Positions 1 to 64,000 of a DNA stretch of 64,000 nt are shown here, in pieces. The DNA lies in NCBI RefSeq assembly GCF_011745625.1, contig NW_027191452.1, positions 806,001-870,000 on the forward strand. The letters are read 5' to 3'. This DNA comes from Cladosporium halotolerans (Eukaryota). The position numbers and the translations under genes are program-made. Under the pieces are notes generated by a model. That model did no database searches and had not been told where the DNA came from. It was given only the letters and a program-made list of their open reading frames with translations. Every line of letters starts with the position of its first letter. The stretch's first letter is position 1.

Positions 1-537
1 GGTCTTGGGGTCGTGAAGCTTTCGGATGTTAGTCCCACGATGTGATGATTGCTTGCCCTCGAGCAGAACGAATAGGAACTTACATGGTGGAGGTAGATCG
101 ACCGTCAAGCCAGCTTCGCCGAGTTTCATGCGCATGTAGGCATTCTCCTCCTCAAGCTCTCTGTTACGCTGTCGCGTGGCCACGTTCACTTTTTCATTCG
201 CATCCTGAGATCGACGAAGGTCGGAGATGGTGTTCTCCAAGCTGTCTATGTGATCTTTGGTCCGTTGCCTGATTGCGCGCTGTGCCTCTCTGTCATTTGC
301 GCGCTTCCGTTCTAGCTGCGCAGCAGAAAGTGTGCTGACGCTTCGAGTGCCGGCTCGCGAGGCACGCTTCTTGGAGGTGCCCGATTTCTTTGGCTGCTCG
401 GAGCCGGAAGAAGCGTAGCCATGCGATTGCGATCGCTCAAGGGCGGGGTGAAGAGAGTCCGGCGGTTGTGAATTCATCGGTGACCATGTAGCAGTCGTGC
501 TGAATGGGTTCCAAGGAGAAGCCACGACGCAAGTCAT
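1..537 (-). CDS. bZIP transcription factor, 5' part (runs off the left edge; not in the ORF track)
   Basis: Manual minus-strand translation gives ...SKKRASRAGTRSVSTLSAAQLERKRANDREAQRAIRQRTKDHIDSLENTISDLRRSQDANEKV...RNRELEEEN..., a basic region plus zipper. In-frame ATGs are at 537 and 477. Intron 83..19 (GTAAGT...GACTAAC...AAG). Confidence 0.85.
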   Translation of the reverse strand, partial: MTCVVASPWNPFSTTATWSPMNSQPPDSLHPALERSQSHGYASSGSEQPKKSGTSKKRASRAGTRSVSTLSAAQLERKRANDREAQRAIRQRTKDHIDSLENTISDLRRSQDANEKVNVATRQRNRELEEENAYMRMKLGEAGLTVDLPPPCKFLFVLLEGKQSSHRGTNIRKLHDPKT

Positions 538-3500
538 GGAAGGAAGATTCTGGACGGGTCGTGGTGGTCGGAATGTTGGCTTGTTGGCAGTCGTGCGGAA
601 GTGAGCGACCAAAGATTTGGGGTCGCAGCAACCGAGCTACACGAGTACAGCTTCTAGGGTATGATGAAAAGCGTGCAGAATGATCGCCGCTACTGTTTTG
701 CGCGTGCGTCCGGCTGTTAGACGTACTCAATTATCGCTACCCGAGAGGAATGGCAGGGGTGGGATCCAGCGACTATAAGTTGTCAGACCAGCAAGGAGTG
801 CACGTGGATAGACGCATTAGCTCTATTTTGGTTTCGACACCAGGGCAGAGCGGTAGTCAGTGCAGAAACGTGGCGTGCGGCATCAAAATACCGCTAGTTG
901 CTTAGCAATGACGAAGGCGGTGCAGATGAAACGCGATGGGTTGCCAGACGGGCGACGATGGTGAGAGGAGGGCAGTCCGAGGGAGCGAGCAGGGAGACGG
1001 GCCCTCATATCCAGGCGCAATAGTCGAAACAAACCTTCGATCGCCTGCCGCAGCTCCAGCAGGCGTGCGTCAGGCCTCGAGAGCATCGCGCGCTTGGCTA
1101 GCATGCCTAAGTCATGATCGCGCAGCCGTCACAAACCCACGATGATTGACCGCTCAGCATCCTTCGAAGCGTGCCTACAGCCTTGCCCAATCCTGCTAGG
1201 GTCCTAGCCTTCACACGCCCGCCGGCAAGGCCCTTGCTCCCCCCAATGATGAAGAAAGGGGCCCTGCGCAGGCCGTTACGGCAGCAGAGGCCGACGGCCC
1301 ACTTCGCATGATGACGATTGGAGGAACCTCTCCACTCACCCGCGCATCCAGAGGCCCACGGCAGCCAGATCTTCTGACCGCCCGTGAGGCCGCCAGCGGT
1401 GCCGCGTTGCGTTGATGTCTTCACGGTGTGAGCCCGGCATATACCCAGCAAGGTTCGACGTCCAACAGACTTCGACCTCTCCATCGCCCGAAAACCTTGC
1501 GCCTTTGGCCGGTGCCGCAACCTTCACGGCGCGTCCCCAAACCTTGCCCTCTAACCCACCGCGGCGCACGGCGGCCGCTAGAAAACGCAAGGCGCGGCCA
1601 AAGCGCACATATCGCTGTCTGCCCGCGGTGCTGTCAAGCTCGTCCAGCCACTCAAGGCGGCGGGAGCTGCGCCCGACCAAAGCCCGCTCGTGCTGCGGCC
1701 GCTCCTCAGAGGCATGCCATGGATTTAATCAAGACCACGTGCGGCTCCATGTTTGAGGCCGGCAGGCGGCTGCTCGCTCGGGGCACGTGAAGATCCGCGC
1801 TTCGAAGCGTTGCCGCAGTATAATTATCATAACGCTTCAGCGCAGATGGCCCATGGCTCCGAAGGCCCCGCTCGTCCATGCCGACGTCCGAGAGCACGAC
1901 ACAGGCATGCCCACCGTGATGGCCTGCGTGCGGTGTGTATGTAGTCTGTACGCACGACGTGATATTCACCCGTCGGGCGCAGGCAGCGGGGAGTCGGCAC
2001 ATGTCACGCGCGGAGGATGCTCGCGCAAGGCTGCGCGAAGACGCGCCTCGTCGTTGTTCCGGGCTCCGCGCACGCCTCCATGCCAAGTGTCGATGGACGG
2101 CCGACGGTGTGCTGTAGCGTTCACAGCCGGAGCACACGCGGAGTTTTGCCGACGCTCCTAGACTGGCCAGCTTCATTTGCGATTGCGATCATCTCACCGA
2201 AAAAAATCAAAGTTGGTCTGCCGCTTCTCGCGTACGTACATGCCACGATGCTCGCCGCGGGCTTCCGACTTTCCGTTGTCGAGCGGTTCCGCTGATAGGG
2301 CTCGAGTTCGGAAAGCCAAACGATCGCTCGACTCAGGTGGAAACGGCGGCGCGAACCTAGCTGAGCGCGTGTCCGTGTGAGCAGCCCTCTATCAGCCGTT
2401 GCACAGTGGAGTTGAGTCTCGAACTGGTGGCACTTTGGATTTTGTGACAGCTTCCATAGCCTGTATGGAAGCGCTTTGGAAGGCTGGCCGCTCCTCCAGT
2501 CGACGAGCCTGGCCCGTCATTGCACCGCACCACGCCGCCTGCAGCTGCCCAGCCTGGCGGCCAACCACCCTAGCCCTTCCCGCGGCCTTCTCGACCGCCT
2601 CGTCATTCTCTGCCCAAGCGATTAGATGTTTTGAGAAAGATCTCTTGCAGTGCACTCGGTCTTGCACTCGGTGAAAGAGTGGGGGTTTTTGTGGCTCTTC
2701 TCTTAGCTACGGCCCGTAGGGATCCCTACGAACGTCGTGGTCGATACCACCTTTCATTCGCTCGTAGTCAGCTTCCCGAGCCTCTATACCAATCTGAGCT
2801 CTCCTTCCCGAGGTTAGCGGCTTGCAGAGACTCTGCACGCCGCTAACCTCGGTCCAGGCCGAAAGCCCGATCTGGTCCTCATTTTGAAGATCTCCTACCT
2901 CCTTCGGCCAGCTGTGCATGCACAGTTGGCTTTCTCAAAACGTCTATTGTTGAGCCGGGAGGAGCAACTCTCGGGTCACTATTACGTTGTACACCATTGT
3001 CCGTGGCTTCATGCACCCGCGGATCGCTGCTCTGCTCAGTGGCCTGCTCTGGATAGAGAAGGGGCTGCTTCCGGGTTTCCGCGGCCAATCGCGGCTGCTC
3101 GTCAATCTTTAGCTGGGATCTTCACTTGGGTAGCCGATGCTGTTTGCATAGGAGGTGTTGTCTGTATGCGCGGGACTCGTCCAGCGGCGCGTGCGGCCGT
3201 ATACTTGCAGCCGCCAGCCATAGGATCGCATCGAATTCGGACGCGGGTCTTCTCCGAGCCCTGGCGCACAGTCGCATCTTGCCTCACGCAACGCCGTGAA
3301 CTTCACGACACGAGGCTACATGGCGTGATTACTATCTGCAAAAGGAGCAAAACGTCCGAGCCCCTTTTTCTCGGAACTCCAAGGACGAAGCCACGAGAGC
3401 CACCAGGCAGCCACGCATGAGTGGCTGCAGGCCGCAGCAGACCCTCTTCCCCGGGTTCGCTTTGTCGCAGCCGACTCGGCAAGGTGGATTCCAGGTTACG

Positions 3501-4725
3501 TGAATCAGGCGCTGCTCTTCCGCGAAGGGACCTTGCGCCCTGGAGATCATGCGGAGAGTCTGACGTTTGCGTGTACGCACTGGAGACCTCGACCAAGAGG
3601 GTCTTCAATTGCACACGTACCCATGAAAGGCACCGCGCTGTTGTCCTCGCTGTGCCATAACCGGCGAGTGTGGCCTCACCAACTGCCGAACAACATATAC
3701 TTCGACTGTGGCGCGCCGGCGGGGACGGCTGGACGGGAGACATGTGCGCGCGCGTGGCGCGACTGCATGACGGGAGGTGGGCTGGTGACTATCGCTAGGG
3801 CAACTCGAGGGGCTGCAGGATCTCTTCACGAACCCTAAGCGGACACGGGTGATGAGCCGCAAGTGAGGATCGGTGCGAAGTAACGCACGGGTACACCTGC
3901 GCTTTCACGGCACCTCCCCGGCTGTGGACGGAAGACTATTACCCTCGCGCGTATGTACTGCGGGCTCTGCTGAGGTTGCCAAGTAGGGAACTCGTCGGTG
4001 AGCGGAGGGCCTAAGGCTTTCTAATTGCCTTGTGCGACTGGTGAGTGAGCAAAGTATTCGCACGATGCACCCATGGAGAACCCACCAACACGAGCGATGA
4101 ATGCAGTCATGCACGAACTGCGGATTATCGCGGAATGGAAAATAGCAAATAGCTACTCTTACAGCCTTAGAAACCTTGCTTCCGAAACTCGGTTGACCTA
4201 GTCAGACAAGCTTTGGACAACTCACTCTGGACCTATACGCTGAGCCCTCATTTGTGACGAAGGGGTGCGCCTGATAAGTAGATCCATATACACAGCGGTG
4301 AATGCAGATCGCTAGACATACTTCGGCGCTGCATGTTCTGAAACATGTCGACCCTCGCGTGAAGCCTCGCTTACGGCTGCATTCGCGGGTGATGTAGAAG
4401 CAAGCGATGCCGCGGGTCGTCATCAGCCCTCATCGTGGCCGATCAAACACGTCGGGTGCCCTGATGCCGTGCATCCACGACAGCGACCCGCAATCTGGAA
4501 GTCTGGCACGCTGCACTGATCGACTCCAGGATCACGTCGATCCTCGCCTGCTATTGCGCTGTGCCTGGCAAGCGAGTCAGCATCGCATCCGTCTCGTCGG
4601 TTCTGCAATCCTCAGAGCTGAAGTGCGAGTCAAGCATGGCAATCTCAAACAAAATTCGTCGCCCCGAGCATGAACTCCCGCGAATGCTCACGTGGGCATT
4701 GAACCTTTTCTTAGCGTAGGGCGGT

Positions 4726-4941
4726 CGAGCTGAGGTGAAACTGGTGCCCAACATTGGCAGCAACTCTGTCGGAGCTACACTCCAAAACGGTGTATGCCTT
4801 AGGGCAGAAAGTGTCTTACGGTGTGGGGGTGCCTCACCGCACAACCCATCCTGTGGAAAGGGACCGAGCTGCGGCGAAAGCACTCCAAATGGCGGCAACA
4901 ACTCAGATAGGCGCAACGGAAGCTTTTTTTTTTTACTGGTG
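4726..4941 (+). other. Structured, T11-tailed non-coding element (candidate ncRNA or short retroposed element)
   Basis: Nested stems: ggggtgc 4826-4832/gcactcc 4880-4886, ccgca 4837-4841/tgcgg 4870-4874, tacac 4776-4780/gtgta 4790-4794, tgcc-ttag-ggca 4795-4806. T run 4924-4934. actggtg occurs at 4740-4746 and 4935-4941. Confidence 0.35.
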
Positions 4942-5067
4942 AGAAAGACAGAGTTTTGACACTTTCTAAAATTGATCACAAGACCCGAGCGCGATAACAC
5001 GTGTGGGGAACATTGGTAACATGATCCCAAACGGCAGCATAATGAAATCACCAGATACAATGGGCAC

Positions 5068-6715
<1,648 letters not shown>

Positions 6716-7468
6716 CTAATTTTCGAAAATTGAGAGATGTTGTGAAAGAGATTACAGCGGGGCAACTATGCATAGCGTGGGAAAGACAGGTGTATATACC
6801 TTGCCGGTTCAATGGCAGGCTAGAGCCCTCCCGACACGGAAGAATTGACCGCATGAGCCGGGACGCCTCGCCTACTGTCCGCCATACCGATCCATGCTCT
6901 GCCAGGGCGCTTGAGCACGCCGCAGTCCTGGCGACCGCATCACGAGCTGGAGGATCTTTCTTGGATAATAGGCGAGAGCAGAGCTGTGGAGGCAGTGGGG
7001 CATTCTGCCGTGGAGGAGGGGCATCGTGGCCGGACTCGCTGGGCGGTGGATGGAGCCATCGGTCCGTCTTTGCGGATGCCTGCAAGTCACGTGACAGCGG
7101 CAGGTGGCTTCCTCTTCTGGACTTGCCGCTCACGTGCTCACCTTTCCGGTCGGCGTTTGGCGGCAACGATTTGGTCCCCGACATTGTGGGAGCTCTCACT
7201 GGCTGTCTGGCATTCTATACCAATCGTTGTCGGGTACATAAGGGCGGAGCTCTAGGGCCTGTGGCGGAGACGTCACGGCGCGATGTTTGAGATGACCGAT
7301 GCTCAACACTCTTTATATCTGACGAGCCGGAAGGTCTAAGTAGCTTCTTCATCACTGTTCCATTCTCCTACACCCGTCAATCAACGCTTACCTCACGTCC
7401 TCTTGCAAAGCAAGCACTGCTGACATTGAAGCCCTTCGAGACGATTTTCAACCTCGAGTGACCCGAAG

Positions 7469-8992
7469 ATGCTTCGTTCATCTCGTGCGGGCTCCCGTTT
7501 GTTGAGCACGACAACCTTGCAGTACAAGACTATTCGCAACGCAGCAACCGCGCAGGCCGAGAAACGAGAGGGCGACATTTCGGATGCTTTTGCCTCTTTA
7601 TCAGGCATTCAATTTAAGCCGCTGGATCCTCGCTTCGCAGAGCTTAAACAAAAGCTGGTAGCCGGCAAAGAAGAAGCTTTGCATGCATCATGGAACCGTT
7701 TGCTTCAATCACTGCAGGAGGAGATTCCTCTCATACGCGAGCAGAAGTCCAATGTCATCCCAGAGATCGACTTCAAGGACATCGATGCAGCCTCGCCAGA
7801 ATTCCGCTCTGAACATAAGAAACGAGGAGTCGCTGTCATTCGGAATGTCGTCCCTGAGCAAGAAGCTCTGGATCTCAAACAACATCTACGCGACTACATT
7901 GCCGCAAACCCACACACGAAGGCTTTCCCGCCAGAGAACCCCCAAGTCTATGAGCTGTACTGGTCACCCACTCAAATCAAGGCGCGTTCTCATCCAAACT
8001 TGATCAAGGCCCAGCGCTTCCTCATGGAATTTTGGCACTCGAAAGATCCAAGTGCCTTGGTTTCCAGCAGCCATCCCACAATCTATGCCGACCGCCTTCG
8101 CATGCGCCTCCCTGAAGACGCACGATTTGCCCTTGGTCCACATGTTGACGGAGGTTCCTGCGAGCGCTGGGAACCGAACGGTTATGGCAAAGGCGGTGTT
8201 TACGATGACATCTGGAGCGGTAACTGGGAAACATACGATCCGTGGGAGTCTAGCGGGCGTCTGGGCGTCTCCTCCGATTTATACCAAGGCGTTGGCGCTT
8301 GCAGCATGTTCCGCATGTTTCAAGGCTGGCTCGCCTTGAGCGAGACCGGCCCATTCGAAGGCACTCTGCTAGTCAACCCTCTCCTCTCCCGCGCCACAGC
8401 CTATTTCCTTCTCCGACCCTTCTTCTCGCCCAAGAACCCCATCGACGTCCCCCAAGACTCCTCCGAACCTTTCCCAGACTCCTACCTCGACCCCTCAAAC
8501 TGGACCCTCGACCTCTCCTCCCAAAACTCCTGGCTGCAAGGCGCGACCCCGGGCCACGGCCAGGAGCTCCGCCACGCGCTGCACCCGCACCTCGACCTGC
8601 CAAACAGTATGGTGCACATGCCGCGAGTGAAGCCGGGCGACTACGTCAGCTGGCACTGCGACACGATCCACGCCGTCGATTCTGTGCACGCGGGCAAGAC
8701 CGACTCCTCCGTGCTCTACATCCCGTCGTGCCCGCTGAGCGTTGGCAACGCTGAGTGTCTTGCGCGTCAGCGCTCGCGTTTCCTCGAAGGCACGCCGAGC
8801 CCAGACTTTGGCGGTGGTAAGGGCGAGAGTGAGCACGTCGGCCGCCCGGGCGTGGAGGACGTGAGGAAGGTGGATGCGGAAGATGGAATGAGGGCTTTTG
8901 GTCTGAAGGCGTGGGATGGCAGCGAGCCTGGACTCAGTCAAGGGCAGAGGGAGGTGATGGAGAGGGCGAATAAGATTTTGGGTTTCGCTTGA
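7469..8992 (+). CDS. DUF1479 (YbiU/Gig2-like) putative Fe(II)/2-oxoglutarate-fold oxygenase with a probable mitochondrial presequence
   Basis: 507-aa ORF with LGPHVDGGS.ERWE, CSMFRMFQGW and WHCDTIHAVD (HxD...H metal triad pattern). The N-terminus MLRSSRAGSRLLSTTT is Arg/Ser-rich and acid-free. Confidence 0.8.
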   Translation: MLRSSRAGSRLLSTTTLQYKTIRNAATAQAEKREGDISDAFASLSGIQFKPLDPRFAELKQKLVAGKEEALHASWNRLLQSLQEEIPLIREQKSNVIPEIDFKDIDAASPEFRSEHKKRGVAVIRNVVPEQEALDLKQHLRDYIAANPHTKAFPPENPQVYELYWSPTQIKARSHPNLIKAQRFLMEFWHSKDPSALVSSSHPTIYADRLRMRLPEDARFALGPHVDGGSCERWEPNGYGKGGVYDDIWSGNWETYDPWESSGRLGVSSDLYQGVGACSMFRMFQGWLALSETGPFEGTLLVNPLLSRATAYFLLRPFFSPKNPIDVPQDSSEPFPDSYLDPSNWTLDLSSQNSWLQGATPGHGQELRHALHPHLDLPNSMVHMPRVKPGDYVSWHCDTIHAVDSVHAGKTDSSVLYIPSCPLSVGNAECLARQRSRFLEGTPSPDFGGGKGESEHVGRPGVEDVRKVDAEDGMRAFGLKAWDGSEPGLSQGQREVMERANKILGFA

Positions 8993-9263
8993 GAGAATGA
9001 TATCTGATTCCGATTAATAGCAAGGCATCTGCGACGCGACAGAATGAAGTCGCCTCTGTGAATTCTGACAGGTCAAGAATCGGCCACGGCATTATGATTG
9101 TTTTTTATGGACATCACCCGGCAAAGATTCCATAGTTTTGACACTTGTTTTACGCGATCTCAGCAAAATCCCGACATCCCCAACCGAACGCCTATCGCTA
9201 AATGACTACCGTGTGTAACATATACGCTGCCCATCCACAACCAGCCACTGCGAGACCATTTTC

Positions 9264-10115
9264 TCAATCGCTCAACTTCAAGCGCTTGCTACCGCTGCCA
9301 CCAACATCCTCAAACACCGTCTCCCTCATAACCGTATCATCATCCCCACCCTCGATCTCTGTAACCTCCCACTCCACCATGGAGTTTCCATCCGCACTTC
9401 TCTGACCGCCCCTCCTACGCTTAATCTTCCCCAACCGGCTGTTCTCTACCATCTCCTCAAAATACGGCATGCCCCTGTTACTCATCGATCCCGCCGCCGT
9501 CCTCCGCGCAACGTTCCCCCCACCCCTCTGCACAACCTCCTCCGCACCTCCTCCCTCATCCTCATCATCATCCTCAGCTTCCTCACTACTAGTCTCGCCC
9601 CCAACCCACCCCATCTCCTCCAACAACCCCAAACTCTCACCCCACAGACTCCCCAACGTAACATCCATCCACGGCCCCGCCTCCTCGCCCTCCTCGCCCT
9701 CCTCCCTCGACGCGCTCAGGTGCGTCCCGCAGTACCCGCAGAACTGCTTGCGGACCTCGCCGCCGGCGCCCGCGAGCGCGGCGGGCGTGTAGAACGTGCG
9801 GCGGATCGAGGCGTGCGACTCGTCCGGGAAGAAGGCCTGCGTGTTGCTGTGGTACCAGGCGAGCGGGATGCGGAGCCAGGCTGTGAGCGGCGCGGCTTGC
9901 GAGTGGCCTAGAGGTGGGGGTTGCGGTTAGTCGGAGAGTGTCGGGGTTGAGGGGTGTGGAGGGGGGCACGTACGGGTCGCGCGGCTGTTGTCGAAGAAGA
10001 CGTGGGCGTGGGTTTGGGCTCGCGAGGGGTCGGGAGGGATCGCGATTGCGTATTGGTTGCGCTCGCAGGCGCAGGAGCCGAAGAGGTGGGTTTGGGGGCT
10101 GCGGTTGGTGGCCAT
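9264..10115 (-). CDS. Conserved fungal protein with an Mss4/GFA-like zinc-binding region and an acidic C-terminal tail, 2 exons
   Basis: MATNRSPQTHLFGSCACERNQY..., then intron 9973..9908 (GTACGT...TAG) joins to RHSQAAPLTAWLRIPL...RKQFCGYCGTHLS..., which continues into ORF 9264..9668. Confidence 0.7.
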
Positions 10116-11957
10116 TGTGTGCCGTGGCTGGCCTTGGGATTTGGAGTTGAGGGCGTGTGTGAAGGCGCTGAAGATTGAGAACGGTATCAAGGTAAGCGAG
10201 CAGGATTAGCTAGATAGAGTAGTAGTGCTGAGATCTCACGTAAAGAGCTGCAGCTCGAAGATTTGTCCAAAATGGAAACTTTGACGTCACTCTTTCGTTG
10301 CTGCTTCTGCTTTCGTCGTCAAGTCTTGTAGAAAAGAAATGAACATGGCCTTACCATCACTACGCTAATGATTTGTGTAAAGCGTGTAAAGATTGCCGTA
10401 AGGTCATCGAGCAACCTCTCATTTGGCCGAGGAGACTTTCTTGTTCTGACTGCCATTTGAGCTTCAACTTACTTCACATGCAGCCGATCGCCTATTTTCC
10501 ATGACCACAGTGCGCAGCGACATTCCGATCGATTCTACTATAGTCGCATGAGAATCGATTCACGCCGCTTATACTCTCACCTGTTCTCTGGCTTCCGGGT
10601 AACGCTGTTCTCGAGGCAATGCTAGGCGACGTCCGTTCGGTTCCTCTATATGCACGCTGCAGGCCGCCTCCCCGAGACGCATTGGACATGCTTCCACCAT
10701 GGCCTCGCCAAGTCGCGGCCACGTATAAGCGCGGACTGCTAGTCTTAGCAATTTCCAGTCGTCGAGCGACGTCTGGCGACGTGCTGCACTTGTACTCGGA
10801 CGATCCTCGTCCACAGGGACGGATGGTCTCACTCTGGCGATGCTCTTGACCCCAGGTTTCGCACGTCACCTCGCAGCTGCTGGCGCCGTTGCTCCGGCGG
10901 CACTAGCTCTATTGACAGGCAACGTTTTCGCCAGCGGCTTGGCGGGCGCTGGCAGAGAGGCAGAGGCCACGCTGCATCTGCCGGCCGATATGGACATGGA
11001 CAATAATCACGCTGCGACGTGGCGACAGCGGTGAGGCTGCTGCGGTGGGCGGCGTGCATGAGAAGCGCGCGGCGGTAGCAAATAGCCTGGCACCAGCGCG
11101 GTGGGCAGAGGGCATTCGGCGGCCCACAGGGCGAATAAGAGGGACTGAGACCGGCGGCAGAGCCTCCGATTCGCGTGCCTGGGGGGTCGCGGTGCGGAGG
11201 AGTGGGCGGTGGTGGTGTGCTCGACGCGCCCGAACGAGCGCCGGGGGCAGCGCTGCCATCGTTTGGACAACGGCGTGCAGTAGGCCGGCGGCACGAGGGA
11301 GAATTTTCTCGCGGCCGTCGTGGACAGCAGATCTGCATCCGCAACACACAGAACTCTCACGATAATAATACCTGGGTAGATCTCGCTCGAGCAGGCAGCC
11401 GGCGCACAGCAAGGACTGTCCTGGTTCTTCACCATCCTTCGCGCCAGCTCCCGCGGCCTTCCCGCCTCGCTACCCGACCCGCCGCGCGGCCGGAGGGCGC
11501 CGCGTGCAGCAGCTGTGCCGGGGCGCAGCTAAACAAGAAAACACAGGCGCCGGCTCCTACGCAACCGACCCGTTCTTCTGCCTGAACCACCACGCCCGCC
11601 GTGGGTGCGACATCTTCAACGTCGCGGTTTGTTGCACTTTTCACGCGGCCCGCCACCCTGGTTTTGGAGTTACCAAGCTGGCTTGGGAGCGTTTGGCATT
11701 GCCGCCCTTTGAACCCCCGAGCCATACAACCACACCCTGCTCGCAGGGGTTCACCGAGACAACACCTTTCTTCTTACTCGGCACCTGATCCCGCACACCT
11801 TCCTGCGAGATCCCCCTCTGGACATATGCCTTCGGTACACACCTCTTGTCGTGCGCGCAGAATATACACCTCCCACGACAAACCCCGCGCATAGCCACTT
11901 GGCCGGCGCCGGGCGTTTCACACCCTCACCGCAGCTTTGCAAGCGTGAGCGGCCACG

Positions 11958-13562
11958 ATGGACGACGGGCCTCCGCCTCCGCCGCCTCCTCATGGCCAGA
12001 ACCCGCGCCCGCCGGGCGGGCTGCCCGACGGCAACTACGACATCTTCATCATCCCGCCGCACTCGGCGGGCAGCGGCTTCCTGTACCTGCCGTCGCTGCA
12101 GCCGCACCGCAACAGCTTCATCGCAGGCATCTTCGTCGCGCTCGCGTCGGTCGGCATCTACATCGCGGTCATGCCCGTGCTGCGCGCGTGGATCGCCTCC
12201 ATCATGGGCGGCAACGGAGCGGGCGTGTTGATACTGGTGGCATTGGTGGGACTGGGTGCATGGGCGATTGGGAAGACGACGGCAGAGAACACTACTGGGG
12301 CTGGGGCTGGGACGGGCACAGGCGCAGGAGCAGGAGCAGGAGCGGATAGGCAGCAGTATAGATCGAATGGACCGCAGTCGCACAGCTACACGCCGCCCCC
12401 ACCACCACCGCCTCACAACGAGGCCCCGCCTCAGCAAGAAGAGCCTCCTCCTAAGCCGAAGCCGTCGGCCGCGCAGAGTGGGTGGGAGAAAGCTCGGGAG
12501 GAGACTAGGCGGCGGGAAGAGGAGCGGAAACGTGCCGAGGAGCTGAAACGGAAGAGAGAGGCGGCGCAGAAGATGCGGGATGAGGCCGAGGCGCAGGCTA
12601 AGAAAGCACGGGAGGAGGCTGAGAGGAACGCGAAGGCTAAGGCGGAGAAGGAGAAGTGGGAGCAGGCTCGTGCTCGTGAAATGGAGCAGCGCGAACGCGA
12701 TGCTAGGGAGCGGATAGCGCGAGAAAAGGAGGCTCGCGAGAAAGAGGCCAAGGACAAGGAAGCCAAGGAGCAGGAAGCGAAGGCTGCCAAAGCTACCGCG
12801 GACAAGGAGGCTGCGGATCGCATCAAGGCCGCCCGCGAACGATTGGAGAAGATGCGCCTCGAGCGCGAACAAAAACGCGCAGCCTCCGCCACGAGCGCTC
12901 CCAGCCCTACAAAGAACTACGTCCAACCCACCGCACGCTCGGCTGTGGGGACCGAAGACGGGTACTCCTTCCGTCCTTACGACACTCAGTCCTCGCCCGC
13001 CGGCCGCGCGCGCACCGCGTACAAAAGCTCCGCCAGCTCGGTGTCCGGGCTGAGCGAGAGTAGCTACGCCCCTAGCATGAGCACTGCGCGCACGACGCCA
13101 CCACCCTCGCAGCGCGGACCCTACTCGACGAACGACATCAATAAGATTCAGATTCGCGCCGTCTACCTCTTCTCCGACTCATTCCCAGGAAAGCCCGTCG
13201 CCCACTTAGTGGCCGGCGAGGGCTCCGTCACTGACGGCCTGATTCTGAAGATTCAGACGGCCGGACTCTTCATCGACGACGACTTACGGCATGTCGCCCA
13301 GCGCGAGTGGGACGTCAAGGCCTGGACGCTGAAGACCGTGGAAGATGGTGGTCTGAAGGGCAAGGGCTTACACGTCTTCCGTGCCACCGTGAGAGACGGC
13401 GAGAACAAGAAATACACGTTCGTGATGGACGAGAAGGAGGCGCACAAGGTCACCGAAGGCCTGAAGAACTTGAAGAAGGGTAGCCAAGTGCGCAGTCTCG
13501 ACAACAAGTCGATGAAGGAGGCGGAGGTGACAAAGGTGCTTAGCGGTCTGGGCTGGATTTAG
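11958..13562 (+). CDS. Hypothetical membrane-anchored coiled-coil protein (534 aa)
   Basis: Two hydrophobic segments near the N-terminus, an E/K/R/A-rich coiled-coil core, a Ser-rich linker and a globular beta-rich C-terminal ~140 aa. Strong coding-type codon usage. Confidence 0.8.
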   Translation: MDDGPPPPPPPHGQNPRPPGGLPDGNYDIFIIPPHSAGSGFLYLPSLQPHRNSFIAGIFVALASVGIYIAVMPVLRAWIASIMGGNGAGVLILVALVGLGAWAIGKTTAENTTGAGAGTGTGAGAGAGADRQQYRSNGPQSHSYTPPPPPPPHNEAPPQQEEPPPKPKPSAAQSGWEKAREETRRREEERKRAEELKRKREAAQKMRDEAEAQAKKAREEAERNAKAKAEKEKWEQARAREMEQRERDARERIAREKEAREKEAKDKEAKEQEAKAAKATADKEAADRIKAARERLEKMRLEREQKRAASATSAPSPTKNYVQPTARSAVGTEDGYSFRPYDTQSSPAGRARTAYKSSASSVSGLSESSYAPSMSTARTTPPPSQRGPYSTNDINKIQIRAVYLFSDSFPGKPVAHLVAGEGSVTDGLILKIQTAGLFIDDDLRHVAQREWDVKAWTLKTVEDGGLKGKGLHVFRATVRDGENKKYTFVMDEKEAHKVTEGLKNLKKGSQVRSLDNKSMKEAEVTKVLSGLGWI

Positions 13563-14309
13563 GGAGGGGTGCGGGTTGGAAAGGGACGAATTGCATGAGC
13601 GACCCGGCGTTGGTTTGTCTTCTTGGGAATTTGCGTTTCTTTTTGGCAGCGAGAAAGTGACGATGGTGGAGAGGAGGGTCGAAAAAATCGACCCACCACG
13701 GGCTGCCGCTTGTCCCGTGTCGACTTCATTTTGATTGTTTTGTGATACCACCACTCCCAGGCTTGGGAAATACCCACTACCAACACCGCAGCAAAGCACA
13801 CGTCTGCCTTGTACATGTTGTACATACCCACCAGCATATTCGCATTCGCATGGCAGAAATTAGCTACAAACATATTATATCTCGCAGAAACCCACATCCC
13901 GATCGATCGTCACAACCCCAAGATCTTCTTTCCGAAAATTGGCCCGTCAGCTTTTTAAACTTCAGAGCGTTCCTGATCAACTCCTCATTATCCCCGCACG
14001 CCCCACAGCCACATTGCAACAGTGGCACTTGCCGGACCGCATCTATGGTATGGCCCGGGTATGACTATGGACTTACCCAATCCGCTGCTGGGCTTATGTC
14101 TGCCAACTCCGACGGTGGGTAGTTGCTAGGCCGAATGCTGATGCGAGAAGCGAGGGCTCTGGGAGCGTGCGAGATGGTCGATCTTGCATTGGCCGAGGTG
14201 TGAACATTGGTTCGTCCTATTTATTGTGCTTGTCTTCTTCCGCACTTCTTTTCGTTTCATCAACGACTTGTCCACGTCTAGGAACCAAATCCCAACCCAT
14301 GCGTTGATC

Positions 14310-16958
14310 ATGAGTCCCAAACAGTTATCGTTGTTTGCGGCTTTGACCGCCGTTGCGTCTGCTTTTCCTCAGGGATCAAACGATTTGCAAGCTTGCGGTG
14401 ACGCTTTCTATCATGTGGAAAAAGTGAGTGCAAACGAACGATCTTCTTGTCCGAGAAACAATCGGGACGCTAACGTTATAACCAGTACACCTGCTACGAC
14501 GGCGACTTCTTGTGCCCGGTCCTCGATGGTGTGCCGACGCTGAGGTGTGGTCCGGATTGCTACCTGCCCTCCATGTACTCCTGTGACGGTAGTGGAAAGC
14601 TCGTTTACCCTCCGAATGGCTCTGGATCTGGATCTGGATCAGGCTCCGGTGCAAACGGATCGACTGCTACGCCGCAGCCGCCGAATCCCTCGAACGGCTC
14701 ATCGTCCAACTCCTCTGCAGGTGACGCATGCTCTGAAGCACCTACTACCCTGCATCTCAGCGATCCTCCTTACGAGAACTACTTCTACTCTGATTGCCAC
14801 GGCGCCAGCCAAGTTGTCGTAACGAGCCCCTTGCCCGACAGCAACCTGTCCATCATCGGCCCGCGACTTCTCGTTGCTTGGCCTGCTGGCAACTCCGGTA
14901 CAGTCGCCTTCTTCGCTCCCCAGAACGGCCAGAATGGAACTTTGGGCATCGAGCTCGTCAACGGAACATCCGACCAACCGCTTTCTGCCGTGTACGATTC
15001 TGCTCCTTCGGACTCTGCCTCGGGCAACCCACAAGTCGGTATTACGGCGCTCTTGAAAGTAAACTCTTCTGCAACCCTCACTGTCCCGATTCTTGGAAGC
15101 ATTCGCACGATCAGAGACTTCACTGAGGGTCCGTCCCTTCTGTACCCGGAAATCCAGAATGCTACAGACCTTCAGCTCGAGGGTGGCGTCGGATCCTACA
15201 GTCGACTCTGGCTGGACAATATCACGACGACGCTCATGTCTTTCACACCACAAGAAGGCGACGGAGAACTGAGCCTCGAGAATGGCCAATTGAAATTCGA
15301 GGCTGGAACATACGAGTTCTCGGCGTCTTTCGATTACCCGCAGCTCACCCAGCTGAGCGCCATGGAGGTTTTGAACGAGGAATCGCAGGGCTTGATCGCG
15401 CAGAACCCAGACCAGACGCAGTCGCTGTCTTTCTTGTCATACTCTCAGAAGCTGCTGGCCGGAGCATGGCGTTTCCTCACGTACTTCGGACGCGATTCGA
15501 TGATCTCGTATCTCCTGCTCGAGCCGGTACTCTCGGAAGGAGAAAGTAGTGCTACAGAGGCTGTCATAAGCGCAGTCTTGGAGCGCATCAACCGCACAGA
15601 TGGCAGCGTTGCCCACGAGGAGACGATCGGTGACTATGCCACATGGCTCAACCTGCAAGAGAACATCACCAGCACGGCGCCCGGCTACCAGTATTTGATG
15701 GTTGATACGGACTTTTTTCTGCCCGTGGTTATGAAGACATATTTCGTCGACAGCGAGATTGGTAGCGGCAGGATGGATGACTTCTTGTCGACCGACGCAA
15801 CCATCGACCCGGACAACGCGGGTCTCACGTACGAAGACCTCGCTCGTATCAGCGCCGAGAAGATCATGAACACGACGTCCGCTTTCGCCCAGCCAGGAGG
15901 TCAAGTTCAGGAGAACCTCATTAGCCTGAAAGAAGGAGAGATTGTTGGTGAATGGCGTGACAGCACTTACGGACTCGGCGGCGGCAGGATACCATATGAC
16001 GTGAACGCCGCGCTCGTCCCCGCCGCTCTGCGCAGCATCGCAGCTCTCTCGGCCGCTGGATTCTTTCCCGAGCATCCCGAATGGAACCAGACTGCTTCCG
16101 AGTACGCGCAGGTGTGGGAAGACTCGACGCTTGCTTTCTTCGAGGTCACAGTGCCTGCAGACGAGGCCCGCAGTCTCGTCGAGAGCTACACTGAGGAGGC
16201 CGGCTTCGGCTTCCCTTCGAACGCGGACAACATCATCTCTGACGTTGTATATCACGGCGTTGCTCTTGAAGGCAACAACGACCAGCCGCTGGTCAAGGTC
16301 ATGAACACGGACGACTGCTTCCGCCACTTCCTGCTCAATACCACGAACCAGACGCAGCTCACTGGCTTCGTCAACCAGACTGCTAACAACATCTTGGCTC
16401 CCTACCCCGTCGGATTGAGCACGCCCGTCGGTGCTATCGTTGCTAACCCGGCGTACGGCGGTGACCCTGTCTACGCTGCGAACTTCTCGAACAATGCCTA
16501 CCACGGAGTAAGCATAATACCCATCAGCACACGCCCCCGAGCCCCTCGCTAACCACTTAACAGACCGTCGTCTGGTCCTGGCAGCTAGCAATGATGGTAA
16601 GACCCCCACCCACCCTCTCTAGCCTCTCTCCCTCGCCCAACCTAACACCTCCCAGGCCGCCGGCCTCGAGCGCCAAATCGGCCGCTGCGCCGACTCCTCC
16701 CCACCCGACTTCTGCGCCGACGACTCCGTCCGCACCAACGCTCTCGCAGCCTACAACCACCTCTGGGACCTGATCGAGGCCAACAGCAACCAGCTGAGCT
16801 CCGAGGTCTGGAGCTGGGTCTACAACGACGGCGAGTTCCAGGTCACGCCGCTGGGCTCCCTGCCGCCGCCTTCGGGCTCGAATCCGACGGAGAGCAATGT
16901 CAGGCAACTGTGGTCGCTGACTTTCTTGGCGGTGAAGAGGAACGAGGGGTTCCAGTAG
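14310..16958 (+). CDS. Secreted CBM52-like domain + six-hairpin glycosidase-like ('glycogen debranching enzyme-like') protein, 4 exons
   Basis: Signal peptide MSPKQLSLFAALTAVASA. Cys-rich CGDAFY..YTCYDGDFLCP..LRCGPDCY.PSMYSC module. Catalytic-type motifs TYFGRDS, HEETIGD, GEWRDS and YHGTVVWSWQ. Introns 14424..14485, 16508..16563 and 16597..16655. Confidence 0.8.
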
Positions 16959-17261
16959 GGATCCTGTGATGTGTTCGACAGGTGTTTCGTAGAAACTTGA
17001 TAGGGAGGGTGAAGGGATCGAGAGTTGATAGTACGAGTTGTCTATGAGTACATGCAAAAGTGCAAAACAAAATGACAAAAACATACAACAGGCGGGATTC
17101 CCAGATGGTCACCCACTCTAGTACTAGTCGCCCGGTTCAGTGCTTATGTATGGCAGAGCGGACGGGATGCCCAGTTTTCACTGACCTGTGGTCGTATGTA
17201 TGAGGATTTTGTTTGTGCTGTCTATGTCCCTTGTTGTTATTGTCATGAACTGGACCGATTT

Positions 17262-17971
17262 CTACACCACCGGATCGGTGAACTTCTGAGCCACAGGCCT
17301 AGTATTGACGAAGCTAGGCCGTTCCTCCAGCCTCTTCCAATATTCTTCGAGGTGTGGGTACTGCTCCCTCCACTTGTGCTGTGGCAAGCGAACGGCCATG
17401 AAGCCTAGCACGCTGACTGCCGCAAGGTCGGCGTACGTGAGACGGTTTTGGACCAGGTAGCCGCTCTTGCTTTGCTCGACCCAAGAAGCGAGGGCGCGGA
17501 GGCCGCCTTCGACTTTACGCATTTGACTGCACATGTGTCAGAAGGGTTTGGGAGATGAACTGTGAGGAGACGAGGTGTATACCGGTCACGCCAAGGCTTG
17601 CTCTGCTTGTCCTCCTCCCGAAGCCCTTCGAAGAACGCCAGCACAAGAGCGTCACAGATGCCATCGGCCACCACTTCGATTTGTTTCGCGAGCAAGCGGT
17701 CATCCGCATCTTTCAGCGAAGGGAGCAAGGACGGCTCGGGAAACTTGGTCTCGAGGTACTCGAGGATGTAGTGAGACTCGTAGATGGCTGGCCTGCCATC
17801 GTTGAAGACGAGGACGGGGAGCTTCTCGAGAGGGTTGTATTGCGGTGTCTCCGTGGTGTGGTCCCATGGGACTTCGGTCTTTAACTCGAAGTCCAGCCCT
17901 TTCTCTTGAAGTGCTATGCGCACCTTACGTGCGTAGGGAGAGGGTGTAGCGGAGATGAGTTGCCAGGCCAT
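17262..17971 (-). CDS. Glutathione S-transferase, 2 exons
   Basis: SPYARKVRI, NPLEKLPVL and YESHYILEYL in the N domain; LTYADLA and RPSF in the C domain. Intron 17582..17527. Confidence 0.9.
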
Positions 17972-18260
17972 GGTTGTACTATAACTTGGGAGGATGGTGT
18001 ACAGAGAGGGTAGATGCGTCCGTGGAAAAGGGCATTGTTACATTTTATACATCTGTCACTTCCCGCAGACAACACGCTTTGAGTTACCAGCCTCAGACAA
18101 GATGCCGGCTGTGATGTCGTTAGCCGTTCACACCAGGCGGAGACGCTGGAGATCTTCCCTTTCCTCCGCAGAAGTTTGGAGGGATCGGTGACGAAACCCC
18201 CACTTCCTGCAGCGGATCGCTAGATTATTCCCAAGCCACCCCGACTGCTCCTTGCCGAAC

Positions 18261-19231
18261 ATGTCCATGGAGGCGTCCTTGTCCTCCAAAGTCCGTGTGG
18301 AAGACCTCAGTGGTGGAGATGATCCAGAAGACATCTTTGCTTCTGCACCTGGCTTTCTCTTCACAGATGACCTGACCAATTCGCATGGAAGTCCAAATTC
18401 AGTCATCAAATACCGCAACGCGCGCTTTGGCGAGATTCAATTGAGGACCGCGGACCCAGATTCAGAGAATGAGCGACAACTGTTCAGTCACTATCTGTGG
18501 AACGCGGGTCTGAAACTTGCGGAGCTGGTCAGCGAGGCACATGAGCAAGAAGACAAGAGATGGAGTCTCGAAGGAGAAAAAGTCCTGGAGTTGGGCGCAG
18601 GTGGGGCAACTCGACAATGATTGTAGAAAAGAGTTGGACTGATAGCGGGCTGTAATAGGTGTTGGTGTTGACGGCATTGTCGCAACACTTGCCGGCGCAG
18701 AGGAGGTTTGTTCAACTCGGTCCTCGTCTCTCGTCTCCAGCTAAGTCCTACTCTCAGGTCGTGATATCGGATTATCCAGCGCAAGTCGTTCTCGACAACA
18801 TTCGTCAGAATGCGACAAAGAACATCCCCGATCACCTGAAGCAAAGATACTCCGTACACGGCCATTCGTGGGGTGTCCTGGACACGCCATTCGCCTTGGA
18901 GAACAAGCATCATTTCACGCGCATATTGGCAGCCGACTGCTACTGGCTTTCAGGGCAACATGAGAACTTAGTTTCTTCAATGCTACATTTCTTGTCCCTC
19001 GAGCCTTCGGCGCGCGTCTTTGTCATCGCTGGTTTCCACACAGGCAGAGCAAGGCTCGCCAATTTCTTCGAGGAAGCCACGACTCAAGGACTTGAAGCAG
19101 ATGAGATCTATGAAGAGGATGATCGAGGAAAGAGGCGGGAGTGGCTTCCAGAAAGAGACGGCGGGCGGGAGAATCACACGGAGCGCAAAAAGTGGTTGGT
19201 GATCTGCAGATTGAAGAGGAAGGGCACATAG
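18261..19231 (+). CDS. Methyltransferase-16 family (Nnt1/Efm7-like) protein N-methyltransferase, 3 exons
   Basis: LFSHYLWNAG, VLELGAG SAM-binding motif, VISDYP, GHSWG, ILAADC and AGFHTGR. Introns 18601..18658 and 18706..18757. Confidence 0.85.
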
Positions 19232-19849
19232 GTGGGCAGGAAACAGCGGGCATTTGCCAGACATGGTACAAAAATAGACTACGCATCCTGCTGATGAAGT
19301 ACAGCTCAGGCTCTGCTCACGAATCTACGACCTCACAACACAGCAGACCATACCTTCGGATCTCGGACAGCATTCCGACACAGTATTGGTCACGGCCCGT
19401 CTGCCTCGAAGCACGAGACAACACCACGCATGAAGTAGCTCAAGCGGATATGTGCAGTCTCAAGCTTGTGTACTCCCTCGTACCTCGGCATCCCGACTCT
19501 CACAACCATATGGTATTGACTGCCTTCATCCGCGTCGCACAAATTGGCAGCCTGCACACCCTGTTCCTCGATCCCCGCAGATGCCCAAATTGTCCTTTGG
19601 GAGCAGTTATAGCAGCAATAGAGGCTGTGCGAGACAGCTGTCGCTTGCTACACTCTCACTTGTGATGCTTTCGTGCTGCCTCCATGAGCTTTCTTTTGCC
19701 CCTGAGCCACACGTACGCGTGTGTTGCTGGCAGAGTGGCTCTCTGCTCGTGTCTGTTCAGAAACCACTCTTTGAAGGTAGCATCTGCTTCTTCGTCATGA
19801 GATTTAGTCCATCCATCCCCAGTCGCTTCAACTTCTGGCAAACCTCAAA

Positions 19850-22800
19850 ATGGCATCAGATTCGGATTGCAATGATATACGCCACACTCGCGAACTTGCA
19901 CAGAAGTTATGGAGCCAATGTAAGATCATGGTGACCCACAACTTGTCCGAACTAAACGAAGAACAGGTCGCGATTCGCAAAGTGCATATAATGCAGTGGC
20001 CGCTGACTTGAGACGGCTGAGGAATCTTCTCGAAGATCTCGAAGACTACATGGACAAATGCCCGGAGCGGGACTTCATCGATGACGCCTTCTGCGATCGA
20101 GTAGCTAAATGCAAGGCTATCCTCGGGGGTCTGGACGTGAGTTTGCAAATGCTTCGCTGCTCGCCTCAGAAGCCGCAGCAGCCAAAAGCAATTGCAGCGG
20201 CTAAAGCTTCTATCCAACTTGCAACGGATGGTCTTCTCGTAATTTTTCATCATAAATCTCAGGCCGCCAAGCGTAGGCCTGGCTCTGAAGTACACGAACT
20301 ATTCGCGGTAGTCGGATTGCCCAGGACCAAGATGTCAGAGACCACACCGATCGCTTGGTGCACACCATTCGCTTCGCCAGATCCACTTTCATTTGATGCT
20401 TCCTTAGCTTCTACGATGTTGACGGGGCCAGGATCTCAGCTTGACTTGGCTTTCCTCCAGCAGTCATCTACAGTTTCGAACGAGTCGACGTCGACAGAAA
20501 CGCGCAACATGTCCGGCAAACCAGACGAGCCATCTCGAGGATCTTTGGAGACGCAACCAGGCACCGGTTTACATGGGTCTTCTGCTAAAGCTGACAGTGT
20601 TAAGTCATCACAATCATCAACACCATCTTTGGGCCGTAATACACAGCGACTCTTACAACGGTCGCAAGATAGCCCTCAAACCACGATATACGAACCCTAT
20701 CGCCCATGGTATTCGCCTCTGGCGCCATCCGAAATTCCCACCCAATCTCCAGTCAGAGTAGACAGCTGTGCTGCACTATCTGACATGAGAGACTTATGCA
20801 ACGGTACACTTTCCAGAGACGTACTGTCAGCACACAAACAAGGCTATATCCAAGAAGTCCCCGAAATCTTGGTCACTGATTGCTCTGAAGACTCGAATGA
20901 GTACACCAAGGTCGCAGCGCTTGGCGGAGTGAAGGTAGCTAGAGAGATGCCGCCAACGCCTGCGCGCACGCCAACACTACCACCCAATGCGAAGGCTATT
21001 CAGCGGAACAACAAGCCTCTGGCTTCACCGCTGCGAAGCGCATACAGAATTACCAAACTGTCAACACCGAGTCGGCAGGGTTCCGGGGATTCACAAGATG
21101 TATGCCGATCTCCATCAGACCTGGTCACGAAAGCCATGCCCAGCACCGACGCTGCTGTTGGCATCCGTGAAGCAACCACCACTAGCATCGAAAGCGCATT
21201 CATCGCCATGAACGCAGAAGCTGTTCCTACGACTCGCAAACTTCGCCACCGATCAAGCGCTGGGGTTCTTACAATCTCCAGGGAGAAAAGTTCTTCGCCA
21301 ATGAGCGTAGCAGCCATCAGCTGGTACACTGTCAGGGGCAAATCATCACCCGACTTACTGTGCTCAGTAAGCAACTTTCTCGGGCCTAAAGCAACGCACT
21401 CCGGCACGCGACAACGACAATTAACTATCCCCTTATCTCGTAGTCGGTCGCTCTATGCTCCTGAAATCGCACCAACCGAGGCGAACGCTGCATCCTCTCC
21501 CATGCCTGCGCCGATGCGCCGATCAACTTTCAATGAATCGCGAGACAGCAACAACAATGGCGAGGGCTCCAGCAGAGCTAGCAGTATACCCGATGGAATC
21601 AAAGAAAATCTGGAGGCTTCGCGGATTGAAAAAATATGCATCAACTGGAACAGCCGGCAATGGACCAAAGCCGAATCCTATCTGACTTACCATCTCACGC
21701 TTGTCGAGGACTCGAAGTCTGACGAGGCTTCAAGGCGAGTACGCCACCTTCTGGGAGTTTGTGCGAGCTACAGAGGGCAGTGGCAGCGAGCTTTGAGATG
21801 GTTCATCTCCGTTATCAGAACGCCGGTAGAGGACGCTGCAAATCTAGACGTCGGCGACCGCGCTGCGTTCTACTGGCTGGGAGATACTTACGCCATGATG
21901 AATCGGAAAGAAGAGGCGATGCTGGCATACTGTCTCGCGGGAACCTGTGAGGAGCTAGCCTCGGCGCTGAAGTCGCGTTCTTCGCATAGATGCTTGTCGA
22001 TCGACCAAGAGACCATGCGCAATACCGTGACAAAGGCCAGCTTCAAGGCACTGTGGGCGAGCGACTCTTTCCGCAAAGGCAAAGCGGCCGTTGGCACAAT
22101 CCTGTACCCCTCCGTTGTATCGCAAGCCGCGTCGCAAGCCTGCCTTCAGCGCTGTAGCTCAGATCCAGGGGAATGCCTTCTTCGGGGTAGGCATGAGAAT
22201 TTCCGGTCACGAGACTCTCAGGCTCGCGGCATCCTTCTCAAAGCGGTGCACTTCCAAGCAGGTCAACCTTGGCCAATGGTCTGCGACGCAACTTTCGCCA
22301 TAGACGCCGTTGCCCGAGGCCGCTTGGTCGCAACCAAGTTCGACGCTCTCGAAGCAGCACGGTCGAATTCCGAGCCATTCCCTCTGCGAAGGAGCTTCGC
22401 CACCGATCGCCTGAACAGCTTCGTCTGCGAGGATATCCAGCTAGTGATCATCACTATCCGCACCTGCCTCAAGACTCTCGCCATGGAGTGGAGCGAGACG
22501 AGCAGACGAGGAAAAATCCTGTTCCTGGCACGGTACGACGCGGTGCAAGAGAAGATAGCGTCCACCGTCTACTTCTGCTTGGAGATCGCCAAGACCCCTC
22601 TCCGACCAGGCTACGGCATCGCGTACTGCGCCGGAAGCCTCTGCAGCGCACGAGCGCTCGAACCGCCCTCCACGCATGCAGCGACCGAAAAGCAGCTCAA
22701 GACTCTCCTCCGCGAGACTCTCAAGTCCGTCAACGCACAGCTCCAGTCAGGCGCTTCGGCTTCAGACATACCTATCCCTCCTCGAACTCCCTCTCAGCCG

Positions 22801-23181
22801 CGCAAAGACTCCTCTTCGCCAGCACCCACCGCCCCTCCCTCGCCAGAAACTACACCAACCCCATCATCCCTACCAACCTCTCCGCGCCACAGCACCGCCG
22901 CCGCCGCCGCCGCCGCCCCAGCGCCATCAAACCTCCCCGCGCGCGCCCCATCTTCCCTCCCACCTTCCATTCCTCCACCACCGCCTTCTACACCTCCACC
23001 TGCCGTCCCCCTTCCATCCCCCTCGATGACAACACTGCCAATCCGCACCCGCGCCCGCGCCTCCCTCCGCGCCGCCTGCAACCACCACAAGAACCCGCTC
23101 GGGGCGCTGAAGCGGCGGCGGAGGCGGGATTCTAGCGGGCAGCAGAGGGCATTTCCGCTGGATTTAGAGATGGGTCGATAA
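19850..23181 (+). CDS. Large protein with a HeLo/SesA-like helical N-terminus, disordered linker, TPR-like block and Pro-rich tail
   Basis: Exon 19850..19919 spliced over 19920..19966 (GTAAGA...CTAAA...CAG) gives MASDSDCNDIRHTRELAQKLWSQCRDSQSAYNAVAADLRRLRNLLEDLEDY, in frame with the 1061-aa ORF. TPR-like HLLGVCASYRGQWQRALRWF and FYWLGDTYAMMNRKEEAMLAY. Confidence 0.7.
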
Positions 23182-23369
23182 TTGGTTGGTTGATTGGTTG
23201 ATTGATTGATTGATTGGTCGGCCGCTCAACGGATCGCGAGAGAGCTTCGGCATGGGATACGTTCTTCTGCTTATGACTCCGACTGTCGAACTTCTATTCT
23301 CCTTATTAATTATAAGAGGGCGAGCGCAGCGGGCTGTGCTCAACCGACCGACCAACCGACCGACCGACC
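23182..23369. repeat. Tetranucleotide microsatellites (TTGR)n and (CCRA)n
   Basis: ttggttggttgattggttgattgattgattgattgg at ~23182-23217 and caaccgaccgaccaaccgaccgaccgacc at 23341-23369. Confidence 0.8.
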
Positions 23370-24532
23370 GGTCGAACGGGTCTGTTCCAGTTCGACCGAT
23401 ACCTACTGTAGGCTTCCATTTGCTTGATGCGCGATGAGGTCCGCTTTACGAACATATAGGTTTGAGTGCTTGCTGTATGAAATCAGATCCCGTGTCACAA
23501 CCGAAGACAATCACACTGAAGCAAACCCAGGGGAGGGGAAGAGAAGACGGCGATTGAAGTTCCAAAAATGTTCGCGACGGAAGAAGCACCGCAAGGGCCG
23601 CCTACTCCCACGCTTTGACTGTGAATTTTTTTCACCCATCAGCTATGGTATGGTATGGTAGTAGTAGTAAGATTAACAACGGCCAAGAACGAGCGCGTAT
23701 TCACAGACACCGAGTCCCAGAGAAAAGAGAAACCTTTCCTTATCCGAGCCCGGATGTGTGTGATTAAACAGAAGTAGTAAACAAAAAAGGATAGTAAGCC
23801 AAGCCCGCGAGAAAAAACGAAGAAACTCCCCAACCCAATCAAAAAGGAAAGCTGAATAATCTGATTACTCCAATACTGTGGTGGTTGTGAGCAGCGCTTG
23901 AGAAAGAGACTGCTGGACTCTTTTTTGGTAGTGGTGAATAGAAAGGAAAAGGACGCTTGCTAAGTACGAGGAAAGAGGTGTGCGGTCGCACGGGTAGATG
24001 CCTCCAGGCAATTGGATCACCAGCAGCAGAGAGCGCGGCGGATGCGGCGGCGTTTGCTTTGGCGCGGTGTGCGATCTAGCGGTGCTAGGTCGAGGTTCGA
24101 GTCTGAGACCGTGCGTGCATCAACGTCCAAGTAGGGCTTGCAGGTGATGATTGCACCGCTGATTTCGGGCACTTTACTCAATGGCAGGGACTTGACTTCG
24201 AGCCCACGGTGGCATGCGAAGGCATTGTCGGCGCTGAATGACCGGTCGTGCCATCTAGTGAGTGCTACGAAGTAGTCTCTGCGTTCAGGCTGTCGCCCTA
24301 GTACCTTGTAGAGGTGGCGAACCAAATCCATAACGACGGCATCCTGCTGCGCATGGACGCAAAGCTTTGCAACGGCATCTAACCCGTCGAAAACCAACTG
24401 CAGACAGCGCATGCGTTCCGGATGCTGCCAGAAGACCTTCGAGCGGGTGTTGAATTCAATGAACTCGGGGGTCGGGGATTCGGCCTTCCGCCAGATGGAT
24501 CCAGTTCTTTCAGCGGCCGTCGATGAATCCCA

Positions 24533-27022
24533 CTAAGCGTTCTCGAACGGATTGCGGAAGATGATCGCACTGGTGTTCTCGAGTGGGATCTCGCGGAGCA
24601 GGTCGACACCCTCGATGGGGACGCCGTCGTTCTCGCCACCTTTGCGCATACCGAAGTCGATGATCAGGACGCGGCCGTCTTGACTAGTGGCGACAATGCG
24701 TCGATAGTCTGACTTGGCAGCGAGCATCCAGCTTGTGGTCCACTCTTCGGCGCGCCAGATCTCCTCGCCCGTCTCGAAGTCGTAGACGCGCAAGTCGAGA
24801 TCGTAAGAGCCGGAGACGACACGCTTGTTGGCGCTGTCGAGCCAGAGGGATCGCACCAGCTGAGAGTGACCGGTGAATTGAGCGACTTCGCGGCCGGTCT
24901 CGGTCTCGAACTTGTAGGTGATGTGGTCATTGCCGCCAGCGAGGACATACTTCATATCTTCGGAGAACTCGACTGCAGCGAGGCCACGTTCCTTAGCGGT
25001 GAACTCTTTGACAAGCTTATTGGTCTCAATGTTCCACAGGCGAGCGATGCCATCGCCGCTGGCGCTGACGAGGAACTTGCCGCGGAGCTGGACAGCATTG
25101 ACGGGGCCACGGTGGCCTTCAAGGGTACCCTTGATCTGGAAGGTCTCACGGTCCCAGACGAAGATCTTGCTGTCCTTGCTGCAGGAGATGATGTGCTTGG
25201 CGTCGAGAGCAACGTCGAGAACGCCGCCAGTGTGAGCGCGCAGACGCTGGATGGGTTCGTATGTCTTGATGTCCCAGACAATAAGATCGGAGTCCGAGGA
25301 CCCGGTGACCAGGATGTTCTCGTCGTATTGCAGGCAGAGAATGCTCGCGTCGTGCCAGTAGGCTGGGGTGTGGTAAATGCTGTTACCATAGACCGTGCCG
25401 TTGACGCTGGCCACGGCGCTGTGGAAGGATGGGTAGTCAACGGTGCGAAGTGGCTTCGGGCCTGGCACTGGCTTGACGTTAGGGCCGCCAATGACCCGGA
25501 TGCACTGCATGGTGTTGATATCCCAAACGCGGATAGTCCTGTCGCGGGAGCCAGTGATGATCTTCTCCTCGTCGAACTGTACACAGTAAACACTATCCGT
25601 GTGTCCAGAGAGGTATGTCGCCTTTCCAGACTGCTGCGCACCCATGCGCCATTGTCTCTCGAGCAGAGTGCGGGCACGGTACATCATCTTCCACTCTTGC
25701 TTGGGCATGTTCGGCTGGCCAGTACCAGGGCCGCCGACTTGCACGGGTGCAGGGTTTGTGTGAATCTGACGCTNNNNNNNNNNCTGCCAACGCCTGAAGA
25801 AGGCAGTGCGCCAAACAGACTCATCCTTGGCCAGGTGGTTCCAAGACCGACTGACTTGCGAGGCCGCGGCGAGCGAGGGACCGTCCAGGAGATCAAAGAT
25901 TGCAAGGTTGAGCTCTTGCGGAAGAATACTATTGACGAAGTCGATTCTTCCATCGTCAATGGGCAGAGGAGCTGGGGACATCTGGACGTCGCCGTCGCAA
26001 TCCCTCTGCGGAGAATCAAAACGGGCGTAGGTCGAAAGATCTGCTCCACTGTCTGCAGCGCTAGAAATAGATCCCAATCGCGAGCGTTGAGCGAAAGTGT
26101 CCTCTGGTGCGTCGCCTTCAACGGTGGTGTCAAAGCTGAAGTTTGTATTGAAGCGAGCAGCGGACTGCCTTGCGCTTTCACCACCGATGGGCCAGTTCAG
26201 CTTGGGCGCCGAGCGAGGGGCCTGGCCGAAGGGAGGAGCCGGAGTGTCCTTGCGCTCTGCGCTGGAAAGAGTAGCGGTGCGTGACTTCTTCGGGCGTTCG
26301 TCGCCGTGGATGCCGTTCCGCTTGGTGGGTGAGGTCTGCAAAGGAAGCAGCGAATCCGGGAAGAGTGAGTGGCTTCCCTCTGAGCCGCTGGGCTTCCTGC
26401 TCCTCAGGTATGTCTGACCACTGGTGATGTTTGTGCCAAAATCATGCATCTTCTTCACGGACCTGCTCAACCGACGACTCAGAGAGCTCTTGCGAGACGG
26501 CTCGTCGGCACTCGAAGGGGAGGTGGCGCCAGTCGGAGCGGTAACTGTGGCATTGGACGAGACACCAACGTGCGACAGGAAGCTCGATGAGCTCGGCTGT
26601 GAGTTTCCGATGGGCCTGGTGAGCTGTCTTCTCCGCGACCTCTGGCTGCGCCAAAATGCCAGCCTGGACTCCTCGGTCGGGAAGTGCGGATCGCGAAGGA
26701 CGTTCGGGTTATACTCCTGAGGGCGGAAGTCAGACCAGCTCATGCTCGGCATGTGAACCTTATTGCTGGAGGTGAAGTGGTCATCGTGGTCGGATGATGT
26801 TGAGAGGTCGGCGGCGGCATCGTCACGCGAGAGGGACGTCCTCCCGGCAGGTGCGCTGGAGAAATCAAGACCTTGCATGTGCTGCTGCTGCTGCTGCTCC
26901 TCCTCTTGTCGGGCCTGGCAGGGGTTGTTGAAAGGCATGGTGGACGAGTGCACGGTGTGTGGGCGCTGGTCGGGCATGCGCGGGCGTTGCAGGAAGGAAG
27001 ATCCAGAGTATTCGTAGTTCAT
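24533..27022 (-). CDS. F-box/WD40 SCF substrate receptor, FWD-1/beta-TrCP-like
   Basis: F-box ILPQELNLAIFDLLDGPSLAAASQVSRSW. WD repeats GHTDSVYCVQFDEEKIITGSRDRTIRVWD, HTGGVLDV, GHRGPVNAVQL..VSASGD and GHSQLVRSL. First ATG at 27022 (the ORF track extends to a TTG at 27166). Contains a 10-N gap. Confidence 0.9.
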   Translation of the reverse strand: MNYEYSGSSFLQRPRMPDQRPHTVHSSTMPFNNPCQARQEEEQQQQQHMQGLDFSSAPAGRTSLSRDDAAADLSTSSDHDDHFTSSNKVHMPSMSWSDFRPQEYNPNVLRDPHFPTEESRLAFWRSQRSRRRQLTRPIGNSQPSSSSFLSHVGVSSNATVTAPTGATSPSSADEPSRKSSLSRRLSRSVKKMHDFGTNITSGQTYLRSRKPSGSEGSHSLFPDSLLPLQTSPTKRNGIHGDERPKKSRTATLSSAERKDTPAPPFGQAPRSAPKLNWPIGGESARQSAARFNTNFSFDTTVEGDAPEDTFAQRSRLGSISSAADSGADLSTYARFDSPQRDCDGDVQMSPAPLPIDDGRIDFVNSILPQELNLAIFDLLDGPSLAAASQVSRSWNHLAKDESVWRTAFFRRWQXXXXRQIHTNPAPVQVGGPGTGQPNMPKQEWKMMYRARTLLERQWRMGAQQSGKATYLSGHTDSVYCVQFDEEKIITGSRDRTIRVWDINTMQCIRVIGGPNVKPVPGPKPLRTVDYPSFHSAVASVNGTVYGNSIYHTPAYWHDASILCLQYDENILVTGSSDSDLIVWDIKTYEPIQRLRAHTGGVLDVALDAKHIISCSKDSKIFVWDRETFQIKGTLEGHRGPVNAVQLRGKFLVSASGDGIARLWNIETNKLVKEFTAKERGLAAVEFSEDMKYVLAGGNDHITYKFETETGREVAQFTGHSQLVRSLWLDSANKRVVSGSYDLDLRVYDFETGEEIWRAEEWTTSWMLAAKSDYRRIVATSQDGRVLIIDFGMRKGGENDGVPIEGVDLLREIPLENTSAIIFRNPFENA
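25774..25783. other. Assembly gap (10 N)
   Basis: Run of n inside the F-box/WD40 CDS. Confidence 1.
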
Positions 27023-29167
27023 GACTGACAAGGCCGGCTGGTGGTAGTTGTAGTGCAGGATGGCTGATGGATTGGCGGCACTAGTGGCAGATGGCGCCCT
27101 CAACAGCGGTGAATGGGAGCGACACGCTGATCCGGGGAATGGAGTGACAGGTGCTGGAGGCTGCAACGGGGCTAGCGCTCAATGCCGCAGATAAAAATCA
27201 ACAGGAAGGAGCGAGGCGGGCTGCGCGGGTGGGCCGGCCGAGGCGGTGGTGGTGCAGCGGCGGTGGCGACGGAGAGACGATGATGGCGATGATGTGGTGC
27301 GATGCAATGTGATGCAGGAGGGCGGAGAAGTCGCGAGGTGCGGCGTGCAGGGGCGGAGAGCAGGCCGGAGCGCGAGGCGAGGGCGGTGCCTGGGGCGGCG
27401 GTGAAGCGGCCGGGGGTTGGCGCGGTAATGAACAGTGTAGCAGGCTGCGGGCGCGGTGGGAAATGAAGGAGTGGCTGCGTGCGAGCAGATGCAGATCCGG
27501 ATGGGATGGGTGTGTTGGGCTGGTCTCGGGCGTGGGCTTGGGCTTGGGGTGGCGGATTCGGCGGACGGGGAGGCAACGGCGGGCGCAGCTTTATGCGACA
27601 GGGGCGGCGGCGGGTGCGCGGCGGCCGAGCACGTCAGGCAGCGAAGGCTGTTGCGATGGTTTTGTAGGTTTTGTTACTCGCGGCGGCGGCGATTGGACGG
27701 CGAGCAGAGGGGCGGAGGGATTGGGCAAGGCGGTGGCACGAGCAGACATGAGCAGACATGAGCAGGCGTGCGCATCGGCGACGCAGCGTGCGGGTAATAA
27801 ACAACGATGGCGGTACGCCAGCGGCGCGGACGGGGTGCGGGCTGGAAAACTCTTGCAACTCGCGGCCGGCTCGCAGGTACCGCGGTAGCTCGTACCGTTC
27901 GATGCGCCGGCGGGAGGGCACACGACGCGCATTGCTGCTGCTGCTGCTGCTGTCTTGGAATTCTCTGCTCTGCTGCGCGCACCTTAGGCGCATAGGCGCA
28001 GTAGCGCCGCCCCAGGCCTCTCACGGCTCTCTGCCTCCGACTTCCTCTCCAGGCCATCCCGAGCTTCAACCCTCGACCCTCGACCCTCGACCAGCCCGCC
28101 CGGCGAATTGGATCTGCTGCCCGCCACGACTCAACATTCCATCATCGCCCTCATCACCCTCGATCTCTCGCAGCCTCGGACGACTGTTGCCCTCCCGCGC
28201 CGCGCAGGGCCCGCCCGCCGTCGCCTGCGCACACACGCACGCACGGAAACTTCGATGCGTCTGTCCGTTCACGCCTCGCTTCCCGACGTGTCTCAGGCGT
28301 TGCCACCTACACGCCGGCGCCGCACGTGGAAGCTCTGCCAGTCTGTGCCCGGCCGCCAGCCCCATACCCGACTCCTCGGCCGCCCACCAGACCTGAGCCT
28401 TAATCCGCGCCTGGTATGACGCTGCGGCGCCGGATCGCGCCACTGCGTGAAACTCTCGGTGCCCTGAGTCGGTTTTGTGTTTGCTGATGGTCATCCCGGC
28501 ACTGCGCTGTGCGCTGCCACCGTCAGACACCTGCTACCTCCATGCGGTGCACGTACTGTAGATAAAATATATGCGGCAAGAATCCTGCACACGATCCTGC
28601 GTGTCGTGGCTTGCATCGCTGGCGCTGCACACGAATCGTGGCTCGCCCCCGTCTCCTGTCTGCACCGCTGTTTCGCATGCCGTCTGCCCTACCGTGCATG
28701 CTTTTCCCTGCCGCCAGCGCATCCACGTCCGTGTCGTGTCAGCCCGTTCACTCGCCGCCCTGCGCCCATCCGAGCCATCCTTCCCTTGTCCCACGCCATG
28801 GTACGGCCCGCCGTCACGACGCCCACGCTATCTTTGGAAGCTGGCCAGTCTGGCAACTACCCCGGCGTCGCCCGCGTGCTGCTCGCCTGGTACCGCTGCT
28901 GCGCCGTCTGGACCGACTAGTCGTGACGCGCGACAGCCTCTCGTTTCACTCTTACCAGACTTCACTTCTGCTGCCCTGCACCACTCACCACACGCCTCTG
29001 CACTGCCGCATCGCACTTGTTCCACGCACTGACTGCTCGCCCGCCCTTCACCTTCTGCATTTGCACATTGCACGGCCAGCTCCGCTCGCATATCACTCGA
29101 TACCCGCACTTGCCGTAGAGACTACCAGGTACTACCAGGTACTACCACCTTCTGCACCGACGCCCAC

Positions 29168-29707
29168 ATGGCAGGGTCGCCCACGTCAGCCGTCTCAGCT
29201 CGAGCCTCCGGGCCCAGCAGCGGCATCCCTCTGCTCTACCGGCTCTTCTTCCTGTACATCGAGCCCGTAGCCACCGCGGTCGGGGCCTACTACGCCGCGC
29301 TCGACCAGCGGGCCTACATGCACCTGACGCTGCCCTCCGCCACCGGCTCCCTCTTCGGCACGACCGTCTCCACGCGCGAGTCCATCGTCCTCAACCAGCT
29401 CGCCAACATGTACTTCGTCTTCGCGCTCAACGAGGCCCTCGTGCTGCGCGCGACGAGCGACCTGCGCGTCTGGAAGGTCTTCCTCCTGGGCCTGCTCATC
29501 GCCGACTTCGGGCACCTCGCGAGCGTCGCGCCCAAGAGCCTCGAGCTCTACTACCGCTTCTGGGAGTGGAACTCGATCGACGCGGGCAACCTTGGCTTCG
29601 TGTACGTCGGGGCGGCGATGCGGACGTGCTTCCTGCTGGGCGTTGGCTTCGCCGCCGCTCAGACCGGCCAGAAGAAGAAGAAAGCTTCCTCCAAGTCGAA
29701 GAGGTAA
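29168..29707 (+). CDS. Small four-TM fungal membrane protein of unknown function
   Basis: 179 aa with four hydrophobic segments, a conserved-looking ADFGHL motif and a Lys-rich tail. High GC3. Confidence 0.8.
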   Translation: MAGSPTSAVSARASGPSSGIPLLYRLFFLYIEPVATAVGAYYAALDQRAYMHLTLPSATGSLFGTTVSTRESIVLNQLANMYFVFALNEALVLRATSDLRVWKVFLLGLLIADFGHLASVAPKSLELYYRFWEWNSIDAGNLGFVYVGAAMRTCFLLGVGFAAAQTGQKKKKASSKSKR

Positions 29708-31007
29708 ACTTGCAGAAACGAGGGCGAGTACGAAAGTGAAATCAATCAGAACGACCCCCGCCGAATAGTATTTGCCTTGCGCGCCTTCGGGCGCCGCGGT
29801 TCGCCGGCGCTGGAGGCGTGCCTGGAAGCTTGCCGTGCGCTCGGGATCCTGCTTCGCCGCTGATTCGCAGCGGCGTGATTGGCGCCGGCCTTGTTATGCT
29901 GCTGCTGCTTGCTGGCGACTGCCCGCAAGGCGTTCTGCGCCAGTGGTCGACAGCTGTGCGCGATTCCGGGCAGCTGGTCATGCTCCCCAGCTCTCAGGTC
30001 TCAGGCTTGCGGTTCTGCGGCGTAGCCTAGATCTGGCGGCTGCTGGGGGTTCCGCGGCGAGCCCAAGGCACGCGCGCAAGTACCGAATCCTTCCAATGTC
30101 AAATATTGCATCTCGGATCGTAGTGTAGCCGGCTGTTGCCGTCGAGCAAATGACGCCGCCGTGAATATGGTACACATCGAGCCTACATGTACAATCGCAG
30201 TTCTAGAACCACGCACATGCAGCGTGTTCGCAGGGCGCCGCCGATCCTGTCTTCACCGTGACGTGCGCCCGCCTCGACCCGGTTGGAAATGACAAGGCAT
30301 GTGTGATTGCAGGAAGCGTCAGAAGCTCCTCCAACCTGTTCGTCTTCATCGGAGATCATGCACAGCAGACTTGCGTGTATGCATGCATGCACACATCGTC
30401 GCCAGAACGCAGCATCACGTGAGAGCACTGCACTGCGCTTGTTAGTACTGCCCTCCGCACCGAAATGCCACTGCTGGCTTCGACGAGCCGAGGTTGCAGC
30501 ACTCATCAGCCCCCGTCTTCGCCTCGCTTGCGGCAGAACCCTGGCTTCATGTAGGCATATTGTTCGGCGGTTGATGCGGGATGCGAGCACCCGCTAGTCT
30601 TGATGGCGATTTCAGCCAGTGAGGAGTCGGTGTTGTTGGTACGGGCCGCGATGCTGTGATTTCTTTGCTACAAACTGCGACAGATTGCTTCACGGCGCTC
30701 GCGAGAGATGAGATGTCGAATCGAATGTTGGGTTTAAGAGAGGCGTGGTTCAGCAGAATATGTAGTATGGTCCTGGAAAACTGACGAAGATGAAGGTTCA
30801 CTTAGTTGTAGCTTTTTCGACGACGTCTGCTATCTAGCTATATTGTGTGCTAACCCAAGGAACTTTGCCACTTCTCCGATTATCGAATTGATGCTTGGGG
30901 TGAGAACACGCGACGCCCGACCTCTCCTCATCAATCAGCTCCTCAGATGATGAAAGTCATTGCGACGCTTCGCTTGCATCACCCAAACAACAAACCACCA
31001 TCACCCT

Positions 31008-32582
31008 TCACACCTCGCCAACAACAACCTCAACACTCCCCGACCCCGTCCTAGCCTCAATCTTCCCGTCCCCATCCCCCTTATGCGCCGTGACTCTCTT
31101 CCCGACACCCCCCTCCACCCCATCAACAACAACCCCCTCCCCCACAACCCTAACACTCCCACTCCCCGACTCCCCCACGACCCTCCCCTCCCACTCCCCA
31201 GGATACACCACCTCCACCGACCCGGACCCAGCACTCTCATGCACCGCCCTCAACCCCCCTCCCGCGCCCAGAACCCTCACCTCCGTCGCCCCGCTCCTGC
31301 TCTCCGTCCTCAGCACCCCGCGCCCCGCGCCCTCCATCTCCACACCCACCACCTCCGCCCTGACACTCCCGCTCTCGGACCCCAACTCCGTCTCCGCCCC
31401 AAGCACATACCGCCCGCCAACCGCCCCCAAAACCGTGCGCACTCTCGTCCGGTACTCGCGGCGCGGCAGGTCCGCCGTCTCGAACGCGGCGCGCACGCTG
31501 CCCGAGCGTGTCGAGGCGGTGAAGCGCGCGGGCTCCGGGTGCGAGGCGTCGGCGGAGCCGGGGAGGATGGAGACGTCGATGGAGCCGGAGGCGGAGGTGA
31601 GGAGGAGGGAGTCGAGGAGGGGGAAGGAGCCGGCGATCGGGGTTGTGGTTGTGTGGATCGCTGTGTGGCGGGCGGGGCGGTGGGGGAGGGAGGTTATGGC
31701 GAGGTTGGTGGTGCGGAGGGTGAGGTTTTGGAGGGGGCTGGTTGGTTTGATGAGGATTTTGGCGGTGATTTGGAGGCTTGGTGGGGAGGCGGGGGCCGGC
31801 TGGTCGTGGGTGAGGTGGGGGTATTGGAGGTGGAGGGAGGATTCGGTGATCTTGAGACGGGGCATTGCGAGGTGCCATTGCTGAGGTGTAGTGTAGGATA
31901 CGCTGACGGTCACCTCGGATGATTGGTGTTCAGGCGCTGCCTCGATGGAGAGAGAGCCTGTCACGCTCGGCTCAGAGCCTGAGTGGGTCTCGAGGTCTTC
32001 CAGGAATGAGAAATGCTCCAGGTTGTCGAAATGGAACGCGAAGCCGTCCGATGTGTTTGGCGGCGACTCGCGCAAACGATGGCAAGCTGGCCAGCTGAAG
32101 AGTCCATGAGAAGAGTGATATCGGATCAAGAGCCACCCGCAAATCGCTGCGAGCACGAGGACCCAACGACGCCAGCTCCCGAAGCCCAGGCAACTTCTAA
32201 GGCTGTGACAATGCGGACCTTGACGACTCGAGTCTAAATCTTTTTCTAGTTCAGCTGGCTCATGGTACCAAGTTTGTTGGCTTTCCTTCTTTGGTGGGTG
32301 TGTCTCTGGAATTGGGAGCACATGTCTAGGAGGTAGTTGGACGGGCCGGACACCTGCTCTGCAACAAACGAAGGGCGCTTGTGCGTAAGCTGGAGGATTC
32401 GGAGGGCTTTGAACGTTTGGTGTGATTTCCTCGCCCTGCCTTGTCACGGGATCGGGCTTCGGAATAGCGGAACTCGTCAAGGGCGTTCCGTGTTGATTCG
32501 CAAGTAAGCCGTCGTCTAGCTGCAATCTAGGGCTGTATGTGGTGGATTTAGCATCTTCAGTCGCATCGAAATGGTAAGCCAT
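31008..32582 (-). CDS. Type II membrane protein with a C-terminal putative adhesin (DUF4097-like) beta-repeat domain
   Basis: 524 aa. TM segment RRWVLVLAAICGWLLIRY, then repeated T/S-x-SGS-V/I-x-V motifs (SASGSIDV, TRSGSVRA, SESGSVRA, SRSGATEV, TGSGSVEV). Confidence 0.75.
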   Translation of the reverse strand: MAYHFDATEDAKSTTYSPRLQLDDGLLANQHGTPLTSSAIPKPDPVTRQGEEITPNVQSPPNPPAYAQAPFVCCRAGVRPVQLPPRHVLPIPETHPPKKESQQTWYHEPAELEKDLDSSRQGPHCHSLRSCLGFGSWRRWVLVLAAICGWLLIRYHSSHGLFSWPACHRLRESPPNTSDGFAFHFDNLEHFSFLEDLETHSGSEPSVTGSLSIEAAPEHQSSEVTVSVSYTTPQQWHLAMPRLKITESSLHLQYPHLTHDQPAPASPPSLQITAKILIKPTSPLQNLTLRTTNLAITSLPHRPARHTAIHTTTTPIAGSFPLLDSLLLTSASGSIDVSILPGSADASHPEPARFTASTRSGSVRAAFETADLPRREYRTRVRTVLGAVGGRYVLGAETELGSESGSVRAEVVGVEMEGAGRGVLRTESRSGATEVRVLGAGGGLRAVHESAGSGSVEVVYPGEWEGRVVGESGSGSVRVVGEGVVVDGVEGGVGKRVTAHKGDGDGKIEARTGSGSVEVVVGEV

Positions 32583-33629
32583 AACCGTATGAATTCGTCA
32601 GTGTGTCAATAAAACAAACGCAGCCGGAAAGGATGCCTCCCATTTTGTATCAGACGACGGCGAGCTGAAGCCATAATATTCGACGCCTCCTTGCGTGCAT
32701 CCCACGCGGGCACCCGGCACAGGTGATCACTGCGCGCAGGCGACGAGAAAGTCTCCCACGAAATCCTCCCACGTTCATGCAAGCCTCGCGCGGGTTCCCG
32801 CCCGTTGGCTCTAGGGTTGCACTTGTTTGCGACGCGTCGCACCCGGCAAACCACCCGCCGTGCATGGCGAGACGAGAGCGCAACGACGTCCCAAATCCCG
32901 GGTTTTCGTGGATGCAACAGGCTGCCGATTGCTCGGTCATGCACTCCGGGTGGAAGCTGTAGGGTACGACGACAGCTTGCGCCTCAGGACAGGAGACATG
33001 TCCCTCATCGTGGAGCTATTGCGCATCCCACCGCGCTTGCTGCGGGCGGGAGAAGGCAGGGATCCGGATCCCCCGCACCTCATCGCAGAGGGAGTGGATC
33101 TCGTGGCACCCAACACCAGCGATGTCCCAGACCGGAAGTCACAGGACGTGGAGGGGGTCGAGAGATCATTGTGAGGGAAAATTCACGCCTGAGGCACGAC
33201 ATGTGGGCAATGGCTTTTAGACCAAGCTGCGCGCAACACCTCGCGACAGGTCTTTTATTGATGTGGTCCTAGGGCACGGTCGCGTGCGGCGCTAGAAACG
33301 CTCAGCGTGTTGAGGTGTGACGTTTGTCGCCTCGATCCTCCTGCAGCGCCGCGATGCGCTCGTCTCGCCCCGAATTTGCTCTCTCGATCACTCGCCACGA
33401 AGGCCGATGTGCACCACACGCATGCCTGATATCACGCGTGCGGCGTGCCTCGTAGCCGTTGGTGAGTGCTCCGTCCACTCGACGCCATTATTATTGTGGG
33501 TGTACAGCCCCTTCGCAACGTAGCCAAGGCTAGCAGGCCCATGGCAATCTCAATCGCTTTGTCCTGTTTCCTGCTGCGTCCCTGTTTTGAACCTCTTCCT
33601 CAATCGCTTGCTCGCCATCCGCTGTTTTC

Positions 33630-34019
33630 ATGCCTGGAATCATCTCGCCCACTGATCGGCCCCCTCCTTTGCGACGGACAAACACAGCCATCCAAAGCCC
33701 TTTGCGCAACGTCACTCTCCAGAGCGATGTGCAGCCGCCCACCGACCCTATCACTTCGCGACGCATTCGCCGCGAGGCGAATCGCATACCGTTGAACCAA
33801 GCGGTCACAAACGCCCTGAACACATCTGAAGAAGTCGACTTGTTCCCAAACGTTACCGCAACCGCGACGCCGCGCTCGTGCCGCCAGAACCCACAGGTCT
33901 CATCAGACAGACGCAGGACGTCTGTCAATGACACCGCTTCACCAAAGATCCCACCCGTCGACCCGCTGCCAACTGAGGTAGATGAACGGCAGTCTGAACA
34001 AGCTGCACATGTGACTTGA
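33630..34019 (+). CDS. Possible small disordered hypothetical protein
   Basis: 129-aa ATG-initiated ORF with plausible Pro/Thr/Arg-rich composition in an otherwise empty interval. A possible intron lies near its 3' end (GTAGAT...GACAG). No recognisable domain. Confidence 0.25.
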   Translation: MPGIISPTDRPPPLRRTNTAIQSPLRNVTLQSDVQPPTDPITSRRIRREANRIPLNQAVTNALNTSEEVDLFPNVTATATPRSCRQNPQVSSDRRRTSVNDTASPKIPPVDPLPTEVDERQSEQAAHVT

Positions 34020-34704
34020 CAGTGTTTGCATCTGGCCAACCTCAAGAGTGCTATGTTGCTCGACTTTGGGATCGGGATCGCGGCCACATGCACTTTCGTG
34101 GCCAGGCTCCCAAGAATCCGCCGTGCTATTTGGCCAAATGGCCGGGTATCCGTTTGATTGTGCAAGGATACATGCTACGAGGAACGAAGACACGAAGCTT
34201 CACGGAATACTTTTCTGTCATATTTTGATTAGAGATACCCATGAAAATAGAAAGATAATTCGTCGATGTTGGGGAATTAGACGGGCGCATGTTGCCAGGT
34301 TCATCAGCTGAAAACATTCGGATTTTTTGTCTTCACGATACAATTCACCCTCCGGTACACGATTTCAGTTGCTTCTGACCTGAACAACCATGCCATTCGT
34401 GTTTGACTTGCAAAATCATCTGCGAGCGAAGGCGTTCCACGCATGTTGTATTCAGATATCAGATGGGCACACGCCAATGGAGCAGGATGTACATACAGAT
34501 AAGCGCTGCCCGAAATCGAAAGCGTCTACTATCAATCAAAGTACGTCATTGATGCTGTTGATTGACCGCTTACCTAGGTATGAGGTACTCAAGAATTGTT
34601 TCCACAAGTCACGGCTTTCAATTCTCAAAGATTCAACTTTCTGAATTTATTGGGGGCATTTCTCATTTAGCACCTCTCAGGATAAAGATTTTCGAGATAG
34701 CGTC

Positions 34705-35406
34705 ATGCTGTTCCGAGCTCTCGCGGTGCTAGCAGTAACAACGGCGGCGGCGGCGGCCCACGGTCATGATAGCCACGCCCACGAGCAGTCCATCCTCGCC
34801 AATGACGAAATCACCGTAAATCTGGACGTAAGAGAACACTGGATGCGAGTAGCCATCCAAGCCCTCTACGACCTGGTCTCGCCCTGTCCGTTCAGCGCAT
34901 TCGGCACGGCCGTAGTCAACCACACTTCCTCCACCGGACCTGGCGAACTCATCTGCATCGCAGCAAACACCATCGCGGACGACGGCAACCCGACCCTGCA
35001 CGGCGAGATAGCAGCCATCAACAACTGTACCACGGTCCTGCGGGATTCAGACGGCCCCTTCAAGCTGTCGCCGGAAGAAACGAGCCAGGCCTGGAAGCAT
35101 CTCAGCCTGTACACCACCGCGGAAGCCTGCCCCATGTGTGCCACCGCTATCCGATGGGCTGGATTCAAGGAATATGTTTACGCCACGAGCAGCGAGACGC
35201 TCATGGAATCTGGCTGGCCTCAGATGAGTATCAACAGCAGGGAGGTCTTTCGCAGGAGCGGCATGGTTGAGCCCTCTACGGCCATCTTGACTGATGTTCT
35301 GTATGGAGAGACGGATCCATTGTTCAGCTGGCAGTTCGACTCTCGCGCACCATGTCCGGCGGGCTGCTCACGCCGTGTACAGGGCGAGGCGTGTAGTCCT
35401 TTGTAG
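34705..35406 (+). CDS. Secreted cytidine/guanine deaminase-like zinc protein
   Basis: Signal peptide MLFRALAVLAVTTAAAAA. Deaminase motifs PFSAFGTAVV, LHGEIAAI (HxE) and TTAEACPMCA (CxxC). Confidence 0.85.
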   Translation: MLFRALAVLAVTTAAAAAHGHDSHAHEQSILANDEITVNLDVREHWMRVAIQALYDLVSPCPFSAFGTAVVNHTSSTGPGELICIAANTIADDGNPTLHGEIAAINNCTTVLRDSDGPFKLSPEETSQAWKHLSLYTTAEACPMCATAIRWAGFKEYVYATSSETLMESGWPQMSINSREVFRRSGMVEPSTAILTDVLYGETDPLFSWQFDSRAPCPAGCSRRVQGEACSPL

Positions 35407-37387
35407 ATAGTGACAGCGGATCATCAATGAAACGATGTCGTGGGACTCCGATTTGTTTCTTATCAAACCTAGGGCCGTGTCGCATGTCTGAACTCAAAAG
35501 AGACTGGCGTTGCCATCGACAGCTAGCCGTATGGAACCACTTCTCCTCAGAGCAGTGAAGATCAATTTAGTCATCCAATATACAAGCAATCCTCCTGACG
35601 AGCTGGGTTGGCTGAGGTCACTTTTTTGCGCACTATGTACGGCATTGTGTGACTGCTGGCATGATCTCTTTCGCCATGAGTTCCCTTCAACACTTTCAAC
35701 GATGCCCACTTCTCCAGCGGACTAGGTAATCTGAGGGTGTAGTAGCTTTCAATCGGAAAAAACGTTTCTGCCAAGTTGATTGCCAAAGACAATCAGGCGG
35801 ATCCTGCTCGGTTTGCTATTTCGGAAGTTGAAACTGTAATCCGCAGCACTGCACTACCACAGAAGTTCCAAGTCAGAGATTGCCATCATACCTGTATTCG
35901 GGGGGCGATCCGTAGGGTTGGGTCATGCCTGCCCTTGCACGATTACGGGGGCCGGGCGTAACTGCCGGCAGTCGCCCTGGCTCTTCTGGTCGTACACACC
36001 TCTCGCATTGGCAAGATAACTTAACTTGGACGTCACTTCATCGACTTTCTTTTTTCTTGCCTCAACTTACCACTGATGTGCTGCAGAGACAGTATTCGAT
36101 CGAATGCGAGGTTTCGGCAGCGTCGTGTTGAGAAAAACGCGACGCACTCGCACCGCGTCAACATATCCAGCTGCACAAATGGGGAGAGAACATTGTACCT
36201 CGCCAACCACGCAGGGACGTGATGACTGGCTCTGCCTCGCTGTAACGCAAAGACTGTCTACTAATGACCCGACTGCACATTGTCGCAGTCGCACGCGGTA
36301 TCGACGCAACATGTCGAAAAACGATGTCTTTGATTGTTACTGGAGAGACCAAGGACACAGCTACCGGACCGAGCCTTCAGAGAGAGCCATCGCACTAATT
36401 AACATGCTTTTGTAAGCAACGAGCGGACCGAGGCTTACAAACGAATCGGATCTCGTCCTGAAACACTGCAAAATCAAGCAGCGGCACAGGCCGCTCTTGA
36501 CGCGCGCGCACGGTGGGCTGAGCGTCCGATGCCCTTCCTTCGCCGATGGCCTCCGCATCTTCTGGAGACTGGGCCGTGGGACCGGAGCATTCGGCGATCA
36601 AGCCAGAGGAGCGTAGCAGCCGGCAGCTATCATCGGCTGCTCTGTAGCAGACCATGGGAATGTGATCATGTCTATCGAACCTCTTCTACCGCATCAAAGC
36701 TGGCAAATGCAAAGCACTGCAGAAGTCGTGCATCTCGTCAGACAACGGATTCGACGAGTCTCCAGCTCCTGCACGTCTGATGATATATTAATTAGCCACA
36801 TTATGCTCGCAATGTCTCTTCGCAGTGCAGGCGGCGCTAGGCAAGCATCCTCCGCTTGAAACCACTGGGACAAGCTACGTAGTGGGCCCGCAATACCCTT
36901 GTGTGGACTGAGCTCCCTCACGGAGACGTAGTAGTGGCCGCGCGCGCGCCTCCGCACTTCCTACGCCTTGTTCGTGACACTACTGCCGTACCTTTCGCCG
37001 CGTCGGAATCGGGCTCGTACGTCGCGCTCACATCTGCTAGCTTAGAGAGCTTTGAGCCTGTGGTCTAGGGACAGACGCCATCTGGATCCTACGACTCCGC
37101 ATCAGCACCCCGGTCATCACGACCCACCTGATTCAGCGAATGGAATTAGGTTCTGGTGACGATCTCCGGTGCGACCTTCCTTTACGTTCTCTGAGATCTC
37201 GAGTCAAGCCGAAGACGCTGAGAACATCGCGTCGCAAGTCCGCCTCTAGCTTGAACAACCTCCACTTCATCGAGCACGACACTAAATTCCGGTTCTGGTC
37301 GTAAGCACGACAGTAATCCCATGCATGACGCCTCTCTAGGCCTAAAGCGCACCACCGGAACTGGAGAGCCTGTCGCAGGCGACTGAG

Positions 37388-40300
37388 ATGGGCTCCGACT
37401 ACAGAAACAACTCACCCAGTGCGAGCCTGCTAAATGCCGGACACTTGGGCAACACACCGTCATACAGTGGCGGAAGCCAAACTGGCAGCGAATACAACCT
37501 AGGCAACGCCAACAGTCCAAGCCTCGATTCCCTGATGCAATCCACACCAGGTCACGCGCACCGGTTTACTACTTCCACCCTGCCAGACCACCGATCCAAC
37601 CTGCCGGCTCACAACTACGGCGGCGCGTATGATGCTGCGCTCTTCTCTGCGAACGCACCTACAGCTTCGAACAATCTACCGCAGCAGCATTCGCCCACGA
37701 GTGGACGTCAGCATCGGTTAAGCATGGGTAGCAATGGACAGTACGATGGCTCGGACACGACGAGCCAGAGAGGACAAGGGAGCTACCCTGGTGAAGGCTA
37801 TGGCGACAGCGCACCGGCGAACAAGGGCAACGAGGATTCTACAAGCGCCCAGGCACAGGACGAAGAAGGCGGCAAATTAGATGAATCCCAAGCCGCGCCA
37901 GCGTGGAGCGAATTGAAGACGAAGGCGGGCAAGGAACGAAAGCGACTGCCTCTGGCGTGCATTGCTTGCCGAAGGAAAAAGATCAGATGCTCCGGCGAAA
38001 AGCCCGCTTGCAAACACTGTCTGCGGTCACGGATACCCTGCGTGTACAAGGTTACGACGAGGAAAGCTGCACCGCGCACTGATTACATGGCAATGCTGGA
38101 CAAGCGACTCAAACGCATGGAAGATCGCGTGATCCGCGTCATTCCAAAGGAGGATCAGGGCGTCGTAGCGAATACTGGTCGGTCAAATGTGAAGCCGCCA
38201 ATGCCACCTGCTCCGCCGAAATCTGGGCCAGGAACTAAGAAGCGGGTAGCAGAGCAGGCTTTCGGCGACGAACTGGATGATTGGGCGAACACCAAAGTAG
38301 GCGACGACGGGAAGAAAGCACCCGCTGGCCAAGAACCCAAGGCCGACCCTACGGCATCCATTGATTCCGACGAGCACAGTCTTCTCCGTGAAGGCGCTGA
38401 CCAGTTGCCCCCGAAAGATTTGCAGCAGCACCTCGCAGAAGTCTTCTTCGACTACGTTTATGGCCAGAGTTACCACTTGCTGCATAAGCCGAGTTTCATG
38501 CGGAGGCTGGCGCAAGACCAAGTCCCTCCCGTCCTCATGCTAGCCGTCTGCGCCATGTCAGCCCGCTACTCCAACCACCCACAAGTCCGCACCGAACCCG
38601 CCTTTCTACGTGGAGAACAATGGGCCAAGCCTGCCAGAGAAATATCTTTGAGGCGTTATGACCAACCCAACATCACGATTCTCATAGTATATCTGATACT
38701 GGGTCTCCACGAATTTGGAACATGTCAAGGTGGACGGAGCTGGATGTTTGGCGGTATGGCACAGAGGATGGCGTATGCTTTGCAGTTGCATCAAGACTTG
38801 GATCACGATCCCAAGCGGTCCGCTGGAAGCGAGAAAAGCGAACTCACCTTTACGGACCGCGAAATCAGGAGGCGAACAATGTGGTCATGCTTCTTGCTGG
38901 ACCGCTTCAGCTCTTCGGGCACTGACCGACCTGCGTTCGTCGGCCCTGAGTATATCCGCGCCCAGCTTCCCATCCGGGAGAAGCTCTTCAGTATGGAGAT
39001 CACTGGACCGACTGAAGACTTGCAGGGGAATGTGCCGAATCCTGTTGGTGCGGAAACCGGACAAGTTGCAGATGCCAAGCAGAACATGGGCGTTGCAGCG
39101 TACACAATCAGGCTTGTTGCGCTCTGGGGAGAGATCATCAGTTACATGAATCTCGGCGGCAAGCAACGAGACGCGAAACCGATGTGGGACGACGAGTCGA
39201 CCTTCCAAAACCTCAGACAATCTGCGGAACGCTGGAGGGATACGCTGCCGACTTCGTTACATTACACGCCCGAAAACCTTGCTAGCCATGCGAGTGACAA
39301 GATCGCGAACCAATTTCTGTTCATGCATATCATTTACTATCAGATCATGCTTTTCATGAATCGCTTCGCTCTGCCTGCTCCAGGACACCGCGCAGTCTTC
39401 CCCAAAGAGATGCCTGAGAAATTCATATCCGACGCCGGAAAGGCTGCGCTCGATGCGGCCAACATGATCTCGGCGCTTGTGAACGAAGGGATGGATCACA
39501 CCGTGGTCGCGCCTTTCGCTGGCTACGCGGCCTTCTTCTCGAGTACCGTCCACATCCACGGCGCATTCTCTCAGAACCCAGCGCTGGAAGCGTCTTCGAA
39601 ACAGAATCTGGCCTGGAACGTGAAATATTTGACCAAGATGAAGAAACATTGGGGCATGTTCCACTTCGTGACGGAAAACCTCAGGGAGCTCTACCGCAAG
39701 CACGCAGACGCCGCGAGATCAGGAGCCCTGGGTAAGACTGGAAAAGACGGAGATGGAATCTTTCAGTATGGCGATTGGTTTGACAGGTACCCTCATGGAG
39801 TCAGCGGGACGGATTTCGACGAGCCGCAATCGGAAGTCAAGAAGGACCCGGGCGCGGACGCTGTGCTCGGTCAGCAGAGCGATTTACAGACCGTGGAAGA
39901 GTTCTTCTCCAAGCTCAGCCCGCCGAGCCGATCTACCGCGAATCTGCAATCGCAGCAAAAGTCGCGCAAATCTAGGAAGAAGCAGGAGTCCAAGTCAGAA
40001 AACAAAGCTGCTCCGTCTGGCGAAGGCCATCAACAAGGAGGCGACGTCACAGCGTCCGGCCAGCAACAGCAGCATCAGCAGGGACACCCACAGCAGGATT
40101 TCACCCAACAGCTGCAGCAACAGCAGCAAATGCAACAGATGCAAAGCAGCGGCATGGACCAGCAGCAACAACCCTACGCTCCGCCCTTCAACATCGGCCA
40201 GCACTCCTCCGCCTTCCCTCCCGGCTTCCAGCAACCGCACAACGCCCTCCTGATGCCCCAGCAGCACGGCATCATGTCCCAACTCGACCGCCAAATGGTC

Positions 40301-40684
40301 CTCTCGTCCTACGCCGGCGGCGAGCCCAACATGTCCGCCCTCTCGCAGCAGGACGCCAACCCGATGATGGACGGCGGCGTCGGCATGGGCGCCTTCGGCG
40401 ACGGCTTCAACCCAATGGGCGGCTCCGCGGGCGGCGGCGGCGGCGGCGCCAACGCCGGCTTCTGGGGCGACCCCAGCTCCGCCTGGTACATGCCGTTCAA
40501 CATGGACCCGCCCACCATGGCGGACGACAACAGCCTGCTGACCACGGGCGGCTTCGACTGGCCGAATGCGTTCCCGGATTTTGGCGGGTTGCCCCCCACG
40601 GGCATGACGCCTACGCCGGTCGGGATGGACATGGATACGGGGCAGGACGGGAGGGGCGGCGGGAGCATGGATTCGATGATGTGA
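37388..40684 (+). CDS. Zn(II)2Cys6 transcription factor with a fungal-specific TF domain (Prf-like)
   Basis: ACIACRRKKIRCSGEKPACKHCLRSRIPCVY. Middle homology region GMAQRMAYALQLH...EIRRRTMWSCFLLDR. Gln/Gly/Met-rich C-terminal activation region. Confidence 0.92.
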   Translation: MGSDYRNNSPSASLLNAGHLGNTPSYSGGSQTGSEYNLGNANSPSLDSLMQSTPGHAHRFTTSTLPDHRSNLPAHNYGGAYDAALFSANAPTASNNLPQQHSPTSGRQHRLSMGSNGQYDGSDTTSQRGQGSYPGEGYGDSAPANKGNEDSTSAQAQDEEGGKLDESQAAPAWSELKTKAGKERKRLPLACIACRRKKIRCSGEKPACKHCLRSRIPCVYKVTTRKAAPRTDYMAMLDKRLKRMEDRVIRVIPKEDQGVVANTGRSNVKPPMPPAPPKSGPGTKKRVAEQAFGDELDDWANTKVGDDGKKAPAGQEPKADPTASIDSDEHSLLREGADQLPPKDLQQHLAEVFFDYVYGQSYHLLHKPSFMRRLAQDQVPPVLMLAVCAMSARYSNHPQVRTEPAFLRGEQWAKPAREISLRRYDQPNITILIVYLILGLHEFGTCQGGRSWMFGGMAQRMAYALQLHQDLDHDPKRSAGSEKSELTFTDREIRRRTMWSCFLLDRFSSSGTDRPAFVGPEYIRAQLPIREKLFSMEITGPTEDLQGNVPNPVGAETGQVADAKQNMGVAAYTIRLVALWGEIISYMNLGGKQRDAKPMWDDESTFQNLRQSAERWRDTLPTSLHYTPENLASHASDKIANQFLFMHIIYYQIMLFMNRFALPAPGHRAVFPKEMPEKFISDAGKAALDAANMISALVNEGMDHTVVAPFAGYAAFFSSTVHIHGAFSQNPALEASSKQNLAWNVKYLTKMKKHWGMFHFVTENLRELYRKHADAARSGALGKTGKDGDGIFQYGDWFDRYPHGVSGTDFDEPQSEVKKDPGADAVLGQQSDLQTVEEFFSKLSPPSRSTANLQSQQKSRKSRKKQESKSENKAAPSGEGHQQGGDVTASGQQQQHQQGHPQQDFTQQLQQQQQMQQMQSSGMDQQQQPYAPPFNIGQHSSAFPPGFQQPHNALLMPQQHGIMSQLDRQMVLSSYAGGEPNMSALSQQDANPMMDGGVGMGAFGDGFNPMGGSAGGGGGGANAGFWGDPSSAWYMPFNMDPPTMADDNSLLTTGGFDWPNAFPDFGGLPPTGMTPTPVGMDMDTGQDGRGGGSMDSMM

Positions 40685-41325
40685 TGGGGTTTGCTTGCTC
40701 CTTGGTGGGGTCTAAGAGGCTAAGCCTGGACGCTTTCCATGATGCCCTTTGTAACGTTTTGACGACATGTGTATACTTTTAACGACCAATGTATTTTTTG
40801 GCATTCTATCTTCTATACACTCTTTGACGTGACATAGATGCTCGCATCTTTTCCGCGAGACTGTGCCACCGTGTTTGCGAAAGGAATTGCACAAGAAGTC
40901 TCTCGTGCCACCGGGTGTTTGCGACCTGGTGCGCGTACGTCGTCGAAGACGAGACGTCCCGGGTCCGGCTCGGGCGACGCACTAGATGATCGCAAGCGAA
41001 CGCCCTGCCTAGGGCTTTTCACGATCGACCTCCGCTACCAGCTAGTCGGGACGAGCCCCTGGTAAAGTGGCTTGTTACACGGGTTGTGACCGGATGAGAT
41101 GGGATGTACTCGCTCTTGCCCTGTCGGTGCTACGCTTCTGATGCGTGCAAGTCGAGCGAGGTGGAGCTCCTCACTCGCGTGAAGGAACATACCTCTCGCC
41201 CATCGCTCGAAGGCATGACTCAAGCCATTGGCAGAAACCTGTAGCTGCTCAAAATCACGATGCCCCTTTCAGCACCGTGGCTCGCGCCGGCCTGAGGAAT
41301 AGGCGACTTTTTCAGCGCGGCCACC

Positions 41326-41928
41326 TCAGTTCTGGCGCGGCTTGACGATCCCGTCGTGGACGATGTAGTAGACCACCGTGCTGTCGTCGTCCAGCGTAGC
41401 GAGCAGCAGCCGCTTGGTCGTCCGCCACTCGTTGTCCTCCTGCGCCTCCGCCGTGTCCTCTCCGTCGCCGCCCCCAAACAGCAGCTCTCCCCGTCCGGCG
41501 CCGGGCACGAGCGCGATCTGATCGAACACCTCGCCGAAGCGCTTCAGGCTCCACTTCTCCCTCAGGTGACTGGGCAGCACCCACTCGCGCTCGCTGCGCA
41601 GCTCCGGCATGCCGGTCTTGCCTGCATCTTTCTGCCTCTGCAGCAGCGCGATCTGCTCGTCGGGGTGCACGTAGAGGCGCTGCGGCGGGAGGCCGGAGAC
41701 GAGCGGGCGCGGGAGCACAGCTTTGGAGGTCGGTGAGTGGGTGTAGACGCGCACGTCGGACCAGTTGTGCTGATGGCGCAGGTTGTGGGCGATCTGCAGG
41801 GCCAGGTGGTACAGGTGGGCGGGATGCTGCGGCGGGGCGGGGTGGGACTCGAAGAGCAGCTGCAGGGCGGAGGGATGCGGGGCGGTGCTGGGGGTGGGCA
41901 GGGTGCCGTTCGGGGCGCAGGCGGCCAT
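41326..41928 (-). CDS. SEN15: tRNA-splicing endonuclease subunit Sen15
   Basis: HNLRHQHNW, LYVHPDEQ, EWVLP, and the characteristic C-terminus KRLLLATLDDDSTVVYYIVHDGIVKPRQN. First ATG at 41928. Confidence 0.85.
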   Translation of the reverse strand: MAACAPNGTLPTPSTAPHPSALQLLFESHPAPPQHPAHLYHLALQIAHNLRHQHNWSDVRVYTHSPTSKAVLPRPLVSGLPPQRLYVHPDEQIALLQRQKDAGKTGMPELRSEREWVLPSHLREKWSLKRFGEVFDQIALVPGAGRGELLFGGGDGEDTAEAQEDNEWRTTKRLLLATLDDDSTVVYYIVHDGIVKPRQN

Positions 41929-42441
41929 GGTGGGTGGTGCTGTGTCGGGCGCTGGTTGCGTCGTGACCTTATCGCATGCAGGCGTCGGCGTCGGCGGTAG
42001 CTCCAAAAACGCGGGCGCTGAACATTTGCGCCGCCTCCACCAAGGGCACCTCCGCCTCCTGCGCCCGCCTTATCGCTTACCACCGGCCTGCGGGGGACGA
42101 CAGCCCTAAGCCGCCGCGCCTCCCACTGCACACCCGGCTGTACCTGACATTAGAGGCGACAGCTCGGCCAGAGTTGTCCTTAAGAACATGTCGGGGCTCC
42201 GCATGACCCGGTGGGTGGATTGCCGCCTCGTAATGGAAACGTTGATACTGTGACACCTGCCCACCTGCCTTCACTTAAGACGCTCGGCGCGCCGTCATTC
42301 GTTCGTGCGACGTCTCCTTCCAGGGCACAGTACTGCTCTCACATGGCGCTGGCTGCTACTACACGATACCCGCCTTAAGAACACAAGCATTCCTTATCTC
42401 AGCATACAGCCCTACAGTCGATCCTACACATCCCCGTCAAG

Positions 42442-43089
42442 ATGGGTTTCATCCTCGCTCCCGCCGAAGACGCGGACATGTACCGCCTCTTCGAGATCAC
42501 CTCTCTGGCCTTCAAGAAGAACGAGCCCTTCTGGTGCGCGATGTACCCCGGCCACGAGACCGCAGAGGGCCGCCGGCTGGGCGGCGAGCGCTTCGTGAAA
42601 GCCAAGCACGCCGACCCGCACACGCTCTACCTCAAGGCCGTCGACGAGCAGACCGGCGAGATCGCCGGCTTCGCCAAATGGAACGTCTACCGCAACCGCT
42701 TCCCGGCCCCGGCCAAGGCCGAGGGCGACTTCTGGCCCAGCGACGAGGAGAAGGCCTACACCCAGCACCTGATGACCGAGTTCAACCGCGACCGCATGGC
42801 CTTCCTGAAGTCGACGGACGGCAACGCCGTCAACCTGGACATCTGCGTCATCGACCCCAAGTACCAGCGGATGGGCATTGGCGGCTTGCTTGTGAGCTGG
42901 GGCGTTGACAAGGCGGACGAACTTGGGTTCGATGCCATTGTCGAGAGCTCGGTCTTCGGCAAGGGTCTGTACGAGAAGAACGGCTTCGTCTTCGAGAAGG
43001 ATGTCACTCTGCCTCTGCCTGAGAAGTGGTCGGACCGCCCTAAGAGCTCCTATGCTTGGTTGGTGAGGCCGAGGCGTCTGAAGAACTAG
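42442..43089 (+). CDS. GNAT-family N-acetyltransferase
   Basis: IAGFAKW, acetyl-CoA motif VIDPKYQRMGIG, and GKGLYEKNGF. Confidence 0.9.
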   Translation: MGFILAPAEDADMYRLFEITSLAFKKNEPFWCAMYPGHETAEGRRLGGERFVKAKHADPHTLYLKAVDEQTGEIAGFAKWNVYRNRFPAPAKAEGDFWPSDEEKAYTQHLMTEFNRDRMAFLKSTDGNAVNLDICVIDPKYQRMGIGGLLVSWGVDKADELGFDAIVESSVFGKGLYEKNGFVFEKDVTLPLPEKWSDRPKSSYAWLVRPRRLKN

Positions 43090-43877
43090 GCTTCCCGGTT
43101 GGGTGGGGGTTTGGTTCGATAGAGGGCATGCTCGCGCGGGACGGCCATAATGAACATGCTCAAAAATTGGCTCGAAGTAAGCAAGGGTGCATGTATGCGA
43201 TTTCCGAACACGTTTATCAGACACGCAACGGCCACTATTGTTTATTCGATTGTATCGTTCATGGAATGGCAGGACAGGGAGGAGTGGCTTTGTCTTTTGC
43301 ATGAATTACGAAGGTCGACTTGATTTCAACAGCAGAGAAAGCATAAATAATCATGTTCCTTGTTCAAGAAAGAGGACTCCCACGAGGCCTGTTGATAGGC
43401 AAGCCAGTGCGACCTGCAAGTCGCCTAATTCTGCTAGTTCCGGAATATTGACTTGGCCATCAAGCCCAATGAAGCATGATAAGGCTGCCTTAAAGACTTG
43501 GCAGCGGGTTTGACTTCCACAATGAATGCTCGTTTGCATGATTATCATCACATCTATACCGCAATCTGCCATTTCTCATTCTGATAAGACTTCGGACTGA
43601 TATCACCAGGTAGCCAGATGCCTTATTGTGCTCAAGCTGAAAAGCTGAAGGTGGCTTGCAGACACGGCAGTGCATGGACACTGGCGTGCCTGAACTTTAG
43701 TCAAGCCACCACTGGGCACGCCAACGCAGCAATGCCACTCTCGAGATCGGCGACTTGAGTCACGAGGCCTGGCGTGATACATTAGCTTCAGCCGCAAGCA
43801 GGGACATATTTGCTTGGGTAGCTCCCCTCTGCCACATTCTCCTTTCAGAGGGGAGAAGTCGCTGGCTCATAGCGGAT

Positions 43878-44926
43878 ATGGCTACCACGTTTGTGCTCGC
43901 TCTACTCTCTCTGTACTTCTCCAATGCCTTTGCGCAGAACAACTTTACCGTCGTTACACCAAGAGCGGGAGACACAGTTAGTCTTGGTGACACGTCCTTA
44001 GGCGACATCCAAGTCCCAATCGCATGGACAGTCGCCGAAGCAATCGCAGACAGGCCAGTCATCATCTCACTCGTACAAGGCAACAACGTATCTTCTCTCT
44101 CCCAAGTCGCCTTGGTGAACTGTGCGTGCAACACAGGCCCTATATACGGTCCGTCCCACTGAATTGTGTCTCACAGCTTCCGCGCCGAACAATGGCTCCT
44201 ACACGTGGGTGGAGGACGGTTACAATAGCCCTTTGGAGTACAGGTACAACAGCGGGGCACCCTCGGGCTGCAACTACTCGATCGCGCTGAAGGTCTGGAC
44301 GGACACGGTGTACTCGGGCTACTTCACGATCATCAATCCGGATGACGGCGGGCTTGCCACGGACGCGCAGTGCCCGGAGATCGGCTCGAGCATTGGACCG
44401 ATGGAGCAGACGTGTGCGTTCTTTCTGTTGTCGCAGACTCGGTCTAGGCTGACGTTTCTTAGTTGCCAGCAGTTCGAGCACACCGAGTGGCGAAGACGAA
44501 GACGCCGCCGGCACATCGACTACAGGCGGCTCCCGGTCGTCGACAGTGAATTCTGGCTCTGGAGGAGATGCAACGGCAGGAGGAACAAGATCAGGAGGGG
44601 GAGTGTCCACGACGACTCTCGCCGTCGCAGTAGCCGTGCCAGTCGTCGTCTTGCTCGTCGCTTTCGGGCTGATCCTATGGCTCGGAAGACGAAAAGGCTG
44701 GTTTGTGCGGAGATCATCTCCCAGAGCCCACGACGGTGCTACAGCTGAAAAAAGCGGCTTTGTCACGCACGACGGCGGTGACAAGAGCTTTCGAAACGGC
44801 AATGACCCGGCATACGCGTCTGTCCGGGAGCTGCATGCTGATGACAGGCCTTACCAGCTGGAGAGCTCGCCGGTGCATGAGCTGCAGGGCGGAGATGGGG
44901 GGCCGCAGTATCGTATTCGCAATTGA
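43878..44926 (+). CDS. Type I membrane / cell-surface protein with a Kre9/KNH-like N-terminal domain, Ser/Thr/Gly linker and one TM, 3 exons
   Basis: Signal peptide MATTFVLALLSLYFSNAFA, then ..IAWT..ISLVQG..APNNGSYTW..YSIAL..YSGYFTI. TM LAVAVAVPVVVLLVAFGLILWL followed by RRK. Introns 44122..44176 and ~44414..44462 (exact second boundary uncertain). Confidence 0.75.
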
Positions 44927-45596
44927 GCTAGCTGTGCATTACGCGCTCGGGATAATGTCAATGATCGAGTTCAAGCTCAAGCTCCATTCTTTCTTGATAG
45001 ACACAGGAGCTGTCGAAAGGAGCGGTGCTGGTTCTACAGGACCAATCATCAAGCGTCTCCTCTTACCGGTCTGAGCTGTCACCGGAATATATGGTAGAAT
45101 AACGTCAATGCGTGATGAGTAGGAAAAGGCGCTACTCTTTGTCGGCAAGCTATCCTTGCATACTCATATCACACCGGAGTGCTGCCTGAAGCGACATGGT
45201 GCCATAGCGTGGCTTTTCTTGAGAGCTGTCATTAACCGTGATCGACATCATTGGAGTGGATAATACGAGCAAGCAAGGAGTGAGAGCTCGCGGAGTCAGC
45301 GTGCGCAACGGACCGTCGATTGCCGCCCAGGCGGCTGCCCGCCCCGAACGTTGATGCGTTCATAGGCTCCACAAGCTTGCCACTGCTACAACGCAAACTC
45401 TTTGACTGCACACGATCAAACAGACAGCAAACGACCGACAATTCCTCGCAGCGATACCGAATCACGCTGTGTATCCCCCGAGAATATTGCTTGCAGAATT
45501 AGCCGTGCGTTGAAGCCCGCACGACCGGCAAGCGACACGAAATTCAGCCCACGCTGAATATCGCGCGAAAGCAGCGGACGCACGCAGCTCAACGAA

Positions 45597-48500
45597 ATGA
45601 GCGCACAGGCAGCGCCCAAGAAGGATGTGCCGCCTCAGTCTGACCTGCCCGAGAGCTGGGACTCGGACGAGTCTTCTGGAAGTGAAGACGAGAGCTCGGT
45701 GAACGACGAGAAAACCGACGATTCAGATGCCGACTCCGACGTGGACCCTGAAGCCGAGACTGGTGAGGACAAGATCCTCCGCTCGTACAAGAGGCTCCTC
45801 TCGCGGAGAGTCGACCTGGTCGGCGACTATGCCGGTAACGAATTGTTCATGATCGAGGGAGACTCGTTACTCCTTCGCTGCTTCGACGATGAATCGCTCG
45901 ATTTCAACCCGGGCCTGCAATTACTCCATGCCACGTACAACGTGGAGCATTTCCTTCACAACCTCGCCTTCCGCAAGTGCAACTTCCATATCACCTTTTT
46001 TGAGTGCAACCGTAAGCTTTGCATACCTCCTCACGCCGAGGCCGCGGATGCCTCGAAATACCTGCTCGCCCGCGAGGCGATCATCCGCCACCTTCAGGCC
46101 AACCTCTCATCGACACACCCGGACATCAAAGTGAAGGTTTTCGAGTCTTACGAAGGCGAAGACTTCAGCGAATACTTGAAACACACGAGCTTGTATTTTA
46201 TGATGACGCATGATGGTGCATCGCCCGTAGATCGCAAAGGAAAGCACATGGGTGAGGAGACTGAAGTCGTGCCTGGCGCACAAAGAGTACCTCTGAGACG
46301 GATGCTGCAGTCGTTCCTCGCTCGTGGATACAACGTGGCACTTGTCAACGGACTCGAGTGGGTTGATACTAAGGTTATGACTATGGTGCTTGAGCCAAGG
46401 AGCCGATCGTCTCTGAACGATTTGCCCCCAGCAAGTCAATGGACCTCAGTCTCATCATCGAAGAGCGACGTTGCACCCGCAAATGTCGAGAAACTGGCTG
46501 ACTCTGCACTTGGCTTGACTGAGCGTCAAGCGTTGATTGCGGCTGCTGTCAGCACACTGATGCAGGATCACCCATCCATCGACGACTCCACGTGTGCGCA
46601 GCTGTGCTGCGTGCTTCTTCTGCATTCTGCTCTGCTCGCACACCTGCCGCTCTCATCTCGCCGCCTGGGAGATCAGTCTGGCAACGATGCGACCAAGACC
46701 TTCCTCAGAAGCGTATCACAACATACCCAATCCATTCTCCGCAGCGACAAGTGGAGAAGCCTCACAGCGTTCTCAGGCAGCTGTGATGTTGCCGATCTGA
46801 TTGACGGGCGTCTGTTCCTCCAGCTTGTGGAGCAGCCTAATGCACCAAGCGCGGAAGTGATGGCAACTTTCACCAAGCTTTTCAAGGCTGCCGAATCTTT
46901 GCTTGGTAGCAGCCTACCCAAGGAGATGCTGCAGCCCAGCGGCACCGGAAAACAAGGCAGCGCTGAGCAATCTCAGCCAAGTAAGCTAGCTGTTCTCCCT
47001 TTCTCGAACCCTGTTTTCGACAAGCATCTGGAGTCAGTACATCTGGACGTTGACGAGCTGGCTGGCGACGAGCAATCTGTCTCCTCCCACAAGATCTTCC
47101 GCGAAGTCACCCACTGGCACAACGCGAAGAAGCCGATCATCCAAAAGCCCAAGGAGCCCACAGCAGCTGCAGCCAAGCAGGAGTTCTGGGCCAAGAAGCG
47201 CAATCAGATGTTCATGGCTGAGATGGCCAGGTACTCTGCAAGTTTGACTGGCGCTACTGGCCGCAGCCTGGAGCCGGAGACTATCATTGTGGGGTCATCC
47301 CAGCAGTCCAGAAGCGAGTCTCCTGCGGCTAGCGAAAAGGCTCCGGCAAAGGGCAAGGCTGCAAAGAAGTCGGGCACGCAGTCACCCGCCGACTCGGATC
47401 AGTCTGATAGCAGCTCAGCGAAGGGGAAGCAAGGCCAGAAGAAGCCGGCTGGCGGCAAGACGGGAGCCAAGAATGCTGCGAAGCAAGCTATGCTTGACAA
47501 CATCGCGGCTGCCAAGGCAAAGAAGGAGGAGAGTGCGGGCGGGAAGGTCGTTCAGGCTTGGGCGACTGTCTGCAAGAACTTCGACGCCGACAAGGACTCT
47601 CGCATGAGGTATCGTAAGGCGAAGGACTACTTGGTCACCGTCAGGAAGGAGTGGAGGGAAGTCATCGAGGCAGAAGTGCGTCTGTACATGCTCAGCAGTC
47701 TGGTTCAGTACTGGATCGATGCTTGCCGTCGCAAAGAACAGGAGCGCCGCATCGAGGTGGTTCCCCTCATCTGGGATACTGCTACTAGCGTCTTGAAGAG
47801 CAGTGGCTTGACCAAGACCATCGTTACCAACATTGAGCTTACGGTCAAGACTCTGCAGCTGCCGCCGGTTCCGGAGACGCCGAATGCCAGCAGCCTGCCT
47901 GATCGCAAGCTTGTATTCCAGTTTGCCCTGCCTGCTAAAGCGGACTCCATAGCAGTCAAAGAGAAGGCTAAGGAGTTCCAGCTGCTGCACTGCGGTCCTT
48001 ATCTCGAGCGTAGCTTCGACTCAAGGCCCGACAGCCGTGTGGAGTTCGCCCCTGATGGCTGGCAGCGTCGTGTGCTTGACGGCATCGATGGCAACAAGAG
48101 TATGTTTGTCGTTGCTCCTACCAGTGCTGGTAAAACTTTCATCTCCTTCTACGCCATGCGCAAGGTACTCGAGGCCGACGACGACGGAGTCCTGGTCTAC
48201 GTTGCCCCCACCAAAGCTCTGGTCAACCAGATCGCTGCCGAAGTGCAGGCACGTTACTCGAAGTCATACAAGTACGGCGGCAAGAGCGTGTGGGCTATTC
48301 ACACCAGAGACTACAGAATCAACAACCCTCAAGGTTGCCAGGTCCTGGTCACTGTTCCTCACGTGTTACAGATCTTGCTGTTGTCCCCGGCATTCGCCAA
48401 CACTTGGTCTCCTCGCGTGAAGCGCATCATTTTCGATGAGGTCCACTCCATTGGTCAGGCTGAAGACGGTGTTGTCTGGGAGCAATTGCTCCTGATGGCC

Positions 48501-51242
48501 CCATGCCCTATCATCGCCCTCTCCGCCACTGTTGGCAACCCGCAGGATTTCTCGCAGTGGCTCACTTCCACACAGGAAGCCATTGGCAACAAGCTTGAGA
48601 TGGTGCAGCACCCTCACAGATACTCTGACCTCAGAAAGCACTACTACGTGGCACCGAAGCGCTTTGGTTTCCGTGGTCTGCCCGAAAAGGCAGCCTTCGG
48701 CACTCTTGGTCTTGAAGGCCTCAAGGAATTTGGCTACATCCATCCTGTCGCTGCGCTTGTCGACAAGTCGCGCTCCATTCCTGAGGACCTTGGTCTCGAG
48801 CCTAGAGACTGTCTTTTCCTGTGGCAAGCAATGGTCAAGCACCAGACGGAGAAGTACACCGTCCCGGAGCAGCTTAACCCTGCGAAAGCCCTGCCGGAGC
48901 TGATGCGCAAAGCCGACGTGCTCGCTTGGGAGAAGAGCTTGAAGGATCTGCTTAAGACTTGGATCGCTGACGACGCTTCGCCCTACGACAACGTCCTTAG
49001 CGAGCTCGAAGGTGGCTTCAGGAAAATCGAACAGCCGGACCTGCAAGTCACGAAGGAGGAAGGCTCCTCTTCGGACATCATCAGTGTTGACGACGACATT
49101 CTCAAATCGACTTTGCCTATGCTTTGCCGCCTCCACGAGCAAGATGCTCTGCCCGCCATTCTTTTCAACTATGACCGTCACATGTGCGAGAAGATCTGCA
49201 ACACGATCGTTGAGCAATTGACCAAGGCTGAGGAGGCGCAAGTCAAGAGTGGACCCAAGTGGACGAAGAAGCTGGAGCAGTGGGAGCAGTGGAAGAAGAT
49301 CCAACTCAAGAACGCAAAGACTGCAAAGTCTGCGAAGGCCAGCAAGAAGGGCAAGGGAGATGACGAGGAGGAGGGACCTGGCTCGAAGCTTGACCAGCAG
49401 CGTGATGCCGGTACTGGAGATGCCAGCGAGTGGGACAACTTTGATCCCAACTCGCCGCAGACTGGCTACCATTTCGCAGATCTCACCAAGGTCCAGCGGT
49501 CAGAGATGGAGATCTACGTCAAGCAGCTTGGGCGCCGCAACGTCGCACAGTGGCTCATCGATGCGCTCGCTCGCGGCATCGGTGTCCACCACGCTGGTAT
49601 GAACAGAAAGTACCGCCAGGTCTGTGAAATTCTCTTCCGAAAGGGTTTCCTTCGCGTGGTCATCGCTACTGGCACACTTGCTCTGGGTATCAACATGCCT
49701 TGCAAGACTGTTGTCTTCTCAGGCGACTCGGTCTTCTTGACCGCACTCAACTACCGCCAGTGCGCTGGTCGTGCCGGTCGTCGTGGCTTCGACCTTCTGG
49801 GTAACGTTGTCTTCCAGGGCTTGTCGGAACAGAAGGTCTGCAGACTCTTGAGCTCGCGTCTGCCGGATCTGAACGGTCACTTCCCCATCACAACGACTCT
49901 TGTGCTTCGTCTCTTCACTCTCTTGCATGAGTCCAAGAACGCCAAGTACGCCGTCAGTGCTATCAACGGCCTGCTCTCGCAGCCAAGACTGTACCTTGGT
50001 GGGGCTTCCTTCAAGGATCAAACGATGCACCACCTTCGCTTCTCGATTGAGTACCTGCGCAGGCAGTACTTGCTCGATCACCGCGGTGCAACGCTCAACT
50101 TTGCTGGTCTCGTCAGTCACTTGTACTTCACGGAGAACTCTTCTTTCGCTTTCCACGCCTTGCTGAAGGAGGGCTACTTCCATGAGCTCTGTTCTAACAT
50201 TAACAAGAACGAGAAGGGCACCATCGAGACTCTCATGCTTGTCATGTCGCATTTGTTCAACCGTATTCCTTGCCGTCAGGCTGACCAAGAGTACCGCGAG
50301 AAGATCGTCAAGCCCTCTTCGTCGGTGGTGTTCCTGCCTCCTCTGCCGGAAAAAGCCACGCAGATCCTGCGCGAACACAACCAGCAGACTCTGAATGTCT
50401 ACAAGACTTACGTGGAGACTTTTGTTGACCAGCACATCAAGCACGACGACCGCAAGCTTCCCCTCACCGGTGTCGTCGCAGGTGGTGAAGACAAGGACAG
50501 CAACGAGAGCATCGAATCTCTCCCGGCGCCGCGCATTCGCTCCGCCTTTAAGGCTCTCTCTGGCTCTGGCGACGACTTCACTACAATCCACGACCTGTGC
50601 CAGAACACCCGCGACGGCGTCTTCCTGGAAGAAGCCGTCATCCCGCATCTCGACGTTTACCCCGACGAGATGGAGATCCCGCTCAACGCCTGGCTGCTCG
50701 ACTTCTTCAAGCACGGCGACATCAACACGCTGGAGAAGGCCAACGGCATCCGCAAGGCCGACATCTGGTTCATGCTCAACGACTTCTCCCTCGCGCTGGC
50801 CACCATCATCACCAGCCTGCTCAACTTCATGAAGCTCCGCGAGGGCACCGACGTCGACATGCTCGACGTCATGGGCAACCTCGACGCCTCGGAGGAGGCT
50901 GAGGACACTCGCGTCGCCGACGTCGAGGACTCCGCCAGCGAGGCCGGCTCCTTCGCCACCAGCGCCGCGGACTCCGCCATCTCCATGCCCGAGCGCCCCA
51001 AGCCCGTCACCTCGCTGAAGAAGGCCAAGGCCGCGGACAGCTGGGAGGAGCTCGCGGACGAGGAGACCGCGGGCCTGGAGCTGAGCGCGAGGAAGGCGGC
51101 GGACGCGGCGAGGTTCGCCGAGGCCGAGGCCAAAGATGGCGCGCCCGCGTGGGAGAAGGAGGAAGGTTTGAAGAATGTCCTCAAGGCGCTGCAGATGCTG
51201 CACGCGGAGTTCACCGTCAAGTTCAGAGCTATGTGGGCTTAG
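45597..51242 (+). CDS. DDX60-like Ski2-family DExH RNA helicase (1881 aa)
   Basis: APTSAGKT (motif I), APTKALVNQ (Ia), DEVH (II), LSAT (III), GIGVHHAG, ATGTLALGINMP and QCAGRAGRRGFD (VI). N-terminal DLVGDYAG.ELF.IEGDSLL as in DDX60-type proteins. Confidence 0.9.
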   Translation: MSAQAAPKKDVPPQSDLPESWDSDESSGSEDESSVNDEKTDDSDADSDVDPEAETGEDKILRSYKRLLSRRVDLVGDYAGNELFMIEGDSLLLRCFDDESLDFNPGLQLLHATYNVEHFLHNLAFRKCNFHITFFECNRKLCIPPHAEAADASKYLLAREAIIRHLQANLSSTHPDIKVKVFESYEGEDFSEYLKHTSLYFMMTHDGASPVDRKGKHMGEETEVVPGAQRVPLRRMLQSFLARGYNVALVNGLEWVDTKVMTMVLEPRSRSSLNDLPPASQWTSVSSSKSDVAPANVEKLADSALGLTERQALIAAAVSTLMQDHPSIDDSTCAQLCCVLLLHSALLAHLPLSSRRLGDQSGNDATKTFLRSVSQHTQSILRSDKWRSLTAFSGSCDVADLIDGRLFLQLVEQPNAPSAEVMATFTKLFKAAESLLGSSLPKEMLQPSGTGKQGSAEQSQPSKLAVLPFSNPVFDKHLESVHLDVDELAGDEQSVSSHKIFREVTHWHNAKKPIIQKPKEPTAAAAKQEFWAKKRNQMFMAEMARYSASLTGATGRSLEPETIIVGSSQQSRSESPAASEKAPAKGKAAKKSGTQSPADSDQSDSSSAKGKQGQKKPAGGKTGAKNAAKQAMLDNIAAAKAKKEESAGGKVVQAWATVCKNFDADKDSRMRYRKAKDYLVTVRKEWREVIEAEVRLYMLSSLVQYWIDACRRKEQERRIEVVPLIWDTATSVLKSSGLTKTIVTNIELTVKTLQLPPVPETPNASSLPDRKLVFQFALPAKADSIAVKEKAKEFQLLHCGPYLERSFDSRPDSRVEFAPDGWQRRVLDGIDGNKSMFVVAPTSAGKTFISFYAMRKVLEADDDGVLVYVAPTKALVNQIAAEVQARYSKSYKYGGKSVWAIHTRDYRINNPQGCQVLVTVPHVLQILLLSPAFANTWSPRVKRIIFDEVHSIGQAEDGVVWEQLLLMAPCPIIALSATVGNPQDFSQWLTSTQEAIGNKLEMVQHPHRYSDLRKHYYVAPKRFGFRGLPEKAAFGTLGLEGLKEFGYIHPVAALVDKSRSIPEDLGLEPRDCLFLWQAMVKHQTEKYTVPEQLNPAKALPELMRKADVLAWEKSLKDLLKTWIADDASPYDNVLSELEGGFRKIEQPDLQVTKEEGSSSDIISVDDDILKSTLPMLCRLHEQDALPAILFNYDRHMCEKICNTIVEQLTKAEEAQVKSGPKWTKKLEQWEQWKKIQLKNAKTAKSAKASKKGKGDDEEEGPGSKLDQQRDAGTGDASEWDNFDPNSPQTGYHFADLTKVQRSEMEIYVKQLGRRNVAQWLIDALARGIGVHHAGMNRKYRQVCEILFRKGFLRVVIATGTLALGINMPCKTVVFSGDSVFLTALNYRQCAGRAGRRGFDLLGNVVFQGLSEQKVCRLLSSRLPDLNGHFPITTTLVLRLFTLLHESKNAKYAVSAINGLLSQPRLYLGGASFKDQTMHHLRFSIEYLRRQYLLDHRGATLNFAGLVSHLYFTENSSFAFHALLKEGYFHELCSNINKNEKGTIETLMLVMSHLFNRIPCRQADQEYREKIVKPSSSVVFLPPLPEKATQILREHNQQTLNVYKTYVETFVDQHIKHDDRKLPLTGVVAGGEDKDSNESIESLPAPRIRSAFKALSGSGDDFTTIHDLCQNTRDGVFLEEAVIPHLDVYPDEMEIPLNAWLLDFFKHGDINTLEKANGIRKADIWFMLNDFSLALATIITSLLNFMKLREGTDVDMLDVMGNLDASEEAEDTRVADVEDSASEAGSFATSAADSAISMPERPKPVTSLKKAKAADSWEELADEETAGLELSARKAADAARFAEAEAKDGAPAWEKEEGLKNVLKALQMLHAEFTVKFRAMWA

Positions 51243-52286
51243 GTGCGTTTTGGTGGAGCTGCGGTGTGGGTTTGGGCGTGCAGGTTCTGGACTCGGTCGA
51301 GACTGTATGTTTCCCTGGCTATAGACTAGACTTCACTTGGTATCAATGAAGGCGTTGTTTCCCTTTTCGGACGTCGATTCACACGATCTCGCCTCGTTTG
51401 AGTCTGTTGTCAGTGCAGTCGGAGATCCGATGTGCTGCAAGACTGAATCTTCCCCGCTTTCCGGTTCGAGACCTGTCGATTGAGGCGCGCATAGGTAAGA
51501 ACTGGACAGTTCGAGCAGTCGGTACGGTTTTTGTGAGGAAACGAATTGTCCATAAAGTTCGATTACCAGCTCAAACCACTGGATGACCAGATATTACGTC
51601 TTCCTCGCAATGAGCACGTCGTCGAAGGTACGTCCGACATTCGTTGGGGAAAACAGGGTTAGGGTTGGGGTAAACCCGTGGCTGAATGCCCAGCCCCCTT
51701 CGGCATCTACGCTCCACAACACACTCAACAAACGACAATGGCACGCAGAAAGACTCTTTGATGCTGCCTAATAGTCTTCTGAAAGTATAGAAAGTAGTAC
51801 ATAGACAAGAGGCGGGGTCTGATCATTGCCTGGGTAGAGTAATGGATTACCACGAAGCCGCGTTCAGGCGATCGAATAGTATGCACGCACGTCCGGTGCA
51901 GCGGCAGCGCTATGAGGCTGGCGAAGGAGTCATACGGAGACTGTCGCATCACTTAAATTCCTCACAGCCAGAACACACTCCATGATGAGGCATGAAACAA
52001 ATTGGTACTGGAGACCTCTTGTGGCAGGGGACATCGAAGACTGAACTGCAAACTTCCGAAGGGACAGCTGCGACATGTGCGATTTTTGGTATGCGAGTAC
52101 ATATCCGACGTTATTTCATAAACTTCATTCCCAACCAAACCCTTAACGAGAGAGCAGAAGAAGATCCGACGAGGAGAAGAAGAAAAGGGAGGACAAGCCT
52201 CGATGCAAATGCCAGCTCGCTGCGAATGCATCAGAAGTGAAAAACCGGAAAGTAACCACGCCGTCCGACACTCGTCGGTGCCACGT

Positions 52287-53090
52287 TCAGTCCTGCTTTA
52301 TCGCGTCCGCGAACTTTCCCCAGACGCGGGAGAACTCCTGGTAGCCCTCCTGACCCCACAGGAAGCCGCTCTTGAAGCCACGGTCAATGAGGATCTGGGC
52401 CTGCTCTGCAGGGCCGCCGTCGTTGGCATCGCCCTCATAGCGCATAATCATGACGCTCGACTTGTGGTGGAGGTCCCAGGGGATGGCCTCGCGGGTCGGG
52501 TCCATCCACCAATTGTAGCCGGTCTCGAAGGCGGTGACGGTGTCAGCGTAGTCGTAGAACTCCGATGGGATGGTGGTGCCCGGGTTGGTCCAGATCTGAA
52601 TGCCGTTGGGGAAGGCGCCGTGGATGGCGTCATGGACGGACTTCATGTAGTCGAGCTTGTCGAGCTCGGAGGGCGCTTCGTCGACGAAGATGCCGTCGAG
52701 GTGGATGTCCTCGCCCGAGTGCGAGTTCCACTGCGCGTAGTTCTCGGCATCGGCCTGGATGTCAGAGATGGAGCGGTCGGTGAAGCCGGTGCGGAGGTAG
52801 CCGTAGACGTGAGCGTTGCTCGCGGAGTTCAACTTAGCTACACCACCGGTGTAGTCGGAGTTGGGCGGGTACTCGCCAGGGCCAGAGTCGGGGTTGATGA
52901 TGATGTTGAACTGGGTCTGGGGGTTGTCGGAGAGAGCGCGGTAGACCTCGTCCCAGGCTCCATCGATGGGCCAAGAGTAAAGAGGAAGATCAACAGCGAG
53001 GTTCGGGTTGGGAGCAATGCGCTTCTTCAGGGGCGCAGCAGTGGCGACAAGCGCAGCGCTGGCCGCGACGATGAAGTCCCTCAAATACAT
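52287..53090 (-). CDS. Spherulin-4 family (GH135, Sph3-like) secreted hydrolase
   Basis: LPLYSWP, IINPDSGPG, YGYLRTG, LDGIFVDE, WTNPGT and TAFE. Signal peptide followed by a dibasic KKR. Confidence 0.85.
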   Translation of the reverse strand: MYLRDFIVAASAALVATAAPLKKRIAPNPNLAVDLPLYSWPIDGAWDEVYRALSDNPQTQFNIIINPDSGPGEYPPNSDYTGGVAKLNSASNAHVYGYLRTGFTDRSISDIQADAENYAQWNSHSGEDIHLDGIFVDEAPSELDKLDYMKSVHDAIHGAFPNGIQIWTNPGTTIPSEFYDYADTVTAFETGYNWWMDPTREAIPWDLHHKSSVMIMRYEGDANDGGPAEQAQILIDRGFKSGFLWGQEGYQEFSRVWGKFADAIKQD

Positions 53091-55226
53091 GATTTTATGT
53101 TTTCGTGAAAACGTGTGTTTATCGTCTTGCAGATGTGGAAGCGAGTGAGTTAAGCGGTGAATGAGTGACTGGATGCCGTCAAGGCAAACGTGTTGTAATG
53201 AATGACTGGATGCAGCTTATCAAAAGCGCAGGATGGATAGCAAGTGCTTGGGGCTGGGTGGAGGGTAGAAGCTCAGAGCCTACTTCATCGTCGTGGCCGG
53301 GGAGACACCCAGCCTTTTGTATACTACGACGCCTCGAGAGGGGTTGTGTGGCCAGCCCGGGCCAAGGATGTCTGGCCAGAGTAGGACCGCGGACTCCCAC
53401 ATCGTGCATGGAACAGCCTTGGGGACACAAGCCGACACGTCAAGTGGTGACATGCACAAAGGAAATTAGGCGCAAGCAGGCGCTGCTGGGCGGGTAGACT
53501 GCACCTTGAAGCGGGCGGTTAGGCGTGTGGTGGAGGTGAGGTGTGGTGGGCGTGCCGGAGCAACAGCGCCAGAATCGCGGAGGACACGGGAAGGCTGGCA
53601 TCTGAAACGCCCCAGGCCACACTGCAATCTCAAACGTGCAGCCCTACGGCGTGATTATTGACGATTCGGAGACGGCTGACTTCCTCCGCTGCGAACTTTG
53701 AACAGCCTGGTTAACGTACGCGATGACATACATACTGTCATTGGGCAAAAGCAATGAGAAACCCACCGCAGAAGCGCTATTCGTCCGCACCACCTTCCGA
53801 GAGGACCACAACGCCAGGATGATATTCGGACCATCTGCACTATCGCCAATCTCTGAAAAAATGCACACGTAACAAATCGGCATGCCCGTCTGTCATCGAC
53901 CAGGAACGGAAAATGCTGGAACATGTCTCCGTCAACTCTCGCTCTTGCCCCCTGAAAGTGCCGGCCTGCGGCCGCCCATGATCAACACAGTCAGGTCAGA
54001 GGAAGCCACATTCGCCCAAACAGGACTGCCAAGTGCACCAACATCAGCCGCCCTACAGCCTGCAATTTCTGAACGCGCCCTTGGTGCTTTTCATGCACTT
54101 GGCGTGCTTCATCCCACAGAAGGCGTTTACAGAGAACTCTTGTCGCGATCAAATCCCGCATCGGAGAGCGGTCCCTAACATGAGAATGGTACCATATGGC
54201 GAGGAGAGGACCCGTCGACGGGGGCGGCAAATTAGCGACTCCCGAGGCGCAGGCTCGAGGGGCTGATCGATCAGATGCGGCTCCCGACAGAGTCTGGACC
54301 TTTTACGTTTTCACTTCAAATCCTGCCACCTGACAGATTTGGCGACCATTCCTTCTCAAGTCGAGGGTCGGTCGCTTCATCTCAGAGAACAGCTGACAGA
54401 GAGTCACGAACTACGGCAATGTTTGACGAAAGCTTATGAGATCAAGTTGGGATGGTGTCTGGAGCCCCGCCCGGGGCGCCCGCCTTCGCGGTTCTCGATC
54501 CCGTACACGCCATTGTAGCTCGCATTTCACTCGGCGATTTCTTACGACGGCGGCGGAACGATTCTCGCGAGATGCGGACGCTGCCATGTGACTTTCATCA
54601 TGTGTTTTGCGTGATTAGCCTGGGTTGGCTTATTAATGGTCAAGCGATGTTACCTGTGCGACTCGAACGCGCCTATGACAGGAAGTCTACAGCCTGCCAA
54701 GGGCGTGTTGAGTGAGCTGTCCGCGGTAGATGTTGTCGCACGACATAATGCCTGACAGCCGCCGCGGGCATGTTGTGTAACCTCACACAGCGATGGCAGT
54801 CGTTTGTTGTGTCGCGGAGTGGCGGCGCACCATCTCAGTTCAGATTGTTTGTATGGTCCAACCTGGTCGGAGCAAGATGAATGTCGAGCACAGCCGTCGT
54901 AACGTACTTATCAAGGGCAATTTAAGAGGAGAGGACAATAAATCAGATCGGAGCGTTACAAATGGATGAACGGAAGCATTTGGACGTTGACGAAGAGGTA
55001 CAAGGATTATAGATCTAAAAAGACAGCTAAAAAAGAAGCATAGCTGGCATGCGAGTGCAGTACTCCTATTGTCGCGCTCAACCTAGAGCGGTATTTCCCC
55101 ACCAAACGACCACCCCATGCTAAAATCGTTCGCCTTCCAACACAGAAAGACATTAGGTTGTAATGAAAGGATAGTCGACGAGTGTGTCGGCTAGAGAACA
55201 AAAAGAAATGTTCGGCACCGAGCATT

Positions 55227-57623
55227 CTAGAGCCTGATGGGACTCGCCAGGGTGAACTTGACGGCCGAACCAGACATGGAGGCCCACATGATGACGGGCT
55301 CAGTTCCAACCTTGTCCCTAGTAGCCGTGCCCGACGAAGTCGGGGCAGTGCCAGGGAAGGTCACGGGGATGGTAGCGCCGCAGCGGTTGCCCTCGGTCGT
55401 GACGGTGACAGCGGTGATGGTCTTGCCGTCGTTGGAGTAGTTGTAGGCAAGCTTGGGCTTGCATTGGTCACGAGCCATGCGGTCAATAAACTTCTGCGCA
55501 AGGTCATCCTGCTTCTGGGAAATGATGGGCCAGTTCGTCAGGCGAGTCATCTCCTGAACAATAGTCTCAGTCCATGCCTGAAGAAGGGAAAGCTGGCCGC
55601 TCTGTGAGCCAACGGTTATACTGTCCACATCGGTCTGGCGCAGGTTGGCCTGGTGGAACATGAAGCCATCCTTGCGGAGACCAAGAAGGTAACGAGTGGC
55701 AGTGTTGCGCTCAAAGGTCAGGAGATCCTGGAAGGTACCTCTGCCAGAGGCAGTATCAATCCACTCCTGAAGGGTGCAGTCAGGGAGATCGCAATTCCAG
55801 TAGATGGTGGTGGGCCAGCGAGGGACAATGGTCAAGCCGGCGTAGCCATTGTTCGCAGTAGTTGTGACCAACGGCCAGTGCTCGTTGAACGGGCTGAGCA
55901 GCTTCGGGCGAGAGTTGTCACCAACAGCGTTCGTGATGCCGTTAGTGATCCAGGCGCGAATCGCATCACCATTGTGCAGACCAGTGATGGCAGGGGGGAC
56001 CAAGCCCTTAGCCGAGAACTTGTTACCGGCGGAGATGCCGATTTGTCTAAGCCAAGCCTGGTTGAACACGATCTCCTTGTTGGCATCGCTGTACGTGAGG
56101 TTATTCTGAGGCAAATGAGTGAAGGTGTGAGAAAGGTGCGCGAAGGCATTGCGGTTGGCGGCCGTAGTGAACCAGGTGGCGAGGGGGTCGTTCTTGGCGC
56201 AAGCAAGGCTCCAAGTGTACGAAGCTGGAGTGACAGGCCATTTATCCTCGCCACTGCCAAGGGGCTTCTGGAACTCTTGCGGGGTTGCGGGGGGGTAGTC
56301 ATAGTATATTGCGTTGTCAGGGTTGCAGGCCGTGGTGTCGGTGGAGACAGCCTCGATGATATCACCGTTGCCGTTGTGAGCGAGCTCGACGAAGAATCTG
56401 GACCCGGCCGGCATGCGAGTGTTGATGTTGGTCGTCCAAGTCACGTGAGCCTGGAGGTCAGCCGGCCTGAGGCGGAACATTTTGCCAGCAGGCTTGTACA
56501 TTCCCGTCGACAGGTGGACGTCATCGATCTGAGTGCTGAGGTAGGTCTTGCGCGCACCAAGGAACAGACCACGAGTCATCCAGTGAATGTAAGCGTGCTG
56601 CAGGAAGTTGGAGGTGGGAGACCATTCGGTAGCCCAGCTGCCGAACCAAACCATCTGCTGACGACCGGCGAAGTTGTTAATCACAGCAGCGGTGGTGTCA
56701 CCGGTGAAGGGACCACCTGGACCGTACTTCGCAAATTCCCAGGTGGTGGTCCTGTCGGTGATAGCGGCAGGGTAGTGGTACATATTCTTAGTACTCATGG
56801 TGGCTCCCGTCTTGATGTTTGCGGTGGCGAAACCAGTAGCATTGGTGATGCTGATCAGCTGCTCAACGTCGGAACCGCAACAGCCAACACCCTGCGCAGC
56901 GGTGGTGGTGCCGAACGCTGGTTGAGGGTAGGCATCAATACGGACGAAGCGAACGCCAAACGCGAGCTGATAGGCGTAGATTTCGTTGTACTGCTCGGGG
57001 CTGATACCACTGTGCCATTCGCCGCCATCGTATTCGTAAGCGAGTTCGCTGAGGGAGAGGATGCCGCCGTATTTGCCCTGGGTCCTCGAGGTATTGAGGG
57101 CTGGAAGCTGGAAGTTCTCTTTAGGGACGCGTACGATCTCGTAAGGGATGCCGTATCCATCAAGGCCGGAAGTAACAGAGTAAGTGTTGTCACCCTCTCT
57201 AACGAGGATGAGGATGGTTGAATCCACGGTCGCAGCCACAGCCGGGGCGACAGATGCAGAGGGAGTGGGTGTGACAACGGCGGAAGAGGTCGCACCATCG
57301 CTAGTGACGGAGGCGGGTGCAGGTGCGGCGGAGGTGCTGCCAGTGACGGTAGTGACCACGGGAGCAGTTTCGGTCAGAGAGATCGTTTGCTCTTCATCGG
57401 CAGCGGCCGTGTCGGAAGCAGAGGCATCGCTCGACGTAACGACGCTTGAGACGTCACTGCTAGACGATACTATCAATGCAGTGCTACTAGCTTGGTCCGT
57501 GGTGGTGGTAGAAAGCGCCGTCGAGACTGGCTCGGTTGATTGAGAATTGCCTGTTCTGCACGAGGCGAGGGCGATGCCAAGGGCGGCTGCAAGCCTGCAG
57601 ACAGCTCTGGTTGACCAGACCAT
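55227..57623 (-). CDS. agd3: Galactosaminogalactan de-N-acetylase Agd3-like (CE18)
   Basis: 798 aa. Signal peptide, Ser/Thr-rich N-terminus, then GLDGYGIPY, TQIDDVHL, HNGNG, SHTFTH, PPAITGLHNGD and FMFHQANL. Divergent from the GH114 gene. Confidence 0.85.
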   Translation of the reverse strand: MVWSTRAVCRLAAALGIALASCRTGNSQSTEPVSTALSTTTTDQASSTALIVSSSSDVSSVVTSSDASASDTAAADEEQTISLTETAPVVTTVTGSTSAAPAPASVTSDGATSSAVVTPTPSASVAPAVAATVDSTILILVREGDNTYSVTSGLDGYGIPYEIVRVPKENFQLPALNTSRTQGKYGGILSLSELAYEYDGGEWHSGISPEQYNEIYAYQLAFGVRFVRIDAYPQPAFGTTTAAQGVGCCGSDVEQLISITNATGFATANIKTGATMSTKNMYHYPAAITDRTTTWEFAKYGPGGPFTGDTTAAVINNFAGRQQMVWFGSWATEWSPTSNFLQHAYIHWMTRGLFLGARKTYLSTQIDDVHLSTGMYKPAGKMFRLRPADLQAHVTWTTNINTRMPAGSRFFVELAHNGNGDIIEAVSTDTTACNPDNAIYYDYPPATPQEFQKPLGSGEDKWPVTPASYTWSLACAKNDPLATWFTTAANRNAFAHLSHTFTHLPQNNLTYSDANKEIVFNQAWLRQIGISAGNKFSAKGLVPPAITGLHNGDAIRAWITNGITNAVGDNSRPKLLSPFNEHWPLVTTTANNGYAGLTIVPRWPTTIYWNCDLPDCTLQEWIDTASGRGTFQDLLTFERNTATRYLLGLRKDGFMFHQANLRQTDVDSITVGSQSGQLSLLQAWTETIVQEMTRLTNWPIISQKQDDLAQKFIDRMARDQCKPKLAYNYSNDGKTITAVTVTTEGNRCGATIPVTFPGTAPTSSGTATRDKVGTEPVIMWASMSGSAVKFTLASPIRL

Positions 57624-59373
57624 GATTGAACAAAATTGACCGAAGTCGAATAGAAGAAAAGAAGGAAAGTAGGGGAATGATGATAGCGAAAGAAAAGACT
57701 TTTGGAGGATAACACCAACTAGATAGATATAACAATCTGACAGGAGACCCCAAGGGCTGTGGAGGACTCACAACTTGCCGCGCTCGGGTCAGCCTTGGGA
57801 GGATAGCTGGATGCCGTCCCTCCACGCTCTGGGAATGGAAACATTTGGGACAGCTAAGACACGCGCCGTGCCATTGGCACTGCGCAGGGGGTCTCGCCTC
57901 GTCTGAACGTCTTGGATACTTGCCTTGTCGGGAGCTCGGCAGGGCAAAGGGACAGCGACAAGCCGGCGCCGGCGATATTCTCGAGCGAAGAGGCGTCCGC
58001 ACACGAGACGCATGGCTGTGGGCAGACTGGGCGACGGCGGCCGAGTCAGGCTGCGGTATTCTCCGGACGACGGATCCAGGGATCACCAGAGAGGCAGACG
58101 CGCGGATCGTGGCGAGTCGTGTGCTGGCGAGTGGCCCGTTTTGGGTTGATGGGAGGCCCCAGAAGCGAGAACGAGGGCCTGGCGCGGGCGAGTCGCCTGT
58201 CGCTGACCTCGTCCAGCGCCCGATTGGGAGTGAAGTGAAAAGAAGCCTGGTGCCGCATCGGGCATAGCGCGCTTGGGGGAGCAGTGCTATTTCGGCGCGC
58301 CGTGCGGCAGAGGGCCAGGGCCGCCCGCAGCTTCGAACGCAGGCGAGCCAGGCACTCCAGGCACCCGACGCCTCCCCGCCGCGCCAATGCAAATCCCAAA
58401 TCACAAGCGCTGCGACCCTGGATCCTTGGATGCAGCACGCCACCGCCCGCCGTCGTCGGCGCCCAGCCCGCACGTCAACAAGACGGACCCAAGGCGCTCC
58501 CAAAGCCTCCACAAGCCCGCCATCCACGTGGAGTCTCTGCCCTCTTCACCCGCCGTTCGCGCTGCTAAGCCTCGCGGCGAGCCGTCAGTCGCCGTCCATC
58601 GAAGCGTCTCGCCAGACCCTCGTGTGCCCTCCAAACTATCGCTCCACCGTGTGAACGCTGTCATGCACTCTGGCCGGCGCCGGCCTGGACGCTCGATCAC
58701 GCCGCTGTGACTTGCATGTACCCGCAGGCACAGCAATATTGGAGCATCCTTGCATCGCTGTCCTTAACATCGCCGTCGCTACTAACAATAACCTCACGCA
58801 GGTGGAGTCAGTGCTCCCCGCCCACCGTGCGAGCCTTTCCACACGGCTGCGAACCGACTCGGCGTCGAGCGCTCGCCATACGAGCAGCACGAGTCTGCCG
58901 CCTGCTTGATGTGGCGCTGAAGGCTCCGTCTAAAAATCTCACCGTCGAGGCATCGCACCAACCGTAGCCCACCGGCCGCCCCTCCGCGTAAAACCGTCAT
59001 TTCCAGCCGCCGCCCTTTGGCCACGCGTTGTCCGGCTGAGTGCACTATACAGGCTTACCCTCGACTTTATTGGCTAATCTCTGCGGGAAGAGTACATCCG
59101 TGCCAAAGCCAGCCCGTGATTCAGGAGGTCGCCCAGGAGAGATATCTCCAAGCTGGGCCCAGCGGATGCCAATGTTCGCCTACTCAAACTCGATCCACAT
59201 TACTATTTGCTTGTGCTAATTCTCCTCCTAGTGTGTGGGGTCATCAACCCGCGATTGCAGATCGCAGATCACTCCAACACGACCTCCGCACCGCACTGCC
59301 GAGCCTCTGAAGCGTTAGACACGGCTCAATTCGGGAAGAAATCATCAAGACCTTGCATCATAGCTCACACGAC

Positions 59374-60477
59374 ATGCCCACATCAGATCGCGAGGCGTAC
59401 GCTGCGATGAAAGAGTCTCGGGCTACCGCCATGCCGTCGCAAGGTACGCCGCGGTATGGTCGTTTCTCTAGACGCACGGTCATACTGGCCGGCGTAGCGG
59501 CCGCCCTCATAATCATAGGACTGGCAGTCGGCCTTGGGGTGGGCCTTGGCATTGGAAACAGCAATGACAACGGCGAAACCGAGTCGTCGCCAACACCGAC
59601 TTCAATTCCGCCGCCTAGTGGAAACAGCACGTCATGGCAACCGGCGGTCAACAGCACCTGGCAGATCGTGCTGAAAGAACCGATCAAGATGTCATCGGAC
59701 AACCAGACTACGGACCCCGATGTTGAAATTTTCGACATCGATCTGTTCACCAACTCCAACGAGACCATCAGTCTGCTCCATGACCTGGGGAAGAAGGTGA
59801 TCTGCTACTTTAGCGGTGGTTCGTATGAACCGTATCGTCCAGACTCCGCACAGTTCCAGCAGTCTGTCCTCGGCAAGCCCTTGGATGGCTGGGACGATGA
59901 GAAATGGATCGATATTCGCAGTGAAAGCGTCCGCAATATCATGGCAGAGAGAATCAAGCTTGCTAAAGAGAAGGGCTGTGACGCTGTCGACCCGGACAAT
60001 GTAGACGGCTACGTGAGAATGCCAGATGACCACCGTCCCGCGAATCAACTGACTGATTTGCAGAACAACGACAACGGCCTTGACCTCACTGCAGAGGACA
60101 CGATCGATTACATGGGATACCTTGCCAACGTGACCAGCTCGTACAACATCTCGATCGGCCTGAAGAACGCTGGCGAAGTGCTGACAAACCTCACATCCGT
60201 CGTGCAGTTCTCCGTCAACGAGCAATGCGTCCAATACAAGGAGTGCGAGACTTTCGCCCCGATGATTCAGGCCGGCAAACCTGTCTTCCATATCGAGTAC
60301 CCGAAAGGTGCGCCTGGTGATATCTCGGGTAAGACGGCAGCGGACCATTGCTCGAGATCGGGCGCCGGAAGTGGCAGCGACGAGTTCAGCTCGTTACTCA
60401 AAGGCGAGCTTCTCGACGGGTGGGTTGAGTACTGTGATCGCACCACCTTCAACACGTCGATGATCATGGAGGAATAA
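59374..60477 (+). CDS. ega3: GH114 endo-alpha-1,4-galactosaminidase Ega3-like, N-terminal TM anchor, 2 exons
   Basis: TM segment (AAALIIIGLAVGLGVGLGIG), WQIVL, DIDLF, KVICYFSGGSYE, GCDAVDPDNVDGY, GLKNA, VNEQC and KPVFHIEY. In-frame 51-nt intron 60013..60063 (GTGAGA...CTGAC...CAG). Confidence 0.88.
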   Translation: MPTSDREAYAAMKESRATAMPSQGTPRYGRFSRRTVILAGVAAALIIIGLAVGLGVGLGIGNSNDNGETESSPTPTSIPPPSGNSTSWQPAVNSTWQIVLKEPIKMSSDNQTTDPDVEIFDIDLFTNSNETISLLHDLGKKVICYFSGGSYEPYRPDSAQFQQSVLGKPLDGWDDEKWIDIRSESVRNIMAERIKLAKEKGCDAVDPDNVDGYVRMPDDHRPANQLTDLQNNDNGLDLTAEDTIDYMGYLANVTSSYNISIGLKNAGEVLTNLTSVVQFSVNEQCVQYKECETFAPMIQAGKPVFHIEYPKGAPGDISGKTAADHCSRSGAGSGSDEFSSLLKGELLDGWVEYCDRTTFNTSMIMEE

Positions 60478-60903
60478 TGACAAGAATGAAATTAGAGTTC
60501 AGAATGGAATGATTAAAGTTCAGGAATTTGTTATTTGCTGTGCCTCGGCCGTACTTTGAGTCGTTTGTTCAAGAGGTACGCTAGGCCCAGTAGCATGTAA
60601 CGGAGTGAGACATGGCCACGTGAAAACAATCGCTGGTACGCCTAAGACGAGGCCACGGTGCTGGGATCTGTGAAGAGACCCATGTGGTAGAACTGTGGTT
60701 CGCCTAAGACATTTTCGCGCAACTGGAATTCCGTGCAGAATCTCCGCGGGGCGGAGTGCAGCCCGCTGGACATGCAGCTCGAGAAGCGGCTGGCCGATCA
60801 CGCCGCCCTCGTGAAGCCCTCTCTTGGCCATTTCGAATTGCTCACGAGGCAGTGGCGACAGCGCGTCTATTCTTGAAAGTACAACAGTACAGGACATGTG
60901 AAA

Positions 60904-61101
60904 GCAGGAAAATGCCCTCAGTGTGACCGTGCGCTCTGAATATAGCTCCTACTGCAGGAGGTATTTCGCGCTGTACTTGATGCATCCCTGCTGCAGGGCG
61001 GCGCAGGAAAATGCCCTCAGTGTGACCGTGCGCTCTGAATATAGCTCCTACTGCAGGAGGTATTTCGCGCTGTACTTGATGCATCCCTGCTGCAGGGCGG
61101 C
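60904..61101. repeat. Exact tandem duplication, 2 x 99 bp
   Basis: 60904..61002 is identical to 61003..61101 (gcaggaaaatgccctcagtgtgacc...ccctgctgcagggcggc). Confidence 0.95.
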
Positions 61102-62776
61102 ACAGCACGAAGGTACGGTAGCTGGATAGTCAGGGACGTTCCGTCAAGGTTTCGGTGGCTTAAACTGTTCCTGGTCCTGCGAGCACGCCAGCTCTACACC
61201 GCCCGCCGCATCGGGCTGCTGCAGCCGTGCTCGGCTGTGCGGGAGCCCAGGCCACCGGGCTCGTCCCCGCGAATCCTTGGCGGCTTGCAACGTCAGTCGG
61301 TGGAGGAAGGATGCTTGCCCCTTGCGAGCTGGCATGGTCAAGGTCACCACGCGGTCGATCCTCCACTCAACCTCACCCGCCCATCGACCTCGCCGTGCTC
61401 GCTTGCCCGCACGACGTGATCGCGCTATTTCGGGCCCCGCACAACTTGATCGCAGCGGCCGCGCGCACGGCCGGCGTGCCCGTGTGCTGTCTTTCGTCTG
61501 CGTGTGCATGCTTGCGAGCTGTAAGGCCAGCCGGGCTGGGTCCCCAAACTCAACGCCTTGCCCTGACCCAGTGGGGCGTGGCCGCCCTCAGGCAGTACCA
61601 GCCGGAACGGGAACGCGAAGCTTCTGACGAGCCATGTGGTTCATACGCCCGACGAATGACATACCCCCGGAGGCGTTCCAAATGCCGTGGCCAATGACTC
61701 GGTCCCACCTCGACTTGCCCGCGGGCCTCGCCGCCTGAAGGTGCTCCAAGGCGCTCCTTCCCCTCCACCGCTGAGCGCCCGGAGCCTAGATACTCAATCT
61801 AGGCACGCTGCCGACGAAACAAGGCCGCGCTTCGGTCCCGGTAAGCTTTGCCATATGGCAAACCACTCGACCAGCCACTCGTGTGGCGGAGGTACCTCGT
61901 GGTGAAATCCTTTAGGAGAAACCTGAAAACGAGCTCACGCGGTCCTGGCCTGATCGTGGCTGAAGGGCTCGACGCGGCAGCCTCATTTGTGGCTCATCAG
62001 AAGCGCCAAAAAGCAAGAAAAGGTTGGAGTGAAACAGTAGCTCTGGTTGCTGATCAGGGACTTCGGCGTCTGCCGTATTGAGTGGCCTGGATTACGAGCG
62101 CTCCCAGCGTTACGCCCGCCTGTGTGATTGCTCGTTCTCAGCGTTTAGCGAAAACCTCTCCAGGACTGGCCTCAGGGCCGCGGTACTTGGCGGGGACGGA
62201 CTGTGTCTGTGCCTCCACCTCCTTAGACGAAGTCCCCCCGAATACAGAGCGCGAGGCAGGGATCCGTGACCGGGGTCCTTCCTAGTCGGCGAAATCAGCT
62301 CACGATTGAGGTTGGCCTCCATGCCTGTTCAGGAATTCGCGGGTCGTCTGCAGCTACAGCGTTCGCGCATGCCGTCCACCCGTTGCGAACGGACAAGCGG
62401 ACCGAGAGATTCACCTTGCTAGTCCTCAGCACAGTCCTCTTGTCTGCCTCATGGCCTGGAAGTGCCACGCGAGCCATGCTCTACCGAGTTCTGTCGGCGG
62501 CCTTAGCGGTCCAGAGCTGACACCCAAATCTTCAGTCAATGGCGTGCATCAGTCGATTGATCCGGTAGGCTACACACATCTCATCGGTCTCGACCCTTGC
62601 CTGTGGGATCGTTTCCTATATCAACAAGGCCTTGGTACTCCCTCCTTGCTCCGATCATCCACACGCTATCGTTGCTTAGCATACACCGGCCTTCAAACCC
62701 TCTCTTACTTCTTCGCAAGTCGGTGCAAGCGTCTCCTGTTACACTTCGACTACCACACACTCCCTTCTTAATCATA

Positions 62777-64000
62777 ATGCCTCACTCCATCCGCTCTGTT
62801 GCCTCTTCGGCATCTCTCTCGCCTGAGAGCACCGCTCCTTCCAGTCCCAACTCCTCTCAGATTCTGGACGACTCCCTCTCTCTTGCCAACGATGTGCTTC
62901 CCGCAGATGATGGCAAGCACTATGTCATGGTCCTCGGTGGCCTTGGTTACATCGGCTCTCACACCACCCTTGAGCTTCTCAAGGACGGCTACAACGTTGT
63001 TGTCGTCGACGACCTGAGCAACTGCTTCGAGGAGGTCCTCAACCCCATCAGGATCCTCGCCGAGGATTACTGCAGAGAGCAGGGCCTCATCATGCCCACT
63101 CTTCGATTCCACAAGATGGACTACAGGAGCGAGCAAATGCGTCAGCTCTTCCCCAGATACGCTGCCGCCAGGTCCTGTATTACCGGCGTCATTCACTTCG
63201 CTGCCTTCAAGTCGGTCGCTGAGTCCATCGAGCGCCCCCTCGCCTACTACCAGAACAACATCTGCGGACTCGTCGACCTTCTGGTCACTCTCCAGGAGAA
63301 CGGCATCAAGAACTTCGTCTTCTCCTCCTCTGCTACCGTCTACGGCGCTAAGGCCAACGAGGGCAAGCCTCTCCGCGAGGACGACCTTGTCCACTTCGAC
63401 GAGACTTACATCGATGAGATGGGCCAGGAGTGCCTCCGCATCAACGGCTCCAAAGGCCTCACCTGCCCTTACGGCCGCTCCAAGTACTTCGCCGAGGCCA
63501 TCCTCGCCGACCTTGCGAAGGCTGACCCTTCCATGCGCATTACCGCCCTCCGCTACTTCAACCCCGTCGGCTGCCACCCCTCTGGCATCCTTCGCGAGGA
63601 CCCCCGCCAGAAGCCCACCAACCTCTTCCCTGTCATCGCTTCCGTGATGAAGGGCAAGAAGCCCCAGCTCGAGGTCTTCGGCTCTGACTGGGAGACTCGC
63701 GACGGCACTGCCATTCGCGACTTCATCCACGTCATGGACCTTGCCCAAGGCCACGTCGCTGCCCTCGCCGCCGCGAAGGCGAATCCCAGCCGCGATTCCT
63801 TCAGGGCTTACAACCTGGGCACTGGCAACGGCATGACCGTTGCCGAAGTCATCTCCAGCTTTGAAAAGGCCTCCATGCAAAAGGTCCCTGCCGTTCTCGC
63901 GCCACGCCGCGCCGGCGATGTTGGCGCCTGCGTGGCCGCCACTCAACGCGCCGAGACGGAACTTGGCTGGACGACGGCAAAGGGCGTTGACGAGTGTGCC
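62777..64000 (+). CDS. uge3: UDP-glucose/UDP-GlcNAc 4-epimerase Uge3-like (runs off the right edge; not in the ORF track)
   Basis: Manual translation gives MPHSIRSVASS...VMVLGGLGYIGSHT (Rossmann), VIHFAAFKSVAES, FSSSATVYG, PYGRSKY (YxxxK), LRYFNPVG, RDFIHVMDLA and YNLGTG. Assigned as uge3 from its cluster context. Confidence 0.88.
   Translation, partial: MPHSIRSVASSASLSPESTAPSSPNSSQILDDSLSLANDVLPADDGKHYVMVLGGLGYIGSHTTLELLKDGYNVVVVDDLSNCFEEVLNPIRILAEDYCREQGLIMPTLRFHKMDYRSEQMRQLFPRYAAARSCITGVIHFAAFKSVAESIERPLAYYQNNICGLVDLLVTLQENGIKNFVFSSSATVYGAKANEGKPLREDDLVHFDETYIDEMGQECLRINGSKGLTCPYGRSKYFAEAILADLAKADPSMRITALRYFNPVGCHPSGILREDPRQKPTNLFPVIASVMKGKKPQLEVFGSDWETRDGTAIRDFIHVMDLAQGHVAALAAAKANPSRDSFRAYNLGTGNGMTVAEVISSFEKASMQKVPAVLAPRRAGDVGACVAATQRAETELGWTTAKGVDECA

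Follow-up and report, generated by a model that had tools for sequence, protein, structure and literature searches.

A constrained reading frame behind the ancestral TAG stop of a beta-TrCP-like F-box gene in Cladosporium halotolerans: a candidate for stop-loss mRNA editing

The window analysed here, 64,000 nucleotides of Cladosporium halotolerans DNA, carries an F-box/WD40 gene whose TAG stop is followed in the same frame by 171 open codons. Does this extension belong to the protein, and how would the stop be passed? A sequence-only reading had proposed recoding, by A-to-I editing of UAG to UGG or by readthrough. Its description of the frame was accurate: the frame runs to the TGA at 24019-24017 (minus strand) with the sequence it gave, and the first in-frame ATG is extension codon 41, the start of the 131-aa ORF it had listed (Table 1).

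Table 1. Features around the stop codon, in positions of the window
Feature	Position	Strand	Remarks
F-box/WD40 (beta-TrCP-like) CDS	24536..27022	-	single exon as read, about 826-829 aa
Predicted imperfect hairpin, UAGU in loop	24517..24550	-	pairs CDS end with first post-stop bases
Canonical TAG stop	24533..24535	-	candidate edited A at 24534; preceded by ...FRNPFENA
Extension codons 1-40	24413..24532	-	in frame; without ATG/GTG/TTG; three listed strain variants
Extension codons 41-171 and TGA	24017..24412	-	starts at first ATG; kept in strains and sister lineage
3' UTR landmark common to other Cladosporium	23905..23920	-	sequence comparison
Zone of RNA contig ends	23598..23693	-	three studies; probable DNA run continues past

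The gene and its ancestral stop codon

The protein combines an F-box (F-box-like, E 2.6e-12) with a C-terminal WD40 propeller (E 4e-37), as the FWD-1/beta-TrCP type demands; 10 N at 25774-25783 within the coding sequence leave the frame intact. Its top natural PDB matches, beta-TrCP1/2 and Fbw7, are near-equal (190.7 vs 187.9 bits), and database labels on the homologues read beta-TrCP or FBXW1/11. The TAG, in the minus-strand context GCT TAG TGG, is a true stop and not an assembly error, since orthologues across strains and clusters end at NPFENA. This is the terminus in the inspected full-length members of a 12-member cluster (P0001, P0124, P0131) and in the three next clusters, and relatives' proteins terminate at the same place. 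The stop is TAG in 18 of 22 orthologous loci and in 9/12 lineages, compared with 18/52 candidate termini of the own genome (p 0.005). Among the 120 best homologues no outgroup sense-codes the region behind the TAG, as a premature-stop pseudogene would require. As the TAG is the ancestral terminus, editing here would remove a genuine stop (stop-loss) rather than mend a premature one. Cladosporium belongs to the Dothideomycetes, the case in which the sequence-only reading had held the locus to be notable.

Constraint on the extension and its place in the transcript

By chance, 171 open codons follow a stop with a probability of 0.001-0.003, which is rare at one gene, yet several such frames are expected per genome. 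In a survey of 464 kb of the own genome, covering about 50 termini chosen automatically, long post-stop frames were mostly intron or antisense artefacts, and one real-looking TGA had 174 codons open behind it, their codon use being of non-coding type. Frames behind TAG were not longer than those behind TAA or TGA (medians 22.5, 21 and 22 codons; n 18, 12 and 21) in this comparison set, which is contaminated by introns. Since long frames arise by chance, length alone is weak evidence, and the argument rests on the codon-level signals.

The codon log-likelihood of the extension is 0.031 per codon, a value reached by 0/2000 base shuffles (-0.124 +/- 0.038) and 0/1000 dinucleotide shuffles (-0.077 +/- 0.034); its two shifted frames score -0.13, and it ranks at the 30th percentile among 282 windows of real coding sequence. 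Codons 1-40 alone also score as coding (0.068). Variation points the same way. Among the 40 of 309 strain variants listed, on which these counts rest, 14 fall in the extension and 9 of them are synonymous (pN/pS about 0.2), an excess with p 0.004 given the mutation types, or 0.027 when four amino-acid variants seen in proteins only are added. All 12 listed indels (12 of 32) lie outside the extension, as do the three of X17, all of them listed. Codons 41-171 are 94-96% identical in other strains, whose tails include the radical changes H60P, V137D and L116R. In the sister lineage these codons are intact, with 76-79% identity against a rough neutral expectation of about 53%, an in-frame 1-aa indel and the same stop position. 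By these measures of its sequence, the extension behaves like a protein-coding one.

The block could instead be a captured or formerly used piece of coding-like 3' UTR, now untranslated and decaying, with a synonymous excess that is part history and part chance. The chance occurrence of long open frames favours this account, and so does the window's own branch: 4/5 non-synonymous variants in the extension, among those listed, are common to all other haplotypes and hence arose on that branch, where 4/5 listed changes are non-synonymous and the sequence looks neutral. Some indels also lack a listed position and may shift the frame within codons 1-40: the most frequent strain type has lost 1 nt, and the sister contig has a net gain of 22 letters. 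Against it stand the synonymous excess, the intact frame with the same stop in the sister lineage, the 12/12 indels outside the extension and a constrained parallel tail in Friedmanniomyces (see below). We regard this explanation as unlikely, though it deserves to be kept in mind.

The extension lies within assembled RNA. RNA contigs of three studies run unspliced across stop and extension, as the earlier reading needed, and the RNA contigs of four runs contain no splice joints over either. The core of the 3' UTR landmark lies 617 nt behind the stop here vs 170-283 nt in 10/11 other Cladosporium loci, and the zone of contig ends gives a weak hint of an mRNA 3' end downstream of the extension. 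Alternative splicing, in which a 3' splice site at the TAG (itself a YAG) or at an AG close by would be used to join the WD40 region in frame to the tail, is what public gene models of three other lineages depict: NCBI models of Friedmanniomyces, Elasticomyces and a Rachicladosporium-cluster isolate span the stop with differing predicted introns. These models disagree on the splice sites, however, and resemble the false introns bridging an edited stop that were described as a prediction artefact for AMD1 (PMC5496914). Given also the missing joints, the lack of a CTRAY branch motif ahead of the TAG both here and in the Friedmanniomyces-like loci L018/L019, and a closest good donor (GTATGC, 24651) that would yield a 119-nt, out-of-frame intron, splicing is very improbable.

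A separate 131-aa protein might also start at Met41, by reinitiation, from a dicistronic message or from an overlapping transcript merged in the contigs; overlapping and polycistronic transcripts merged by short-read assembly are described in Zymoseptoria (10.1101/2023.04.26.537486). Met41 is retained in the sister lineage, and the Friedmanniomyces annotation places a separate 142-aa ORF behind the stop. What speaks against it is the stretch ahead of the ATG, which is open from the stop onwards and in phase in two lineages and coding-like here. All three listed variants in it (codons 30, 33 and 38) are synonymous, as are both differences before the first ATG in the Friedmanniomyces-like loci. 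This 5/5 pattern favours a fusion over a separate ORF and, together with a C at -3 of Met41, makes an independent protein decidedly unlikely. A fused product of coding sequence and extension, by whatever route, is in our judgement probable.

The polybasic and CC end of the tail, which had been taken for a possible membrane or nuclear targeting signal, exists here, but the sister lineage retains only part of it (KRRRIRRALCCW to KPGRIRRALCCW); a C-terminal targeting signal is not borne out, and outside this pair of species it is not conserved.

The stop in a predicted hairpin loop

The stop A is predicted to lie in a hairpin loop, a substrate shape of fungal A-to-I editors, and this placement appears conserved among orthologues. 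Loop probabilities are 1.0, 1.0 and 0.77 at 20-, 30- and 50-nt flanks. With 30-nt flanks the A is in a predicted loop in 16/19 TAG loci vs 0/4 non-TAG loci. With one locus per lineage and 20-nt flanks the probability is >=0.8 in 8/9, compared with 136/400 random TAGs, 10/23 own TAG stops (34-43%) and 0-5/9 shifted positions (p 0.001-0.007), flank length and lineage representatives being our choice. At 50-nt flanks just 4/9 lineages keep the loop, a 161-nt fold moves the A into an internal bulge instead, and the stability of the hairpin is not unusual (z -0.48). Across 10 Cladosporium sequences 70.7% of cells can pair vs 30-45% in slid controls, and 5/19 pairs are altered on both sides, counted on a structure derived from one of the aligned sequences. 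Of the sequence context invoked for editing, only the G at +3 is informative, since every UAG brings its own U at -1 and G at +1.

Ribosomal readthrough, with a near-cognate tRNA decoding the UAG at low frequency in unchanged RNA, would give the same extended protein and would account for all coding signals as well as for the absence of edited contigs. Known leaky stop contexts include UGA-CUA and UAG-CAA-UYA. Translational readthrough in fungi yields cryptic peroxisomal isoforms through UGA-CUA and a short PTS1 tail; a hidden C-terminal extension is common to both cases, whereas here we find UAG-U and 171 codons. The context UAG-UGG is not known to be a leaky one, the dominance of TAG over TGA among lineages is not what a leak predicts, and the stop-in-loop hairpin would be left unexplained, because it would presumably be unwound before decoding. 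Therefore, the predicted loop in most lineages favours editing over a ribosomal leak, and we consider readthrough quite unlikely.

The editing proposal has the coding constraint, the unspliced RNA, the Dothideomycete host and the predicted hairpin on its side; its products have not turned up. No A>G at 24534 is among the 40 of 309 variants listed, which come from contigs only, and contigs drop rare variants, so low-level edited transcripts could escape them. No TGG allele replaces the TAG in the strains and relatives compared. The tail is covered by 0/120 best matches to a read-through query (64-75% of the query covered) and matched by 0/751 longer candidates.

Candidate enzymes are encoded in the genome. 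Five of six matches to OTT_1508 (OLD-type) deaminases carry HxE..CxxC; the six lie on six contigs, none of them the window's. In Neurospora crassa, according to PMC12754623, OLD-ZAO editing does not depend on the sexual stage and turns a UAG lying in a hairpin loop, its A preceded by U at -1, into UIG, OLD enzymes edit mostly neighbouring zao genes, and the distribution listed covers Eurotiomycetes, Sordariomycetes and one Basidiomycete. The likeness lies in the OLD-type enzymes of this genome; the difference is a target that is an F-box gene and hence no deaminase-adjacent zinc-finger gene, with deaminases on other contigs. Ame1, whose part in editing PMC11087585 describes as an innovation of Sordariomycetes, has MV at positions 500-501 of its DUF726 protein. 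Two of the three DUF726 proteins encoded here read A-S and S-I at the presumed site, placed by its distance of 31/30 residues before the presumed catalytic Ser; the third gave no motif match. A second site in the own genome (contig C175, 218333-218335) is an in-frame TAG without an intron, within an NDR kinase domain, at a Phe-equivalent position with loop probability 1.0/0.83; of the six kinase matches with a single TAG, the other five involved introns.

Lineage-specific tails and the proposed switch

Eleven other Cladosporium loci lack the tail. Their post-stop frames span 20-42 codons if complete; two of them run to contig ends, one non-coding-like after 115 or more codons and one after 10. 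This orphan character again suits a decaying 3' UTR. No tail family was found in Pfam (best E 0.015-0.19) or the ESM Atlas, PDB sequences gave 0 matches, 1.8 billion representatives gave one, the sister lineage, and the own genome holds no paralogue or source copy. A metagenome scan for relatives' DNA returned other Cladosporium groups and more distant genera. Single matches in a prokaryote genome and a viral contig (L025, L026) were seeded by short words and taken as chance. An antisense gene was dismissed owing to stops in all three plus-strand frames, and a transposon origin as there are just 10-13 nt chance repeats and no terminal repeats.

The Friedmanniomyces-like loci L018/L019 carry their own 157-codon in-frame tail behind TAG (pN/pS 0.34, p 0.003). 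Homology to it was not supported (BLAST E 0.036, 48-72/2000 shuffles, discordant positions, HH probability 5.6%), and so was homology to Elasticomyces, where 114-1205/2000 shuffles score as well. A colinear 65-residue match to the tail of P0231 is reached by 4-10/2000 shuffles; whole-protein BLASTP missed it and the sister-lineage sequence reaches 28-198/2000, so that this similarity is only suggestive.

In our proposal the ancestral TAG is the end of the gene, and 171 in-frame codons under coding-type constraint follow it. The UAG in the predicted hairpin loop would be converted to UIG by conditional A-to-I editing and read as Trp, giving an F-box isoform of roughly 1,000 aa with a 172-residue tail, while most transcripts would stay unedited in ordinary growth. 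The trigger may be the sexual stage, stress or a virus, and the enzyme Tad2/Tad3 with an unnamed cofactor or one of the five OLD-type deaminases. Such conditional stop-loss editing is our leading explanation, held at slightly short of even confidence. By analogy with the destabilising FgDbf2 tail, the extension would most likely act as a switch that sets how much of this SCF substrate receptor is present or where it resides.

The closest known system, stop-loss editing of the FgDBF2 type in Sordariomycetes, shares the canonical TAG, the predicted loop stop and a lineage-variable tail; in PMC13123824 the DBF2 stop is in a hairpin loop in 82% of Sordariomycetes vs under 34% elsewhere. There the tail is a 24-aa disordered degron, whereas here it comprises 171 codons with sequence-level constraint in a Dothideomycete. 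By annotation words, the 403-gene F. graminearum list holds no F-box/WD entry of matching length. Premature-stop correction (PUK1, AMD1, CHE1; PMC11156358, PMC5496914, PMC11169179 and PMC10776026) likewise has an in-frame UAG before coding sequence and false predicted introns. In the present gene, by contrast, a complete protein already finishes at the ancestral stop, and what follows it lacks homologues in distant fungi.

New here is a UAG predicted in a hairpin loop in 8/9 lineages; stop-loss editing itself has so far been described in other fungal classes. PMC11156358, PMC7306014 and PMC10776026 treat the range of fungal classes with mRNA editing as an open question, and our literature search, thin on subscription papers, found no report of this gene being edited or read through, nor any of mRNA editing in Dothideomycetes. 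Base 24534, with the NDR kinase TAG as control, offers testable sites for mRNA editing in a Dothideomycete. More tentatively, this class may have its own UAG-restoring mRNA editing independent of Ame1, with the beta-TrCP-like gene carrying an old hairpin-UAG switch whose 140-170-residue tails were kept, swapped or lost by lineage, the Cladosporium tail perhaps being ancestral in Cladosporiaceae. Stop-loss editing has been argued to be mostly non-adaptive (PMC13684035), and a tail under purifying selection would bear on that debate with PMC13123824. Should the proposal hold, public annotations are missing or mis-splicing a hidden isoform, made conditionally, of a core SCF substrate receptor.

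The F-box stop and the frame behind it

The 171-codon in-frame stretch that the sequence-only reading had placed behind the TAG of the F-box/WD40 gene is found in the window as described; its first ATG is codon 41. From composition, such a run would be expected by chance at 0.001–0.003 per stop, so length alone is little proof. On L039, another stretch of the same genome, 174 codons with non-coding codon use are open past a TGA, a chance-type long post-stop frame.

The encoded protein carries an F-box and a WD40 propeller, and beta-TrCP1/2 and Fbw7 are its closest solved natural relatives, with near-equal scores. Among the nearest protein clusters, the species named are Cladosporium fusiforme (96% for its cluster across the WD40 part), C. 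inversicolor and C. allicinum. The host is therefore a Cladosporium, which settles the Dothideomycete membership that had been left conditional; group labels within Cladosporium are inferred from protein-cluster matches. The best 120 homologues cover 64–75% of the read-through query, and the close ones stop within a few residues of the window's TAG. By sequence comparison the codon is the ancestral end of the protein, neither premature nor the consensus error once considered. An N gap within the coding sequence, read across by relatives as RRWQRQIH, is unlikely to hide further residues. P0144, which is 84 aa long and labelled Klebsiella pneumoniae, groups with this fungal family and is probably contamination. 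Elsewhere in the window, adjacent Spherulin4, Agd3-type deacetylase and GH114 genes resemble a galactosaminogalactan cluster.

Coordinates of the stop, its tail and other features (window positions unless a locus is named)
Feature	Position	Strand	Remark
F-box/WD40 TAG stop	24535–24533	minus	window read
TGA closing the post-stop frame	24019–24017	minus	171 sense codons after TAG
Zone directly past the TGA	23979–24012		34 nt
Ends of RNA contigs	23598–23693
N gap in F-box CDS	25774–25783		10 N
Window deaminase	34645–35403	+	PF00383
Spherulin4/Agd3-type/GH114 genes	52290–60474
Open frame past a TGA	L039:4212–4733	+	174 codons
Friedmanniomyces-like tails	L018:773–1243; L019:5478–5948		157 codons
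Orthologous stop with long stem	L015, about 2809–2811
OTT_1508 deaminase	L079:1953–2579 (G000:C105)	+	own genome
TAG in C2H2 frame	L079:5802–5804	+	upstream of fingers
OTT_1508 deaminase and neighbours	L078:4748–9202 (G000:C527)		own genome
NDR/Cbk1-like kinase TAG	L086:834–836 (G000:C175:218333–218335)	+	own genome

Coding signals in the tail

No shuffle, of 2000 by base and 1000 by dinucleotide, reaches the codon-use score of the tail (0.031 per codon, against −0.13 in shifted frames), and 282 real coding windows place this score at their 30th percentile. Strain variation was taken from contigs of four public runs on the region, with 40 of 309 variants and 12 of 32 indels listed; one strain-type contig has 31 of 32 differences in that list. 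Within this set 9 of 14 tail variants are synonymous (pN/pS about 0.2), an excess with p 0.004 when conditioned on mutation types and p 0.027 when four protein-only amino-acid variants, whose synonymous partners are unseen, are added. All 12 listed indels fall outside the tail, but a 1-nt deletion in the common strain type and a net gain of 22 letters in the sister contig lack a listed position and count against constraint, as do radical amino-acid changes in other strains and the origin of four of the five listed non-synonymous variants on the window's own branch. A neutral or decaying coding-like UTR, to which these adverse points lend some weight, is doubtful. Directly past the TGA seven substitutions are listed, six of them common to all other haplotypes compared, including the sister lineage.

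In that lineage, codons 41–171 are open at 76–79% identity and end at the same stop, and a 1-aa indel among them is polymorphic; the neutral expectation would be about 53% if the adjoining contig (30 differences in 501 coding bases) belongs to the same organism. Among the orthologous loci compared (n=23; stop included in 22, with TAG in 18, TGA in three and TAA in one), the other Cladosporium groups lack the tail. A UTR landmark common to Cladosporium lies 617 nt past the stop in the window versus 170–283 nt in 10 of 11 other loci. Overall, the tail is real, coding-like and lineage-restricted.

Two Friedmanniomyces-like loci (L018, L019) have a TAG, in a predicted hairpin loop, followed by a different in-frame tail whose codon use is of the coding type, with pN/pS at 0.34 (p 0.003) and two of two differences upstream of its first ATG synonymous. 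In annotation this tail is either fused through an intron that looks false or given a 142-aa gene of its own. Public models from Friedmanniomyces, Elasticomyces and a Rachicladosporium-cluster isolate likewise vary between a short protein and fusions via inconsistent predicted introns, an artefact also described for gene models of the edited AMD1 stop (PMC5496914). The short and ~150-aa-extended forms in Elasticomyces and the Rachicladosporium cluster (P0038, P0205–P0214, P0231) were read from gene models. A colinear match of 65 residues between the window and P0231 tails (4–10 of 2000 shuffles) is only suggestive of relationship; the remaining tails of other lineages show no detectable relation to the window's.

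A separate protein starting at Met41 would agree with the retention of Met41 in the sister lineage. The three listed variants upstream of Met41 are all synonymous and codons 1–40 score as coding, and we consider such a product quite unlikely. RNA contigs from three studies, which end short of the reach of a probable DNA run, cross stop and tail without joints; assembled contigs cannot prove a single transcript or reveal rare spliced or edited forms. Alternative splicing over the stop is highly improbable. No fused protein was found in 751 longer candidates or in the best 120 matches.

Predicted hairpin at the stop

With 30-nt flanks, the A of the stop falls within a predicted hairpin loop at 16 of 19 TAG loci and at none of four non-TAG loci, against a background of 201 of 600 random TAGs and 9 of 23 own-genome TAG stops. 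When one locus is taken from each of nine lineages, loop probability with 20-nt flanks is at least 0.8 in eight (p 0.001 versus random TAGs, 0.007 versus own stops, 0.001 versus 3'-shuffles). The minimum-energy fold gives the loop in seven lineages at 30 nt (p 0.009–0.02) and in four at 50 nt; shifted-position controls give it in 0–5 of nine. Stem sequences vary from lineage to lineage. A structure derived from the orthologous locus L003 pairs 70.7% of cells on 10 Cladosporium sequences versus 30–45% when slid, a count biased toward its source sequence; five of its 19 pairs have two-sided changes, two of these adjoining the loop. Taken by itself, the hairpin in the window has no unusual stability (z −0.48). 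At the orthologous locus L015 a near-perfect long stem surrounds a 5-nt UAGUC loop, and the tail is just 21 codons.

The TAG appears structurally marked in these models. A preference for hairpin loops preceded by U at −1 is reported for Tad2/Tad3 (PMC11156358) and for OLD enzymes (PMC12754623). Edited DBF2 of Sordariomycetes is marked by a TAG-biased, loop-embedded stop according to PMC13123824.

Possible editing capacity and the reading of the stop

The window's own genome holds three DUF726 genes and five OTT_1508 (OLD-type) deaminases with the catalytic motif; the editing role of Ame1 is described as Sordariomycete-specific in PMC11087585. One OTT_1508 gene (L079) is followed at 3 kb, in the same orientation, by a C2H2 zinc-finger frame with an in-frame TAG, an OLD-ZAO-like layout; structure prediction found no stable hairpin at this TAG, and a poly-A run near it may be an assembly artefact. 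Another (L078) lies beside a dsRBD gene, a CCCH zinc-finger frame and a DDE transposase. The window's deaminase is of the dCMP/cytidine type and was ruled out as an OTT_1508 member. Five of six single-TAG kinase matches were rejected as recoding candidates, being intron-related. The sixth, NDR/Cbk1-like, has an intron-free in-frame TAG aligned without gaps to a catalytic-domain Phe of NDR1 and Cbk1, with a predicted hairpin loop; known from one assembly, it could be a pseudogene or error.

The F-box TAG looks like Sordariomycete stop-loss sites but is not classed with them, since the RNA change that defines such sites was not observed; comparison with the F. graminearum stop-loss list used annotation words only. 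The F-box TAG failed the PSC (premature-stop correction) pseudogene test, and the gene the ZAO-neighbour test. According to PMC10776026, PSC-site TAGs occur in other fungal classes, with editing there left undetermined. Our literature search found no report of recoding in this F-box gene or of mRNA editing in Dothideomycetes. Ribosomal readthrough of the TAG would equally translate a coding-like tail; the stop failed the UGA-CUA readthrough test, and this explanation is unlikely.

The proposed recoding stands in part and is probable: the coding-like tail and the predicted loop speak for it, the missing fused protein against it. Its most likely reading, put forward tentatively, is conditional UAG-to-UIG editing, by which the stop would be read as Trp and 171 further residues added. 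The constrained tail may be a folded module; conservation is too low to call its polybasic-CC end a targeting signal, as had been suggested. By analogy with FgDbf2, which is destabilised by its tail (PMC13123824), the tail here would serve as a switch that sets how much of the SCF receptor there is or where it is located.
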